Shown: one piece after another, positions 1 to 64,000 of the stretch | Layout: each line of letters opens with the position of its first letter | Numbering within the stretch: the first letter of the stretch is position 1 | Source of the DNA: Lophium mytilinum | Taxonomy: Eukaryota | Assembly (NCBI GenBank): GCA_010093605.1 | Contig: MU004191.1 | Span: 852,816-916,815, forward strand | Length of the DNA: 64,000 nucleotides | Reading direction: 5' to 3' | Notes under the pieces: model-generated | The model's input: only the letters and a program-made list of their open reading frames with translations | Database searches by the model: none | Told to the model about the DNA's origin: nothing | Translations under genes and position numbers: made by a program

Positions 1-806
1 TCCGCGACATCATGAACCTCTTCGGCAAGCCTGCCGGCCAAACACCCTTCTACGCTGGTTTCGGTAACCGTCTCACAGACGCGCTCAGCTACCGCTCCGT
101 CAATATCCCCTCAACCCGCATCTTCACCATCAACTCCAATGCCGAGGTCAGCTTGGACTTGCTTACACTCAATAAGTACAAGACTGGCTACGCGAGCATG
201 CGTGAGATTGTGGATCACTTCTTCCCGCCTGTGGGGCTGCTTGTCCCGAACGGCGGCGAGAACTTCACCGATTTCAACTATTGGCGCGATCAGCCCTTGG
301 ATTTAGACCAGTTCACGGATAGTGAGAGCGGTGAAGACGACGACGACGATGACGACACGGAGGCGGGTAGTATCAGAAGCGAGGACGAAGGCACGGAAGG
401 GCTGGGAGAGGACCTCGAAGCAAGCTATTTCTCGCGCGGATCGATTGATGAGACTGGCGGGATGGAGGACTCTATCCTAGAAAGCGTTGAGGGTGATGAG
501 ATGGAGCATTCAACGATACTAGAAGAAGACGAGGGCGGCGATGATGAGGGAGACGAAGAGGATGGCGACGAGAACGAAGATGAGGATGAGGAGGATGAGG
601 TTGCGGCGCCCGGGGATGAGACTGACGAGATCCTGGATCGCGCGGCGGAGCGATTAGAGGCGTTGGATCTCGCGGACGAAGAGACGCCGACGCCGGGGCT
701 GAAGGAGGACCCTATGGCTGTGTTGACTGGCTCGGCACCCGTGTCTGCGAGGGCGTCGCCGGGGAAGAAACAGGCGCGGAGGGAGGAGGTCGAGCAGGCG
801 ATGTGA
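1..806 (+). CDS. PAH1: Phosphatidate phosphatase (lipin/Pah1/Ned1), 3' part; gene starts upstream of window
   Basis: FYAGFGNRLTDALSYRSVNIPSTRIFTIN and DHFFPPV...FTDFNYWR match the end of the lipin LNS2 domain; acidic low-complexity tail; stop TGA at 804-806. Confidence 0.93.
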   Translation, partial: RDIMNLFGKPAGQTPFYAGFGNRLTDALSYRSVNIPSTRIFTINSNAEVSLDLLTLNKYKTGYASMREIVDHFFPPVGLLVPNGGENFTDFNYWRDQPLDLDQFTDSESGEDDDDDDDTEAGSIRSEDEGTEGLGEDLEASYFSRGSIDETGGMEDSILESVEGDEMEHSTILEEDEGGDDEGDEEDGDENEDEDEEDEVAAPGDETDEILDRAAERLEALDLADEETPTPGLKEDPMAVLTGSAPVSARASPGKKQARREEVEQAM

Positions 807-1286
807 TCGACGATGAAGAGCTGTCGGATTAGCATTGTTTTCACTGCAAAAGCATCATGCGTGCAACCTCATCTCGAGTTTAGGCGCTGAAGGGAAGAGA
901 GTAGACGGACGCAGCAGAGCCGCGGTGTACTGGACTAATGACGGGATGCGAGTTGTTTCACTATTGTAAAACTCATGATCAGGCGCTGGGGTTTGGGGCA
1001 TGGCGACGGCGTTTTTTCTTAGTTTTAGGTATCATTGATCTTGAGGCGAGGATGGGGGAGCTTCAACAGCTTTAGTGGGAGTTGGAATATCAAAGTATCC
1101 TTAAAAATGACTTCTTTGACATGCTTCGGTGAATTTAGTTTGTGGCTTTCTTGATTCCACATATCTCTCAAGCAGAAGGAGGTCCTGGTCAGATGTGGGG
1201 CCGCGCCAAGGCTCGCGAATCTTTCGAGTCAGATTCAACCTCTAATCAACGACCATCTATTTTCAACATCGGCATCAATTCTGGAT

Positions 1287-2679
1287 ATGGCGAACTCCAA
1301 GTGTGTAAAAACAGCCCGGTGTGAAGAAGTCACTTGTTAACAAATGAGTAGATATGAATACGTCCGCGCGTTCGAGCAGCCGGATGTCTTGCTGCCCAAT
1401 ACGTGGATTGTGGTGAGGATCGATGGAAGGGGGTTTCACGGGTGAGTACTTTCCAACCTCGATTATCGAAATTATGGCACATATGCCTGACATTTTCTAT
1501 TCTTGGTGGTGTTGATTTGTGCTGCCACTGGAGATAAAGGTCTTTGCTTTTTGTCTTGCCTCATGCTTTTCAATTGCTCTTTCGTTTCTAGCCCTTGGAT
1601 TTTCCGGTCCTAGTCGCATTCAATTACTTGTTGAGGCCAATTAGGCTGACGAATGGAACTCGCTTTAGGTTTACAACGAAATACAAGTTCAAGAAGCCGA
1701 ACGATGCTCGCGCATTAGAGCTCATGAACGCAGCGGCTGAGGGTGTGATGCGAGAGCTGCCGGATTTAGTGGTGGCGTATGGGGTTAGTGATGAGTTCAG
1801 GTACGTGAAATTCCCCCTAGCTCATTCCTTTACCTATACTCACATTTAAGTAGCTTTGTTTTCCACAAGGATTGCACACTGTTTGAGCGGAGGGCGAGGT
1901 ATGTAACGAGCGAACTTTCTTTCCGAAACATGGGGGTTCTTATATTATCATAGCAAGCTTACGACTACGATTGTTTCCACATTCAGCTCGTACTATGTCT
2001 ACTTGTGGCCGAAGTATTTCCCGGATACCCCACTTACACCACCATTGCCTAGTTTTGATGGAAGGGCCGTGGTGTATCCTAGTGTGAGGAATTTGAGGGA
2101 TTATATGAGTTGGAGACAGGTCGATTGTAAGCCTGTAACAACTGAGAAGTTTCGATTCAAGTCTGACATGGGATAGGCCACATCAACAACCTCTACAACA
2201 CCACGTTCTGGGCTCTCGTCCAGCTTGGCGGTATGGACGCACAAGCTGCAGAAAAGGAGCTCACGGGGACTCTCTCCGCCGACAAAAACGAGATCCTCTT
2301 TTCGAGATTCAAAATCAACTATAACAACGAGCCAGAGATGTTCAAAAAAGGGAGTGTGATTTTTCGAGACGTAAGTTTGGGATTCGATGGTCTTTCAATG
2401 CCACTGCGAAGACACTGACGAACTTAGTTTGATCTTCCATCCACGGCGTCAAATGAGTTGGCGGAAGGTGTCGCAATATCGCCAGTTTCGGCTTCCACCA
2501 AGAGCCCACTCTCGCACCCACTCGATGATGCAGGATTCCCCCAGCCGCTCTCGAAAACAGCTACCGAGAAAGATCGGAAGCGGCGCGTTAAAGCTCGCAT
2601 CGTTGTAGCACATATCGACATCATCAAAGACGAATTCTGGGCGGCTAGGCCTTGGATCCTGAGTGGAAAGGCTCCGTGA
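1287..2679 (+). CDS. THG1: tRNA(His) guanylyltransferase, multi-exon
   Basis: Spliced translation [34 protein letters not shown]...KPNDARAL...[10 protein letters not shown]...PSFDGRAV...[23 protein letters not shown]...[24 protein letters not shown]...[10 protein letters not shown]. Introns include 1301-1351 and 1442-1668, plus four further GT-AG introns. Confidence 0.96.
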
Positions 2680-3315
2680 TCGCCTTCACATTGGCCGACT
2701 CAAATTTTCCGTCTCGTCACTTTCTCAGCCGAAGCTTTATTCACTACGAAGCCGCGCGACTTGCTATCTTCGAGGGGCTCTAAAGGGATATGCAAGTGTG
2801 CCCTAAGTCTACCGTGTGGATCCTCTCTGCAAAACCTTCATGCTCTCCGTACACCATGAAGGATCGAGCAAATCCCTACTACGTGAGATGGAACCTTGTG
2901 TCAACAGGATTCTGTCGATCCGAGAATATATTCCTTGCGAATGGTCCTCTACATGCACGACTATAATGTCTAATGAGGAGTCGATTAAAAGGACTAGCGT
3001 TGCTGAGTCATCTCACCGCCCAGAGATTCGGATCTAAACACTGTAGAAAGTAGTGGAAAGTAGTGGAATTCCGTGTAAAGAGGGGTTCTAAGTATTACTT
3101 AGCGTAAGGGAAGTATCTTCTGTGTCACTGTGGTTAAAGATCACCTACGCCAAATCACAATATGATAGAAACATCTTCGTAGCGGGCATCGTCGCGAGAA
3201 GCAGACTCATCACCCATCACATTATAGAACACACATTCACTTTCAATTCATAAATGGAAATACATCAAGATCGTAACCGGGGCGTACGCCCCTTTTGCTG
3301 TTCTTTTTTATTTTC

Positions 3316-3408
3316 AGACTCCAAGAACTCCAGACTCCAAACTCCAAGACTCCAAACTCCAAGACTCCAAACTCCAAGACTCCAAACTCCTAGACTCCTA
3401 GACTCCTA
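3316..3408. repeat. Minisatellite of 12 ACTCC cores (alternating 7/8-bp units, ~15-bp higher-order repeat ACTCCAAGACTCCAA)
   Basis: Directly visible: agactccaagaactccagactccaaactccaag...ctcctagactcctaaa, flanked by T-rich tracts. Confidence 0.9.
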
Positions 3409-3628
3409 AATTTGAGCACATCCCGATTTCTTTTTTTGTAATTTTTTTCTTCGAAAGAAACTCAATGCTTACCCAAACCCCAAGAACCGGAAAGACAAAT
3501 TTTAGCGTTAGAACTTCTCCTAAGAGGAAAGCACTAGAGTCTGCTCCGCGTTAGCCTAGCAATCAGGAACCTTGCTTACCTTCAAGGTGTGCGGAGAAAT
3601 CCAACCCAGAGACATCTCGTCTCTCAAA

Positions 3629-5098
3629 TTAGTCATCAGACATCTCGCTCGCGGCGGATGACGGTAGCATCTCACCGAGTAAGACATCCGCGCAATACAT
3701 AGCGTCCTTCTCCGGATCCAGGTCGTCCTCAGGCATCTCAAACTCGGATGACTCACGTACCTCTATAGCCTCCAGATCCTTATTGATAAAAGTGATCATG
3801 TCGACTAAGGTACCCTTGACGTCTTCGAAAAATTGATCGCGGAGGCTATCCGCATTATCAACGGCTTCAATGTTCTGATCGATATAGTTGAGGCCTTGCT
3901 CGCAAGTATCGTGGAACGTCTCCACGAACTCTTCTAGGAGTTTCGCGAGAGAGTCGGATTCGACGGCCTGTACAGGTTCCTCGTCATCGGTATCATCGCC
4001 CTCAGACTCAGTCTCTTCAGGCGCAAGATCCTCGGACCACCAAGGCACATGCAAATACAGCACATCCTGTTTGATCCCGTACTTCTCGCCCCAGCACTGG
4101 CACGGGCCATATTCCGCTTCTAAAACAGTGACCTCACCGGAGTTGATCGGGTACTTAGCTTGCGAGAGATACTGCCGTAACGTCTCCTTAGTCCCACCGA
4201 CATGATGCTTCGCAACACGCCGTAGGAGCAGCTTCGAGTGCTGCGTGACCTTCGTGCCGCCCTTGACCTCGACCCAGCTAAGGGGATGCACGAGATCAAC
4301 GCCGCGGTTTTCGAACTTGCGGGTGTGGTTCTCCGTCGGGGACACAGGCGTGAGAGGGCTATCCCACGCCGCTTCTTGCAAGCACTGGTAGATCCAGGGA
4401 TCGACGTACGTGCGATCAGTTTCGGGATCCCACGGATCTGGGAAGAGTTGCTGCAAGCAGACGCGCTCTTCGTAATCCTCCTCGTTTTCCGCGGCGGTTG
4501 GGACGCGGGAGAGGATGTCGTCCCAGATTCCGGACCAGCGTTGCCACTCCCAGGCAAAGATAGAGCGCATCTCGTAGACGGGATTGGTCTCGATGAGGAT
4601 GATCTCCTCGCTGGCTTGAGCGTCATGGTGCGTTTTCGGCTTCTTGTAGGCGGAAACAACCTCGTAGTCAACTTCAGAAGAGATCGACCGTTCGCGCTTC
4701 CGCCCGCCCACACCAGCCATGCTAGCGCGCTTCGGGGTGACAGTCCGAACGAACTCATCCTCGCCTACCTGCACCCAATCTACCTCCTCTCCCCCATTGT
4801 CGCTGTAAACGGTAGTATCAGTTTCATAGCCATCAGACTCGGACTCCGAATCGTCAACCGACCAATATCCCGAGGAAGACGACTCATACATCTCGTCATC
4901 CCAATCCTCGTGAGTACGTTGCTTACCTGCAACGCCGTTAGTGCGGGAATCGACCTGCGGTGTTATGGCTACGTACCAGAAGCCTGCGGCGTCTCGTGCC
5001 GCCCACGGAACCCCCCGATCTGTCTCTACCATCTCGTCCTCTGTCATACGCGTGATGCGGGCGGCGGCGGTGCGGCCGACTGAGCGTGTGGCGCACAT
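3629..5098 (-). CDS. Hypothetical acidic protein (489 aa, apparently intronless), no recognised domain
   Basis: Long uninterrupted ORF with protein-like composition (acidic tracts, basic RKRER/KKPK patches, Trp-rich middle). The true start may be a later Met. Confidence 0.65.
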   Translation of the reverse strand: MCATRSVGRTAAARITRMTEDEMVETDRGVPWAARDAAGFWYVAITPQVDSRTNGVAGKQRTHEDWDDEMYESSSSGYWSVDDSESESDGYETDTTVYSDNGGEEVDWVQVGEDEFVRTVTPKRASMAGVGGRKRERSISSEVDYEVVSAYKKPKTHHDAQASEEIILIETNPVYEMRSIFAWEWQRWSGIWDDILSRVPTAAENEEDYEERVCLQQLFPDPWDPETDRTYVDPWIYQCLQEAAWDSPLTPVSPTENHTRKFENRGVDLVHPLSWVEVKGGTKVTQHSKLLLRRVAKHHVGGTKETLRQYLSQAKYPINSGEVTVLEAEYGPCQCWGEKYGIKQDVLYLHVPWWSEDLAPEETESEGDDTDDEEPVQAVESDSLAKLLEEFVETFHDTCEQGLNYIDQNIEAVDNADSLRDQFFEDVKGTLVDMITFINKDLEAIEVRESSEFEMPEDDLDPEKDAMYCADVLLGEMLPSSAASEMSDD

Positions 5099-6052
5099 GT
5101 GTGCGTGAGAGGGGGATGTAGAAAGCGTGAGCTGTGCCGAAAACGTGGTTAGGGCGCTTGCAAGGTGGAACCAGATAGGCCGGCTATTTGGTTAAGCTGT
5201 GAGATTGTCTTTGCAAGTGGGTGTTTTCGGAAGCTCGGCGTGGGTTGGGTTGGGTTGGAAGTGTTGGGAGGAGCAGTTGGGGTTCTTATAGGAGGGACTG
5301 CACAATGTAGGATACGTGTGAGATGGGAGGTTGGAAAAATAAGGTGGTGGGGATTTCTTTGTTTGGAGTGATGAGAGAACAATGTTATTGTAAGGGCTGA
5401 AGGCCGGCGTAGCTAGGTGACGTTGTACTTGTGCACAATACCTTTACTCTTGATCAGATACAGGGCGTGAAAACCGAGATGCCCATCCTTGATACCTAAA
5501 TTAGCTTCTGCACAATCGTGGGCGTATGGTTGTTGGTAGTAGTACCCAAGGGAGCATTTCCCATCTCCCTCGAAACCACACAAAGGTAAACAACGCTCGA
5601 CCCGGTAGCGGGGTGCCCGTACTAATTGTGCAATTTTGTTTGGACAGCAAGATTGAGTGCGGTTTCCGCTTTCTGCTTCACTGGTTCCAGTACCTTCTGG
5701 TGCAAGGGAGCGCTGAGATTGGCTGACCGACGCGAGTAGAGAAGCTTGGTAGCGAGGTCTATGTCGGATTCCATGGGAGGCTTCTTTACTCAAAATGCCT
5801 GAGCCTGACATCTGCGATCGACAAGCCAAAGACCAGAACCAATAGCTGTTGAATCTGGCTCGCTCTGGATGTTTTACTGACTTCGCCACGGACACGCTGT
5901 CAACGTTTGACGTACAAACTGAGGTGGAGGAGGAAAGAAGCTTACGCAACAAACAACCTGCATGTCTAGGCGTCCGCGGGGGGTCTCTTGTTCTAGCTGT
6001 ATGCTACGTCAGAGAGTAGTCTTGCTGACGGGCCATGTATCCCATGAGATAA

Positions 6053-6162
6053 TCCGGTGTGGTGTAGTTGGCTAGCATATGCCAGAGGAGGACGGCAGCC
6101 CTGTATAGACAGGGAAATGTGCCGTGTTGGGCAAGACCCAAGTTCGATCCTTGGCGCCGAAA
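6053..6162 (+). ncRNA. tRNA-like Pol III element (Asp/Glu-like scaffold) with non-canonical, expanded anticodon arm; tRNA pseudogene or tRNA-derived RNA
   Basis: Acceptor TCCGGTG/CGCCGAA; A-box TGGTGTAGTTGG; D-stem GTGT/GCAT; stem TGCC/GGCA; 4-nt variable loop AGAC; perfect T-arm CCAAG-TTCGATC-CTTGG; downstream T-runs at ~6177-6192. No canonical U33 or anticodon loop. Confidence 0.7.
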
Positions 6163-6194
6163 CTCCCAATCCCATGTTTCTTTTACTCTTTTGC

Positions 6195-6964
6195 TCAATC
6201 CACCCGTCTTATTCCAACAACTCGTGACAGTCTTTGCTCAAGCCCATAGACAGAGTCTTGCATATCTGCTAGATCCCTCGCAAGTTCTCTCACAATCCTT
6301 GAATACCCAGTTAGCACGCTTCTTCCATACTCCCTCCATTCACGACGTTCAGTTCACACTATACTTACATAGCAACATCCCCAACCTCCTTCGCAATCCT
6401 CCTCGTCTCAACCCTAGACAACGACGCCAACAGAGTCACAACATCATTCTTCCGCCGCAACCACACAAACCGCTCCCGAAACCCACACTCCTTGTAATCA
6501 TTTCTGTAGTAGTCAGGCCACTCCACCTCATCCTCATCGGCATACCCTTTCTCCTCCCTCGCCACGCCTGCACTATCCCTCAGAAACGGCCGCTCGAGAT
6601 TCCGAAACTGCCGAATCATGTGCTTGATCGCCTCGCGCATGACCCGCAATGCCACATCCTCGTCTTGGGAGTGTCCCGTAAATGAGCGGATCCCAGCCTC
6701 TTTCTCCCTTGTGCGACTTCCCGCGCTCTTTCGACGCTCGCGGCGGCGCGCGCGCCGGAGATGTGTGCGCTCTTCGTAGAGGCCCTGCTTCAGATTCGAG
6801 AGGTAGTCGTGGATTTCGGTGGGTGCGGCAAAGAAGGTGAAGAGGTTGCTCCAGAAGACGTTGAGGAAGGTTGCGAGGGTGAAAGCGAAGCTAATAAAGC
6901 CGATGACCGAGGATGCGAGGGAGATGGGGGCGAGGGCGGAGTGGGTGGAGAGGGTGACGCCCAT
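6195..6964 (-). CDS. Fungal hypothetical protein with N-terminal hydrophobic/TM segment, 2 exons
   Basis: MGVTLSTHSALAPISLASSVIGFISFAFTLATFLNVFW...; GTAAGT intron after GDVAM with GCTAAC branch; last exon IVRELARDLADMQDSVYGLEQRLSRVVGIRRVD, stop at 6197-6195. Confidence 0.8.
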
Positions 6965-7548
6965 TGCGTGTCAATTAGACAAGAGCCAATTAGGCAAATT
7001 CGGAGGAGGGCACGAGAAGGAGTTGAATGAAAGGTCTGGAGGACAGAGAGGGTATTGTGGGGTGTGTTTACACTTCCAAGTACGCCTCGGCGGACAGCTC
7101 GGAAGTACGATGACGGCGTCGCGCTACCATTTAGCGTTCTAACAAGGTGATGCTTGCTATTCTTGATTGGTCATGCAGGATATTCAATTATGCATATTTT
7201 GGAGTTCAGATATTGCGGCGAGAATAGTTGTAGGAGTGGTGAGGAGTTCGTTGTTATAGATTCGAATAGCTCATAAATGTGTTGTGAGGTTGGAGCTGAA
7301 AAGCACATGCACAATACTCGGCTGCCGCTGAGCAGGGGCGGATAAGTGCACGAAGAGCAGAGTGCTCACTTCGAGTGAACAGGCTAGTTCCAAATGGTGC
7401 TGATATGCTCGTTGAAGTTCATCCAAGGTCGATTCAGCGTTGGTGGGAAGAGCGAATTATGTTTAACCTGCTCGATCACGTGATCCCTGATGGACGGCAG
7501 GTAGTACTGCTGCATAACGAATTGTAGAAGAATGCTGACGGGCGGAGC

Positions 7549-9970
7549 TCATTCCAAGGTCGTTTTCTCAAAGTTGAGGCCCATCTCCAGCGCCTCACCA
7601 TGCATCAGACCATACACATATGCTTCGCCGACAAGCTGATGTCGCCCGTTTGGAAGTCGACGCAACACGAATGGAACTGGCGCTCCTGCGAGCACCCATA
7701 GCTCATCGCCTACTTCGAGAGAGCGTGGTCCAGTACCAAGGAACTTAGTATGAGTCCTGAACAATCGCCGCATGGTTCCCCCACCATTATCAAGTTCATG
7801 TTGGAGTTGTGCAAGGCCGATGGGAGAGTAAGTTCCATTGAACATGCTCTCTACGACAGCTGTCAAGCGCTGCTTGTATGCCCCGAGATTGTAGGGCGAT
7901 CCTTGGGGTTCAGCTGAAAGAAGAGCATGCCATTCAGGGTATATTGATGCAGAAAGAGGATTGTGCTGAGGCTGAAAGTCAATCTCGCTGGACCAGGGCG
8001 TCAATCTGTGTCGTATTTGTAGATTCAAGATGTAATCAACAAAGAGCTCCCCGGTCCTAGTTGGAGCCGGGTGTTGGCGTGCGTATGTGTTCGTAGTCAA
8101 AGTCCTCCAGAGAACCTCGACGCGTGATATTTCCCGATATTTGGGTCGACAGGTTCGATAATAGTCGTCCAACCCTAGTGCTAAACTAACGATGCTAGCC
8201 CAGGGCGCGACAGGATCTAACGATTCTTCTCGCATAACGGATGTATGATCAATTACGTCCAAGAAATAGCCTTGGACGGGAAGTAGGCCGTTGTTCATGG
8301 CGGCAACGTCAGGTGTCCATAAGAGCTTGCCGGAAGCTTGCCAAAGTTTCCATTGTACGACCCCGCGAAATTTGAGAGGGTAGGGCTTTATGGCGACCGA
8401 GTAGTCGGGAACCCATGAGGGAAGGTTTGGGATCTTGGTCCGGGATCGATCTTCCTTATGGCATAGAATATCTAGGTGTTTGTTTGCTACTAAGAGCGCT
8501 CGGACTGTCTCAGAGTACACTTGCTGTACCGACAGCTTATAATCTGCAGCTAAGGCTCTTGCTTGGGTATTGAATGGCGGTGCCTTCCTATCCGCGAGTC
8601 CAAGAAATGCGTAAACTTTATCCCTCGGATCAGTAGACCCGGAGAAACGATGCATGTCGAGAAGAACGCGAAGTGATGGTTTTCGTCGCCGAACGGTCGA
8701 ATGCGGAACTAATCGGCCGGAAGCAGCTACCTGTATCCTGGTCCGATCAAGATAAAACGATGACATGTCGACGTCTGCCTTCGACTTCAGAAAGTTTTTA
8801 TATACCCCTGGGGTTTCTCTGACGGCCGCGACATGTCGCAACTTTTCGGTCGATAGATGATGGTACCACCGACTCTTTTTGATAAAAGCTAATGTTTTGG
8901 AGAGCTTGTCCCACAAAAAGGTATTTTGACCACACACAAGCACTGCAGATCTGGCTAGAGCAATCTCTTGGACGACCCATGCCCTTTTGAACCAGGGTCG
9001 ATTGATAAACGCGATGAATCCAATCCAGTTGAAAATAGATAGGTGTGATATTCCAAGTTCTTTGAGGCATCCTTCGTCCGCGTAAAAACTTGTGTAGCTT
9101 GCGGAATCCCAGTGGGGCTCTGGGATATTTGATATAGCATTGATCACAGATAATGCATCAGACGTATATTCGTCCTCTTTCCCAAGCCACACAATAACCT
9201 TTTGAGCAGCTTTGAATGTTTCTGCCATAAGGGCGACCTATCCATTCATTAGAAGGGGCTTTCGTTATGAGAGCTGGAACAACCACCTGAAGGTTTCTCT
9301 CGATGATGTTTTTCTGATCAACACATATAGCATCAATCCAATAGTAAGTAGACTCGGTAATGTTCCTAGTAGCACTAAGAGACTTGCATAGCATTTGCAA
9401 GGCATCTTTGAGATTTGCGGTGACGAAGATGCTGGAATCGTCGCAGATGATGGGATATCGACGTATTCGTCCGGAAGAATCATTATTGCTGGGCAGGTCT
9501 AGTTTCTTTGAAGCATGCGGAAGACGAGTCGCGTTAGCTGAGGTTGCTGTTGGTCTTCGTCCTCTTGCAGCAGGTAATGAAGCTCTTGAGAGCTGGGGCA
9601 AGGGGTTGCCCCAAGTATAACTTAACGCGTCGAACGGCGGGGCTTCTTGAAGCTCATAGGCTTTTAACGAGCATGATATCTTGCCATCGTTCGCAGGGGA
9701 CAGTTCCAAGAGACGTATCGAGGTTGCCGACGGCAATGGCGCATATTGGTACTGTCGAGTTCGCCAGATCTGGGTAAAGCGCGACCGGGCGTTGATGAAG
9801 AATCTGGGACTCCTCATAAGGCTCACAGTAGAAGTCCCAAAGCCTTCAGAGGTGGTATTTTGAAGTAGTAGTTCATGTGTAAAAGAAGGTGGAGGAGATG
9901 TAGGGAATGTTCCTGGTGTCAGCTTCAACCGTGCATGCGGAGCCAGTCGCGAACAGCTGTGGCGGTGCAT
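7549..9970 (-). CDS. HET-domain (heterokaryon incompatibility, HET-6-like) protein, 2 exons
   Basis: SIRLLEL, FDALSYTWG, YWIDAICVDQKNIIERNLQV, VIVWLG, RPWFKRAWVVQEIALA, STDPRDKVYAFLGL, LPSWVPD, GDELWVLAGAPVPFVLR, LVGEAYVYGLMHGE. Intron at ~9285-9238. Start codon uncertain (9970 or a later Met). Confidence 0.92.
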
Positions 9971-10520
9971 AGCTGTGGCGGTGCATCATCTTACCCCTTC
10001 CAACCTTCAGAAGTAGTGTTAGCCGAACTGATGTTCACCTGGCACCCTGCTCAAGTGGACAGGCCGAAAGTGTTTTGCGGGTCATTTTGACCTTCGAAAG
10101 ACGCTGTAATGTCTCCAGGTAAGCGTAGTTGAATCAGAATACTTCCACATGTATGTACTGTACATAGCAACGTCCGAAGGTCTTCAATTACGTTTAAGAG
10201 TTGGGAAAAAATGCCATGAACTGTCCCCTAAGATTGAATAGTAGTTCAGATTTCAGCTTTAGTATGTTGACTCAAAGATAGCTCACCACTTTAACTCGAC
10301 AACATGATTGAGTGCATTGTCAGCGACGCTATATAGTATTGGAGGAGCTTCTTTCGCTATCTTCGAATACGACTTTCCGAACCAAGCCGTGGAAACCTTT
10401 TGCGGATCCACTTCATCTACGACCAAGAAATTAAGAGAGGAGTATACGCAGTTACCTAATACCTAAGCGCCCCCATTCGTTACCGTCGTTTGATCCCCTT
10501 TTCCACACATCCATGCAGGC

Positions 10521-12849
10521 CTACGCCATATCATCCGCCTTAATCACAGGTACTCCTAGCCTCCCCCCGGTCGGAACCGCCGTCCCGCTCAACTCGGCTC
10601 TCTCGCCCGCCTTCCCAACCACCGCCCCATCTCTATCCGCTTCACTCACCCCGTGCTGCTCATCCATCTCTACCCTCTGCTGTGCTTCAAGCTCAGCCCT
10701 ATCACCTCTCCAATCCTGTCCATGGACCTCTGCTAGCGACGTCGGTGATAGCTCGTGCGGGTCCCCTTTAGCCTCCAGCTCCCACGGCAATTCCACCCCA
10801 GGCGCTTCGAGGGCGTGCTTGTTGTCGCCCACAGCTTCAAGTCGCTCACCAGTCGTCGGAGCTTCGTTCATAGGCGTCGCGGGGCGGCTTGGGGGTTTAG
10901 GGTGGCGCTTCCTGTAGATAAGATACGCGACGGCAAGGAGAACGGCGAAGCCAGCGATAGACCCAATAACTGCGCCGACAATCGTACCAGTGTGCGATTT
11001 CTTATGGGTTGTCTGGGGCGTAGCGGTCGCAGTCGGACCCAGGGTTGTTCTTGTTGCGCTCATCACAGCCGCCAACGCTGTGTTTCCATACCCTTTCTCC
11101 GGCGCTTTGAGTGTTGCGGCACCAAGGGGGTCACCGCCGATTGCGTTCACGATGGCGGGGGTGACGTTGTAGGCGGGTGCGTCTTCGATGAAGACGGTGC
11201 CCCATAGTGCGGCTGAGAGGTCATATATTGCGACGCCGCGGACTTCCCAGTCGCAATAGTCCGTGGTCTTGTTTAGAGATCCGCCAACGGTTAGGAGTTG
11301 GCGTTTCCCCGGGCCCACGATGTGGCAGGTATGACCCCAGCGAGGAGAGGATCCGGGGCCGTATATGAGGGTCCAGGTGAAGGAAGGGAGGGACAGAGCG
11401 TATATGTCGTCGAATAGTGTCATGTTGGAGGAGGTAGGATCGCGGCCGCCGTAGAGGTATCTGCGAGGGTTCAGAAGATGTCGCAAGGAGTCAAGAAGTC
11501 CGACTACGTAAGCGAGTACAAGATAAGGAGAAGTATGTACAAATTGAAGAAATGATGTAGTAAGAGTTGAGAAACGATGAATGGAGAAGTAAATGACATA
11601 GTATTGTACGTAGATAGCTAGCTACGTACATATTCTGGGACGAGTTATCTGGGGCAGAAGCGAGCACGACGCATGAATCGATCCGGGGAGGCGGTATGCT
11701 GCCCGTCGTGGCCTGAGTATACCAAGTCCCGTTGGTGGCTGGGGCTTCGAGGTACGAAGCAATATCAAAGACATCGACAGTATCGTATGTAGCCTAGCTG
11801 TATTAGGGCATGTCGAGGAAGGTTTCTGCTAACGTACGAGAGTTTGCGCTCTGAATGGCCCCGGGCCAGATTGATTGCGGTACGCGCCTCCCAAAGCGAC
11901 TAATATACCGCTTCGGCCAACGTCTGGTACATACTGCATACTTCCACCGACTCGAGGGTAAGTACTGTCGTTGAGTCCTGGAGTCGAGATGTTCGCAAAC
12001 GTTTGGTTGGTTAAATTTATGACGACCATCCCAGCGAGATTGAGAGTGTTATCACCGAGATCATTAGTTGTAAACCTAGTACCGTTATCGATCTGACCAT
12101 TCAGGTAGAACGCCAATCCTTGGTCCGGCGCTTCTGCAGAGAGACCATAATTTGGCTCTTCGTCGAGCGGACTTTCGGGGAACGGTGCCCATCGTTTGGC
12201 GTCAGTGTCGAAGGACCACAGCGGTGTTGCAGAGCTTTGCATCGCCTGCCAGCCTGGAAACGAAGTGTTGCCTGTGAAGGAAGTCCCGCCGAACGTCCAT
12301 ATGCGCGAGTCGTCCGCTGGACCTTGGTAGGAAGCGCCACGGATAAGACCGGTTTGGGGAGTAACACCGGTTGCTGCATTTACTGATTTGTTCAATTTTG
12401 CTTCCGTAATGTTTGTCCACCAATTCCAAGTCTGGTCGAGCAGGACTGTGATCGTATACAAGTCTTCTTCGTGTTAATATGGGCCAAGTAGGGCTGGCCG
12501 GTTGTCACTTACTGACTCCAATGGTGTTTGGAACATTAGTGCCTGGTAATGTTAGCCTGCTTGTAAGAAACAGGGAGCAAGTTACAAACCATTAGTGTAA
12601 TTGGCATTGTCTAGACGGAAAGTTTCAATGCCTCCATCAATATAGAGTGTATTATTCCTTATTGTTGCTGAGATTGTCAGGTGACGTTAAAATCAAGAGA
12701 TGGAATTGCCACAAACAGGAGTGCTGCCATCGTTCGCAGTGATTGTAAATTGGATCAAGCTGCGCAGCGCATACGCCTAGGAGAAGCAGAATAGCAATCT
12801 TAGAGAGAAAGAACGATCCTGACCCTCTATAGAGACTGGAAGTTTCCAT
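10521..12849 (-). CDS. Secreted/type-I membrane kelch-repeat (beta-propeller) protein, multi-exon
   Basis: Signal-like N-terminus (KIAILLLLGVCAA); kelch-like GG motifs (LYIDGG, IWTFGG, LVALGG, YLYGG, PRWGHTC, LLTVGG); TM helix IVGAVIGSIAGFAVLLAVAYLIY followed by RKR and a cytosolic tail. Confidence 0.85.
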
Positions 12850-15800
12850 GATCACGTGGGTGCGAAAGAGCAGGCTCCCTCCAGCCACGGCCCTTACCTG
12901 AGCAGCGGAAGCTCAAAGCTGACTGCTAGGGTATCGATTCGATGGCACCAATGCGAGCGATGTGGTTCGGATAGTCGTCTCTCAAAATAGCTCTCTGTAC
13001 CTGATCGTGAAGCATTTTTAGACACAGGAAAAGTCGGGGCATTGGGGGTTGGTGCGGGTTAACAATTCGCGGTGATTATGCGGGGGCGACCGGTCCAGAA
13101 ACGATCCACAGCGAAGGATGGCTACTTTTCAGCAATGGCTTGTAACAGTGAGTTTTAGCGGAGGTCGCTATGCAGTCGATCGCGGCGATTGCTCTCGAGC
13201 AGCAGTATTTGCTCGAAGATGGACCCAAGCTTGTCCCAAAGCCGTTAAGTATACCGATAGTCGCAGTCCAAGCTCCGCGCTACCCCGAAAGATCAGTAGG
13301 TGCATTATCGCCAGCTGAAAAATGAATGGACCCACGGTGTAACAAGGCGTGCTATATGCAAGGCTATTGGCGAGGACCCTGAGCACGGTAACGAGCTTTC
13401 AAGCCGTCCACGGCTGACTCATCTTACTCAGAAATGGCGAGGATGGGACAAGGACCGGAAGCTTGGGCCGAAGGCAAATCTTCGCTCCAAATTGCGCTAA
13501 GTACGGGAAGAGACCCTCGGATGACTTGTCTCCCGAGGCCTACAACACCTTGTCACAAATCTGTGTATTCGACGTCTGCCGCTGCTCGAAGCCCCGCGAT
13601 ACTTTCTCGGGGATTCGAATCTCATCTTTTGGCCATATTTGAAACATCTTTGAACCAGCTGGGCCTACTCGGGAAGTGGCTGGTGATAGTACTGTACGCA
13701 CGTGTACATGTGTCCCGTTACTCCAGATTTCTTTTGTTGCGTTGAAAAATCGTAAAATGTGGCAGAAAACTGTACACGAATCGATAACGAGGTTCTGTAA
13801 CTCTCGAATAATATGGCAGCAGCAGCTGTAGTGGCTGCATCGCATCATGTATCCTCTCGGCGGCGGTTTGGACGCTTTCAATATCTATGGGACCAGAAAG
13901 GGCCTTGGAAAACCCACTCGCTTGGCAATCGCTGTGTCTTTTCCTTTCTTTGATCTTTGAAACATCTAGATGCCTCTTTAGTCTCTAGACCTAGGGCCAG
14001 TCTTTGTGGCTGATTTTTCTAAGTTCCGTCTACAGTAAGTACTTCTGGAACCAGGATACTCAGGAGACGGAAAGTAGATTGCAGTAGTCTCAAGATCTGT
14101 GATAAGCTCTGGGTAGGGCCTCAATCAAGAAGCGCCATTTCGGGATCCAAGAGGGCACCGCGTCCGAACTATTGATAGGCAGAGCTCAATTCAGAGAAAG
14201 GACATGAACTCACCACGCCAGTTGCGATCCCCCCTCGGTTACAAATGGAATGCCTTCAATAAAATCGCGACGAGAGAAGAGCCGGCTAGACAGTCGGACG
14301 ACATACGCGTCTAAACAATGTGGAGAGGAAACCGAGAAACATCTCGGAAGAGAGAAAAACAGTGATATTGACTACAGCATTCGACGCAACCCTCAATGAG
14401 ACTATAGTTATGGGACTGGATGCTGCGAGCAAACACAGAAGAGTACCAAGCGATGTTTAGAGGAGATCGGACGTTGAAGAAAGGTATAGCTATATTTAGC
14501 GCGGAGAAAATGACGGACCGGAAGCTGACATATCTCAACTTCAATCCTACATCACTTTCCTTGTGAGATCCTTTCGAATATCAGACCTGTTAGTATTTGC
14601 CAGTCATCAGTATGTATCAGGAGCATAAGGAAATGCCACTACAGCAGCAAGCTGTTGATTTTGCATCTACCAGAAGAAAGGAGACGGCGGCACATGCGTG
14701 AGTGTGATTTCCAACGTTCTCTGTAAGATTAGCGTGGTACACATTGTGACAGCTACGTCAAGACTTTCTCCTAAGTGATCGGGAAGAAGTCCGGTTCTGG
14801 CTACGCTTCAAAAGAGTAACCATGGCATGTAGGTTTGTTTCACCTACGTAATCCGTAATCGCATGGGTCGAGGGAACTTGTCCTTCTCTTTCTCGATGCC
14901 TTGTCGATAGGCCCCGATCGTGACGAGCAGTTCGGAGTCATTTCAAGAGCTAGCGCATTAAAGAAGTAAAGATAGAATTGACAGTTAGCCAAACTACTAA
15001 CCTTTATATCTTTCCGGTTTTACTGTCCTCCGTCACAACGTCCTGCCGTATTCACAACAGGGAGCTTAAATGGCTGGGCATATAGCCAAGTGATCTGGCG
15101 AGCTATCATCATACACGAAGTCGTTGGCAAATAGACTCACAAGATCATAAACACCGCACACGTCTGGTACTTGCCTCTTTACGACTGCCACCGGGACATA
15201 AATCGAGATGGACCTTTTAGGGCTTGATACCGCTCCGCCGCTAGTTAATGAGCATCATCGACAATGATGGTTAGCGTGCACGTTGTCGGCGACGTAGTTG
15301 CTAATAGCAGTTTTCATAAGGTCCACCACGGCCCACCACGCCACCATGTCGCCGGATGCTGGGGTCGGTAGTCAGAACTCCTGTAACAGGGATTAGCATC
15401 ATCTCAGTGCCTTTGAAATGTTGTGCTTATACGCACGCTGAACTGGGTCTCAAGGACACCGTCAAGTAGCTGATGTGTATCCTTGTATAGCCCTTGGAGG
15501 CCAGCAACGAGCGTCGTATTCTGGATTCCGGCGTTAAGCAGCGGCCGCAACCACAGGCTTCAAGTTTGAATAGGAGGCCTTCGCCATCTGGGGTTCGATT
15601 CCAGGCGCTGTGAACCACGGAAGTGCCCGTCTGCAGCTTCCACGTCGCTCGTCAGGACAGTCTTACCAGAGATCTTACTGAATGTTACCTTATTGTCTCT
15701 CGAAAATATTAATCGTGAGATTGATGAAGTTAACTTCCTCACGCATTCAAACATCCTCAACACGACTCTGTCAAGCTCCATCGAACGTTAGCTAAGTGCC

Positions 15801-16432
15801 AGTCTATGAATAGCATGTTCCACTCTTAGACTTCCAACTCTAAATCATACTCTCTCTACGCTCTTTGCATACACTTGCGTCGCACTGATTGAGGCCTTTT
15901 GGTATATGAAAGCAAGCCAACTGTTTCTGTCGTTCTGAAAACGCTCCGGGTCAATGCGACGGTGTTGACCTACCATTGCCTGGTCAAGAACGTCTGACTA
16001 TTTACACCTTGCGCTATCTCCTTTCCGAGCAATACTCTCCGATTGGTTAGCCAGCAATGTGGATTCTAGTGCTAAGCTGCATTAGGTTAACCGTCTCCTA
16101 TTGGCCAGCCTCAAACCCCTCAACCTACTTTTACATAGCTCAATGCCCTTCATGACGCCTCGACAAGGGCGAACAGGGCCATCGTTCGGACTTAACTATC
16201 AGTTTACCACGGAATTTGCTAAAGGCCGCTCGATAGCCTGTCCATCATCCTACCGACGCCGGTTTCCCTTATTGCTTAAAGTGCCCATCAAACAATATAT
16301 AAAGCCTCGGCCACTCCATCCTGAAAGTACTCAAGCAAGCACTTTCATACCTGCATCTATCTTTCGATTCGCCTTACAGTCTTCCATACCTTGAACTGGA
16401 CGAACCCTTTCAAACAATCAATCTATTCAGCC

Positions 16433-17554
16433 ATGTCCGCCGACGTTGCCACCCAACCCCTCAACCTTCCTCTCTACGCCACCACTGAGAAGTGCTCAGG
16501 CGGCACCTACATCGTCACAGGCGCCAACACCGGTCTCGGCTTCGAAGCGGCCAAACATCTCGTAGCCCTCGGCTCCGCCAAAGTTATCTTAGGCGTCCGC
16601 AACCTCGCCGCAGGTGAAGAAGCCAAAGCCAAGATCGAGGCCGCAACCGGAATCACCAACGTGGCCGAAGTATGGGAGCTCAACCTTTCTAGTTACGATT
16701 CCGTCAAGTCGTTCGCAAAGAAAGCGATTGCAGAGCTGGATCGCATCGATGCGCTCATCGAGAACGCCGCCGTCGCCGGGAGTCAGAGAGTTATCGCGGA
16801 AGGGCATTTGCAGAGCATTACTGTTAATGTGCTTAGTACGCTTTTGCTTGGTGTACTTCTGCTGCCAAAGTTGAAGGAGAGCGCGAAGCAGTATGGTATC
16901 GTTCCGCATCTCGTCATCGTCTCGAGCGGAGTTAGCTTCGACTACAAGGACGGATGGGCGAAGATCAAAGATGATCCATTGGTGAAGGCGGATGCGTTTG
17001 AAGACGCTGCTATTATGCAACAGTAGGGAGCCTCCAAAGGAAAATGCCACTGTCTTCCTAGTCCCAGCTGACACCGAGCTCCCTAGATATCCCTTGTCGA
17101 AGCTCCTAGAGGTCTTCGCGATTCGTGAGCTGGCAAGCTTGCTCCCACTATCTCGTACCGGAGTCGTAATGAACCTTGTGTGCCCCGGCCTCTGCAAGAC
17201 TGACCTCGCTCGAAACGCTCCCCCTGCTTTCCGCGAGACTATCGCTGCCATGCATGCGAAGTCTGGGCGCACCGCCGAGGACGGCAGCCGGACGCTATTG
17301 CATGGTGCAGTTGCTGGCCCCGAGAGCCACGGATGCTTCCTTAGCGATTGCAAGATTGCTCAGTGAGTCGGCACCTATGATTTTGTTCGCTTAACTCTCC
17401 GGATTCATGCTGATCTAGCTGTGATTGAAGGCAAAAGGTGCCCAGTTGGGTGACCGATGAAGAAGGAAGCGCTTCACAGAAGCATACCTGGGAACTTATT
17501 GCCAGTGAGCTAGAGGCTACGGAGCCAGGTTGTGTGAAGAATATCCTGCAGTGA
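16433..17554 (+). CDS. Short-chain dehydrogenase/reductase (retinol dehydrogenase-like), 3 exons
   Basis: TGANTGLG Rossmann motif, LIENAA, YPLSK catalytic YxxxK, VCPGLCKTDL; TATA-like TATATAAA at ~16297. Confidence 0.92.
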
Positions 17555-17666
17555 TGGTGCATTGTCGCATATCAACTCGCTATTAGAGTACTTTTTGAAG
17601 TCGTCGAGACGATAAGGCGTCAAAACCGTATCAATTCTGTAGCAGCCACTAGAAGGTTTTTGATTC

Positions 17667-19223
17667 CTAGGAAGCTCTCTTGTAAAGTAATTGACCTGGG
17701 TTGTCGTGAACAGCGCCAACCCAAGGGAATTTGATAAGCGTCCGGCGTACATCGTCCCAGGTGTGAAGGCTTAGAGCGTCTCTTGTCCGGACTATTTTTG
17801 GATCTAGCCATGCATCATCAATTTGCTTGAAAACCGAAACTCCTCCGATGAACAGCACCCAAAGTAGCAACTCGTGGCTCTCTTCCTCATCTTCAAGCTC
17901 CTCTTTGGCAGCTGAATGAGCTAATTGCGAGAGAAGTGGAATCTCCACGATCCTGCGGTCAAGTCGCCTTAAGAGCGTCATGAGGAATAAGGCTAGTCCC
18001 AGATGCACAATGTTGATTAGAGGGCTGGTGGAGCGTGGTCCTCCTAAAGGGCGTATACGAACGAGGCGATATCCTAGCAATATGAGAGTGTCATGAAATA
18101 TCTGCGAGTTCAATGCTGATCGGCATCCATCGCTTGCGTCGTTGAGCAGCTGCGCGAGATAAACCATATCTACGAGGAGATCCTGGAGCTCAGTGCTCAG
18201 TTGTTTGAAAAGCTTAGTATCGAGGACATTAGGATGGTGTCGTCCGCTATCCTGGTGTTTGAAGCTGCTGGCAAGCCCGACGACGGCAGTACTAGTGGGG
18301 ATGATGTCCTCGATGCTGAAACGTGTTGCAGAGCCCAGAAAGAGAGCGTACTCGAGTTCGGCACTTTTCGGAAGTATTAGCGTCATTCTATGGAACGAAT
18401 CGTGATTCGTGTAGATGACAAAAATTACCTGAAAATCTTTTTAGCTATCCCAGGAGCGTCCCTTGTGAGCTTGCAGATCCCACCTCGCAGCTCGACCATC
18501 CGATGAAGCCCTTCTAGGTGAACGAGGCCTTGGCAGTACCGATTTTGTATGCGCTCATATTGAGTTAACAACAGTACTACCGCAATAGTTGTGTTAGAAA
18601 CCGTGTCCTTTCCTGATAGCCTTTCGTTGACCAGGCGGAACGTGCATGATAGGTGGCGCAGAGCCTCAGCGGGTTCTTCCTGCTTTGTGACCAGGTTATT
18701 CAAGGCTATAGTTGACACGGCTACAGCACAATGAAAGCCTAGGTTGGTGTTATTAGAGTATGTAAGGATGCATGATACAGTTTGAAAATGTGAGAAGGTA
18801 GTACGCACAGGCTTCGTCCAGGAACATAAATTGTACCCACATCGCAGAAGCACCTGTGGAATCAATCGCATCACTCAACTCGGGTACGTGACGAGGCGCG
18901 CTGATAAAGGAAAATGCTCTCTGGACGAGGTGTTTGGACCCAGGAGGCTGTTCTGGAAAAGAGAGAACGGACAACCAATCACCAATCAGCTTTGGGGTTC
19001 CAGGAACCATATCTTTGGTGCATTCCAAGTCGTACGTATGCTCGGAGATCTTCGGGATATGAATTATAGCTTTTGAAGTCTCAGGTCTTCGTTCAAAGGC
19101 CTTGATTCTCGAAGGCCGCACAATCTTTCTACCGACATTCTTCCCCATGGCAACATGGCTGCGAATCCGTCTTCTTGTAGCTCGGTCGATGGAAGCATTG
19201 CTATCGATAAATTGGAAAGGCAT
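17667..19223 (-). CDS. Fungal transcription-factor-like protein (Fungal_trans_2/DUF3468-type), 3 exons
   Basis: MPFQFIDSNASIDRATRRRIRSHVAMGKN N-terminus, HLEGLHRMVELRGG motif, LLLWVLFIGG and W-x-DVR-x-L-x-FPW C-terminal motifs typical of this family; no Zn2Cys6 cluster visible. Confidence 0.75.
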
Positions 19224-19883
19224 GGTTGGTAGTGCTGTTCATCAGGCTCATTCGTGTTCCCAGCAGCGTGGAGGTATGGATGTACGAGGTGCAGAAACGG
19301 ATTTAGCGGGTTTAGTAGAATGAGCTAGCTCTGTGCGACACAACTCTGGCCTGAATTCCAGATACTCCCGTTAGGTTGAGATGACCTTTTCTTTGCCGAA
19401 AATTCTTTCAGTCCTGTGATGAAGAGCAATTATGAAGAATGAGGTCAGAGGATAGAGGGGATTCATCCGAGCTGATCAGTCATTGCGCACGTGACTACCA
19501 TCAGTCCAACCTCCACAACTATCCCAGCAGTCTATATCTGTGGCCCCCTCCCTACTTACACAGGTTCTATTTATGGGTTTGATTGTTTGATATTGCCTTG
19601 TGTTTATAAGATTGCATTTTCCGAGCTGTCAATCGCGTATTTCCGCATTAGGACATAAGTTTATAGCTAGCTGTTGCCGTCGAAGATGGTTCAATACCAA
19701 TTGAGTGAATTAGGCAAATTACTTGAACCCGCGCTATAAGGTCCATGCGTGCGTATTATATTACTGCTTTCGCCGCTCCAAAATTAGTAGCACTGAACTT
19801 CTCAACGTAAAGCCTGAGCGCAGTGAGACATATCTGAGAAATTCACCTTTCCTATCAACAACTTATAAAGCAAGCCCGCATTA

Positions 19884-21197
19884 ATGGAATCCTCGAACAC
19901 GAACATTGGCCCACTAACTACACCTACCAGACCACCATCAACCCTAGGCTACTTTGACTCAGAGGTCTGTCCGCGCACTTCGCGCATAACGCCGCATCCA
20001 AGGAAATCACTTGAATCACTTCAGCGCATCATGGCGACCACGAGCACAAGTTTAGTCGGAACCATTGTCTCCGAGTCTTCAGATCACAACATCCTCGGAA
20101 AGCTCATGAGATTGAACATTCTTGAGCACACTCGGCAGGAGAGAGAAAAGCACCATGCTGAACAGGCTATGATTGCAGCCACTCGCAATGCCACTCAAAG
20201 TTGTTTCTACCAACTACCTGCGGAGCTCATCCTCACGGTCGCTGATGTTCTGACAACTCCATCGCTAATCAGCCTTCGAGGAACATGCTTGAAGCTACGT
20301 GAGATAGTCAAGCAACCCCCGATGATCCAAGCAGATGAACGCCACGAAATACGACACATTCTCCGCCGCGACGCATACACGAGCTACTGTAACTCTACGA
20401 ATGAAAACCGGATCGGAATGAGGAAGAAAGGTTGCAGCTTCTGCAAGACCACACATCAGCTTCACATGTTCACCGCCGCGGAGCTCAGAAATCCACCATC
20501 TCAACGCCTCTGCCGGGGCAGCTCCGGCTCCATAAAGCTCTGCAAACACATGAACCTCGGTCTCGAGGATCTTCAGAAATTGAAGTTCAACCAAAGCTTC
20601 GATTGCAGGCACTTGGATCATGGCTTTGACAACGACCATCCTCGGATCTGCTGCGGCACGGGCCACATATCCAGAACCTCGACCTGGGCGTTGACATCAG
20701 ACTACAACGTCCGCATTTGCACCATAACGCGCTTGGCTCCCTTAACACGAGGACATTTGGAGAGAGCTTTCGTTAGGATGAAAAGGCTGCTGTATTTCTG
20801 TCCCCACATGCCGGTGACCGACTGCATGTTCAAATTGTATGAGCAGGTGGATTGCCGGTTCATGAATGGGTTTAGTCATTCCACGCCCAACGGATTAGGA
20901 TGCCGACATTGTGGCGACTCGGTTAGCTGTGAAGCCAAGGGTTGTTCGACGAGGTGTGTTCTGTTTCGTTGGCGCAATCACCTGACGGGACTGGACGAGA
21001 TCACGCTGAAAGTGACGAGAGGGTTTGGGCGAGGGGAGGCGACGGATCTGGAATGGCTTGCGCAATTAGATCCAAGCTCGAGTGTATTGACGGCTGATGT
21101 CTCACTCACGCGAAAGGTCTTAGGGGCTCTGGGAATGCTGGCGTTGCGCTCTCGATCAGCGAGTAGTGATCCGTGGATAGCTTCGAGGTGGTGCTAG
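19884..21197 (+). CDS. F-box domain protein with Cys/His-rich C-terminal region
   Basis: FYQLPAELILTVADVLTTPSLISLRGTCLKLR fits the F-box consensus; multiple CxxC/CxH motifs downstream; intronless ORF, start Met uncertain. Confidence 0.75.
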   Translation: MESSNTNIGPLTTPTRPPSTLGYFDSEVCPRTSRITPHPRKSLESLQRIMATTSTSLVGTIVSESSDHNILGKLMRLNILEHTRQEREKHHAEQAMIAATRNATQSCFYQLPAELILTVADVLTTPSLISLRGTCLKLREIVKQPPMIQADERHEIRHILRRDAYTSYCNSTNENRIGMRKKGCSFCKTTHQLHMFTAAELRNPPSQRLCRGSSGSIKLCKHMNLGLEDLQKLKFNQSFDCRHLDHGFDNDHPRICCGTGHISRTSTWALTSDYNVRICTITRLAPLTRGHLERAFVRMKRLLYFCPHMPVTDCMFKLYEQVDCRFMNGFSHSTPNGLGCRHCGDSVSCEAKGCSTRCVLFRWRNHLTGLDEITLKVTRGFGRGEATDLEWLAQLDPSSSVLTADVSLTRKVLGALGMLALRSRSASSDPWIASRWC

Positions 21198-23461
21198 CCC
21201 ATCCAGTAGCGCATGGATACCTTACTTTCCTGCTGTCTGCGAGAAGTTTCATCAGTGTCGACGATACTCTAGAATACAGCTGTGCATGAGCATAGACCGC
21301 GTAATGGAACAAATGCGGACTTCTTTTCTTATGTCCAGCATGAAGCTGTTCACAGTGGACTAGATTGTCTTAAGCCATCCTCAGAAACGAGCTGCAAGTC
21401 AATAGAAGTTTAGAAGCATATTGGGGTGTGGAGCTTTCTTGTTCTAGACGTCTCGGTGTATTCTCCTGTCTGTCGCGTGTACCCGATTTCAAGCAGATCC
21501 ACACCCGCTTCCTTCTAATATTACATCTTAGTAACAACGGCACCATTGACGTGCAAATGTTCCTCTTCGCTTCTATTAAGTCTTGGAAACATTTCTGGTT
21601 CCCACACTAAGGCGGTTGTAAAATGAAAGTCCTTGCACATGATTCTAGGAGAAGGACGCAGACTCGAGAAGATGGGCCCTCGTGGCTACTAGTTCTGGGT
21701 CAAGAGAATGATACTAGTTGCCAGTTAGTCAAGCCGAAGATGGAGGGAGTAGAATCACGGAATGTCGACTAACGGTGGAGTTTCCGGCGACCCTTCTTCT
21801 CCTTCGCCCTCCGGGTGAGCGAACACTTGATCTATGATAGCTCCCGAGTCCATATTTGTAGCGCTTGGTGCGATTGCGGAGGCACAACGAGGTAGATTCC
21901 CGTAGTAGTTTGAAAAGAGGATTTCGGTAAATACGAAGATAAAGCAGGTTTCTTGTGAAGTGAAGGACCGCACGCCGCAAGCGAAGGACTCAAAACAACG
22001 AAGCAGTGTGATTCTCCACCGACTCCATCTTCAACATTTTTGTTAAAGTTTGCCTCGCTATTTGTTATGTGCCGAAGGCTATATCACCAAGTTCCCCTAT
22101 ATCGTGTCTCCTGACCTTGCTCTACAGTTCTCCCTTCTAGGCGTGAAGCCGCGAGTGAGCGCGTACGTAAGCCCACGTGACATGTCAGTGCTAAGAATAC
22201 CTACACTACTCACAAGCACGAGGCGCGCCAAGAGGTCTGAAGCTGAGATTTCAACGTGAACTAGCGTTGGAAGTGAGGCTGAGTTGATGCCGGGAGAGCC
22301 GAGATAGCTGCCAAACTTTTGTCTTGGGCCGGCTTTCGATTTGCTTCAGTGGCAATAAAAGCTAAGCAACCGAGCACTAGACTGATCTATTACCTATTCA
22401 GGAAGTTGTAGTACTGTGTAAGGTACAGCGTATACATTTTGGGGACTATCGAATTGTAATTGGAGTGTTGGACGCGCACTTAGTGTTTCGGTCAGATCAT
22501 TGGCGAGGACTTGGACTTCGAGACTGCGGATGACCTACATGAAATGGACCAAAGAAATAGGTTCCATGGCCCCATTCGCAGGTCTACCAACTGTGAGTAT
22601 ACGACTTCATCATCCCATCGTCGTGATTTCATTGCTGAAGCCTATGTCTTTTCCACAAAGCATACGATTACTCCGCTGAATACGTTCTCGTTCGCAAAGC
22701 CTCGGGAATACTAATTACACGCCCGAGTCCTAGAGAGGTACGTCACCATTGCAATAGATGCACTCGCCTATAGTCTTACTATCGTTTCAAAGGCTTAGAA
22801 ACCATACGATGTAGTACTCCATTGGCTCGCAGTCCCTTCTCCTCGCCGCTAAGACCTTCTAAGGCACCGCCTGACCTGCGAAGAGATCGAAGCACGGAGG
22901 AGCAGACGGAAACGAAGCGGGAAGTAAGCTTGACCGTTGTTTTTGGCCTACTAAAGATTGTTGTGTAATGCTGTACTGAGATTTAGGACTCGGGATACAC
23001 CTAGTTGCTTGAAATGGGCTCGCTCTTTACACCTGTCCACTGCCTGATATGCTTTGGCATTTTTTTCAGAATTCATTGGGGACGCGAGCGTGTCCAACTC
23101 CGATACCGTGAGCGGGGCCTTATGAGATAGCGCGGCGATATATGAGGTTGGTAGAACCGATCTGGGATGCCCTTCTGGGATCCGGAAAAGATGCTGGAAA
23201 ATCACAGGCCGTAGCAGACAAGTAATCTGAGACTGACGAGACAGTGAACAGAGGCTCCAAAATGGCAGTAAATCCCTAGTTGGAAGCATCAAGTGAATCC
23301 ATCCCCAGGCCTTGGGCTCGATCCACTCACCGTATTTATATTCAGCTCCACTCAACACACAAGGAGAACCATCGAAGTCTATTGTAACACGACCACCACC
23401 CACCACCAAATCAAATACTCGGACCAGACAATTCAACCCTCATTTCTTACGGCTTTCCAAG

Positions 23462-24340
23462 ATGTTCGGGAAAAAGAAAGCCCCTGCGAACATGGAGGAG
23501 CTTAAGAAGATGGTTGCATCTCTCAATCTACCTTGCACGTGCCCAGACTGCAATCCAGGGGCCTACAATCCACAACAAGTATGCCATACCCATCAAGAGA
23601 TACGCCTCGACAAAGATCCAAAGAGCAACGTGTCCGTCCCCGTGCTGGTTCCGAGGTCATACGAGCCGATGTACTTGGTCGATCGAACCATCGAGTATAT
23701 AAACCGCGAAAGCACCCAACCATACCAGCTCCAAAAGGATGCCCGCCAACGTTTGAGAGTGCTATTCTTGGAGACAGATATGATGGCCAATCTTTATGCA
23801 AAGAACATCAAGAACTTCGTCTCGTTGAAGGACCTTCAGCACATCTTCGGCATATTCAATGATCTGTACTTCTTCGGAGCCATGAAGAACGTCCGGATCG
23901 AATACAAAAACCGTGTTTGGGCTGCTATTGGACCCGAATACACAGGCTTTGCGGACACGCCAAGTTCCGGGCGACAACGCTCGATTGTGAAGATAGATCC
24001 AATCCAACACCATCGCTTGTATCCCAGAAAATGCGGCCACGAGGTCTTGAACACGCTCCTGCATGAGGCCTTGCACTGCTTCCTCGATCAGTTCAAGTCC
24101 CCTCGTTGCAAGGATAAGCAATGCGGGTTTTGCAGCAAGAGAGTCGAGAATATTGGACCGGAGGGGCATGGAAGAGCCTGGCAAATTATCGCTGCCAAGC
24201 TTGAAAAAGCTATACTCGGCAACTGGACACTGGGATGGCGTTTGGATATGGGAAGATCGACCGGCTTTCTCCATGACTTGGACCATAAAGGGGGGCAAAT
24301 GCCAAGTCTTCATGATATGACTGCTTGGGGGTTTGACTAA
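23462..24340 (+). CDS. SprT-like zinc metalloprotease (zincin), paralog A
   Basis: FNDLYFFG, TLLHEALHCFL (HExxH), downstream GHG third ligand, N-terminal CTCPDC; intronless. Confidence 0.8.
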   Translation: MFGKKKAPANMEELKKMVASLNLPCTCPDCNPGAYNPQQVCHTHQEIRLDKDPKSNVSVPVLVPRSYEPMYLVDRTIEYINRESTQPYQLQKDARQRLRVLFLETDMMANLYAKNIKNFVSLKDLQHIFGIFNDLYFFGAMKNVRIEYKNRVWAAIGPEYTGFADTPSSGRQRSIVKIDPIQHHRLYPRKCGHEVLNTLLHEALHCFLDQFKSPRCKDKQCGFCSKRVENIGPEGHGRAWQIIAAKLEKAILGNWTLGWRLDMGRSTGFLHDLDHKGGQMPSLHDMTAWGFD

Positions 24341-24955
24341 TTCTTGTTAAAATGTAGCAAGGATGCGTGGACATGAGACTTACAAGGAAAGGGAAAGACA
24401 GTTAGAACACTACTCAGGCCTGTAGGCAGTAAATCTCATCACGCCTAAGAACAAACCTATAGTAGACAAGAACTTGGGTCGAAAAAGAGACCAAGGTCGG
24501 AAAGAATCTAGTAGGTTACCAGAGGGTGACTGAGGGGCAGGGTGTGAAAAGAAAATGCTGTTGAAAGTATCTCCTATTTGGAAAGATCTCGGAGAGCTTG
24601 AGACTATTACGGACGGGTGAATTAAGTAGTGAATAGGACAGCAAAGGCCTAAGGCAGTCGTGAGTGTTTGTTACCGAATCAAAGGACACTAAATTCACCA
24701 CCAGGTTTTGGGCTAGCCACTTCCTCGTACCTGTTTTAGACTCTTAGTATTTGACAAACACACACAACGTTCAAAAGCCTCTTACACAGCTAACGTCAAT
24801 AAAACCACCGCGACATCCGCTCTAAGTGAGCGCACCGTTCCTCGTTCGCACAGTGCCATATCAAAATCTTCTTACGTGTAACGTCGCCAACGTCGATACG
24901 CCACTACTAAAACGCGTCCGACCAAGCGCCTCTCAGCCACTTGCGTCCTTCCAAG

Positions 24956-25867
24956 ATGCCCGCAAGAACAGATATGGTCAAGCAAATGCTGGAAGAAATC
25001 AAAAAAGGCGTAAATTCGCTCAACCGAGCTTGCACTTGCCCAGAATGTAAGCCTGAGGCATACACTGATACCCCGTGCCTCTACCGGCCGAAGCGTAGAA
25101 ACGTTGACAGCGAACCCTTTCCCGCGAGCAATGCGCCCGTCCCATTCCTCTCGGTAAGGTCATTCGACGCGATGCACTTGGCGGAGCAGACGACCCAGTA
25201 CATCGATCGTAAAGGCCCTCAGATGTACACGCGCCAAAGGGATGCCATGCAGCGTTGGCAAGCGCTCGTGGAGGACGGAGACCTAGTGGCACGACTCGCT
25301 AAACCAAACATAAAGCAGTTTGTCGCAATCAAGGAGCTTCAGAAAGCGCTCGCAGTTTTCAATGACCTCTATTTTTTCGGAGCCTTGAAGAATATCAGAA
25401 TCGTTTACGGAAATCGGCTCTCAAAGAGCAATAGAATCCATGGTTTCGGCCACGCATTTACTGCGATGACGGGACAGGCTTCTACAATCGTCATCAACTC
25501 AACTCTGCACTATCGACACGAAGGCTGGGAAGTTTTAGCTACTCTGCTGCATGAAGCTTTGCACTGCTTCCTCGAACAGCTGACTTCCAAAATTTGCGGA
25601 AGGTGCGCGCCTTGCGACTTGAGAGTCGATAACATTGGCCGGAGTGGACATGGCAGATCATTCCAGCTTGTGGCGATGAAGCTTGACGAGGTTGGACCTG
25701 ATCAGCTCGGCTTTGATCTTGACATGGGTAGGATAGAGGGTCTTTACAATGACTTGCAAATAAATAAAAACGGAGAGTGGCCAAGTACCCATGACATGGA
25801 AGTCTGGGAACTGGATGCTTCATCGAAGTCGGAAGAGAACGACGACGTTCGGAGCAAGGCCGAGTAG
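24956..25867 (+). CDS. SprT-like zinc metalloprotease (zincin), paralog B
   Basis: FNDLYFFG, TLLHEALHCFL, GHG, N-terminal CTCPEC; collinear with paralog A along its length. Confidence 0.8.
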   Translation: MPARTDMVKQMLEEIKKGVNSLNRACTCPECKPEAYTDTPCLYRPKRRNVDSEPFPASNAPVPFLSVRSFDAMHLAEQTTQYIDRKGPQMYTRQRDAMQRWQALVEDGDLVARLAKPNIKQFVAIKELQKALAVFNDLYFFGALKNIRIVYGNRLSKSNRIHGFGHAFTAMTGQASTIVINSTLHYRHEGWEVLATLLHEALHCFLEQLTSKICGRCAPCDLRVDNIGRSGHGRSFQLVAMKLDEVGPDQLGFDLDMGRIEGLYNDLQINKNGEWPSTHDMEVWELDASSKSEENDDVRSKAE

Positions 25868-26493
25868 GCTCCACTATCTTCCATAGATAACGCGCTCGTG
25901 CGACGAGACGCGACCATAGCGGGGATAAATGACTTGCAGCACAAGAAAATCGAGTGGCCGATTGCCCATGGCGTGACAAGCCGGGAACGTGCACCTTTGA
26001 TTGGGAAACAGCGTGGGAATATGAAATGCCGTTCAATATAAGACCAAGCTAGCCCACAACCTCAGGACACCCATCAAGCGCAGATTTTTAGTCCAAGTAT
26101 CCTCATCGGTATTACAAGCCCGGATCGCTGCGAACGCGAGCGAGTTTCCAAGCAGCGTGCAATGGACTGGGCTTACTGAAGAATAAGCATTGGAGGTTTG
26201 ATGCGCTATGTCTTGGGCAAAGATCCTCAAATGCACATGTCCAAGCTGCAACCCACAAGTATACAACGACGAGAGCCAGTGCCGGACCCATCGACGGATT
26301 GGCAGTCGAAACAATAGCAAGCTGGAAAGGGTGGTGCCGCTTCTGCTATGATGTCCAGCCAGATTGTTGATGCTTCGCTCTCTCAAATGGGACCTTGATG
26401 CAGGTGCAGCGCTACCAAACGTGCATGATTTTAGAATCCTGTCAACCGCATTGAGAGTTTGGGCTTGAGAGACCTCCCCTCTGTTTCTCTTCT

Positions 26494-27489
26494 TCAGTTC
26501 GGACCTGATTGTATTCCCCATTGTTCAGTCAGCCCTGTCCGTGCTCCCCACGCATTCGCCCCCTCTTCCTGCACTGTTTCCTTTGCGTTGTTGACCACAG
26601 GATCTGGTACTTCTCCCTTGTGTACCTCGTCCCACAACTGTCTCAAAGTCTTTATCTGCGATATCCTCTTAGCACTGCGCTTTAGAAATTTAGTCGGGGT
26701 TCTGTGAAAATTCCCATCGCGTATCGTAACATCGCTCAACCCCACGTGTGGCACTCTCTTCGCCAGGTCTTCCTGCATCATAGAATTTGCGACAGCAAAC
26801 TCCGAATAGAAAGGTTGCCGTTCCACATAATCCTGATATACCGCGCGTGTGCGATCGACATTGACGTGAAACCACCGCACCACCTTAGGCGCAGCGTTCT
26901 CGGGGGCCTGACCATGCTCCGGCGTTTCCTCCATAGCTTCAGACGAATTCTGCACGGGCGAATTCTGGCCGAACTTTCCCTGTCTCTGCGCCGGAATCTG
27001 GTTGAGCAGCAAGCTCGGCCGCGTGATTTCCTCAACCCCGTCCTTCATCGGCGCTTCTTGTATCGTATTCCATTCATCCTCTGGCTTTTCCGGTGATGCC
27101 CACGCCGCTTCTTCTTTCGCCTCGCTCTCGGCTACTGTTTCGAGGGCAAATCGGATCGGGGACGCGTTCAGCGCCTTCTGCGCGGCCTCGGGGTCCCGGT
27201 AGATGGCAAACGCGGAATTGGGAGCTTCAACGGGCCTCTCGTGCTATGAAGGAGGCAATCAAACGTCAGCGCTTGCTTTACGGAGGGGAAAGAAATGTCG
27301 GGAAATCGGGGCTTTGTAGACGGTAGTTATACGCACACGAAGCGTTTTGTAGATGTCAACTTCTCCGAAGCCCTGCAGTACGCGGAGGACCTCGCGGCTT
27401 TCGCCAAGATCCGCGGGGCGAGGGTGGATGTCGAGGTGGACGGACCTCGTGGTGAGGAGGTGGCGTCCGGCCTTGCGTAGGAGGGCCAT
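26494..27489 (-). CDS. Hypothetical protein, possibly mitochondrial with degenerate RRM-like N-terminal domain, 2 exons
   Basis: Basic presequence-like MALLRKAGRHLLTTRSVHL; ESREVLRVLQGFGEV; after a GTGCGT...CTGAC...TAG intron continues HERPVEAPNSAFAIYRDPEAAQKALNASPIRF into ORF 26494-27048. Confidence 0.7.
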
Positions 27490-27950
27490 GGGAGCAGAGC
27501 GGTGTTGCTGGACGTGGAGGTGAGATTGATGTCCGCAATAATTATGCCAAGATTATGGTCACGTGAAATTCTGATCGCCGAGTCCGCGCTCATTGGGACT
27601 GATCAACACACGCTAAGGATGAAGCTTGGAGACGCGGTGGTTTGTATGGAACAGGGCTGATGAGTTTGTAGTTATGTGCATATTTACAATCCATTAATAT
27701 GTGGTATAGATGTCGAGTCCTAAACCCCTGCTGAGCTCTACCCTTTATGGGAGCGTCATCGCTATTCCCTATTGATAACCCCTTCGAGAGACATCCAGGC
27801 CCCTATAAAGCGCCGAAATGAGGGTGACCCAAACTTTTAATTCCCTAGTACCGCCTTGCGAACCCTTACCGTGGTATATGTGACGCGTCCCATGAAGTCA
27901 ACCAAAACCTTGAACGCCTACGCAATGCATCTCGAAATCAGACTTCAACA

Positions 27951-28601
27951 TCACGCCTTAGATGGGAGGCTCTTCCGCGATTTCTTCTTCCGCAGTCGCA
28001 CGCTCTTCGATACGCATGCCTGGCCGCCAAGTCGCTCTCCGGACCGTCTGTACTTTAGTGTGAGGGCGGACGCGCTAGGTCGCCTCGATTCGACTCCAGT
28101 GTCCAGTTCTTCGTCGGAGGACGTCGTTGACAGCCCGTCGCTTGAGCGCGTTCGCGTGCAGATCCGGCATTGCTCGCCCTTGTCCATCATGCGCTCCACC
28201 AGCGACGATATGTCCTTCATATGTGAGGTGTTGCACTGTAGTCGCACGTTGGCCTGCCGCTGTAATCGTATTGCGGCGGGCGATAGTCCATTGTAGGATA
28301 CTTGGGCGTACGAAGGTCGGCGTGAGGAGTACGCCGAGTCCACGTCGCGAGCGTATGGGTCGTTGGTTATGGGTGTGTCGTAGAAGGAGGTTGATTCGTA
28401 ATTGGGATTGTAGCTAGGGTCCACCTCAAGGGTTTGTTGGCTAAATTGCTGTGATAGTTCGCCCATTGTAACGGCAGCGCTTTCTGGTATATATGGTGCT
28501 GGCCATGGCGAAGAAGTTGGCGAGACGTTCATGTAGGCGCGTTCGAGCTCGAGGTCAGAGGGATGCCGCGAGGCGGCCTCAAAGGAGAAGTTCCGGAACA
28601 T
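27951..28601 (-). CDS. Fungal hypothetical protein
   Basis: ATG at 28601 (MFRNFSF...); RLQRQANVRLQC...ISSLVERM...GEQC core, Ser-rich linker, basic C-terminus RLRKKKSRK. Confidence 0.7.
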   Translation of the reverse strand: MFRNFSFEAASRHPSDLELERAYMNVSPTSSPWPAPYIPESAAVTMGELSQQFSQQTLEVDPSYNPNYESTSFYDTPITNDPYARDVDSAYSSRRPSYAQVSYNGLSPAAIRLQRQANVRLQCNTSHMKDISSLVERMMDKGEQCRICTRTRSSDGLSTTSSDEELDTGVESRRPSASALTLKYRRSGERLGGQACVSKSVRLRKKKSRKSLPSKA

Positions 28602-30118
28602 ATCGACAAAGAGGTACCGAGTACTATACGAACAGGTAGAAACGCGGCTGCTCAAAGGTAACAGAGGAGTGCGTATAAGATGTGAAAATGAAGACAGTGA
28701 GGTCGACGTAGCATCAAGCCCGTCAGCCAGATGACAAGACGAGGCTAGGTACTGGGCTCAGCGGGCTTTAAGGCTTTTAGGCTTTCGGTCGGTAGGATTT
28801 CACAGGGCTAGCAATGGGAGCCAGCACGAATATGTGGTAGTCTGAGCACGGGCAGATGCCCGCCGTGACGGTCGATGGAGCGAAACCGGGCCTGCGCGCG
28901 CGCTGCTGAGGCCAGAGACACGGCTGGTGGCGACTTCGGGGGCCTATCACACGCCCACAGCGCAAGTGGCGCCCCGAGAAAGCGCCTTATTCGCCTTCAG
29001 GCACACCCGACGTAGCCTGACCACCCGGTCGGTCGAGGCGGAGCGCTGGCCGTTCGGGACAGCGTGGGCGGCAACCCGTGGGCGTTGCAACCGGAAAGAC
29101 TGCGTTTGGGATGGATGATGGGCGGCTCCGGGGTGCTGCTGGGGTGCTGCTGGGGCAATGCGGAACGCTAAATCAGCACTCTCAGTGACTGTTTTCTCAA
29201 CATCACCGGGCCAAATCATATTGAATTTCTCAGAGAACGTACGCAAGTAGTAGAACGAGCTATCAATCCACTTTTGATGCTATGTCAATATTCTATCGTG
29301 GGCAGAGCGTTGAAGTGTTGCGCACGGCCTAATTCCGCGTTGTCCCACGACTTTCTCCTTGGTCCTTGTGGCAGGCAGGGGCTGCGGCGCTAGAAGCTCC
29401 CAAGGAACACGTCTAGAAAAGATTTTCGGGGGTCCTGCAGGATGCAACCCTGTTGTGGAGAGCCTCCTTGCAACCGGCACCTGCAATCGGAGACGAGCCT
29501 TACCGCTGCCCTCCACTCACCATTTGCCATCCCATCCTCCCCCAACCGCTGCCCGTCATCAACGCCAGCTCAACACCATCGCGTTCTGGACGCGCCACTT
29601 CATGCACTCGTCGGATCTTCCTGCCGGCTGACATGCGGGTTTTCTCGGTGCCTGCACGCCAGATTTGAATCTCGCCAGCGTCCACTGGCAACTACAGACG
29701 GCCTCCAGCCTTGCACCCAGCCTGGAGCTGATCCAACAGCCAGGAGACGACCAAAGAGGTAGGTGTTGGAGTACGCTCATATCCGACCGTGCCTCCAGCT
29801 CTCCCACGAGCCAGTCACTGTCGCCGTCAGCTCTTCCGGTCATCATCTGGCCAGTTTCTCTTTATTTCTTCTTGGCCTGTTCTCTCAGCCGGTAGCAAAC
29901 CGTTCACGTCTCGACGCCTCGCGCTTGTGCAAGCCATGCTGATGTCAGGAAGGTGTGCGACGCCCCTGATGAACGATCGGCCTGTACCGTGCTTCAATTG
30001 AAACACCTACTCAGCATCAGAACTGTGTGAGGCGCCTCAGTCAGCCTTATCTGAAAGTGATCCAACCAGCTGTCTCCTGCAAAGCACAACCCTTATTGCG
30101 CCCGGCCTCCCGGCTGTC

Positions 30119-32222
30119 ATGATAGATATGGCGCTGTGTTCAGCTTGCAGCAGCATTAGTGTGGAAGCACTGACCGAAGACCTCGAAAATCCACCCAGCT
30201 GGTGGGGGTTGTTCAACGGGTTGTCCAAGCCGCGAGGGATGGTCCACCTCCAAAATGCTCTCCAACTCAAACAACCTTGCCCCTTGTGTGCCATCATTAG
30301 AGCTTCGATAGTGCAGTACAACGGAGACGAAAAGTTCCCACGGCGGAAAGGCTCCTCCGCCAGCTCCCAGGAGCAATGGGACGTTGCTGATTTCGAGGCA
30401 CACCTGATCGATGCACCGATCTATTTGCGACCCAAACAGGACTTTCTACGACGGTCATTTCCGGAAGAGAGTGTACCCAGTGCATGGCACCTCAGGGGCT
30501 TCACTGCCTTCGTACCTGTTAAGGGGGATGTTCTGACTGGCGTTGTACGGCTGTTCGCGCAGCCAGGTACAGCAACCCTGTTTCACCGCTCCTATTTTCG
30601 TAGCTGAGATGAATGTAGATAGTGCTGCCGCTCTGAGCTGCGATATCATTGGTAGACCAGCTCTACCATCGTCCAACTGCCCTGAAGCATACACTCTCAT
30701 GCGACGTTGGATTAGAACATGTGTGCAAAATCATGAGGTTTGCAGGGAGACTCTGTCAGGAGCTCTGGTCGATGAGACCGCCCCTCCGGTGCTACCTACC
30801 CGCATCCTCGAGATTGGGCCTGACGACTCTAGGGATCCTCGTCTCATTGAGACCCATGGTTCGACTGGTTACTACGCGGCGTTGTCGCATTGCTGGGGTC
30901 CACCTCATAAACGCCCGATTATGACGACCTCAGAGAACTATGAAGAACGTAAAGCCGGAATACCGTGGAACACGATTCCCAAGGCATACCAGCACGCCAT
31001 CATAGCTGCTCGAGAGATTTCTCTTACCTATATATGGATCGATAGCCTATGCATCGTTCAAAACAATCGCGAAGACTGGTTGAGAGAATCGACTAAGATG
31101 GGGGATGTTTATGAGTCGGCTCGTCTTACGATCGCCGCGTCCCACGCCTCTGATTCCAGCCAAGGCTGCTTCTACGAGCGTCCGGAGCTACCGGAAGCAG
31201 TCGAGCTCTCAATTGCGTACAGAAGCCGAGACGGAGAACTTTCAGGTAGTGTCTTTGCCACAGCCATGCATAGTGACTACGCCGATATCTCACCAGAATT
31301 TGGAGTACTAGCGTCCAGGGCATGGGCAACTCAAGAGTGGCTTCTCTCTCGTCGCATGATCTTCTACACGAGAGGCTGCATAGTATGGTCGTGCAAAGTC
31401 ATAACGCAGAGAGAAACCGGCGGCTCCTTTCACACGACAGCAAGAAACCCGAAATGGAAATTCATCGTAGAGAAATACTCAGCGAGGTTTCTCACGAACG
31501 CCGGCGATCGACTCATTGCTCTGGAAGGCCTGAGGAGAGAGATTCAAAAGAGGACTAAAGACACATACTGGTTTGGCATATGGAAGAATGCAACGCCGGA
31601 CCAGCTCCTGTGGTACTCTGTAGAGCCAGCAGACCGCCTGCTCAGCCCACTGGAGATACCCACCTGGTCTTGGGCATCTACAATGCACGGTGTTCGGTTT
31701 CTCGGCATTAAGAAGGCAAAGAACGTTTGCAAAGGGATCCGATTAGATGACGAGAAGCAAATTCTTACTATCCTTAGCCAATTGAAGGTTGCTAAGATAA
31801 CTCCTTTGGTAGCCACAGATCAATCGCCGTACGACAACACCAATGACCACTTAACGGCAGCACGATACGAGACTTTCCGAGAAGAGTTGCGTTACGAGCA
31901 GACTCCAGGGATGGTAACCGCATTATACACAGAATCGGACGAAATAATCGGGTGGGGTCTAATAGACGAAGGCTGTTCAACAGGATCTGTTCCCGACTTG
32001 TATTGCCTCGCTCTCATGACCAGGAAATCCGATCTAGCCGACCCAGCAGAAACAATTGGAGTCTCAAAGAAAACCGTACATTCTGGCTGGCAGGAAGACT
32101 GGGTCCTCCTCTTGCAGAAGTCACCCATCAGCGATCACGCATACGTGAGGGTTGGAGCTGGTAAAGTTTTCTGGAAGAGCTGGTTTCACGATGAGGCATT
32201 GCAGCAAGTCCGAATTCTTTGA
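30119..32222 (+). CDS. HET-domain protein (TOL-like architecture), 2 exons
   Basis: N-terminal LCSAC...CPLC; WIRTCVQNH, LPTRILEI, YAALSHCWG, YIWIDSLCIVQ, MGDVYESARLTIAA, RAWATQEWLLSRR, DRLIALEGL, PTWSWAS, YVRVG; intron ~30567-30618. Confidence 0.93.
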
Positions 32223-32730
32223 TTGATGAACTCCTGATAGCACCAAACTCTCTTCCACCATCATCAACGATTCCAGTCCTGATCTGGATCTGTTGTTGGG
32301 CATTGTTACCTCGTTCTTGGCACATTCCATAGATATCGCTAGCAAATCCACCTCTATGTACCTGCATGAGAGCATGTTTCAAGACAATCGCAGCCTCTCT
32401 GACGGCAACATGGTTTGTAGTTCTTCGGCCATGGTTTCCCTCTTCGCTTGTCCTGAGTCGTCTTTGTCTTCATACTTAACGACACCTTTTCCGTCGAAAT
32501 CTGCAACGAATCGCCGCATCCGGAGTTCTGAACGAACAAAGCACGACGACAACAAAGGCATGATTTCTTCTGCTCTTAAGCTCTCAAACGCTGAGTTCCA
32601 GCGAAACAACCATCTCCAGTATTCATCGCCAAACTGTCGCTTACGCTCGATCAGCGCCCAACGTCTTCCGTCTACCTCACTGCATTGTTCAATCAACGCA
32701 AAACCGCTCCCAGAACTCTACAGAACCAGT

Positions 32731-34564
32731 ATGGCAGGGTTTATCCGAGAAGGTGTGGCCCGTGTGGCCCAGTATCTCAACCCGGCCGACGAACAATCTG
32801 ACCATGGGGGCCCGTCACGTGCGGCAGGGAGAGACCGTTTGCCCCGCAGAGCGAAAAGACAACCAGCGCCAGAAACGGCAGTACCAGTCGATCGTCCATA
32901 TAAATTATACAGGGTCCAGGAAAGACCCGAAAGGGGCTATATGATCATCCCAGGGACAGATTTTAGAAAGAAGATATCAGCAAGAGCCATTGTGGACGCA
33001 GGAGGTTTGGTCCAAGCTGCAGATAAAATCTGGTTCAAGATGCGAGAAGCTCTTGACAAAGGTAGCAGTATTCCAGGAGCCCCTTTGACATCTGCAACAC
33101 GCCCAAGGGTCTCTGGCACTACCGCGCGGGCTGCTTCTATCACGACTCCACGGAGGGCACAAACCAGCCGTTCAACGCCAACAACAGCAGGCAGAAGACC
33201 TTCCGCTGTCAGAATGATAGTGGCCGATGCCGAAGAAACGACAACTGTCCCACAGGCGGCGGCCGAAAAGCAGCCCAAAGGACCGGAGCCGCCCTATGTG
33301 ACGCACGACGCAGAGATCAGGGACGAGATATGGCTCTTGATGAACTCCATCCAAGTCCTAGCCAAGAAATGGTTCAAAACGGAAACCGGCATCACCAATT
33401 TTGAGACGGCATTCAAAAAGATGTGCAATCAGGCTCCGCCCCAGTATGTATTCCCACCATGTGCACCTCATACGCCGCGCGATTGAGCTGACAGTCTGTA
33501 GGTTTGTGTCATTCGTGGGCCGCATTGCTGCTGGCGGGCCTAACAAGGAGGAGGGCTGGAAAGAGCTATTCCGTGATGATTTGAATAGGCAAGCGCTCGT
33601 GAATGGCCTCATTGGCAATACGCTCGTCGAGCAAGTGTTCGCGCATACGCTGTTTGGGGTGGACGACGAAAAGGAAAGACGCATAATCGATGATATACAG
33701 GACACCCACAAGCACAGCGACGGTGAGTAGCCGTTTGATACAGATATCTTGGAGAAGTACTAACTGACTCCATTTGCAGGCTTTGCACGAACAGAACTAT
33801 ATGCAGAGGCCATCCGCAAACTTTTGCCTGAGAGAGGCGAACTTCCAGGCAATTTCTACGAGCACGCCGTCCACATTTCGCTCCAAATGTTCCTCCTTAT
33901 TCAGCCTATCTTGAGGTTCGCTGGTTACTCAATACTTGGAAAAGGAGCTACCCTGCAGGACCATGAGCTAGAGCTCATCTCGGAGCTTTTCCGAATAGTC
34001 GTCCACGCCGGCCTCCTCAGCATCACTATGCGTCTGGATGGAAGCGCCGTCTATTACTGGGTCCCAACCCTGAAGGACGACCGCTACGATGACGCCACCA
34101 TGGAATGCTTCAATCGCGACGACATGATGCGTCTCAACCCCAAAAGCCCAACGCGCCAAAAGGATATTACAGACTCCGACGAGAGAAATCGTGCGACCGG
34201 GGATGAGGGTCTTGTACGTGTCAACTGTATGAGCGGCTGCACGGTGTACCGCAGAGGTGGCTGGGAGGAGAGAGTGAATGATAATTACAAGGTCGATGAT
34301 CAACGCGCTTGGAAGGTGCCGGAAAACAATGCCAGCAAGGGGATGCGAAGCCGGCAGCTGACGCAGAACTGGGTCTTGTGTCGATGGGGTAGACAGCGGA
34401 AGTGGACCAATGGGGTAAAGTCTGATGTGGCGTTGGCGCATGGATACAAGGACGGTTCCACAACGAAGCCCAAGGAAGCTTTCGGATTCATGGAATTCAT
34501 TGAGGTGGTGAGTAAGTACAAAACTACAGTGGTGGTGGCTTCTGGGTCGGGTTCACGACGCTAA
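32731..34564 (+). CDS. Fungal hypothetical protein, 3 exons
   Basis: ATG 32731; three ORF segments joined by GT-AG introns (~33444-33501, ~33723-33779); disordered N-terminus, then a globular-looking region (EQVFAHTLFG, AGLLSITMR, VLCRWG). Confidence 0.7.
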
Positions 34565-35196
34565 AGGGCGAGTTAAGAGAAGGACCAGGCTTTTGACCGC
34601 AGGGATCAGGCGTACGAACATCAGAACGCCCAATCGTGAGCTGATAGCGAGGGCGACGTTCAAACGGTCAACCAGTGCTGTAACGTTCACGGCAAGTATC
34701 ATAGAAGCTGGAGATATGTTGGGAGAATGATGGATAGAGAGAACGGTGCGTTCGGTTTGAAAAAATGGAATGGCGTGGAGGATATCATCTACAATGACTT
34801 TTCTCATTTCTTTCTCAGCTACTGGTTACTATGTACTCTAGTTTATGATATTGAAAAGATTCTCTTCACCTTGGATGTCTGACATGTAGTTCATGGAAGA
34901 CACTTGGCCGCTGAAACAAGGCGCAACTCTTCTAAATACTTATTTACCAGCTTAACCGCATCAGCCAATAGTTAAACAAATGAAAGCGAGCTCGCAAACT
35001 TTCACTTAAATCGTGTTTGCGATACTACCCTCTTCTTCGAAACCATCACGTGCTCGTGTCCAAGCAGGGGTTAGTCCCGGAACAACCCAGCCCCCGGGCT
35101 CCGACAACGCTCCAACAACCTCCCGTCTCCTCCACACCAGCGGTCGCCAGACACACCAATCGCGCAGATCCGCAACGACGCGCCACCTCGCCCATC

Positions 35197-37462
35197 ATGG
35201 TGTACGACTGGGACGGCAAGGAGGCAGATTGCTACAGGCTGTATGTTGAGGAGAAGAAGAGCCTTGATGAGGTCGTCGAATTTTGGAAGGACAAGGGATT
35301 CGTGCCTAGGTATGTTGCACGTTCGTTGCGCGAAATGGACCGACGTACTTCTCTACGGAGGGCCGGAACGTCGCAACTGGTTTTTATGCAGTTTGCTGAT
35401 TCGGGATATAGTAAGAGAGCATTTCAGACGCAGTTCAAGGTATGTTCTGAAGATGTTTTCTTTCATTCACTCATTTGAATTCCTGTCTCTAGGATGGCTG
35501 AAGTCTTCTGTCCCGGTTCGAGTATTTGATCTCCTATGTCTGCTCGATCAATGCTAATTCAATGCCTGCTTCTAGCGATGGGAATTTCCAAGCAAGCAAA
35601 ACCCCGCGCACAAGAATCCTGACCTCGTTGCCCGCGTCAAAGATCTGTGGGAAAAGAATGTTCGACAGAAGGAGATGTTGGAGATATTGAACAGTGAGGG
35701 GTTCGATCTCAAGGAGCGCGAGCTCATGCGTGTCAGAGCCAAGAACAGATGGCTGTTAAGAGTTGCGACTGGAATGAAGGGTCCGTCCGAGAAAGAAGGC
35801 GAGAGTGAGAAGAACGGAGACGGGAAGAGAGAGAATTCGATCATGAAGCAGCTGGAGGATGCTATCATGGTACGCTCTTCATCAAGCACATTCGTGCTGC
35901 CAACCTTATTAATGATTCAGCAGGAAGAAGACGCAGAGGCGGACAGCTCAGAAGAGGACGTCGCTGGTGACGCCGGAAACACGACCAACATAGATCCCGA
36001 GGTTGCTCGTCGGAAACAAGAGCGTCTCCAAAGACTACAGGTGGAGAGCGATGAGCGCTGGCGAACTCGGAAACGTCGCAGGCGAACGAGGGGGTGGGCT
36101 GGCCTGCCTGCAGACCCCGCTGGCCCTCCTAGATTTCCGTCCGAGACTACCATCGACGAGAGCAAAGCGTACCTGAATCTCGACAACAATCAGTATCGTC
36201 AAGTTAGAGAGCGATTCCAAATGATCTGCGAAGAAGAAAAGGTGTACAAGAAGACTATCGCTGGTCCTGACAAATGGAACGAAGTTAAGGACCGACTAAT
36301 CAGAGAGAACGCACACCTACATAACGTATTCTTCAACGACCCTTCAATTCAGCAGCACGACGGCCAGTCGGCAAAGCAGAACCAGAAATCACTCTCACTT
36401 GACGTCATCTGTACGGATGTCACCAAGAGGATGCGAACGTTGGAGCGGCGCATGACTATCGCCGACGCCAAGAACGGCCTGGGACTCAACCCAGAAGAGA
36501 GCCGCCTGGTCCGTCAAGCTTTCTACGCCAAGTTGAGGGGAGCCCATATCAGCAGTAAGCTCGAAGTAGGCGATGATCAATGGAAAGACCTCAAGGCAGA
36601 ATGGATTGCAGAATCGGACTTACTGCAACGTGCCCTAGTCCTGGGAGAACAAGATCCGCAGCATGAGTTCAAAATCAGAGCCACAGAAACGCTGGCGCGA
36701 GACGTTATGAAACGACTTCGGGATGATATGAATAAGATCGACCCAAGCCGAAAGAGACAGCACAACACTGGGCCTGGACCAGGTCCTGCTAAACCGTCGA
36801 TGACTGCGCATACCATCGCCCAAACATATGCCGCAACAGGAACTCGTCCAAACCTTCTAGGCGACCGACCCGGCAAGCCCACCCGGAATCAAACCCAAAG
36901 CAGTCGCACATATGCAACTCGAGGCGCCCACGCGGGCCGCAGCCAGCGTCTAGATATCGACCAAGCAATTGCCTCGCCGCCGGACTCAGAGTTCCAGATC
37001 GATCCTTCCCTGCTCCTTGCTGCGAACGACCAGTCTGCGATGCAAAATCACCACCACGACAACAATATCAATCCGTACGGCGGATCTTCGTTTGCTGACG
37101 CCTCCTATTCACAGCACTCATCATTCGCCTCTCCCATCCCTGTGTACTTCCGTCTCCACCAACATTCCACTACACCGCTGCCCAACAAGACGCTCTGGCT
37201 TAGTGTACTGCAGCTTGGAACGGTAGACGAAATCAAGATGTTGGCAACGCGTGAGCATCCTGGAACTAGTGTCCTACGTATTGAGGGCTTAGTGTCGCAC
37301 CGGACGCCAGGAAGTATGGCAGGCAACCATGAGAGGGAGATTTTTTATGCAATCGATGATGAAGCGGAGCTTGGAGGCTATCTGGCGCATGTGGCAGGCG
37401 GGAAGGTCACGTTTGTCGTGCAGCTGGCTGCTGATGGCGGAAATGGGTTTGACAGGATGTAG
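35197..37462 (+). CDS. Clr5-domain protein, multi-exon
   Basis: Spliced N-terminus MVYDWDGKEADCYRLYVEEKKSLDEVVEFWKDKGFVPSKRAFQTQFKRWEFPSKQ is a Clr5-type domain; continues into ORF 35675-37462. Confidence 0.85.
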
Positions 37463-37938
37463 ACAGGCGGGAAGAGCTGGCAGATCTCTCTTCCCTTTGG
37501 TGCAGTACTTATTCATGGGCTCACTCTCTCAGTTCCGTCACTCCTATTTATAGTATAGTCTGGGCACATGATATCCATTTTTCAGTATTGAGAAAGTTAG
37601 GTACTAAAGCATTTATAACTTAAGCTCCCATATCGATCGCTATCAAAAGTAGCTCAACTCGCAGTTACCTGCAGCTACCTATGCAGTCAGGAGGCAGCTT
37701 AGTTTTCATATCACTACCTCTAACATCCTATTCCGATTTTTGGAAGCCTATTAGGGTACTCCCATCAGTGAGAAGCCAATATGCCTGGACCTTTGACAAG
37801 ACACTATAATACAACATCTTGAAAGTGATGCTATCTCCGGCTTGACAAAGGACTATCACATCATGCTCCGTGCGAAGGTCTACATATTCCTATAAATGCG
37901 ACCGGAAGAGCTTCTACAAGTCGCGAAGTAAGATAATA

Positions 37939-40259
37939 TCAATCTGGCCATACATTCTCCATTCCTCCTGATCCCGCGTCCCTCAGGTATGTCTCGTCGT
38001 CAAATACGCTGAACATGTCCCACGGGAAGTCGGAGCTCGGGGCGTCTGAAGCTAACATTCCGGGAGAAAAGACATCTGACAGACCCATGGACTGCTGTCT
38101 TGACGGCGTTGGAGCCCCAGAATCTCCTGGCGGCTGGGGAGTTGTCACAAAAGTAAGTTGGGTTGAAATCGGTGTAGGGTGCGCGGACGAGCTAGTCCTG
38201 GGGCCGGCGGGCGATTTGACACTACCTCGGAGATTGACATCTAACATATCGAGTACGGAGTTGAATGAACGGGCTACCTCGACGGCAGGCTTCGCGGCTG
38301 CGAGGTTCTGGGCAGCGAATTTGTCAAAGCAGGTTATCGAAGTGTTGATGGCCCTCCGCGCAGTAGGTGTGAATGGGCAGACCGGGTGGGCCAGTGCAAA
38401 AGCGATGCTCGAGAGCGCAGCATCCCATACGTAGTGATAGACCTGATGCCAACTATTAAGAAGATCGGTTTCGGTGAGCACTTGGCTGACGATGTCAATG
38501 ATGACAGCCGCGTGATTGATGCACGAGTTTGATAATGCGCATGCGACGGGTGTCAGGAACGAGGTCCCAGGGTAAAAGCGAATAAACAATCGGTGTAGGG
38601 ACATGATTAGATTGTGGTAAAGGAGTTCCAGGAGTAAACGCTGTCTCTGTAGCCAGATAGGGGCTGAATGATCAAAGTCCAGAGGATCCCGAATGGCAGA
38701 GAAGGGCTCTGCTGAGCCTTTTCGTTGAATCCTAAGGGCGTGAGGTACCTCGAGCGTCCAGTTTCTGAAAACCTTCATAGCTGGTGGAATTGATCTGGCA
38801 CATTCCTCGAGGAAGCTAGGGTTGTCGTAGATATCCTTTCCGCCATTGTTCGCTTGTACCTCCAAATACTTTTCATTCAACCCTTCATACACATGTCGAG
38901 CTGCCAGAATAAGTTTCACGCTCATCGTGTGAAATGTGAGGAGATTAACGTCCTCATAGATGAATACACTTGTTGGGCCTATCGATAGTATGTCTTCATC
39001 CCTAGTTGGCAGACCAAAGGCGACATCTGATGGATCGATCATGAATGGCTGGCCAATTCTCATGGAAAACTTGCTGTCGAGAAATACCAAGTCCCACCAG
39101 ATCCGGCTCAGTAAATTCCTACGATTCGGAGAAAGATCCGGAGGTGTGAGATGCAATCCCAATAAATGGGCCATGCGTATAGTACTCGCGAGTGTAGCGT
39201 TCGCCATAGTCATTAAGGATGCGGTGACTAGATAAACGGTACAGTATATCTGACATTGAATCGTGGATATGGTTGGATATTCACGCTCCTGCGACAACAG
39301 TATCTCACAGCGTTGGTAGAGCCAATGCCCTGCGATATTTGCGTCATCGTTATTAGATGCTTCGCCCATTGCGACTGTAAGACGGTCACCATACTGCATG
39401 CCCAAAGCTACGATAATGTCGACGAGGGGAGATGGCAACCGAGATCCTTCCATGTCTGGCGAAGTTGCAGTCCAAAGGGAGGCGTGATAGCTTCTGAACT
39501 CTGATTCATCGATTATGGGTGTGAGAAGGTAGTTCGTCTGCAGGAATAGATTCACAAAACACTCCTCCTGATGCCTGCTTAGATTGTGTCCAGTATGGCG
39601 CTCTCCTGAACCTGTTGAATGCTGCAATAAGGCAATCTTTTTGGATATGAGATTCGCCGGCATAGCACATACTGTGCTGGCTGTGTTCAACTGCAATAGA
39701 TCTGGTACGCTGCCCGGAAGAAAGGTCTTACTCGTCCAATTCTGCATCCGGCGCACAAAATACGCCGAGGAAAGCGGTCCGAAATAATGATCCTGAGGGC
39801 TATTCGGGTCAGAAATCCAGGCGCCATTCTGATTCGATCTTTTGCGCTCCTGTCTTCCAGATGCGCCCGGAGTGGCTTCGGAAGAAGGCGGACTGAGGGG
39901 CATTGATGCCGCTTGTATTGCATTTTCTCGTACACGGGTTTCCAAGTTCGCCACTTGTGCCCTCAGCCTCTCTATCTCCCTTCAGACACATAATCAGTTT
40001 TTTCCAGGAGCTAGTGAGATAGCTGGACTAACCTATTGGCTTCTGGGAGATTGAGGACTTCTCGAGACCCGTCATTGCTGCATTGGCGACCAGCAGATGA
40101 ACAATTCCTGCAAGGGCGATCAACATCGCACTTGATACGGTTGAGGCGGCATCGGTCGCAAGCTCGATTAACAGTCGTGCGCTTTCGTTTCGCTACATTC
40201 GGGTTCGCCTCACTGCCAAAGGTTGAGGCTGTGGTGACACCTTTGAACGTTGCAAACAT
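37939..40259 (-). CDS. Zn(II)2Cys6 transcription factor with fungal-specific TF (MHR) domain, 2 exons
   Basis: RACDRCRLNRIKCDVDRPCRNCSSAGRQC binuclear cluster, coiled coil REIERLRAQV, AIRMA-like TIRMAHLLGLH and RIWW...LD...GQP motifs. Confidence 0.95.
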
Positions 40260-40629
40260 AGTGAGCTCCTAGGAATCATCCTGTAAGTCTGCGATTTAAT
40301 GGAACGCAATGCATGGAGAAAGCACTCTTCGAAAGTGTCGTCACGTCTCGTATGATGCGCGTGAGAGATGCGAGTGCGAGCTTGAAGGTCGAGGGTAGAG
40401 CTTGCGTTAGTCAGCCATTCTAGCGTCGAGATTGGGAACTCGTATCGACTTCCCGCCCACAAGCCTTCGACCTATGTTCTGAAATCGCCGCTATATTTCC
40501 AATAGCTACGATTTCTGCTTAAATCCGGGACCCCCGAAGCGTATCTCCAATATGTCAGCAGATGGCCACGGGGCTCTTTAACAGAGATTTATCTCGCACG
40601 ATCAACAGGTATAGAGGGACTCTCCCCCA

Positions 40630-40674
40630 AAGGAGTAATTATATTACTCCTTCCGGTTAGCCTCCGGAGCTCCG
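40630..40674. promoter_or_regulatory. Palindromic elements in the divergent TF/MFS promoter (AAGGAGTAAT-tat-ATTACTCCTT; CGG-AGCT-CCG)
   Basis: Perfect 10-bp inverted repeat 40630-40652, followed by CGG-N7-CCG and CGG-N4-CCG triplet pairs, the typical Zn2Cys6 half-site. Function is inferred. Confidence 0.45.
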
Positions 40675-40894
40675 AGGAGTATAGCGCATATCCTCAACAT
40701 CTGGCATTCGGCGCCGCACAGAACTATTCTCATGGCCATAAGTATGTAGGTCACTGATCCCACTCGCAATCATGTTCCTATCCTTTGGTTGTGTTCATCT
40801 TTTCCACTAGAGTACTTTGATTCAATCTTGGATTACAACCAATTTCGACAACCGCCACTTTCCTACCCTGAGAACAGCCCTCCCTCGACGAGAT

Positions 40895-42951
40895 ATGACA
40901 CTGGAAATGCCCACGGCAACGCAACATGGACTCATGACGGAAACTGACCATTCGCAAGGCTCAGTCTGCAGCGAAAAGCTCGAAGAAAACGAGCTCCATC
41001 ATCCTAGGTCCTCCGAATGCGACATTGAAAAAGCGCAACACGAACCTAGCATCCTGACCTTCGAGGTCTCTTTCACGGGCGACACCGACCCCAGGAGTGC
41101 CAAGAGCTTGCCTATCTGGCGAAAATGGCTGATCGTGTTCACCGTCTCCGGGGCAAGCCTACTAGTAGCAACCACCAGCTCCCTGTACGTTGCTACATAC
41201 GCGCAGATCGAGAAAGAGTTCGGCATTAGCAACATCGTAGCAACGCTGGGGTTGACGTTGTTCGTTGCGGGTTGTGGATTGGGACCGATGCTACTAGGAC
41301 CGCTGAGCGAGGTTCGTTGGCAGAGAAGACTTGACTCTGGAAATAGGCACTGACTGATACGTCTAGTTCTACGGTCGTAAACCGATCTACATTGTGTCTC
41401 TAGCATTCTTCGCCATTTGGATTATTCCTTGTGCCGTGGCTCAGAATATCCAGACGCTGCTCGTAGCTCGGTTCCTTGGTGGACTTTGCGGGTCTGCGTT
41501 TCTTAGTGTTGCTGGTAGCACGATGGGGGACTTGTTCGCTAGAGATCAGCTGCAGAAGCCTATGATGGTATACACGATAACGCCATTGTGAGTAATGAAG
41601 CATTTATAGACTTCTGATGAAGCTAACTCTTGTATAGCCTCGGTCCGGAATTAGGGCCTATCGTAGGAGGCTTTATAAACTACAACGTTAATTGGTTCGT
41701 CTGCACTCGTTAGCGCCGCATAGAAATCGAGCTAACAATAATAGGAGATGGTCGTTCTGGGTTCTGCTCATATGGGCTGGTTTCCAGTGGGCGGCGATGA
41801 CATTTCTCGTACCAGAGACGTATCATCCGGTTTTGCTGCGAAAGGAAGCACGACGGCTCCGCAAAGAGACGGGTGATGAGAGATGGTATGCGCCAATCGA
41901 GAAAATGGATCGGTCAATTCCACACGTAAGTTTTTAATATAATGACCTACCTGCATCCCGGCTGATACCCTGAAAGACGATCATGAGGTCGTGTTACCGA
42001 CCTTTCATGCTCCTTCTACTAGAACCCATGTGCCTACTCCTTTGCACTCTCACGGCTTTCCTGTTAGGGCTTATATACCTCTTCTTCGGCGCTTTCAGTC
42101 TTGTGTTCAGGGAGAACCACGGATTCAATCTTTGGCAAATCGGCTTGACCTTCATTGGAATGATCGTGGGGATGCTGCTGGCGTGTCTTGCTGATCCATG
42201 GTGAGACGAGGCTTCATCTTATGATTGGTAACCTTGAGGCTGACACTATCAGGTGGCACAAGAACCATCAGAAACTCATCGCAAAGCATGTCGCTGAGAC
42301 TGGAAACATTGGTGGCTCTGAACCGGAGTTTCGCCTCCCACCTGCAATTCTAGGAGCACCCATGGTTTTTGTTGGGCTTCTCTGGTTCGGCTGGACTACG
42401 TGAGTCTTGTTTCCCCTACTAGAACCCTTCTCGACAGAGGTGGTGCTAACGTTTCTGCAGATACGCATCGGTTCACTGGATTGTCCCTATAATCGGTAGT
42501 TCGCTAATCAGCGCCGGGTTCGTACAACACACCGCTCGATTACCCAATTTGCTAACCTCATACATAGAATCTTCATGGTGTTCTCAGGAGTATTCACATT
42601 CCTTGTCGAATGCTACCCTCTGTACGCCGCGAGCGCCTTGGCGGCGAACAGCTTCGAACGTAGTATGTTCGCGGCCGGGTTCCCGCTCTTCGGACCTGCC
42701 AGTAAGTAATACCTTCCCAAGACGTGGCGATCTGGGCTGACCATGTGGGAACTGTGTAGTGTACCACAATCTCGGCTTTCAATGGGCCACATTCTTGTTG
42801 GCAATGATTATGCTGGTGTTAGCGCCATTCCCGTAAGTACACGAGGTATCTTTGCGTTCCTATAGGAATCGTATTGACACGACATAGATATATCTTCTTC
42901 CGGTACGGCAAGCAGATAAGGGCGAAAAGTCGGTACTCGGGTGCCAAATAG
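40895..42951 (+). CDS. MFS multidrug transporter, DHA1 family, multi-exon
   Basis: WRKWLIV, GPMLLGPLSE+FYGRKPIY, ARFLGG, GPELGPIVGGFI, WRWSF, PETYHPVLL, EPEFRLPP, YAASALAAN motifs; stop at 42949-42951. Confidence 0.95.
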
Positions 42952-43460
42952 AGGCTCAGCGCAACAAAAACTCGAATTTTTTGGACTTTGTTAGATGGTA
43001 AATTGAAAGAGAAGAGTCAAAAGACTTAAGAAAAGCATTTGAACAGCTGATAGAAAGCGCTTAATTTCGGGCTGGTGCCTTTCTCATCTTGAAAGCATAT
43101 TTGCTTTAGTGTATCATAGTTGGAAGAGTTTTGGAGCTGGCGGATTCGAATTGCATGTTTCTACAGACCGAGACTTAGTAGTTTTCATGAACGGAAGTTA
43201 TACTTCATTACTCATATGAGGTTCCGGACAAGTGTCCTATGAAAACGAAACTCACGTGCAAGCGCGAGATCCCGCTAGCCCCATTCAACGCATTGATGAC
43301 GCGACACAACCACCAACTCATAAATCGTCATCGACATCCAAAATTCTAGAGTATAAACAATAGCCAAATGTAGCATGAATCAATGAAATAACTCAACCCA
43401 TTTATCTGCTAACATCTATAAATCCTTACTTACCAAACACCAACTCCCCGTCCGACCACA

Positions 43461-44131
43461 ATGGCCAGCACAGAACCCCACCCCGACCCCGTCGCTCTAA
43501 CAGCGTCCAACAACACATCCAAGGTCGACTACACCCCTTACCCCGAAAAGTCCATCCCCGTGTCTTCAGAACAGCAAGCCACCGTTGACGCGATCTGCCG
43601 TCTCTACAGCGGCAGCGCGAGCAAAGACGACATGCAAGTCTACGCGCCCACCGCCATCTACGACGACCCGTGGAGCTACTGCGATAACCGGTATAAAGTC
43701 GCTGGGCAGTGGTATGGTACGCTCACCTCCCCAAACTCCCTAAATCACGAACCTACCAAACCTACAAACCTACAAACCTTTTCACCCTCCCCCATTCTCT
43801 TACCAACCGAAACGCGTCCACTAACGCGGGTCACGCGACAGGCATCCCCAAAATCATGGCCTCCTCCCGCACCCTCGCGACCGAGATCGTCGACGCCTCC
43901 CCCTCGCTGCTTGTGTTCAAGCTGCGGCAGGAGTACACGCCGCGGGTGCTGAACATCGGCAAAGCGGTCAACTCGCTCGTGTCGCTGAGTTTAGATAAAG
44001 AGGGGAAGGTGACGTATCATAAGGATATGTGGAATGAGAAGGATTATAGCCATGAGGGGCTGGGGAAGGTGATGAAGACGCTGAATGGGGATTATTTGAC
44101 GAAGATTACGAGGCCGGAGGGGGATTTGTAG
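43461..44131 (+). CDS. SnoaL/NTF2-like fold hypothetical protein, 2 exons
   Basis: YAPTAIYDDP...VAGQWYG|IPKIM...GKVTYHKDMW pattern typical of NTF2-like proteins; intron ~43717-43841 with CTAAC branch. Confidence 0.75.
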
Positions 44132-44891
44132 AGGGCAAGGGGAGGGTTTGGGTATGGAGAGATTTAATGAAGCTACGAGTTGAGATGCATGCTCAAGGGA
44201 TTTTTTCTGCTTTGTGGAGCTCGGCTTCCCGAGATGGCTTTTCGGGTTTGCGAGTTGCGCGCCCGGTTGGTGAGGCTGTGGTGCTGTTCGGGGGCGATAG
44301 AGGGCGGAGTGAGCTGGAGGGCACCCCGCATTGCTGCCGGGCCGTGATGGTGTTTACGAGCGGGTGGTGGCTTCGTATGCTGTACGACGGGACGGGACTG
44401 GAACGCGCGGGTCTAGTCAGTATTTTGTTTGGCTATTGAAATCATGGGCCAAAGTAGGCGGACGACGATGCTTTTGATCAGTATGAGAAGTACACCATGC
44501 GTAGTCGTGAGCACAGATATTTCAGGAACTTCAAAGCTCAAGGACCACATCAAAAGAGGACACATGCACCGCCCTGCTACAATTTCTGCGGCCATGAGGC
44601 CTCCCAAGCAAACACATCGCTCTCACGAAGGGGCCGATCCCGCATGGTCTGCGGGAGTGCCTGGTGCTGAGCGTCGGGCGAGCCCCACATCTCCGGTGCC
44701 ATCATCGGATCCCCATAAATGCGAAGCCGGTCCGCCAACGTCAACCGCGACCATGGCGGGGAGGAAGGCGCGGCCGTGTGAATATAAGACTGACGGGAGT
44801 TGCTCGTCTGGTGATCAGTTCTGATACATACAACTCTGTGCTCTCCCATTTCACTCCACATCTGAACCCAGGAAACGATACCAACATCACC

Positions 44892-45563
44892 ATGGCTAAC
44901 ACCAAGAACCCTTCCTTCGACGGTAAGATATTTGGGTCCTGATGCAATAGCTACAGGCGCTGACAAGAACAGATGTGCTCGGCTGCCAGGCCGCGTGCTT
45001 CGAGTGGGCTGACAGCTACGACAGCAAGGATTGGGAGCGTCTGAGCAAGTGCATCGCCCCGACTCTGAAGGTCAGTCGCGCCCCTCTCCCACCTCACCTA
45101 CCCCCAGCTAACACATCTCGCGCAGATCGACTACCGCTCGTTCCTCGACAAGATGTGGGAGGCGATGCCGGCAGCCGAGTTCCTCGCCATGGCATCCGAC
45201 CCCGACGTGCTGGGCAACCCGCTGCTCAAGACGCAGCACTTCATCGGCGGCACCAAGTGGGAGAAGGTCTCGGACACGGAGATCACGGGCTACCACCAGC
45301 TGCGCGTGCCGCACCAGAAGTACACGGACGAGACGCGCGCGACGGTCGCCGTCAAGGGCCACGCCCACAGCACCAACACGCACTGGTACAAGAAGGTCGA
45401 CGGCGTGTGGAAGTTTGCGGGGCTCAGCCCGGATATCAGGTGGTTCGAGTACGACTTCGACAAGGTGTTTGCGGAGGGCCGCGAGAAGATGGGCGATGAG
45501 CAGCAAGAGGCCGAGGAGAAGAAGCTGGCGGCGGAGGCGAACGGCATCCCGGCGGCTGCGTAG
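44892..45563 (+). CDS. SCD1: Scytalone dehydratase (DHN-melanin pathway), 3 exons
   Basis: [81 protein letters not shown]; introns after 44922 and after 45070. Confidence 0.97.
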
Positions 45564-47817
45564 GTGGGGGAATGGGTGATGGAGGGGAGGGGATGTTTGA
45601 TGAGCTATGGAATCATGGTTGATGCATTGGGCTCGGCACTAGGCCGCCACATGGAGTAACGGATACCACCTTTCTGATGATGTGTCCTGTGTTGACGGTG
45701 TCTCCTGTTTTGATGATGTTCCGCCGAGCTGTGATGTAAAAACAGGACGCCACGTAGGTTAACAGCGTCTGAGGTGGGCAGAAGGCTCAAGGCTGGTCTA
45801 AAGAATCAAATATAGAGGTAAATACGCGTAGTGCTGGGGTTCTACTCTATTAAAAGTGATTGAACCTTTGACGGGTGAGGTCTTGAATGTCCATGGTGTT
45901 CCTGAGACGTTCCTACATTGTCACGTGAACATAGCCCAGATCAGACTTCCATTTATAGGCACAGATGAACTCATGGAAACGCACTCTGGATTCGACTTCT
46001 AACCTTAGATCAATGTAGTCCTGGGTACGCACTCAGATCCCACTCCTAACTATACGTCACTAGATGTATTCATGGTAGTGGTGTGGGGAGCTGGCCATGG
46101 TGTGGAGACGGACTCGCTGGTGTTGAAGCCAAACAGCCACGACTCAACACGACAACCTGGATAGCGCCAAGCCGTTAGCAGTAATACTGGCTGGCCAACA
46201 TCGTCATTGGCCCGCGTGCAGGCGCCTCCAAAGTCGTGTGTCAGTGATGGCGGAGGAAATTTTCATGCAGGCCATCGCGTCGTGCAGAAACGTGCAGGCA
46301 GCGCATGCGACCAGCTGAATGCGCTCCAATGGCGACGGCCTGGGGGACTCCCACTGCTCCGGGCTGTGATAGGAGGGCGCAACACACGCCGCGTCAAGGC
46401 GAGGGGCTCTCTGGCAGGGCATCCAAAGGCACCAAGGCTATTCGTGATGCGCCAGTGAAGACTGCCCGAGATGGCCCACACCACCACCAGCACCCGCGCC
46501 TCAGAGGCGAGTGCCGGGCCCGTCGCTGCGGCGCTTGGTGCCATAGGTGACGGGCAGGGACGGGCCTGGAGGTCTATGTCTGTATATGTGATGTGTCTGC
46601 TCGATGAGGCCGAAGATCGCGAAGCTTGATTCAGCCGCGGGATTGCGCAAAGGCAGGGCTGGAGCCGGTCCGCGCTGCTATTTGCGGTGGCTCTGAGCGG
46701 GCGTGAGTGGGCATTTGCAGCGGTGCGAACGGCTTCGGCGGGCTCGAAGAACGCAACCACGGCGCTGCCATGGGCGAAATAGGGCCGCGACATCGCCTAG
46801 GCAGCCAGTCAGCACCACGCTTCGGATCTGCTGGGCCTTCAAGATGGCATCCCATCCCCGCCATCCTACCTCTCCTCCTCCTCTCGTCCACCTCGCTCCC
46901 GCATCCTCATCCAACAGCATCTTTCCGTTGCTACTCTCTTCCCTTGCGTGTTGCTGGAGTTTGTGCTTTCCTGACATTCCGGGGTGTTCGTAGGTTTCTG
47001 ATGCATTGCGGCTCTGCTTCGTCATCCTGGTGAGTGACCGAGAAGCCCATTTTTCACCACCAGCCTCACCAGAGCTCGTCCGCCATCGCCGCCGCCTCAC
47101 ACCCTCCGCCGGCCGCTGCGCGCATCGCCCCCTGCTGCTGCCCGTCTCTTGCGACTGTTGCTGCTCGGCCTGGGGCCGTCTTCCCGCTTGCGCGCGCGTT
47201 TGCAGCTCCGCGAGCTGGAGCTTCGCGCTCTCTCGAGCTGTGCGCGCGCACGGCAGGCGTGGGTTCTCTCGCACAAGGCGCCGTGTGGTGTTTGGGAGCG
47301 GCGAGCCTCGTGCTACTGCTGGATGGAGACACGCATGTGATGTACCGCGTGCCACCTACTGACGGCCGTGCAGATTCCGCGACTGGCCTTCTGCATCAAA
47401 CTTCTTCCACCACCACTACTCTCCATTCACTACCGACACCCCCACGGCTGGGCTTCTCTCACAGTGTTAGCTGGGGCATCTTTTTCCATCCATTACTCGG
47501 TTCCTGACGCTTGCCTTCTGCCCTGTGGTCCACGGCGCGTTCTCCGATCCACTTCACCCGTCGTTGCCAATTGCAAGCCGCTCAGCCAGCTTTGCCCGGA
47601 GCAGTCCCGTGACAGCTGTACGTGTCCTCTCTCTCTCTATTGTTCACTATCGAGCCGCGCTATTTCACCGACGCTATTCTGACACTTCCTTGCCGCAGAC
47701 CCGTCGGACATCATTAATTACTTCAACCCCAGTCCTTGACTGCGATTCCTTCTTTGCAACCTCTCTCTTAGCTCACGCTTTCGATCTACGGTTTCGACAA
47801 TCTCACTTGACGCAGTC

Positions 47818-49308
47818 ATGAGTTTCCAGAACTACGATTCCTTCCAGGGCCAACAGCCCACCGAAGAGGGCGGTGCTCCCGGTGGCGCTGGACCCCAGCA
47901 GCAACAACAACAACCCCAAATGGGCCAGCCGATTGAGAACTCTCAGGCCCAATTCCAGGGCGGCAACATGGGTGCGCCAGGATCCGCCGGCGGTGAACAA
48001 TCCGGCGATTCGAAGACGACTCTTTGGTACGTTAAACCTCACTGGGTATTGGCATCATGTCTTGCCGCATAGCTTGAAGGCTGTGGGGGAATATGTCTGG
48101 GATGTAGGCAATAAAATAACAACGAGGGTTAACATACGATTCAGGATGGGCGAATTGGAGCCCTGGATTGACGAGAATTTCGTCCGCAGTATCTGGTTCG
48201 GCATGGGCGAGCAGGTCAACGTGAAGATGATCAGAGACAAGTTCTCCGGGTAAGCGGAACAGAGGCCTATCACTATATTCAAACTAACCACGTCTAGAAG
48301 CAATGCGGGTTATTGCTTCGTCGATTTCCCCAACCCGGCAGCGGCCGCCAAAGCCCTGACTTTGAACGGTCAACTCATCCCAAACTCTAATCGCCCGTTC
48401 AAGCTGAACTGGGCTTCCGGAGGTGGTCTCGCTGACCGAAGGTAAGCTGAATTTGTTTCTTTGTTTTTTATTATCGTTTTGGTTATGCAAGGCCTAATTT
48501 TCTCCGCAGCCGCGACGATCGTGGCCCCGAATTCTCCATCTTCGTGGGGGATCTCGGACCCGAGGTGAACGAATATGTGCTGGTTTCGCTTTTCCAAGGC
48601 AAATTCCCTTCCTGCAAATCTGCAAAGATCATGTCCGATCCAATCAGCGGCCTGTCCCGTGGCTATGGTTTCGTTCGCTTCGCCGACGAAGGCGACCAAC
48701 AACGCGCCCTCACTGAGATGCAGGGTGTGTACTGCGGCAACCGACCTATGCGTATCTCCACTGCAACCCCCAAGAACAAGAGCGGTGGCCCCGGAGGTCC
48801 TCCGGGCGGCATGAACATGCAAGGCGCGGGAGGCCCAGTCGGCATGTACTCTATGGGAGCCCCGCCCATGGGCTACTACGGCGCTCCTCAGCCCATGAAC
48901 CAATTCACCGATCCCAACAACACAACTGTCTTCGTTGGAGGTCTTTCCGGCTACGTCACCGAGGACGAGCTGCGCTCCTTCTTCCAAGGATTCGGCGAGA
49001 TCACCTACGTCAAGATTCCACCCGGCAAGGGCTGCGGCTTCGTGCAGTTCGTACAGCGACACGCTGCCGAGATGGCAATCAACCAGATGCAGGGTTACCC
49101 GATCGGCAACTCGCGGGTTCGTCTCAGCTGGGGACGTAGCCAGAACAACTCCGGCCCGGCAGGAACTCCTTATCGTCCAGCTCCACCTCCTCCAGTCTAC
49201 CCGTCAATGGGCGCCATGCCCAGCCATCCTTTCGGCAATTACGCACCCATGAAGGTCAGTCTCTACAGCCTCTGAAAACCCTTACCCATACTAACCCGCT
49301 CGCAGTAA
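47818..49308 (+). CDS. NAM8: Triple-RRM RNA-binding protein, Nam8/Ngr1/Csx1 family (short isoform ending ...YAPMK*)
   Basis: KTTLWMGELEPWIDE, NAGYCFVDF, FKLNWASG, SIFVGDLGPEV, SRGYGFVRF, RPMRISTATPK, DPNNTTVFVGGL, KIPPGKGCGFVQF, RVRLSWGR. The last intron (49255-49305) is followed directly by TAA. NAM8 versus NGR1 orthology cannot be resolved by eye. Confidence 0.9.
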
Positions 49309-50243
49309 GCAAATCTTTTCCCTCACTTTCACGGCGGCACCGAGCGTCCAAGGTTTCCCAACGGTTGGCTTGCTCAATGATTTCCATATTTATGAATGCC
49401 CACCTCATGACCCCTTTCCCGAATCTGGAGCCCCCTTATCTGTCATTGGGTGGTATTGCTCTCTAAAAGTTGCCATATCATGAATGCTTTCTCCTTCTGC
49501 TTTCCGGGTTGGGTGGCCTAGAGAAAAACTCCTGTGTACAACAGCTCTTGCTTGCTCGGGGTCCCAGATGGAAGGTGCTGCCTTCTCTTTCCTTTCTTTT
49601 TCACATTTGCGACTGGGACGGGGAATGCAGGGTGTCCCCGGTTTTTGTTATTAGCTAGCACCTAGGTTCCACTTCTCCCCTTGAGTTCTAGCTTGAGCGA
49701 GATCGGTGGACAGACAAATCTTTCTTGCTTTGCTACTTGCGATATCTGCTTGCCTTATATTTACCCTCATCTATTCGAACCCCCGGTTGTTTTCGGGGGC
49801 CTTGGAATTGGTCTTTTTTGGGAAAGCATTGGGCGGGTGTGTACAACGACAACTTTAGCGATTGGCGATTTGAGAAACGGGCAGCTTCAGATCTTATCAC
49901 TTTGGGGCCTCTCTTCCATTTCTTCTCAAAACCTCATGCCATTTTGACTATGTTTGGGTGCCATTTACATCATCATCATCATCATCGTCGTCATCTACTC
50001 GCCTTTGCCGTTTTCATCTCGTTTGCCCGCGATTCAAAATCACTTCCGCGAAATCTTCCGTTCGACGTCCCGCCCAAAAATGCGGGATTCATACTTAACT
50101 TTTTCGAAACCTTGGACGCTGCTGGAGGTCATCACCATCTCCAATGCAGTCTGTCAAACAACAGAAAGAGCTGGGATTGCACAACTAACCTCGTTTCTTC
50201 CGGGGAGAGAGAGAGAGTTGGCGCGCTGACATCCATATCACAG
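49254..50243 (+). other. Predicted [D1,2] spliceosomal twin intron (internal intron 49255-49305 nested in the donor of a 939-nt external intron)
   Basis: G49254 | GTCAGT...TACTAAC(49289-95)...CAG(49305) | TAAGC gives a reconstituted GTAAGC donor; distal GCTGAC branch at 50225-30 and CAG acceptor at 50241-43. Confidence 0.72.
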
Positions 50244-50505
50244 CCCTTATAACAACTCGCTTATTCAACCCCCGCCTATGCTCCCCTTCCCGGGCTCGGG
50301 CGCCGGCTTCCCGGGCGGCTCTTTTTCGCCATCAGACTATCCGAAGGACGGCCCCGTGGGACCAGGACCCATGGGCGCGGCGCTTCTCGTGCAGAAGATG
50401 GGCGAGGTCAGCCTCGGCGCAGTGGGGCAGCAACAGCAGCAGCAGCAGCAGACGCGGGCTGAGCCGTCGGCGGCGGGGCAGGGGGCGGGGTTTACGGAGC
50501 AGTAG
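50244..50505 (+). CDS. Alternative terminal exon of the NAM8-like gene (long isoform)
   Basis: After two-step splicing, ATG AA|C CCT TAT AAC... reads MNPYNNSLIQPPPMLPFPGSGAG...QQQQQQQQ...FTEQ*, in frame with ORF 50278-50505; composition matches the Pro/Gly/Gln/Met-rich tails of the protein. Confidence 0.7.
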
Positions 50506-51416
50506 TGAGTTGTTGCCTCCACGCCCCCTCCCTCTTCCTTCACTACACGAAACTCTCTGCTTTGGGAGAGAACTGTGTGCTGACGGGGCGGTGGTAGCTC
50601 GGTGGTGGGTAGAGCAAGACGGAAGTAGTAGAAAAAGGTGGGTGGGCTTTTCTTTCTTGATTGAGGCATGGATGGCGCTAGGGGGGGCAGGGGATGTGGG
50701 TTTAGCATGGCGTCTGGCGTTTCCGACTGATCGGATCGACACATCTGAGAGGTCGCGGGAGGCGGGGCGGCGGCGGCTTTAAAAGCTATCTGGTTTTGGT
50801 TTTCTTTTCTTTTTTTGGGGGGGGGGGAGAGGGGGTAATGGGAGGGGACAGAGAGGGAGGAGTGTAGACATGATAGGAAATTAGCTGAACACTACTTGCT
50901 TGCTGTTGGTAGGGGTGTTGAGACGCAATGTGCGAGGTTGAGTGAGATGATGGGATGGGGTTGGTGGGTTGGGGAGATTAAGACAGTGTGGATCGGAGAA
51001 GTGGATGGATTGATTTTCTAGGTTTGTGGCATTCCTCAGGAGTCCTCGACAGGTTTTAAGTTGCTATGTTGAGATGTCATCTCTGCTAACTACGTGTTGA
51101 ATCGGTGGTAAGCGGAGCTATTTTGTATGGCTCTTGGACATCGTCAGGAGTGGTACAATTGGCCACTGAAGATGGGGATGAGATGTAAGTTCTCCAACAC
51201 GCGCTGCATCGGGTAGCTAATTCCGCAAAACTCACAGCTCCATGGCACCGTCAGGGGCACGCCCATGTGTTCCAAGAAATTGCCCACAGAAGTCTCATTC
51301 GCTGCAATGCAAATGCAATGCTTAACCATCAACTTTGATTGCACCTAGAACGACTCTTAATGATCATATTCATTCTCAGCTCACCTACAACACTCAACAC
51401 CTCCTCTTCCGTCATC

Positions 51417-53015
51417 TCACCCCGACACCGTCTTCGCCGCAACACCACTACTCGCACTCCGAATCTTCGGCTCCAACGGAAACACCTGCTTGTCCGGCGT
51501 AACCCCTTTATACAACTCATCCCAGCGACTCTTCAACGGCTCCGGCGTCTCCCACGCATACTCCGGATCCCTTAGCCACAACCGCACAAGATGGCGCCTG
51601 TCACTCAACTCGTCAGCCTCAATCCAGCACAATCAACTCAACCCCAAAACAGGAAAAAAGAACCTGCCACTCACTGCTGCTCCTCGGAATCCCGAAACCC
51701 ATCGCGCGCGTGAAACGTCGCTAGGTTGTTGATGTACTGCACATCCCCCGGCTGGAAATCCAGCCCCAGCGCAAACCGCTCCGCGAGGAAGTGCACCGCG
51801 TCCAAAGCTTCTGCTTGCGCTTCTGTGATGGGTGGGATCGTTGGTGTGCGTGGGAGTGCTTGGAAGCCTGTGAAGGAGCGCCGCGCGTACTGGATGATGA
51901 TCCGCTCCGGGTCTGTCGTTGTTGCGGGCTGGTGGTACAGCAGCGGACGGGAGGTGTAGGGGCGGTCTGGGCGGCCGAACCTGTTTCCCACAGTCTTCAT
52001 ATCAGCACACTTCCCTAGACTACCTTACTCACGGTCCAATCCAGTTCAGTAGCACAGACACCTCCACCAAGAAACGGAAGAGAAAAAAAAGGGGGAAAAG
52101 CGAAACTCACCCATCCTGCACCCACTCCCCCGCCAACGTCCTCACCAAATCCGGCCTCGTCCGCGCCAGCTCATTATACACCCGCCAGTTACTCGCTACC
52201 CGACTCGTGCCCCCCTCCGCCGCGGCGCTCAGGCACAGCAGCGCGATGACGTCCCCCGCGTCCGTGTGGAAGACTTGCTTGTCGGTCGTGTAGGCGGGCG
52301 CGCCGATGTGCGCGGCGTCGGCGGTGGTGGAGAGGTCTTTGATGTGCGCGAGGACGACGTCGGCGGGGGCCCCGTTGTGTGTTTGGTCCTGGCGGCCGCG
52401 GATGGGCGCGATATGGGAGGAAACGCCGGCGTAGAGGGTGAAATTGTCGGTGCGGGTGTGGGTGGCGACGGGGAGGCCGCGCAGGACGGCGAAGCCGGGG
52501 CCGTGGTGGAGGAGGTGGGAGAGGGTGCGGAGGGGGGCGTGGAGGGTGGGGAGGGGGAAGGTGGTGGGGGAGATGTGGCCTTGGGAGAGGTTGAGGGCTG
52601 GAGAGCGTGAGAAAGGGGGGGTTTGAGTTGGTTGGAGAGGAAAGAATTGGTTGGGAAAGGTTGGTGGGAAGGTTGGAGGGAAGGTTGGAGGGCTCTTTTT
52701 GAAGGAGGAGAACGAGAAAGTCGAGAGAGAGAGAGAGGTTTAGTAGTACTCACATTTGAAATGCTCAAGGGCTGCTTCTATCTCGGCAACCTCCTCTACG
52801 CTTAGCTCATAGACCCAATTATAGCCGGATTCTTTAATGCTGTCCCCATCCCATACAAACTCCGATTCTAATTTCTCTGGAAATCCAGGCGGTAAAGTGT
52901 TCTCCAACTTCTCCGTCGCCAGCCGCCGCTGCGTCCGCGCTTTATACTTGTCGAAATCGGGCGTATATGTAATATCTGGTTGGCCAGGGGGCGCAGATAC
53001 GGAAGCGGCAGCCAT
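51417..53015 (-). CDS. TauD/TfdA-family (clavaminate synthase-like) 2-oxoglutarate/Fe(II) dioxygenase, multi-exon
   Basis: PPGQPDITY N-terminus, PAYTTDKQVFHTDAGD (HxD), FQPGDVQYINNLATFHARDGF (distal His), RHLVRLWLRD. Confidence 0.92.
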
Positions 53016-53836
53016 TTTTGAAGCTCTTATCATTCAGTATCCGAACTACACTAATGGACCGTTTATGAGATATGTGAAGGTCATGAATGAGGTTGGGGAG
53101 ATGTGACGTTAGTTATATACGCCAATCTGAACCTTGTCCCGCATTTCGACATCATCCCCTGCTATCATGCAATCGCATCTGGGGATCACGAAGGCACCAT
53201 GCTGCAAACGTATCTTCCATCCGAGATGTTGCATCTTAGCAGGGAGCCAGAAGAAGCAGGTCGTGGATCGCTGGTGATGGGGATGTTCCCGCTTGGTTGG
53301 TTGTTGTTCGGATGAGAATGAGGTAGTTTTATGTATCACGTGCTTCTTAGAGTGACCTACTTTCTAGACTTTGGATAACTCACTGAAATGCCTCGAAGAA
53401 GGTGATATATGCCAATTAGTCACTTTCAAACCCACTGCAATTGACGTTCTCCAAGACGCCCCAGAAGCCTTAGATAGTGGCAAGCAAGTGTCCAAATTTA
53501 GATGGAGACCATTCAGAAAATTTAGCGGACGGAAATTAACTTCAAATCGTGCAACATTGACTCACCTTGCAACTTCCACACACAAAAAACTGGCATTTGA
53601 GCGTTATAGATAAGCATTTATCCTACCCACAACCCAACGCCTTCAAACCTCTCGCGTCGGGTTTCCCATTCCAGCAAGCCACGACCAGCATCACCATCCC
53701 ACTTTTAATGACTCTGCACGACTCTGTGCCCCCTCCCAATCGCGAAGTTAAACAAATCAACATCATGACCCCTTACGCATAACTACAAACCCTAATAATA
53801 AACAAACACTGTACCATAACATACATTACTATCACA

Positions 53837-55257
53837 ATGTCATCCCTACCAACCCCCGAGTTCGTCGTCCTCGGCGCCGGCGTAATCGGCCTCTCAACCG
53901 CGCTCACCCTCTCCACCACCTTCCCCTCCTCCCGCATCACCATTACGGCTACTCACTTCCCCGGCGACCGCGCCGCCATCTACGCCTCGCCGTGGGCGGG
54001 CGCGAATTGGCTCAGCGTCGCTACGGATGGCGGGGCATTTGAGTCGTATGACCGGGTCACGTTTCAAAGGTTCGATGAGCTGGAGAGGAGTAGGCCCGAG
54101 TGCGGGATTAAGCGGATGGGGATTCGAGCGATCTTTGATAATGTGATCGAGGAGGCGGGGGTGCTGAGTGTGAATGAGGGAGGGGAGTTGGGGGAGAGGT
54201 TGTGGTATGAGGAGTTGGTGGGGGGCGTGAGGATGTTGCAGCCTGGGGAGGTGCCGGAGGGGGCGAAGTGGGGGATGGAGGTTGAGGGGACGTTTGTGGT
54301 TAATACGCAGGTTTATTTGCCGTGGTAAGTGGTCTTCGTTCTTGTGTTGATATGGAGTTGGTTTGGAGATGTCGAAGGGATGGTCGGAGGATTCTAAGCT
54401 GCGAATCTGGCTTGATGTGGTAAGGCAAAATGATCTAATAATGGGGTAGGTTGCAGAACGAAGCTCTGAAGAAAGGTATCAAGTTCGTCAGAAGATCATA
54501 CTCTAACATCGATGATGTGTCCAAAGATTTCCCACAAGCGGCGGCGGTGTTCAACTGTACGGGCTTGGGGTCTTACTCCCTAGGTGGTGTGGAAGACCAC
54601 AATCTGTATCCCACCCGTGGACAGGTGGTTCTCGTTGCGGAACCTAAGACGCCTATTTCGAAGATGTATTTCAGGTCGCCGAAACGCGTTGATCCAAGCA
54701 CGACCTACGTCTTCCCGCGCCCTCTGGGAGGCGGTGTGATTCTGGGCGGATGTAGACAGGAGGGTAATTGGGATGGTGAGGTGGATTTGGAGTTTGCGGA
54801 GGATATTAAGAAGAGGTGTTGTGCGCTTTGTCCGGAGTTGGGAAAACCGCAGGAGTTGCAGGTAATTAGCCATGGTGTTGGATTACGACGTAAGTACTTC
54901 TCAAGTTATTCTTCTTCAAGCCCTGCCGGCACTCCCTTGAACTTGCTGTACTACAAGAGTATCAGTTTGTTCGCTTGAGCAACCATACTGCCATTCAGTT
55001 CTCTGCTGAAGATTGGTCCTATACATGGAACTGACACACCAAAAGCCAGTAGGAAAGGCAATGCGAGAATTGAAGGCGAGCAACGCGGATCAGTTCTTAT
55101 TGTGCACAATTATGGTGCCTCCGGAGCTGGTTATCAAGCATCATGGTGCGTTTTCTCACTAGTCTTCTAGATGATGATACTAAGTAAGATCAGGGGCATG
55201 GCTGCACGTGGCGTCGACATTGCGAAGCAAACTTTGACACCGACATCGAAACTGTAA
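53837..55257 (+). CDS. D-amino acid oxidase family flavoprotein, peroxisomal (C-terminal SKL), 4 exons
   Basis: VVLGAGVIGL, YASPWAGANW, FNCTGLG, YPTRGQ, GLRP, VHNYGASGAGYQASWG; ends ...PTSKL then TAA at 55255-55257. Confidence 0.93.
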
Positions 55258-55741
55258 TGAATCTATGTGTCTATCTAGGCGGGCACTTGCTTGAGTAGGA
55301 GTAAGGTACACAGATATCACGTTTCCGAGGACCAACAAGCAAGATTCGGCCGTGCAATCTTAGTCGACACGAAGACTAGTATATCAAAGTCACCCATAAA
55401 TAAAAGCCACAAACTCTCCTAGCCTTCTCTTCTTCCCACATATAAGCTTGAAAGCTCCGGTCGACCTACTAGATCTTGAGCTGTTGAGTTCACGAATGGC
55501 AAAGGTATTCAATACAGTAATATCAATCCGGAACTACTTCACGAACGCCGTAGAGTGAAAGATCGTTTAGGAAGCTTTTACGACTGCCATGCGCTCTTAT
55601 CAGAAACTAATTAGCAATAATGCGCAGTTCGCTTTACCCCACTCTAGAAGGATTGCATATGAAGAGCTCAATTCCGCGCTGTTCACATCGACTTTCGCAT
55701 TTACTAGAAGCGTTAAAGACAGACCTTCAACATCGCCCAAA

Positions 55742-56955
55742 ATGTCTATCACAATGGACACAAAACAGATTAATGAAACGACAAAAATCTACGACCCACT
55801 CGATCCAGACGTGCTTCGCCTTCTCGACCCCGAATTCGTAGAGTACTACAACACTGCCCTAGGGACTAATATCGCGACCCATCACATTCCGCTCTCTGAG
55901 GTCCGCGCGAACCCAAAACGGTACTCAGGTTCGTGGTGCAGAGACTACACGGGCAGTCCAGGCGTCAACAATTTCACCATTCCTTCGAAAGACGGATATC
56001 TCGTGAAGTGTCGAAGCTATAGTCCAGATCCAACTCGGCATGGGAACGGCCCTTTTCCGGTCTATGTAAACTTTCACGGTATTCTCGCAGTGACTATGTT
56101 GGAAACGTTTGCAGATACTGAAACTTTGCAGGCGGCGGGTTCGTTTTCGGTGATCTAACTGCAGAAGCGGAGTTCTGCATGATGCTAAAAGACCGTTTTG
56201 GTATCATGGTGGTAGACGTGGACTATCGCCTTTGTCCAGGTACTAAAATCTATCAAATTTACTCACGGCAACTGACGAGAGATAGAGTACCGCTTTGGCA
56301 AGAACATAGAGGATAGCTGGGCTGCTTTGAAATGGGTACCTCGAACATCTCCCATTATTCCCAACGCTAGCTCACGAATTCTTCTAGGTCCACGAGCATC
56401 CTTCCGAATTGAACGTTCTCTCAGACTCAATATCGATAGGCGGCATCTCCGCCGGCGGCCAACTAGCCTGCGTACTCCAACACATGGCACGCCTCGCAAG
56501 ACTCCCACTCAAACTCGGTCAGTTCGCATCCCTCACGTCGTTAACCTTGCTCTTACCTTTCTCACTATCTTATAGCTATCCTCAGCGTCCCAACTACCGA
56601 CTTCCATACGTACTTCCCCACGCCAGAACATCGCGCACCCTTCCACCCCCTTCCTTCCGTCGCCCGATTCGCAAAGGCTCCTAGCCTCCCTGCGGCACGC
56701 CTCGCGTTCTTTAAGAGCCATGTTTTCCCCGACGAGCACCTCGAGTTTATCGAGAAGGAGATTCCGCTGATGTGGCGTGCACCGCTCCATGCACCTAATT
56801 TTAAAGGGCTCTGTGACGCGTTTGTTATCACTGCGGAGTGGCATAGGTATCTGGGAGTTCCGCACCCGTTCATGCATATGACGAAGGCATTGGCGAAAGC
56901 GAGGCAGTACGAGGATGATGTCTGTGCTGCTTTGAAGATGGCGCATCGGATGTAA
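55742..56955 (+). CDS. Alpha/beta hydrolase fold-3 (HSL-like esterase), multi-exon; appears to lack the catalytic-Asp segment (possible pseudoenzyme/pseudogene)
   Basis: VYVNFHG|GGFVFG oxyanion motif, VDYRLCPE, GGISAGG nucleophile, GVPHPF His motif; FVITAE runs directly into WHRYLG. Confidence 0.85.
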
Positions 56956-57356
56956 GTATGCTGAGAGAGGTTATGTGGCCAGGTTTCTTGGGTTCTTGCT
57001 AAAGATGAATACCTTCAAGCCGCTTTAGAGCTTACCTGGCTGCCAGACGTCTCCCCTTCGGTAGTCACTGCAAATTTCAGTATATTTCGTTTAAGATCTA
57101 GGTACTATTATATTAGGGACTTGAACGCTCTCCAAGCCCATTATGCATACATATCAGGTTGCTTCGGGTTGGACGAGGCACATACGGGCAGCACCGAACA
57201 TATGGTGTTTTGGATTGAGATTTTTCCCTTTATTCTAACCATACACCCTATTTGATCTCAAAGATATGCCCATTAACACAGAATCTAATCCGGACAACCT
57301 GCCGATACCTCCAGGTAACGATTACTCTGCCCCATAGCCCGGCTCCAACAGGCCGC

Positions 57357-58601
57357 CTACTCCGCTGGTGTTCCAAAAATGTCGAAGAATTTCACAAACG
57401 CCGTCGCTCCATCCTCCCCAAACATCGTCTCGCCGTTCTTTTTAGATTCTTCCGCTTTCTCTTTCGAGCGCGCAGCCATATCGACTTCGAACGCCTCCAC
57501 CAGCGGATCCAGCGCCCTCTGAAACGCCGCGGCATCCTGCCCAGCAGTCTCATGTGCTTTGATGATGGCGTGGGCCAGCAGCAGCGAGTCCCACATGGCA
57601 AGATTAACGCCCTCTCCGGCCCAAGGTCCCATCAGATGCGCCGCATCCCCAATAACAGTAGCGCCGGCCCTGTGCTCCCACGAGTGATCCACCGGCAGCA
57701 CGTAAAGCGCTCGAATATCCACCACGCCTCCCGGATTGTCCGTCGTCTCCTCCTCACACGCTACCGTCACCAGCTCCTTTATAACAGGACCCCAGGTGCC
57801 GATCAACGCGGGGTCGCTCAGCACACGCTCTCTGGCGGCTACCGCTGTCTGATTCGCAAGGCCGGCCGTGGCAGCGAAGTGCTCGTCGACCATGGTAAAG
57901 AACATATATATGCGGGCGGAGTCCTGGGGGCCGCGTTGCGACATGACTCCATGACGGTTACCGAGCGCAGAGAAGCTACCCGTCCCCACTAGTTCCGCAA
58001 GATGCGGATACTTCTTTGTGACTTCGCGGATGGTCAGGGTGATGTTTTGCCGGCCCTCGTAGTGCGGTTTGACGCCTGTTAGCAGATTGCGGACACTGGA
58101 CCAGGCGCCGTCCGCGCCGATGACCAGGTCGAAGGTCTCTTTCCCATTGGCACCAAAGTCGAGCTCAGTTTCGGTATGCCCCGATGCGGTGGTGGAGCTG
58201 GTAGCGGCGAGGAGCTTGCGACCCCACGTGATCTGGGCGGCGGGCAGATGAGAGACGAGGAGCTTTGTGAGGGCATGGCGGGATATCTCAGGGCGCGAGC
58301 TGTTCTCGCCTTCGTCTCTGTAGAGGATATTACCGTCCTTGTCGGCGACTCTTTGCGCCTCGCTGCATTCGCCGATGAGCTTAAGGAAATCGTTGAATAG
58401 GCCGCACTCTTTGATAGCGGCGAGGCCGGATTCGTCGTGGAGATCGAGCATTCCGGAGGGCTTGGCTAGCTCCTCGTCTGTGGGCTTCTGGCGGAGCTCA
58501 AATATGGTGAAGGGGATACTGCGTTTGTGAAGAAGGAGAGCGGTTGTTAGACCGGCGGGACCGCCGCCGATGATGGCGATTCTGGGGGAAGGGGAAGACA
58601 T
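57357..58601 (-). CDS. FAD-dependent monooxygenase, TetX-like subfamily, intronless
   Basis: RIAIIGGGPAGLT, GMLDLHDESGLAAI, RPEISR, DLVIGADGAWSSVR, IGDAAHLMGPWAGEGVNLAM. Confidence 0.9.
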   Translation of the reverse strand: MSSPSPRIAIIGGGPAGLTTALLLHKRSIPFTIFELRQKPTDEELAKPSGMLDLHDESGLAAIKECGLFNDFLKLIGECSEAQRVADKDGNILYRDEGENSSRPEISRHALTKLLVSHLPAAQITWGRKLLAATSSTTASGHTETELDFGANGKETFDLVIGADGAWSSVRNLLTGVKPHYEGRQNITLTIREVTKKYPHLAELVGTGSFSALGNRHGVMSQRGPQDSARIYMFFTMVDEHFAATAGLANQTAVAARERVLSDPALIGTWGPVIKELVTVACEEETTDNPGGVVDIRALYVLPVDHSWEHRAGATVIGDAAHLMGPWAGEGVNLAMWDSLLLAHAIIKAHETAGQDAAAFQRALDPLVEAFEVDMAARSKEKAEESKKNGETMFGEDGATAFVKFFDIFGTPAE

Positions 58602-59104
58602 GATGGAATTGGCTGATATCAAAAGAGCGACTGATATGTGTAGGACGGATTGAGACGGTTTTATGAGATGGAAATAATTCTTGAGGGTTGTAGTGATAGA
58701 GAGATCTTACCCAGCGCACCTATCCGTTCGACGCCATAGATATAGACTCTGAAGTCGGGCTCTAGAGTTTTCCGAAATGAAGCTTTCGGGCTATAGTAGA
58801 ACCCGAGTTGATGCCTACCTACACTTGGATACTACAGAAGTATCTGAGCGCCGCTTCTGCCTAACTGATCACTACGAAGCACAAATTAGGGGACGTGCGG
58901 TGAGCTGGTCACACGTCGCAGAGTATTACCTAAATGAATCTAGTGGTTCCTAGCAGTATCTCACGTGACTAGTGCCTAAGGAAGTCTTGAGTTGCACAAG
59001 ACCACTTCAATCATCCCAAATAATCCCAAAGTCAAAACTTTGAACCCTAGACTTATACGATTCTCCAGCCCCTATTTGTGTGGATCGCCGTGCCTTATAT
59101 AAAA

Positions 59105-59125
59105 AGCGCCACAAGTTGTGGCGCT
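59105..59125. promoter_or_regulatory. Perfect palindrome AGCGCCACAA-G-TTGTGGCGCT abutting a TATA-like element
   Basis: 10-bp perfect inverted repeat directly after TATATAAAA (59096-59104), in the intergenic region between the monooxygenase and PDX3. Confidence 0.45.
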
Positions 59126-59311
59126 GCGGGGCGAAAAAATGGATGCCATCATGACTGTATCAACATCCATTCATCAGCCCACTCTCATCTGATATACGGA
59201 AGATTTTCCCAACTCTATGCGCCAACTAGCTCTCAATTCCCAGCCTTCCAGAATTACCTTCCCCGGATCACCAGCTAGCATTCGAAAAAGCACCCGGGCC
59301 TGCAAAGATTC

Positions 59312-60202
59312 ATGCACCGCCATTTCCTTACTTCCATAAAGCCTTCGACATTGAACACACAAGCTCTCAACCCAGCAAAAGCAAAACTACAATCTCACAA
59401 TTCCTCACTCTCTTTATCTTACTTCTCTTCCACCACCCTCAAAACCATCAAAATGCTCCACTCCGCCAAAAACACCCACACAGACCCCTCCCCTCCCACC
59501 TCCTCCTCTACTACCGCCCCTCCCCCCGCCAAACTCATCTTCGCCCCCACCGGCGGCAGCGCCGACCCCACAAAAGCCGTGCAATACCTCCAAGGCGAGC
59601 TCTCCCGCACCACCCTCTCCCCCTCCCCGCTCACCCAATTCCACGCCTGGTTCGCCGCCGCGCACGCCGCCCACGTCTACCAACCCGAAACCGTCACGCT
59701 GGCCACCGCCTCCCTTCCCTCCGGCGCCGTCTCCGCGCGCGTCGTCTTCCTCAAAGAACTCGACACGCGCGGCTTCGTCATCTACTCCAACTGGGACACC
59801 TCCCGCAAAGCGGCGGATGTCGCGAGCAACCCGCGCGCCGCGCTGACGTTCTGGTGGCGCGAGGTCGAGCGGCAAGTCAGGGTGGAGGGGGCGGTGGAGA
59901 GGTTGAGTGCGAAGGAGAGTCAGGTGTATTATGATACGCGGGCGAGGGGAAGTAGGATTGGGGCGTGGGCGAGTCCGCAGAGTCAGGTGCTTGGGGGGAG
60001 GGAGGAGTTGGAGGAGAGGGTGAGGCGGGTGGAGGAGAGGTTTGAGGGGGTGGAGAAGATTCCGGTGCCGGAGTTTTGGGGGGGTGTGAGGGTCGTGCCG
60101 GAGGTGGTGGAGTTTTGGCAGGGGAGGGAGAGTCGGCTGCATGATCGGTTTAGGTATGAGAAGGAGGGGGAGGGGTGGAAGGTTGAGAGGTTGAGTCCGT
60201 AA
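59312..60202 (+). CDS. PDX3: Pyridoxamine/pyridoxine 5'-phosphate oxidase
   Basis: SARVVFLKE, SRKAADV, FWWREVERQVRVEG, RARGSRIGAWASPQS, PEFWGG, EFWQGRESRLHDRFRY, ERLSP; intronless; in-frame ATGs at 59312 and 59453. Confidence 0.96.
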   Translation: MHRHFLTSIKPSTLNTQALNPAKAKLQSHNSSLSLSYFSSTTLKTIKMLHSAKNTHTDPSPPTSSSTTAPPPAKLIFAPTGGSADPTKAVQYLQGELSRTTLSPSPLTQFHAWFAAAHAAHVYQPETVTLATASLPSGAVSARVVFLKELDTRGFVIYSNWDTSRKAADVASNPRAALTFWWREVERQVRVEGAVERLSAKESQVYYDTRARGSRIGAWASPQSQVLGGREELEERVRRVEERFEGVEKIPVPEFWGGVRVVPEVVEFWQGRESRLHDRFRYEKEGEGWKVERLSP

Positions 60203-60240
60203 GGGGGTGTATGAGTTAGTGTGGTGGGAATGAGGATGTT

Positions 60241-61136
60241 TTTTGACTGGCCAATTACACTCCGATGGGGGTTCTCCTGACGGTGGTATCGAGTGAGAAA
60301 GAGCGGGATCTGAGCAGTCATGAATCTATGTAACTGTACTCATGTAGATGCATTGGATATCAGACTGCCTTTTGACTTGTCATCCTGCTAGCTGGGGCAC
60401 TCCTGATGGTGGTATCGAGTGTAAGAATAAAGCTTGAACGATGTTATTTCTAGGCGTATGGGATTTAAGACGAGTGTACGGGACTTGAGTTCTTGAGGTG
60501 GGAATCAGGCTACCTTTCATCTACCGGGCCATGTTCCGATGGGAGTCCGCCTCACAGCGGTATTCATATTTCCAAAACTGGCACTCCAGCAGTGCTATAT
60601 CCGCCTATCCATACTTACACGCCTAGGCTTCGACGCTTCTACGACGTGAGTATAGCAACAGGCCATCAGCCTGCTTACCCTAGATTGACATTGTTCAGAG
60701 TACCCCTATAGGCCCTCAAATCCAGACGCGACATCAACTTCCACACAGCAGAATCCAAATTACTTTTACCAGGCGGCTTCTTGCCTATTTAGGACCCTGC
60801 TCACAGCGGTATCCAATTTCCAAGAAAGTGACAGGCGTCAGTCCGTGCACTCTAGTTTACCACTGCTTTGGTTACCCCCATGATGTTTCGAAAATCCGGG
60901 CGGGATGTCAAGTTTCATACAGTCAGATTCAGGCTACCGTTCACCTGCCGGCGCTAGGATACTCTATATACAGTGGTGTAAAGCGAGCAAGAGCAAGGCC
61001 TTAGCAGTGTTATGTTAACCTCATTGGCGGTTCCATCTCCGTTCCTGATGTTGAAGTCGACGCAGCGGAGATTAGAGCACCTTCTGGCCAGGTGGATACC
61101 TGCCAGCCAGGGCACCTCTCACGGCGGTGTCGAGTG
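60241..61136. repeat. Degenerate dispersed repeat array (~22-30-bp core, at least 5 copies)
   Basis: CTCCTGACGGTGGTATCGAGTG (60274), CTCCTGATGGTGGTATCGAGTG (60400), CTCACAGCGGTATTCATATTTCCAA (60551), CTCACAGCGGTATCCAATTTCCAA (60800), CTCACGGCGGTGTCGAGTG (61118). Confidence 0.65.
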
Positions 61137-61423
61137 GTCAAAATTGGAACTCAAACACTGGTCTTTCAACGCAGAAACAGAAAAGACTTTTATTCGACCC
61201 CGAGGTAGCGTATGCTAAACCATCATCCCAAGCACGTGATTATGTAAAACAAAAAGAAACCATAGCGTGTGAACATATAAGGAAGCGTGTGTAAAAATTG
61301 GACCGCCGCCGCATGTGAACAAGTAACCTCCACGTATTCACAACTCCCCAGAGGTCACCCATACAGCTTGCCGGAACCATTGATGAGCATCCTCACCAGC
61401 TTGCCGAAACCACTAATGAGCAT

Positions 61424-62041
61424 CTACCATATAGTCCGCATCTCTACCACCTTCTCAAACATCTCCCTTGGTACAGCCGAGATCATGCGCAAGTATGCCG
61501 TCAGAAACACCCATGTATCCCTCGGCAGTTCGGAAAGATCCAGCCAGACAGCGTGCACGGCCTCCGCATTGAAGTATTTATTCGAATACGCGTCCCACGA
61601 CACCCCTATCGAGAAGGCCAGAACGCCGATGCCGATGAAGACGTATGACTGATAGCTCCAGCCCCAGAAGTGGAAGATAGCAGAGGGGGGGACACAAGCT
61701 GCCTGGAGGTCTTGGGTGCCTGTGCTATTCATATTGCCAGTCGCATTGCAGAACCGCCAAGGTCCGTCCTTGGTGTGGTTGATCTGGAGATAAAAGGTGA
61801 CCCAGACCGTGGAGTTGATGGTGGTGTACTTCATCTCGTGGATCTCATAGTCAGAGCTTGGGCTCGAGAGGTCGATGAGAATGGCGACCTTGGTGGGATC
61901 GAAAGGCTTGTCGGACAGGATGGGGCCGACGAGGACGAGCAAGACTGCCACCGTGATTAGCTTGGGGTAATGGGGGAAGTGTTAGAACTGTAAGCGAGCG
62001 AGAGGGCTCTTACCCATGATGATGACAGAGAGGGGCTTCAT
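61424..62041 (-). CDS. Small hypothetical secreted/membrane protein, 2 exons
   Basis: Spliced N-terminus MKPLSVIIMVLLVLVGPILS (signal peptide; GTAAGA...CTAAT...CAG intron), N-glycosylation sequons, two Cys, TM-like YVFIGIGVLAFSIGVSW. Confidence 0.7.
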
Positions 62042-62611
62042 TTTGGTGGATTTTGGAGCGGGAAGGTCTGAATTGTGGACGTAGAGTTCCGGACTGCGGA
62101 TGTGAAGGTCTGGATTCTGGCGTGTAAAGGTCTGAGTTGGGGCGAACGATACGAAGAAAGATGCACACGGAAGCTGTCGAGTAAGCGGTAGGAAGGAGCC
62201 AATGGCCTGAGATGATTCGAAGAGCTGTGACGCTTGCCGCAACGGCCGGTTTGCGGGTCCTGAGAATGGCGATGAGGATCTCAAGCAGTGCTGGTCAAGT
62301 GCACACAGTCCTAGGTAGAGAGAGTACCATGACGTGACGGAAGCGTCTAGGAAGAAACAATGCAAGCATCAAACAAGCAAGTAGAAAAAGCCCAAAAACG
62401 TGCATTAAACCAAAATGAATGGTATATAAGAATCCGAGCCGCAAGCCAGCATTGGGTAAAAAACAGATAAACCACAGAGCGTACCCAGTTTAGTTCAAAG
62501 CTAACTCAAGACAAGCATAAAGACATGAAGACCACAATCGCGTGCGCCAAATTTCCCTTTCTCGGGAGGATTAAGTGAAGACGTTGAAAGCACAAAAGAA
62601 AACTATGATTG

Positions 62612-64000
62612 TCATAGATCGCCTCCTGCTTCTACGCCGTCGAGCCCAAAGTTGAAATCGCCTCCCAAAGGCCCAAAAGCACCAGTGTCTTCTGTATGAA
62701 GGAATGAATCGAAGTCGAAATTTTCGAGGACATCAGGTCCATCGACTGCTGGGAAATCGAGGCCGTTAAACTATTCAGTATTAGTGCTGTCGTCAAATCT
62801 CGTAATAAAGCGAATCATACCTCTTCGCCCAGGTTTCCGAACGGAGCCCCAGGATTGTCCATAGGAGGCTGTTGTACTTGAGGTGCAGGTGCCGCAACGG
62901 ACTGTTGCGATTGCACGTTGCCCTGTTGCCCGTTCTTCTGGCTTGGGTTGAACGAGTTCGCATTCATTGGGGTAATGGGAGTCGAGGGCGTGGGCGTTGG
63001 GGCGGTATCTCCCTCTGTAGCGGGCGCGTTTGCTGCATTCCCCGTGTTCTTCTTTGTAGGCTTCTATAGCGCAAGTTGATTAACGGTGTACACGAGGACG
63101 AAAATGGGGGCGCGACTTACCTTCTTCGTTTCCTTGGTGTCCTTCTTCCTTGGGTTCGCCTTCGTGCCTTGGGAAGGCGTCGGAGGAGCTGGAGGTTGTG
63201 CTGGTGATGAGGGCTGTGTCCGCGCAGGCTCACCAGTCGGGGGCGCGGGCGGAGGTGGCATGGCGGAGTTCCTCTGTAGCGGTGTGCCCATTGGCCCTCC
63301 TGGCTGTTGACCTTGGTTTGGCATTAGCTGAGGGCCTTGTGGCCAATTTACCCCATTTGGAATCCGGCCACCGTTGCGTTGGATTGTCTCCATTTGCTGC
63401 GGGGTAAACTGCCCGTTGAATTGCGGGTGGGAGCTGGGTGGCCTCATCATAGCGTTGTTTGGCATTTGCTGATAATACTGTGGCGGCATTCCAGGCGGCA
63501 TCTGGCTAGGATCGAAACCATTGGGACCTGGGGAGTTCCGGTTCTGCTGCATGTCGGCAGCCATAGGAGAACCCGGGAGACCTTGCGGGCCCATCTTGGG
63601 CGTCTGTTTCCTCATTTGGTCGTTAGGATTTGGCGATGGTCCGGCTCGACTGCCTGAAGGCGACATGGATGGGGCAAATCCTTGGGCGTTGACGGGCGGT
63701 TGGCCATGAGGGCCTTGGGCCATGTTATCCTGCTCTTGGCGGGCCATCATTAGGCGCTTCTTGTTCTGCTGCTCTAGAAGCATGAGCTGCATCTGGTAGT
63801 CCTGGAGAGCGTGGTTCCCTTGTGGCTGGCCGGGAGCCCCGCCGGGCATTCGAGGTGTGCTGTTGAAGAGGTCTTGGGATCCCTCTAAGCCGCCCTGTCC
63901 CATAGGAGAGCCTTGCGGTATGCCGGGGTTCATTCCCTTCGCCATTGTATGGTTAAAGGCTGTTCTCTGTTGGTGGGCCAGACTCTGGGTATATACCTCT
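62612..64000 (-). CDS. SOM1: SOM1/SomA/Flo8-like transcriptional regulator, 3' part (start beyond window)
   Basis: GNHALQDYQMQLMLLEQQNKKRLMMARQEQD signature, Pro/Gln/Met-rich region, PPTPTPSTPITP, C-terminal DVLENFDFDSFLH; stop at 62614-62612. Confidence 0.9.

Follow-up and report, generated by a model that had tools for sequence, protein, structure and literature searches.

We found that the coding sequence of a NAM8-like gene in Lophium mytilinum ends at an intron nested within the donor of a second, longer intron. This arrangement is probably an ancient [D1,2] stwintron that serves as a stop-or-extend switch, and that rests in the stop position here under the conditions sampled. The window analysed is a 64,000-nt stretch of contig MU004191.1. 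In the mechanism we propose, an older phase-2 intron would split a conserved Asn codon, and a small intron would later have been inserted between G1 and U2 of its donor. A first splice, the one seen here, would excise the 51-nt internal intron and join ..ATG AAG to TAAGC, yielding from the same letters a donor, G|UAAGC, and the stop codon that completes a protein of 401 residues. The product of that step would correspond to the only mRNA form assembled here, in which the following 938 nt would act as a conserved 3′ untranslated region (3′UTR). A second splice, predicted here and shown in relatives only, would excise G49254 together with 49306-50243, converting Lys-stop into Asn plus 86 residues (a putative diverged counterpart of the C-terminal tail of the family), for a protein of 487 residues, and also taking out conserved 3′UTR blocks.

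The layout can be read directly from the window and is correct to the base as an earlier sequence-only reading had placed it, with a nested intron at the stop codon (Table 1). The short-form coding sequence ends in ATG (49249-49251) and AAG (49252-54), and the TAAGC that begins at 49306, behind the internal intron, combines with G49254 into GTAAGC, a donor that introns 2 and 3 of this gene use as well. On the acceptor side of the external intron, GCTGAC precedes a CAG whose last base is 50243. The frame entered at C50244 reads AA|C CCT TAT AAC and stays open to the TAG, giving 86 codons plus Asn where about 87 residues ending at 50505 had been claimed. A one-step join, 49254^50244, would read AAG|CCC TTA TAA and give K-P-L-stop, in agreement with the MKPL* end predicted earlier.

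Table 1 Parts of the NAM8-like gene, in window coordinates.
Feature	Position	Strand	Evidence
Exon 1, ATG at 47818	47818..48026	+	Sequence; joint 48025->48144 in 4/4 runs
Intron 1, 118 nt, GTACGT..CAG	48027..48144	+	RNA contig joint skipping 118, 4/4 runs
Exon 2, start of RRM1	48145..48249	+	Sequence, ORF translations, RNA contigs
Intron 2, 48 nt, donor GTAAGC	48250..48297	+	48-nt skip in X1, X8 and X9
Exon 3	48298..48441	+	Sequence, RNA contigs
Intron 3, 68 nt, donor GTAAGC	48442..48509	+	Joint skipping 68, 4/4 runs
Exon 4: RRM2, linker, RRM3, Pro-rich end ..A-P-M-K	48510..49254	+	Translation, Pfam, NAM8 match
G49254	Last base of exon 4	+	Closes the Lys codon (base 3) or opens the external intron (base 1)
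Internal intron, 51 nt, GTCAGT..TACTAAC..CAG	49255..49305	+	Spliced in 4/4 runs; position kept in relatives
TAA, short-form stop and positions 2-4 in rebuilt donor G|TAAGC	49306..49308	+	Sequence, RNA contigs
Remainder of external intron, 938 nt (939 with G49254); first part of the 3′UTR in the assembled mRNA	49306..50243	+	
Conserved non-coding blocks after the stop	49306..49480	+	Identity to L090; blocks common to Dothideomycete-like loci
Candidate branch site of the external intron, GCTGAC, 14 nt before the acceptor G	50225..50230	+	Sequence; same layout in relatives
Distal exon: C50244 completes Asn, 86 codons, TAG 50503-50505	50244..50505	+	Frame, GC, AG|Y and Pro-Tyr start of relatives
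Shared 3′UTR after the distal stop; transcript reaches at least ~50816	50506..50816	+	X1 record 1: 66 letters past 50750

The encoded protein has the order RRM1-RRM2-linker-RRM3, with RRM1 recognized in the translations of exons 2-3 and the other two domains matched by Pfam RRM_1 as two stretches in exon 4 (E 2.1e-33). In P0159, a full-length orthologue, Pfam matches RRM_1 in three stretches, and three RRMs are likewise found in Saccharomyces cerevisiae Nam8, which is part of the U1 snRNP, and in human TIA-1. The best solved relative is yeast NAM8 (5zwn_V, E 1.1e-56 over two stretches), in line with the NAM8-like identity claimed from sequence, although the absence of Ngr1 from the PDB means that this match does not distinguish Nam8 from its paralogue. 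Other solved relatives lie far behind (TIA-1, 1e-23; PUB1, 2.9e-22). Two yeast orthologues that bear the conserved tail are called Nam8p by their sources, and we know of no alternative C terminus of the yeast Nam8 gene. Residues 401-454 of yeast Nam8 are essential and residues 455-523 dispensable (PMC3082912); phmmer gave no alignment between the conserved fungal tail and the solved Nam8 chain.

RNA data consisted of assembled contigs, which lose rare forms, from four runs, with X2-X7 and X11, whose shares were small, left out: X1 from the window's own strain (0 mismatches) and X8, X9 and X10 from a relative that is ~96% identical. The internal intron was removed in all four (joint 49252->49304, GT..AG, cut +2). 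Of the three junctions predicted from sequence, the first splice (49254^49306) is therefore established, and 49253^50244 and 49254^50244 were found in 0/4 runs, counted in contigs from which rare forms are dropped. The sole assembled own-strain transcript, X1 record 1, covers 49304-50750 gap-free and unspliced with 66 letters beyond, and is of the short type, ending ...A-P-M-K and TAA, with a 3′UTR of at least 1.5 kb. Contigs of the relative continue unspliced to 49653-49892, and X8-X10 give no cover over 49893-50527, a gap to which we attach no weight. At intron 2, run X10 has a skip of 51 (48248->48300).

These contigs would also be expected of a relic, that is, an external intron that is no longer spliced in this lineage, leaving the short protein only, a distal ORF that is a former exon not yet broken, and a region from 49306 onward that is simply a long conserved 3′UTR. 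We regard this as somewhat unlikely. The retained form is all that was assembled from the own strain and the contigs of the relative are unspliced as far as they reach, but the own-strain contig runs to ~50816, ~300 nt past the distal stop, rather than ending near the first stop. That extent is also not the polyadenylation before ~50240 that the sequence-only reading had named as evidence against a switch.

The case from the window alone is weak; the case across relatives is strong. Taken by itself, the window is compatible with chance, namely an ordinary last intron before the stop and a long 3′UTR in which a GT-AG pair and an open frame occur by accident: matches to CTRAY+AG are common, as are long ORFs in such GC-rich DNA, and 46500-51500 contains 83 ORFs with a length of 40 aa or more, one of which (197 aa) overlaps the distal exon in a different frame. 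Against this, in 67 of 73 related loci, defined by a junction codon followed by GT or GC, the internal 3′ splice site predicted by a branch-site/first-AG rule has a stop codon immediately behind it. Most of the 67 read TAAG at this point (TAAGC in 38, TAAGA in 14 and TAAGG in 2). In the remaining six loci the stop comes after the next AG, as confirmed for one (L072) by a 100%-identical mRNA contig (L029).

The frame beyond the external intron is conserved as well. Twenty-six orthologues read A-P-[LIM]-N-[PS] and then the conserved tail, and the AA|C plus Pro-Tyr of the window agrees with the A-P-[LM]-N-P-[YH] of orthologues. Pezizomycete-like loci have a plain intron in the same Asn codon (AAG TAG TT, read as AA|GTAGTT...AG|T), with an acceptor, TAG|T CCT CAT, 259-762 nt downstream, in agreement with annotated Tuber and Morchella proteins. 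In-phase (AG|Y) distal exons occur in L014, L021, L026, L048 and L073 (tail profile E 1e-16 to 4e-26), in L022 and L033, and in the Dothideomycete-like loci L008, L010, L025, L045, L059 and L080. The AG|Y acceptor phase recurs in every tail-bearing locus examined, with Pro-Tyr/His after it (AG|Y CCN in 11 loci), and the branch-site/acceptor layout of the window also precedes the distal exon in relatives. Every one of 12 non-redundant tail-bearing loci combines a rebuilt GTAAG (AAG+TAAG) with an in-phase AG|Y. The conservation of AAG|GT...AG|TAAG and of the distal frame, which the sequence-only reading had set as a check, is seen here, and the rebuilt donor, branch point, acceptor and phase have orthologous counterparts in many Pezizomycotina. 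Among loci without a recognisable tail, 10/17 have the rebuilt GTAAG and 7/17 deviate; the window keeps AAG+TAAGC, as the tail-bearing loci do, which argues against a relic.

Direct support for the long product comes from relatives. P0201, an uninterrupted 475-aa protein reading M-M-N-F-N-G, maps to L025, a locus with introns, at AAG|GT..AG|TAAGCG....AG|C TTC, with Asn formed from AA + C and 69/69 tail residues matched. Two-step splicing is the only route that explains this junction. L016 is a full-length contig without introns that reads ATG AAC CCC TAC. The claimed two-step product is thus found in relatives, whereas the corresponding joint in the window, 49253^50244, was seen in 0/4 runs of contigs. 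No same-species pair of long and short mRNAs was found among the loci, the L029/L072 pair representing the short form only. Judging from its recurrence across related loci, the geometry is not due to chance; with the conserved acceptor phase and Pro-Tyr/His start, and the two-step junction of the mRNA-derived P0201, the comparative data already contradict that explanation, which we consider highly improbable.

Some lineages have lost parts of the structure. L037 and L069 carry AAA at the junction, and the donor is consequently not rebuilt. In an A-P-R-Q clade, genomic contigs read CAG TAA and the intron has been lost. Sordariomycete orthologues have protein ends at ..G-P-Q or continue in read-through as ..G-P-Q-V. 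Many of the public models for this gene are incorrect, with some crossing the internal intron and others fused to the next gene. A tblastn search for synteny with the following gene of relatives, using the C-terminal parts of two fused models, gave no match in the window.

The distal exon of the window is the positional orthologue of the tail exon of relatives: open, coding-like in GC and diverged. Its GC by codon position is 0.73/0.53/0.78, whereas the intervening stretch (49306..50243, GC 0.48) is flat at 0.44/0.49/0.51 and lacks codon periodicity. The residue order is collinear with conserved tails beyond composition (shuffle test, sum z 3.9), with the best match to L026 (z 4.7, 0/500 shuffles as good). 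Together with splice signals and phase that are all intact, these features speak against a relic. Points in favour of one are that the tail has been lost in other lineages, that an 86-codon frame would be open by chance with a probability of ~6% at the local GC content by our estimate, and that the window tail is invisible to profiles and missing from protein collections. A profile of 26 ancestral tails searched against 1,628 six-frame window ORFs left the distal ORF unmatched (E ~800), hhalign of the tail against 9 Dothideomycete-type tails gave E 0.36 over 4 columns, a 5.8-billion protein collection returned 722 candidates ("longer") and 28 ("near") with none at E<=0.01, and no Pfam family matched the tail or two overlapping ORFs.

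The sequence after the stop is itself conserved. L090, the closest relative, gives 239 nt after the junction and is 78% identical to the window over 190 nt of it, as high as in coding sequence, while the body of the internal intron is not conserved. Blocks within 49306..49480 comprise a pyrimidine tract, CACGGCGG, GGTTGGCTT..CAATGA, TTATGAATGCC and one resembling CTCTCTAAAAGTTGCCAT, and they are also present in Dothideomycete-like loci. Conserved non-coding blocks directly after the stop would suit a relic, as they fit a 3′UTR in steady use. They also bear on the idea that the second splice is made to exchange the 3′UTR, affecting mRNA stability, translation or localisation, with the tail incidental. 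We think this unlikely. It would account for blocks conserved across classes within the retained segment, for the highly variable tails of Dothideomycete-like loci, and for the Eurotiomycete-like L110, where AAT TAC TAG matches genomic L020 737 nt downstream (TTTTTTGTAG|C TAC TAG) and the "tail" is Asn-Tyr only. L110, however, is a 638-nt piece that may be mRNA or may be DNA from a species in which the intron was lost, and the Lichen-type and Pezizomycete-type tails show strong conservation as proteins, implying that the tail matters at least there.

The nature of the protein raises the prospect of a self-referential switch, in which a U1-snRNP helper decides on the use of a donor that its own mRNA acquires through the first splice. 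By binding the downstream pyrimidine tract and blocks, the protein might set its own C terminus and keep or discard ~940 nt of 3′UTR, and the circuit could have been retained from the ancestor shared by most filamentous ascomycetes; we offer all three elements as speculation that is doubtful at present. The pyrimidine fraction at +6..+30 after the rebuilt donor averages 0.69, compared with 0.55-0.61 elsewhere (n=63). The window's own tract is unexceptional, with 19% of 25-nt windows in 49306-50243 equally pyrimidine-rich. The conserved tract occurs as well in a clade without an intron there, and so does not have to act as a splice enhancer. For a candidate hairpin that would mask the rebuilt donor (GUAAGC against a conserved GGCTT[AG]C block), RNAalifold on 11 sequences yielded no structure in common (-0.68 kcal/mol, with 3 pairs and no compensatory change), and the candidate pairs are invariant and hence uninformative. 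An Rfam scan of 49200-50900 for an RNA gene within the long intron had no match at E<=1.

Under the stop-or-extend reading, one conserved structure would give two proteins and two 3′UTRs. As the gene is the predicted orthologue of a factor of U1 snRNP 5′-splice-site choice, a feedback loop is directly testable. The structure appears to be among the oldest stwintrons, common to several classes and derived from a plain intron that persists in Pezizomycete-like genomes. It would also provide a dated example of stwintron origin and decay, the latter by disappearance of the tail, of the donor (AAG->AAA) and of the entire intron.

Several known systems resemble this one. The [D5,6] stwintron of rtnA in Aspergillus and other Pezizomycotina is likewise old, kept across classes and involved in alternative splicing, but it interrupts the N-terminal coding region and exerts its effect by exon skipping with alternative 3′ sites, with no stop created (PMC6616335). 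Stwintrons of the [D1,2] type can originate from an existing canonical intron (PMC12403724). In the [D1,2] stwintrons that Flipphi, Fekete, Karaffa and co-workers described from Pezizomycotina such as Hypoxylaceae, a U2 intron separates G1 from U2 in the external donor (defined as 5′-G1|U2RWGY in PMC9024468), excision is inside-out, and a one-step missplice leaves one G and shifts the frame, which here would give K-P-L-stop (PMC9024468, PMC12403724). The geometry claimed from sequence agrees with this definition: the internal intron is excised as a unit, the GUAAGC junction is present in RNA contigs, the external branch site and acceptor would restore the conserved frame, and the same structure is found at the orthologous position in 67/73 loci. 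In contrast to these [D1,2] stwintrons, the external intron here, at 460-1000 nt, is long and contains conserved blocks, the arrangement is common to lineages named by their sources as Dothideomycetes, Eurotiomycetes, Leotiomycetes and Lecanoromycetes, and the split donor is a stop codon too. We found no description of a Nam8-like stop-codon stwintron in the stwintron papers that we examined. Stwintrons have been regarded mostly as oddities of intron evolution, with intermediates deemed short-lived and the missplice deemed an error. Here the split donor G|UAA also serves as a stop codon, which makes the intermediate of splicing a finished, translatable mRNA, and that form was assembled here and in several metatranscriptome contigs. 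In animal recursive splicing, too, a 5′ splice site exists only after the preceding splice, with a long intron removed in 5′-to-3′ steps at AG|GTAAGT ratchet points. In contrast to ratchet points, the small intron nested in the donor goes first here, and the intermediate encodes a finished protein.

Direct reading of the window sequence found every element that the sequence-only reading had named around the stop codon of the NAM8-like gene, and the one-step join that it described does yield K-P-L-stop. Excision of the internal intron leaves a TAA stop (short form), and removal of the external intron (G49254 plus 49306-50243) would join 49253 to 50244 (long form).

Elements read at the stop codon of the NAM8-like gene
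Feature	Position	Strand	Basis
Junction ATG AAG	ends 49254	+	sequence
Internal intron GTCAGT..TACTAAC..CAG	49255-49305, 51 nt	+	sequence
TAAGC after internal intron	starts 49306	+	sequence
Candidate branch site GCTGAC	50225-50230	+	sequence
External acceptor CAG	ends 50243	+	sequence
Distal frame AA|C CCT TAT	from C50244; 86 open codons, then TAG 50503-50505	+	sequence

The distal ORF is followed by tandem stops, TAG TGA (50497-50508); a relative's loose contig end (run X8, 50528), of which ~30 letters are visible, reads CAG TGA, which would extend its frame by one Gln. Triplet repeats occur within the external intron ((CAT)n(CGT)n, 49958-50001) and in the distal exon ((CAG)n, 50421-50461, coding for a Gln run); in the comparison with RNA contigs both register as repeats that are skipped. 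Exon 4 contains two RRM_1 stretches. Among solved structures its best relative was yeast NAM8 (E 1.1e-56), with TIA-1 (1e-23) and PUB1 (2.9e-22) far behind; two yeast orthologues bear the source name Nam8p. The gene could also correspond to the Nam8 paralogue Ngr1, which has no solved structure.

RNA contigs from 4 of 11 sequencing runs listed were compared with the window (share of sampled words 0.85 for X1 and 0.23-0.29 for X8, X9 and X10). The GT..AG stretches at 48027-48144 and 48442-48509 and the internal intron were skipped in all four runs, and that at 48250-48297 in three, X10 skipping 51 nt, to 48300; these four skipped stretches identify the contigs of all four runs as RNA-derived. 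The X1 contig, a single 3,078-nt record with zero mismatches to the window, runs unbroken from 49304 to 50750, plus 66 letters beyond. What was assembled for this strain is thus the short-form mRNA, with a 1,203-nt coding sequence (401 codons), TAA and a 3'UTR of at least 1.5 kb that contains the distal exon. Runs X8-X10 belong to a relative that differs at a few letters in every 100, and they likewise continue unspliced to 49653-49892. Of the junctions predicted for RNA, the first splice was observed in all four runs and the joint to 50244 in none of their contigs, which drop rare variants and so speak to presence, not absence. A T-run followed by a G-run (~11 G) lies at 50796-50840, close to the X1 contig end (~50816), which may mark a break in the assembly and not the poly(A) site. 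In X10, intron 2 reads as 51 instead of 48 nt (48248-48300) and a contig of low depth (3.5) leaves out 87 nt, bounded by AG..CC, in the Gly/Pro-rich linker (48780-48868); both are probably length variants of a related organism, not splicing.

The protein family itself carries the long junction. The motif A-P-[LIM]-N-[PS] was read in 26 fetched proteins (Saccharomycotina, Taphrinomycotina, Orbiliomycetes and Pezizomycetes by source name, plus unnamed sources), each time followed by a tail with a conserved motif (R-L-N-E-L-Y) and end (G-V-Y-A-Q). Because this tail starts Asn-Pro, the two-step junction proposed for the window (AA|C for Asn, then Pro-Tyr) is the same as the family's own. Many other orthologues end in A-P-M-K or read A-P-M-K-V, that is, AAG followed by GT. 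Sequences with Sordariomycete source names (P0225-P0256) form a separate type (S-G-V-G-T-P-Y-R) that ends in G-P-Q or reads through as G-P-Q-V, endings suggestive of the same layout, with an intron before the stop (CAG|GT). Public gene models are often wrong here (P0170, P0172, P0177, P0182, P0191, P0209, P0204, P0206, P0163 and P0165): one kind, of ~1,000-1,200 aa, fuses the gene to its downstream neighbour, and the other translates through the internal intron in frame before taking the contiguous G+TAAGC as a donor.

Metagenome contigs were scanned with an orthologue-group-specific pattern, which picked out 116 loci; 3-kb flanks were available for 80. The junction codon was followed by GT or GC in 73 loci, window included. 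Under a 3' splice-site rule that ignores the stop (the first AG after the first branch-site motif), a stop lay directly after the predicted site in 67 of these 73 (TAA 62, TGA 4, TAG 1, the last, L061, doubtful). The remaining six have TAA or TGA after the next AG, a splice confirmed at L072 by a 100%-identical mRNA contig (L029). The letters after the intron were TAAGC in 38 loci, TAAGA in 14 and TAAGG in 2. Many loci are near-duplicates; the 102 with an assigned stop comprise 63 representatives (<85% identity).

Pezizomycete-like loci have no internal intron, and their AAG TAG TT is a plain donor (AA|GTAGTT) with its acceptor (TAG|T CCT CAT) 259-762 nt downstream, a reading that agrees with annotated Tuber and Morchella proteins (A-P-L-N-P-H). 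Because a plain intron occupies the same junction there, the internal intron must have entered the donor of a phase-2 intron that was already there, a route to [D1,2] stwintrons mentioned in PMC12403724. The structure has also decayed: in a clade ending in A-P-R-Q (L003, L009, L012, L024, L046, L055, L074 and L084), CAG TAA stands uninterrupted by any intron, in genomic contigs (L012, L055 and L074) as well as in intron-free full-length ones, so that both intron and tail are gone. In L037 and L069 (also L042 and L101), where no tail was found, the junction Lys is AAA rather than AAG; excision of the internal intron therefore gives ATAAGC and no donor can be rebuilt, making L037 and L069 a natural version of the bench mutation for the rebuilt donor.

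The second splice is evident in relatives. Searching stwintron-bearing loci with a profile built from the 26 tails located a distal exon, 460-1000 nt downstream, at E values of 1e-16 to 4e-26 (L014, L021/L068/L078, L026, L048 and L073) and of 4e-5 and 3e-6 (L022 and L033). AG|T stands before each of these exons, Pro/His-Tyr/His/Asn follows it, and splicing in one step would break the frame. In Dothideomycete-like loci (L008/L023, L010, L025, L045, L059 and L080) the distal ORFs, of 56-88 codons, are in phase and encode a different tail, rich in Pro/Gly/Gln/Asn and ending in A-F-x-Q-Q-L-P. The cleanest two-step case is P0201, a 475-aa protein (14 member sequences) from a 1,904-nt contig. Its residues 1-405 correspond to upstream exons that are interrupted by introns in genomic locus L025; Asn follows at 406, and the remaining residues (407-475) agree with the L025 distal ORF at 69 of 69 positions. 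With L025 reading ATG ATG AAG|GTGAGT..96 nt..CAG|TAAGCG....GCTAAT..CAG|C TTC AAC, comparison of the two sequences leaves removal of the G plus both introns as the only explanation. A full-length contig without introns (L016) reads ATG AAC CCC TAC. Short-form mRNA contigs with upstream introns removed (L028, L029, L034, L038, L050 and L067) have AAG or CAG, then a stop at once, then 400-1000 nt more; in L077 the internal intron, too, is kept.

Rebuilt donor and tail occur together: GTAAG is rebuilt in 12 of 12 non-redundant tail-bearing loci versus 10 of 17 without a recognisable tail, where the other letters are ATAAGC, GTAAAC (twice), GTAAAG, GTAATT, GTGACC and GTGAAC (Fisher's one-sided p ~0.012 by our own arithmetic, uncorrected for relatedness). 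L110, which forms a Eurotiomycete-like pair with L020, reads AAT TAC TAG, and the sequence after this reappears in L020 at a point 737 nt downstream (..TTTTTTGTAG|C TAC TAG); if L110 is mRNA, the external intron is spliced even where the gain is Asn-Tyr only.

Does Lophium mytilinum still make the long form? The main rival is that the window's distal exon is a relic behind a conserved 3'UTR. Profile methods saw no homology for its tail, no protein with it was present in the protein collection searched, and long ORFs are abundant in window DNA, all of which count against the distal exon. In its favour, acceptor phase and N-P-Y start agree with relatives, branch site and acceptor are canonical, and the X1 transcript ends ~300 nt past the distal stop. 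GC by codon position is periodic in the distal exon (0.73/0.53/0.78; exon 4, 0.60/0.50/0.68) versus flat in the 936 nt before it (0.44/0.49/0.51, GC 0.48). Residue order also favours an exon: in semi-global alignments it was closer than 500 composition-preserving shuffles to the conserved tails of L026 (z 4.7, 0 of 500 shuffles), L014 and L033 (both z 3.4), and summing over 11 tails, which are not independent targets, gave z 3.9 (p 0.002). Four Dothideomycete-type tails gave little or nothing (z -0.6 to 1.9). We consider a relic rather unlikely and, with some confidence, infer that the species still makes the long form, the choice between forms presumably being regulated.

The segment retained after the stop behaves like functional RNA. 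Its first 190 nt share 78% identity, long perfect blocks among them, with L090, the locus closest to the window, and the internal intron body is not conserved between the two. Blocks common to the window and Dothideomycete-like loci are a pyrimidine tract, CACGGCG and GGTTGGCTT..CAATGA. The perfect non-coding blocks right after the stop, the last two and TTATGAATGCC, lie at window 49306-49480 and L090:457-638 and in L008, L010, L025, L045, L080, L082 and L114. Other lineages, the intron-less clade included, have a GGAGTT-containing motif (for example, TTTAGCGGGAGTTGG) 35-55 nt after the stop, and it also follows the distal stop in L020 and L025/L045. Pyrimidines make up 0.69 of the letters at +6..+30 past the stop across the 63 representatives, versus 0.55-0.61 at five other offsets. 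Because the intron-less clade has the tract too, its role may lie in the 3'UTR and not in enhancing splicing. Beside the 5' splice site, Nam8 touches intron RNA and TIA-1 recognises U-rich sequence (PMC3082912). The NAM8-like protein could reasonably regulate its own second splice.

Term searches in the main texts of stwintron papers PMC5639578, PMC9024468, PMC12403724, PMC6616335, PMC8469720, PMC5587772 and PMC7138796, and in one supplement of PMC9024468, met no mention of the NAM8-like gene, and nothing relevant appeared among the literature matches listed for Nam8 with Pezizomycotina or for Nam8 with intron retention or autoregulation in fungi. [D1,2] stwintrons as such are well described, in PMC9024468 (definition and +1 missplice) and PMC12403724. 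For rtnA, an old, class-spanning stwintron of the [D5,6] type that takes part in alternative splicing has been described (PMC6616335). It is of the same kind as published [D1,2] stwintrons, but its split donor doubles as the stop codon; because of this, the stwintron intermediate is a finished mRNA, in the gene of a 5'-splice-site factor, a variant that appears to be new.
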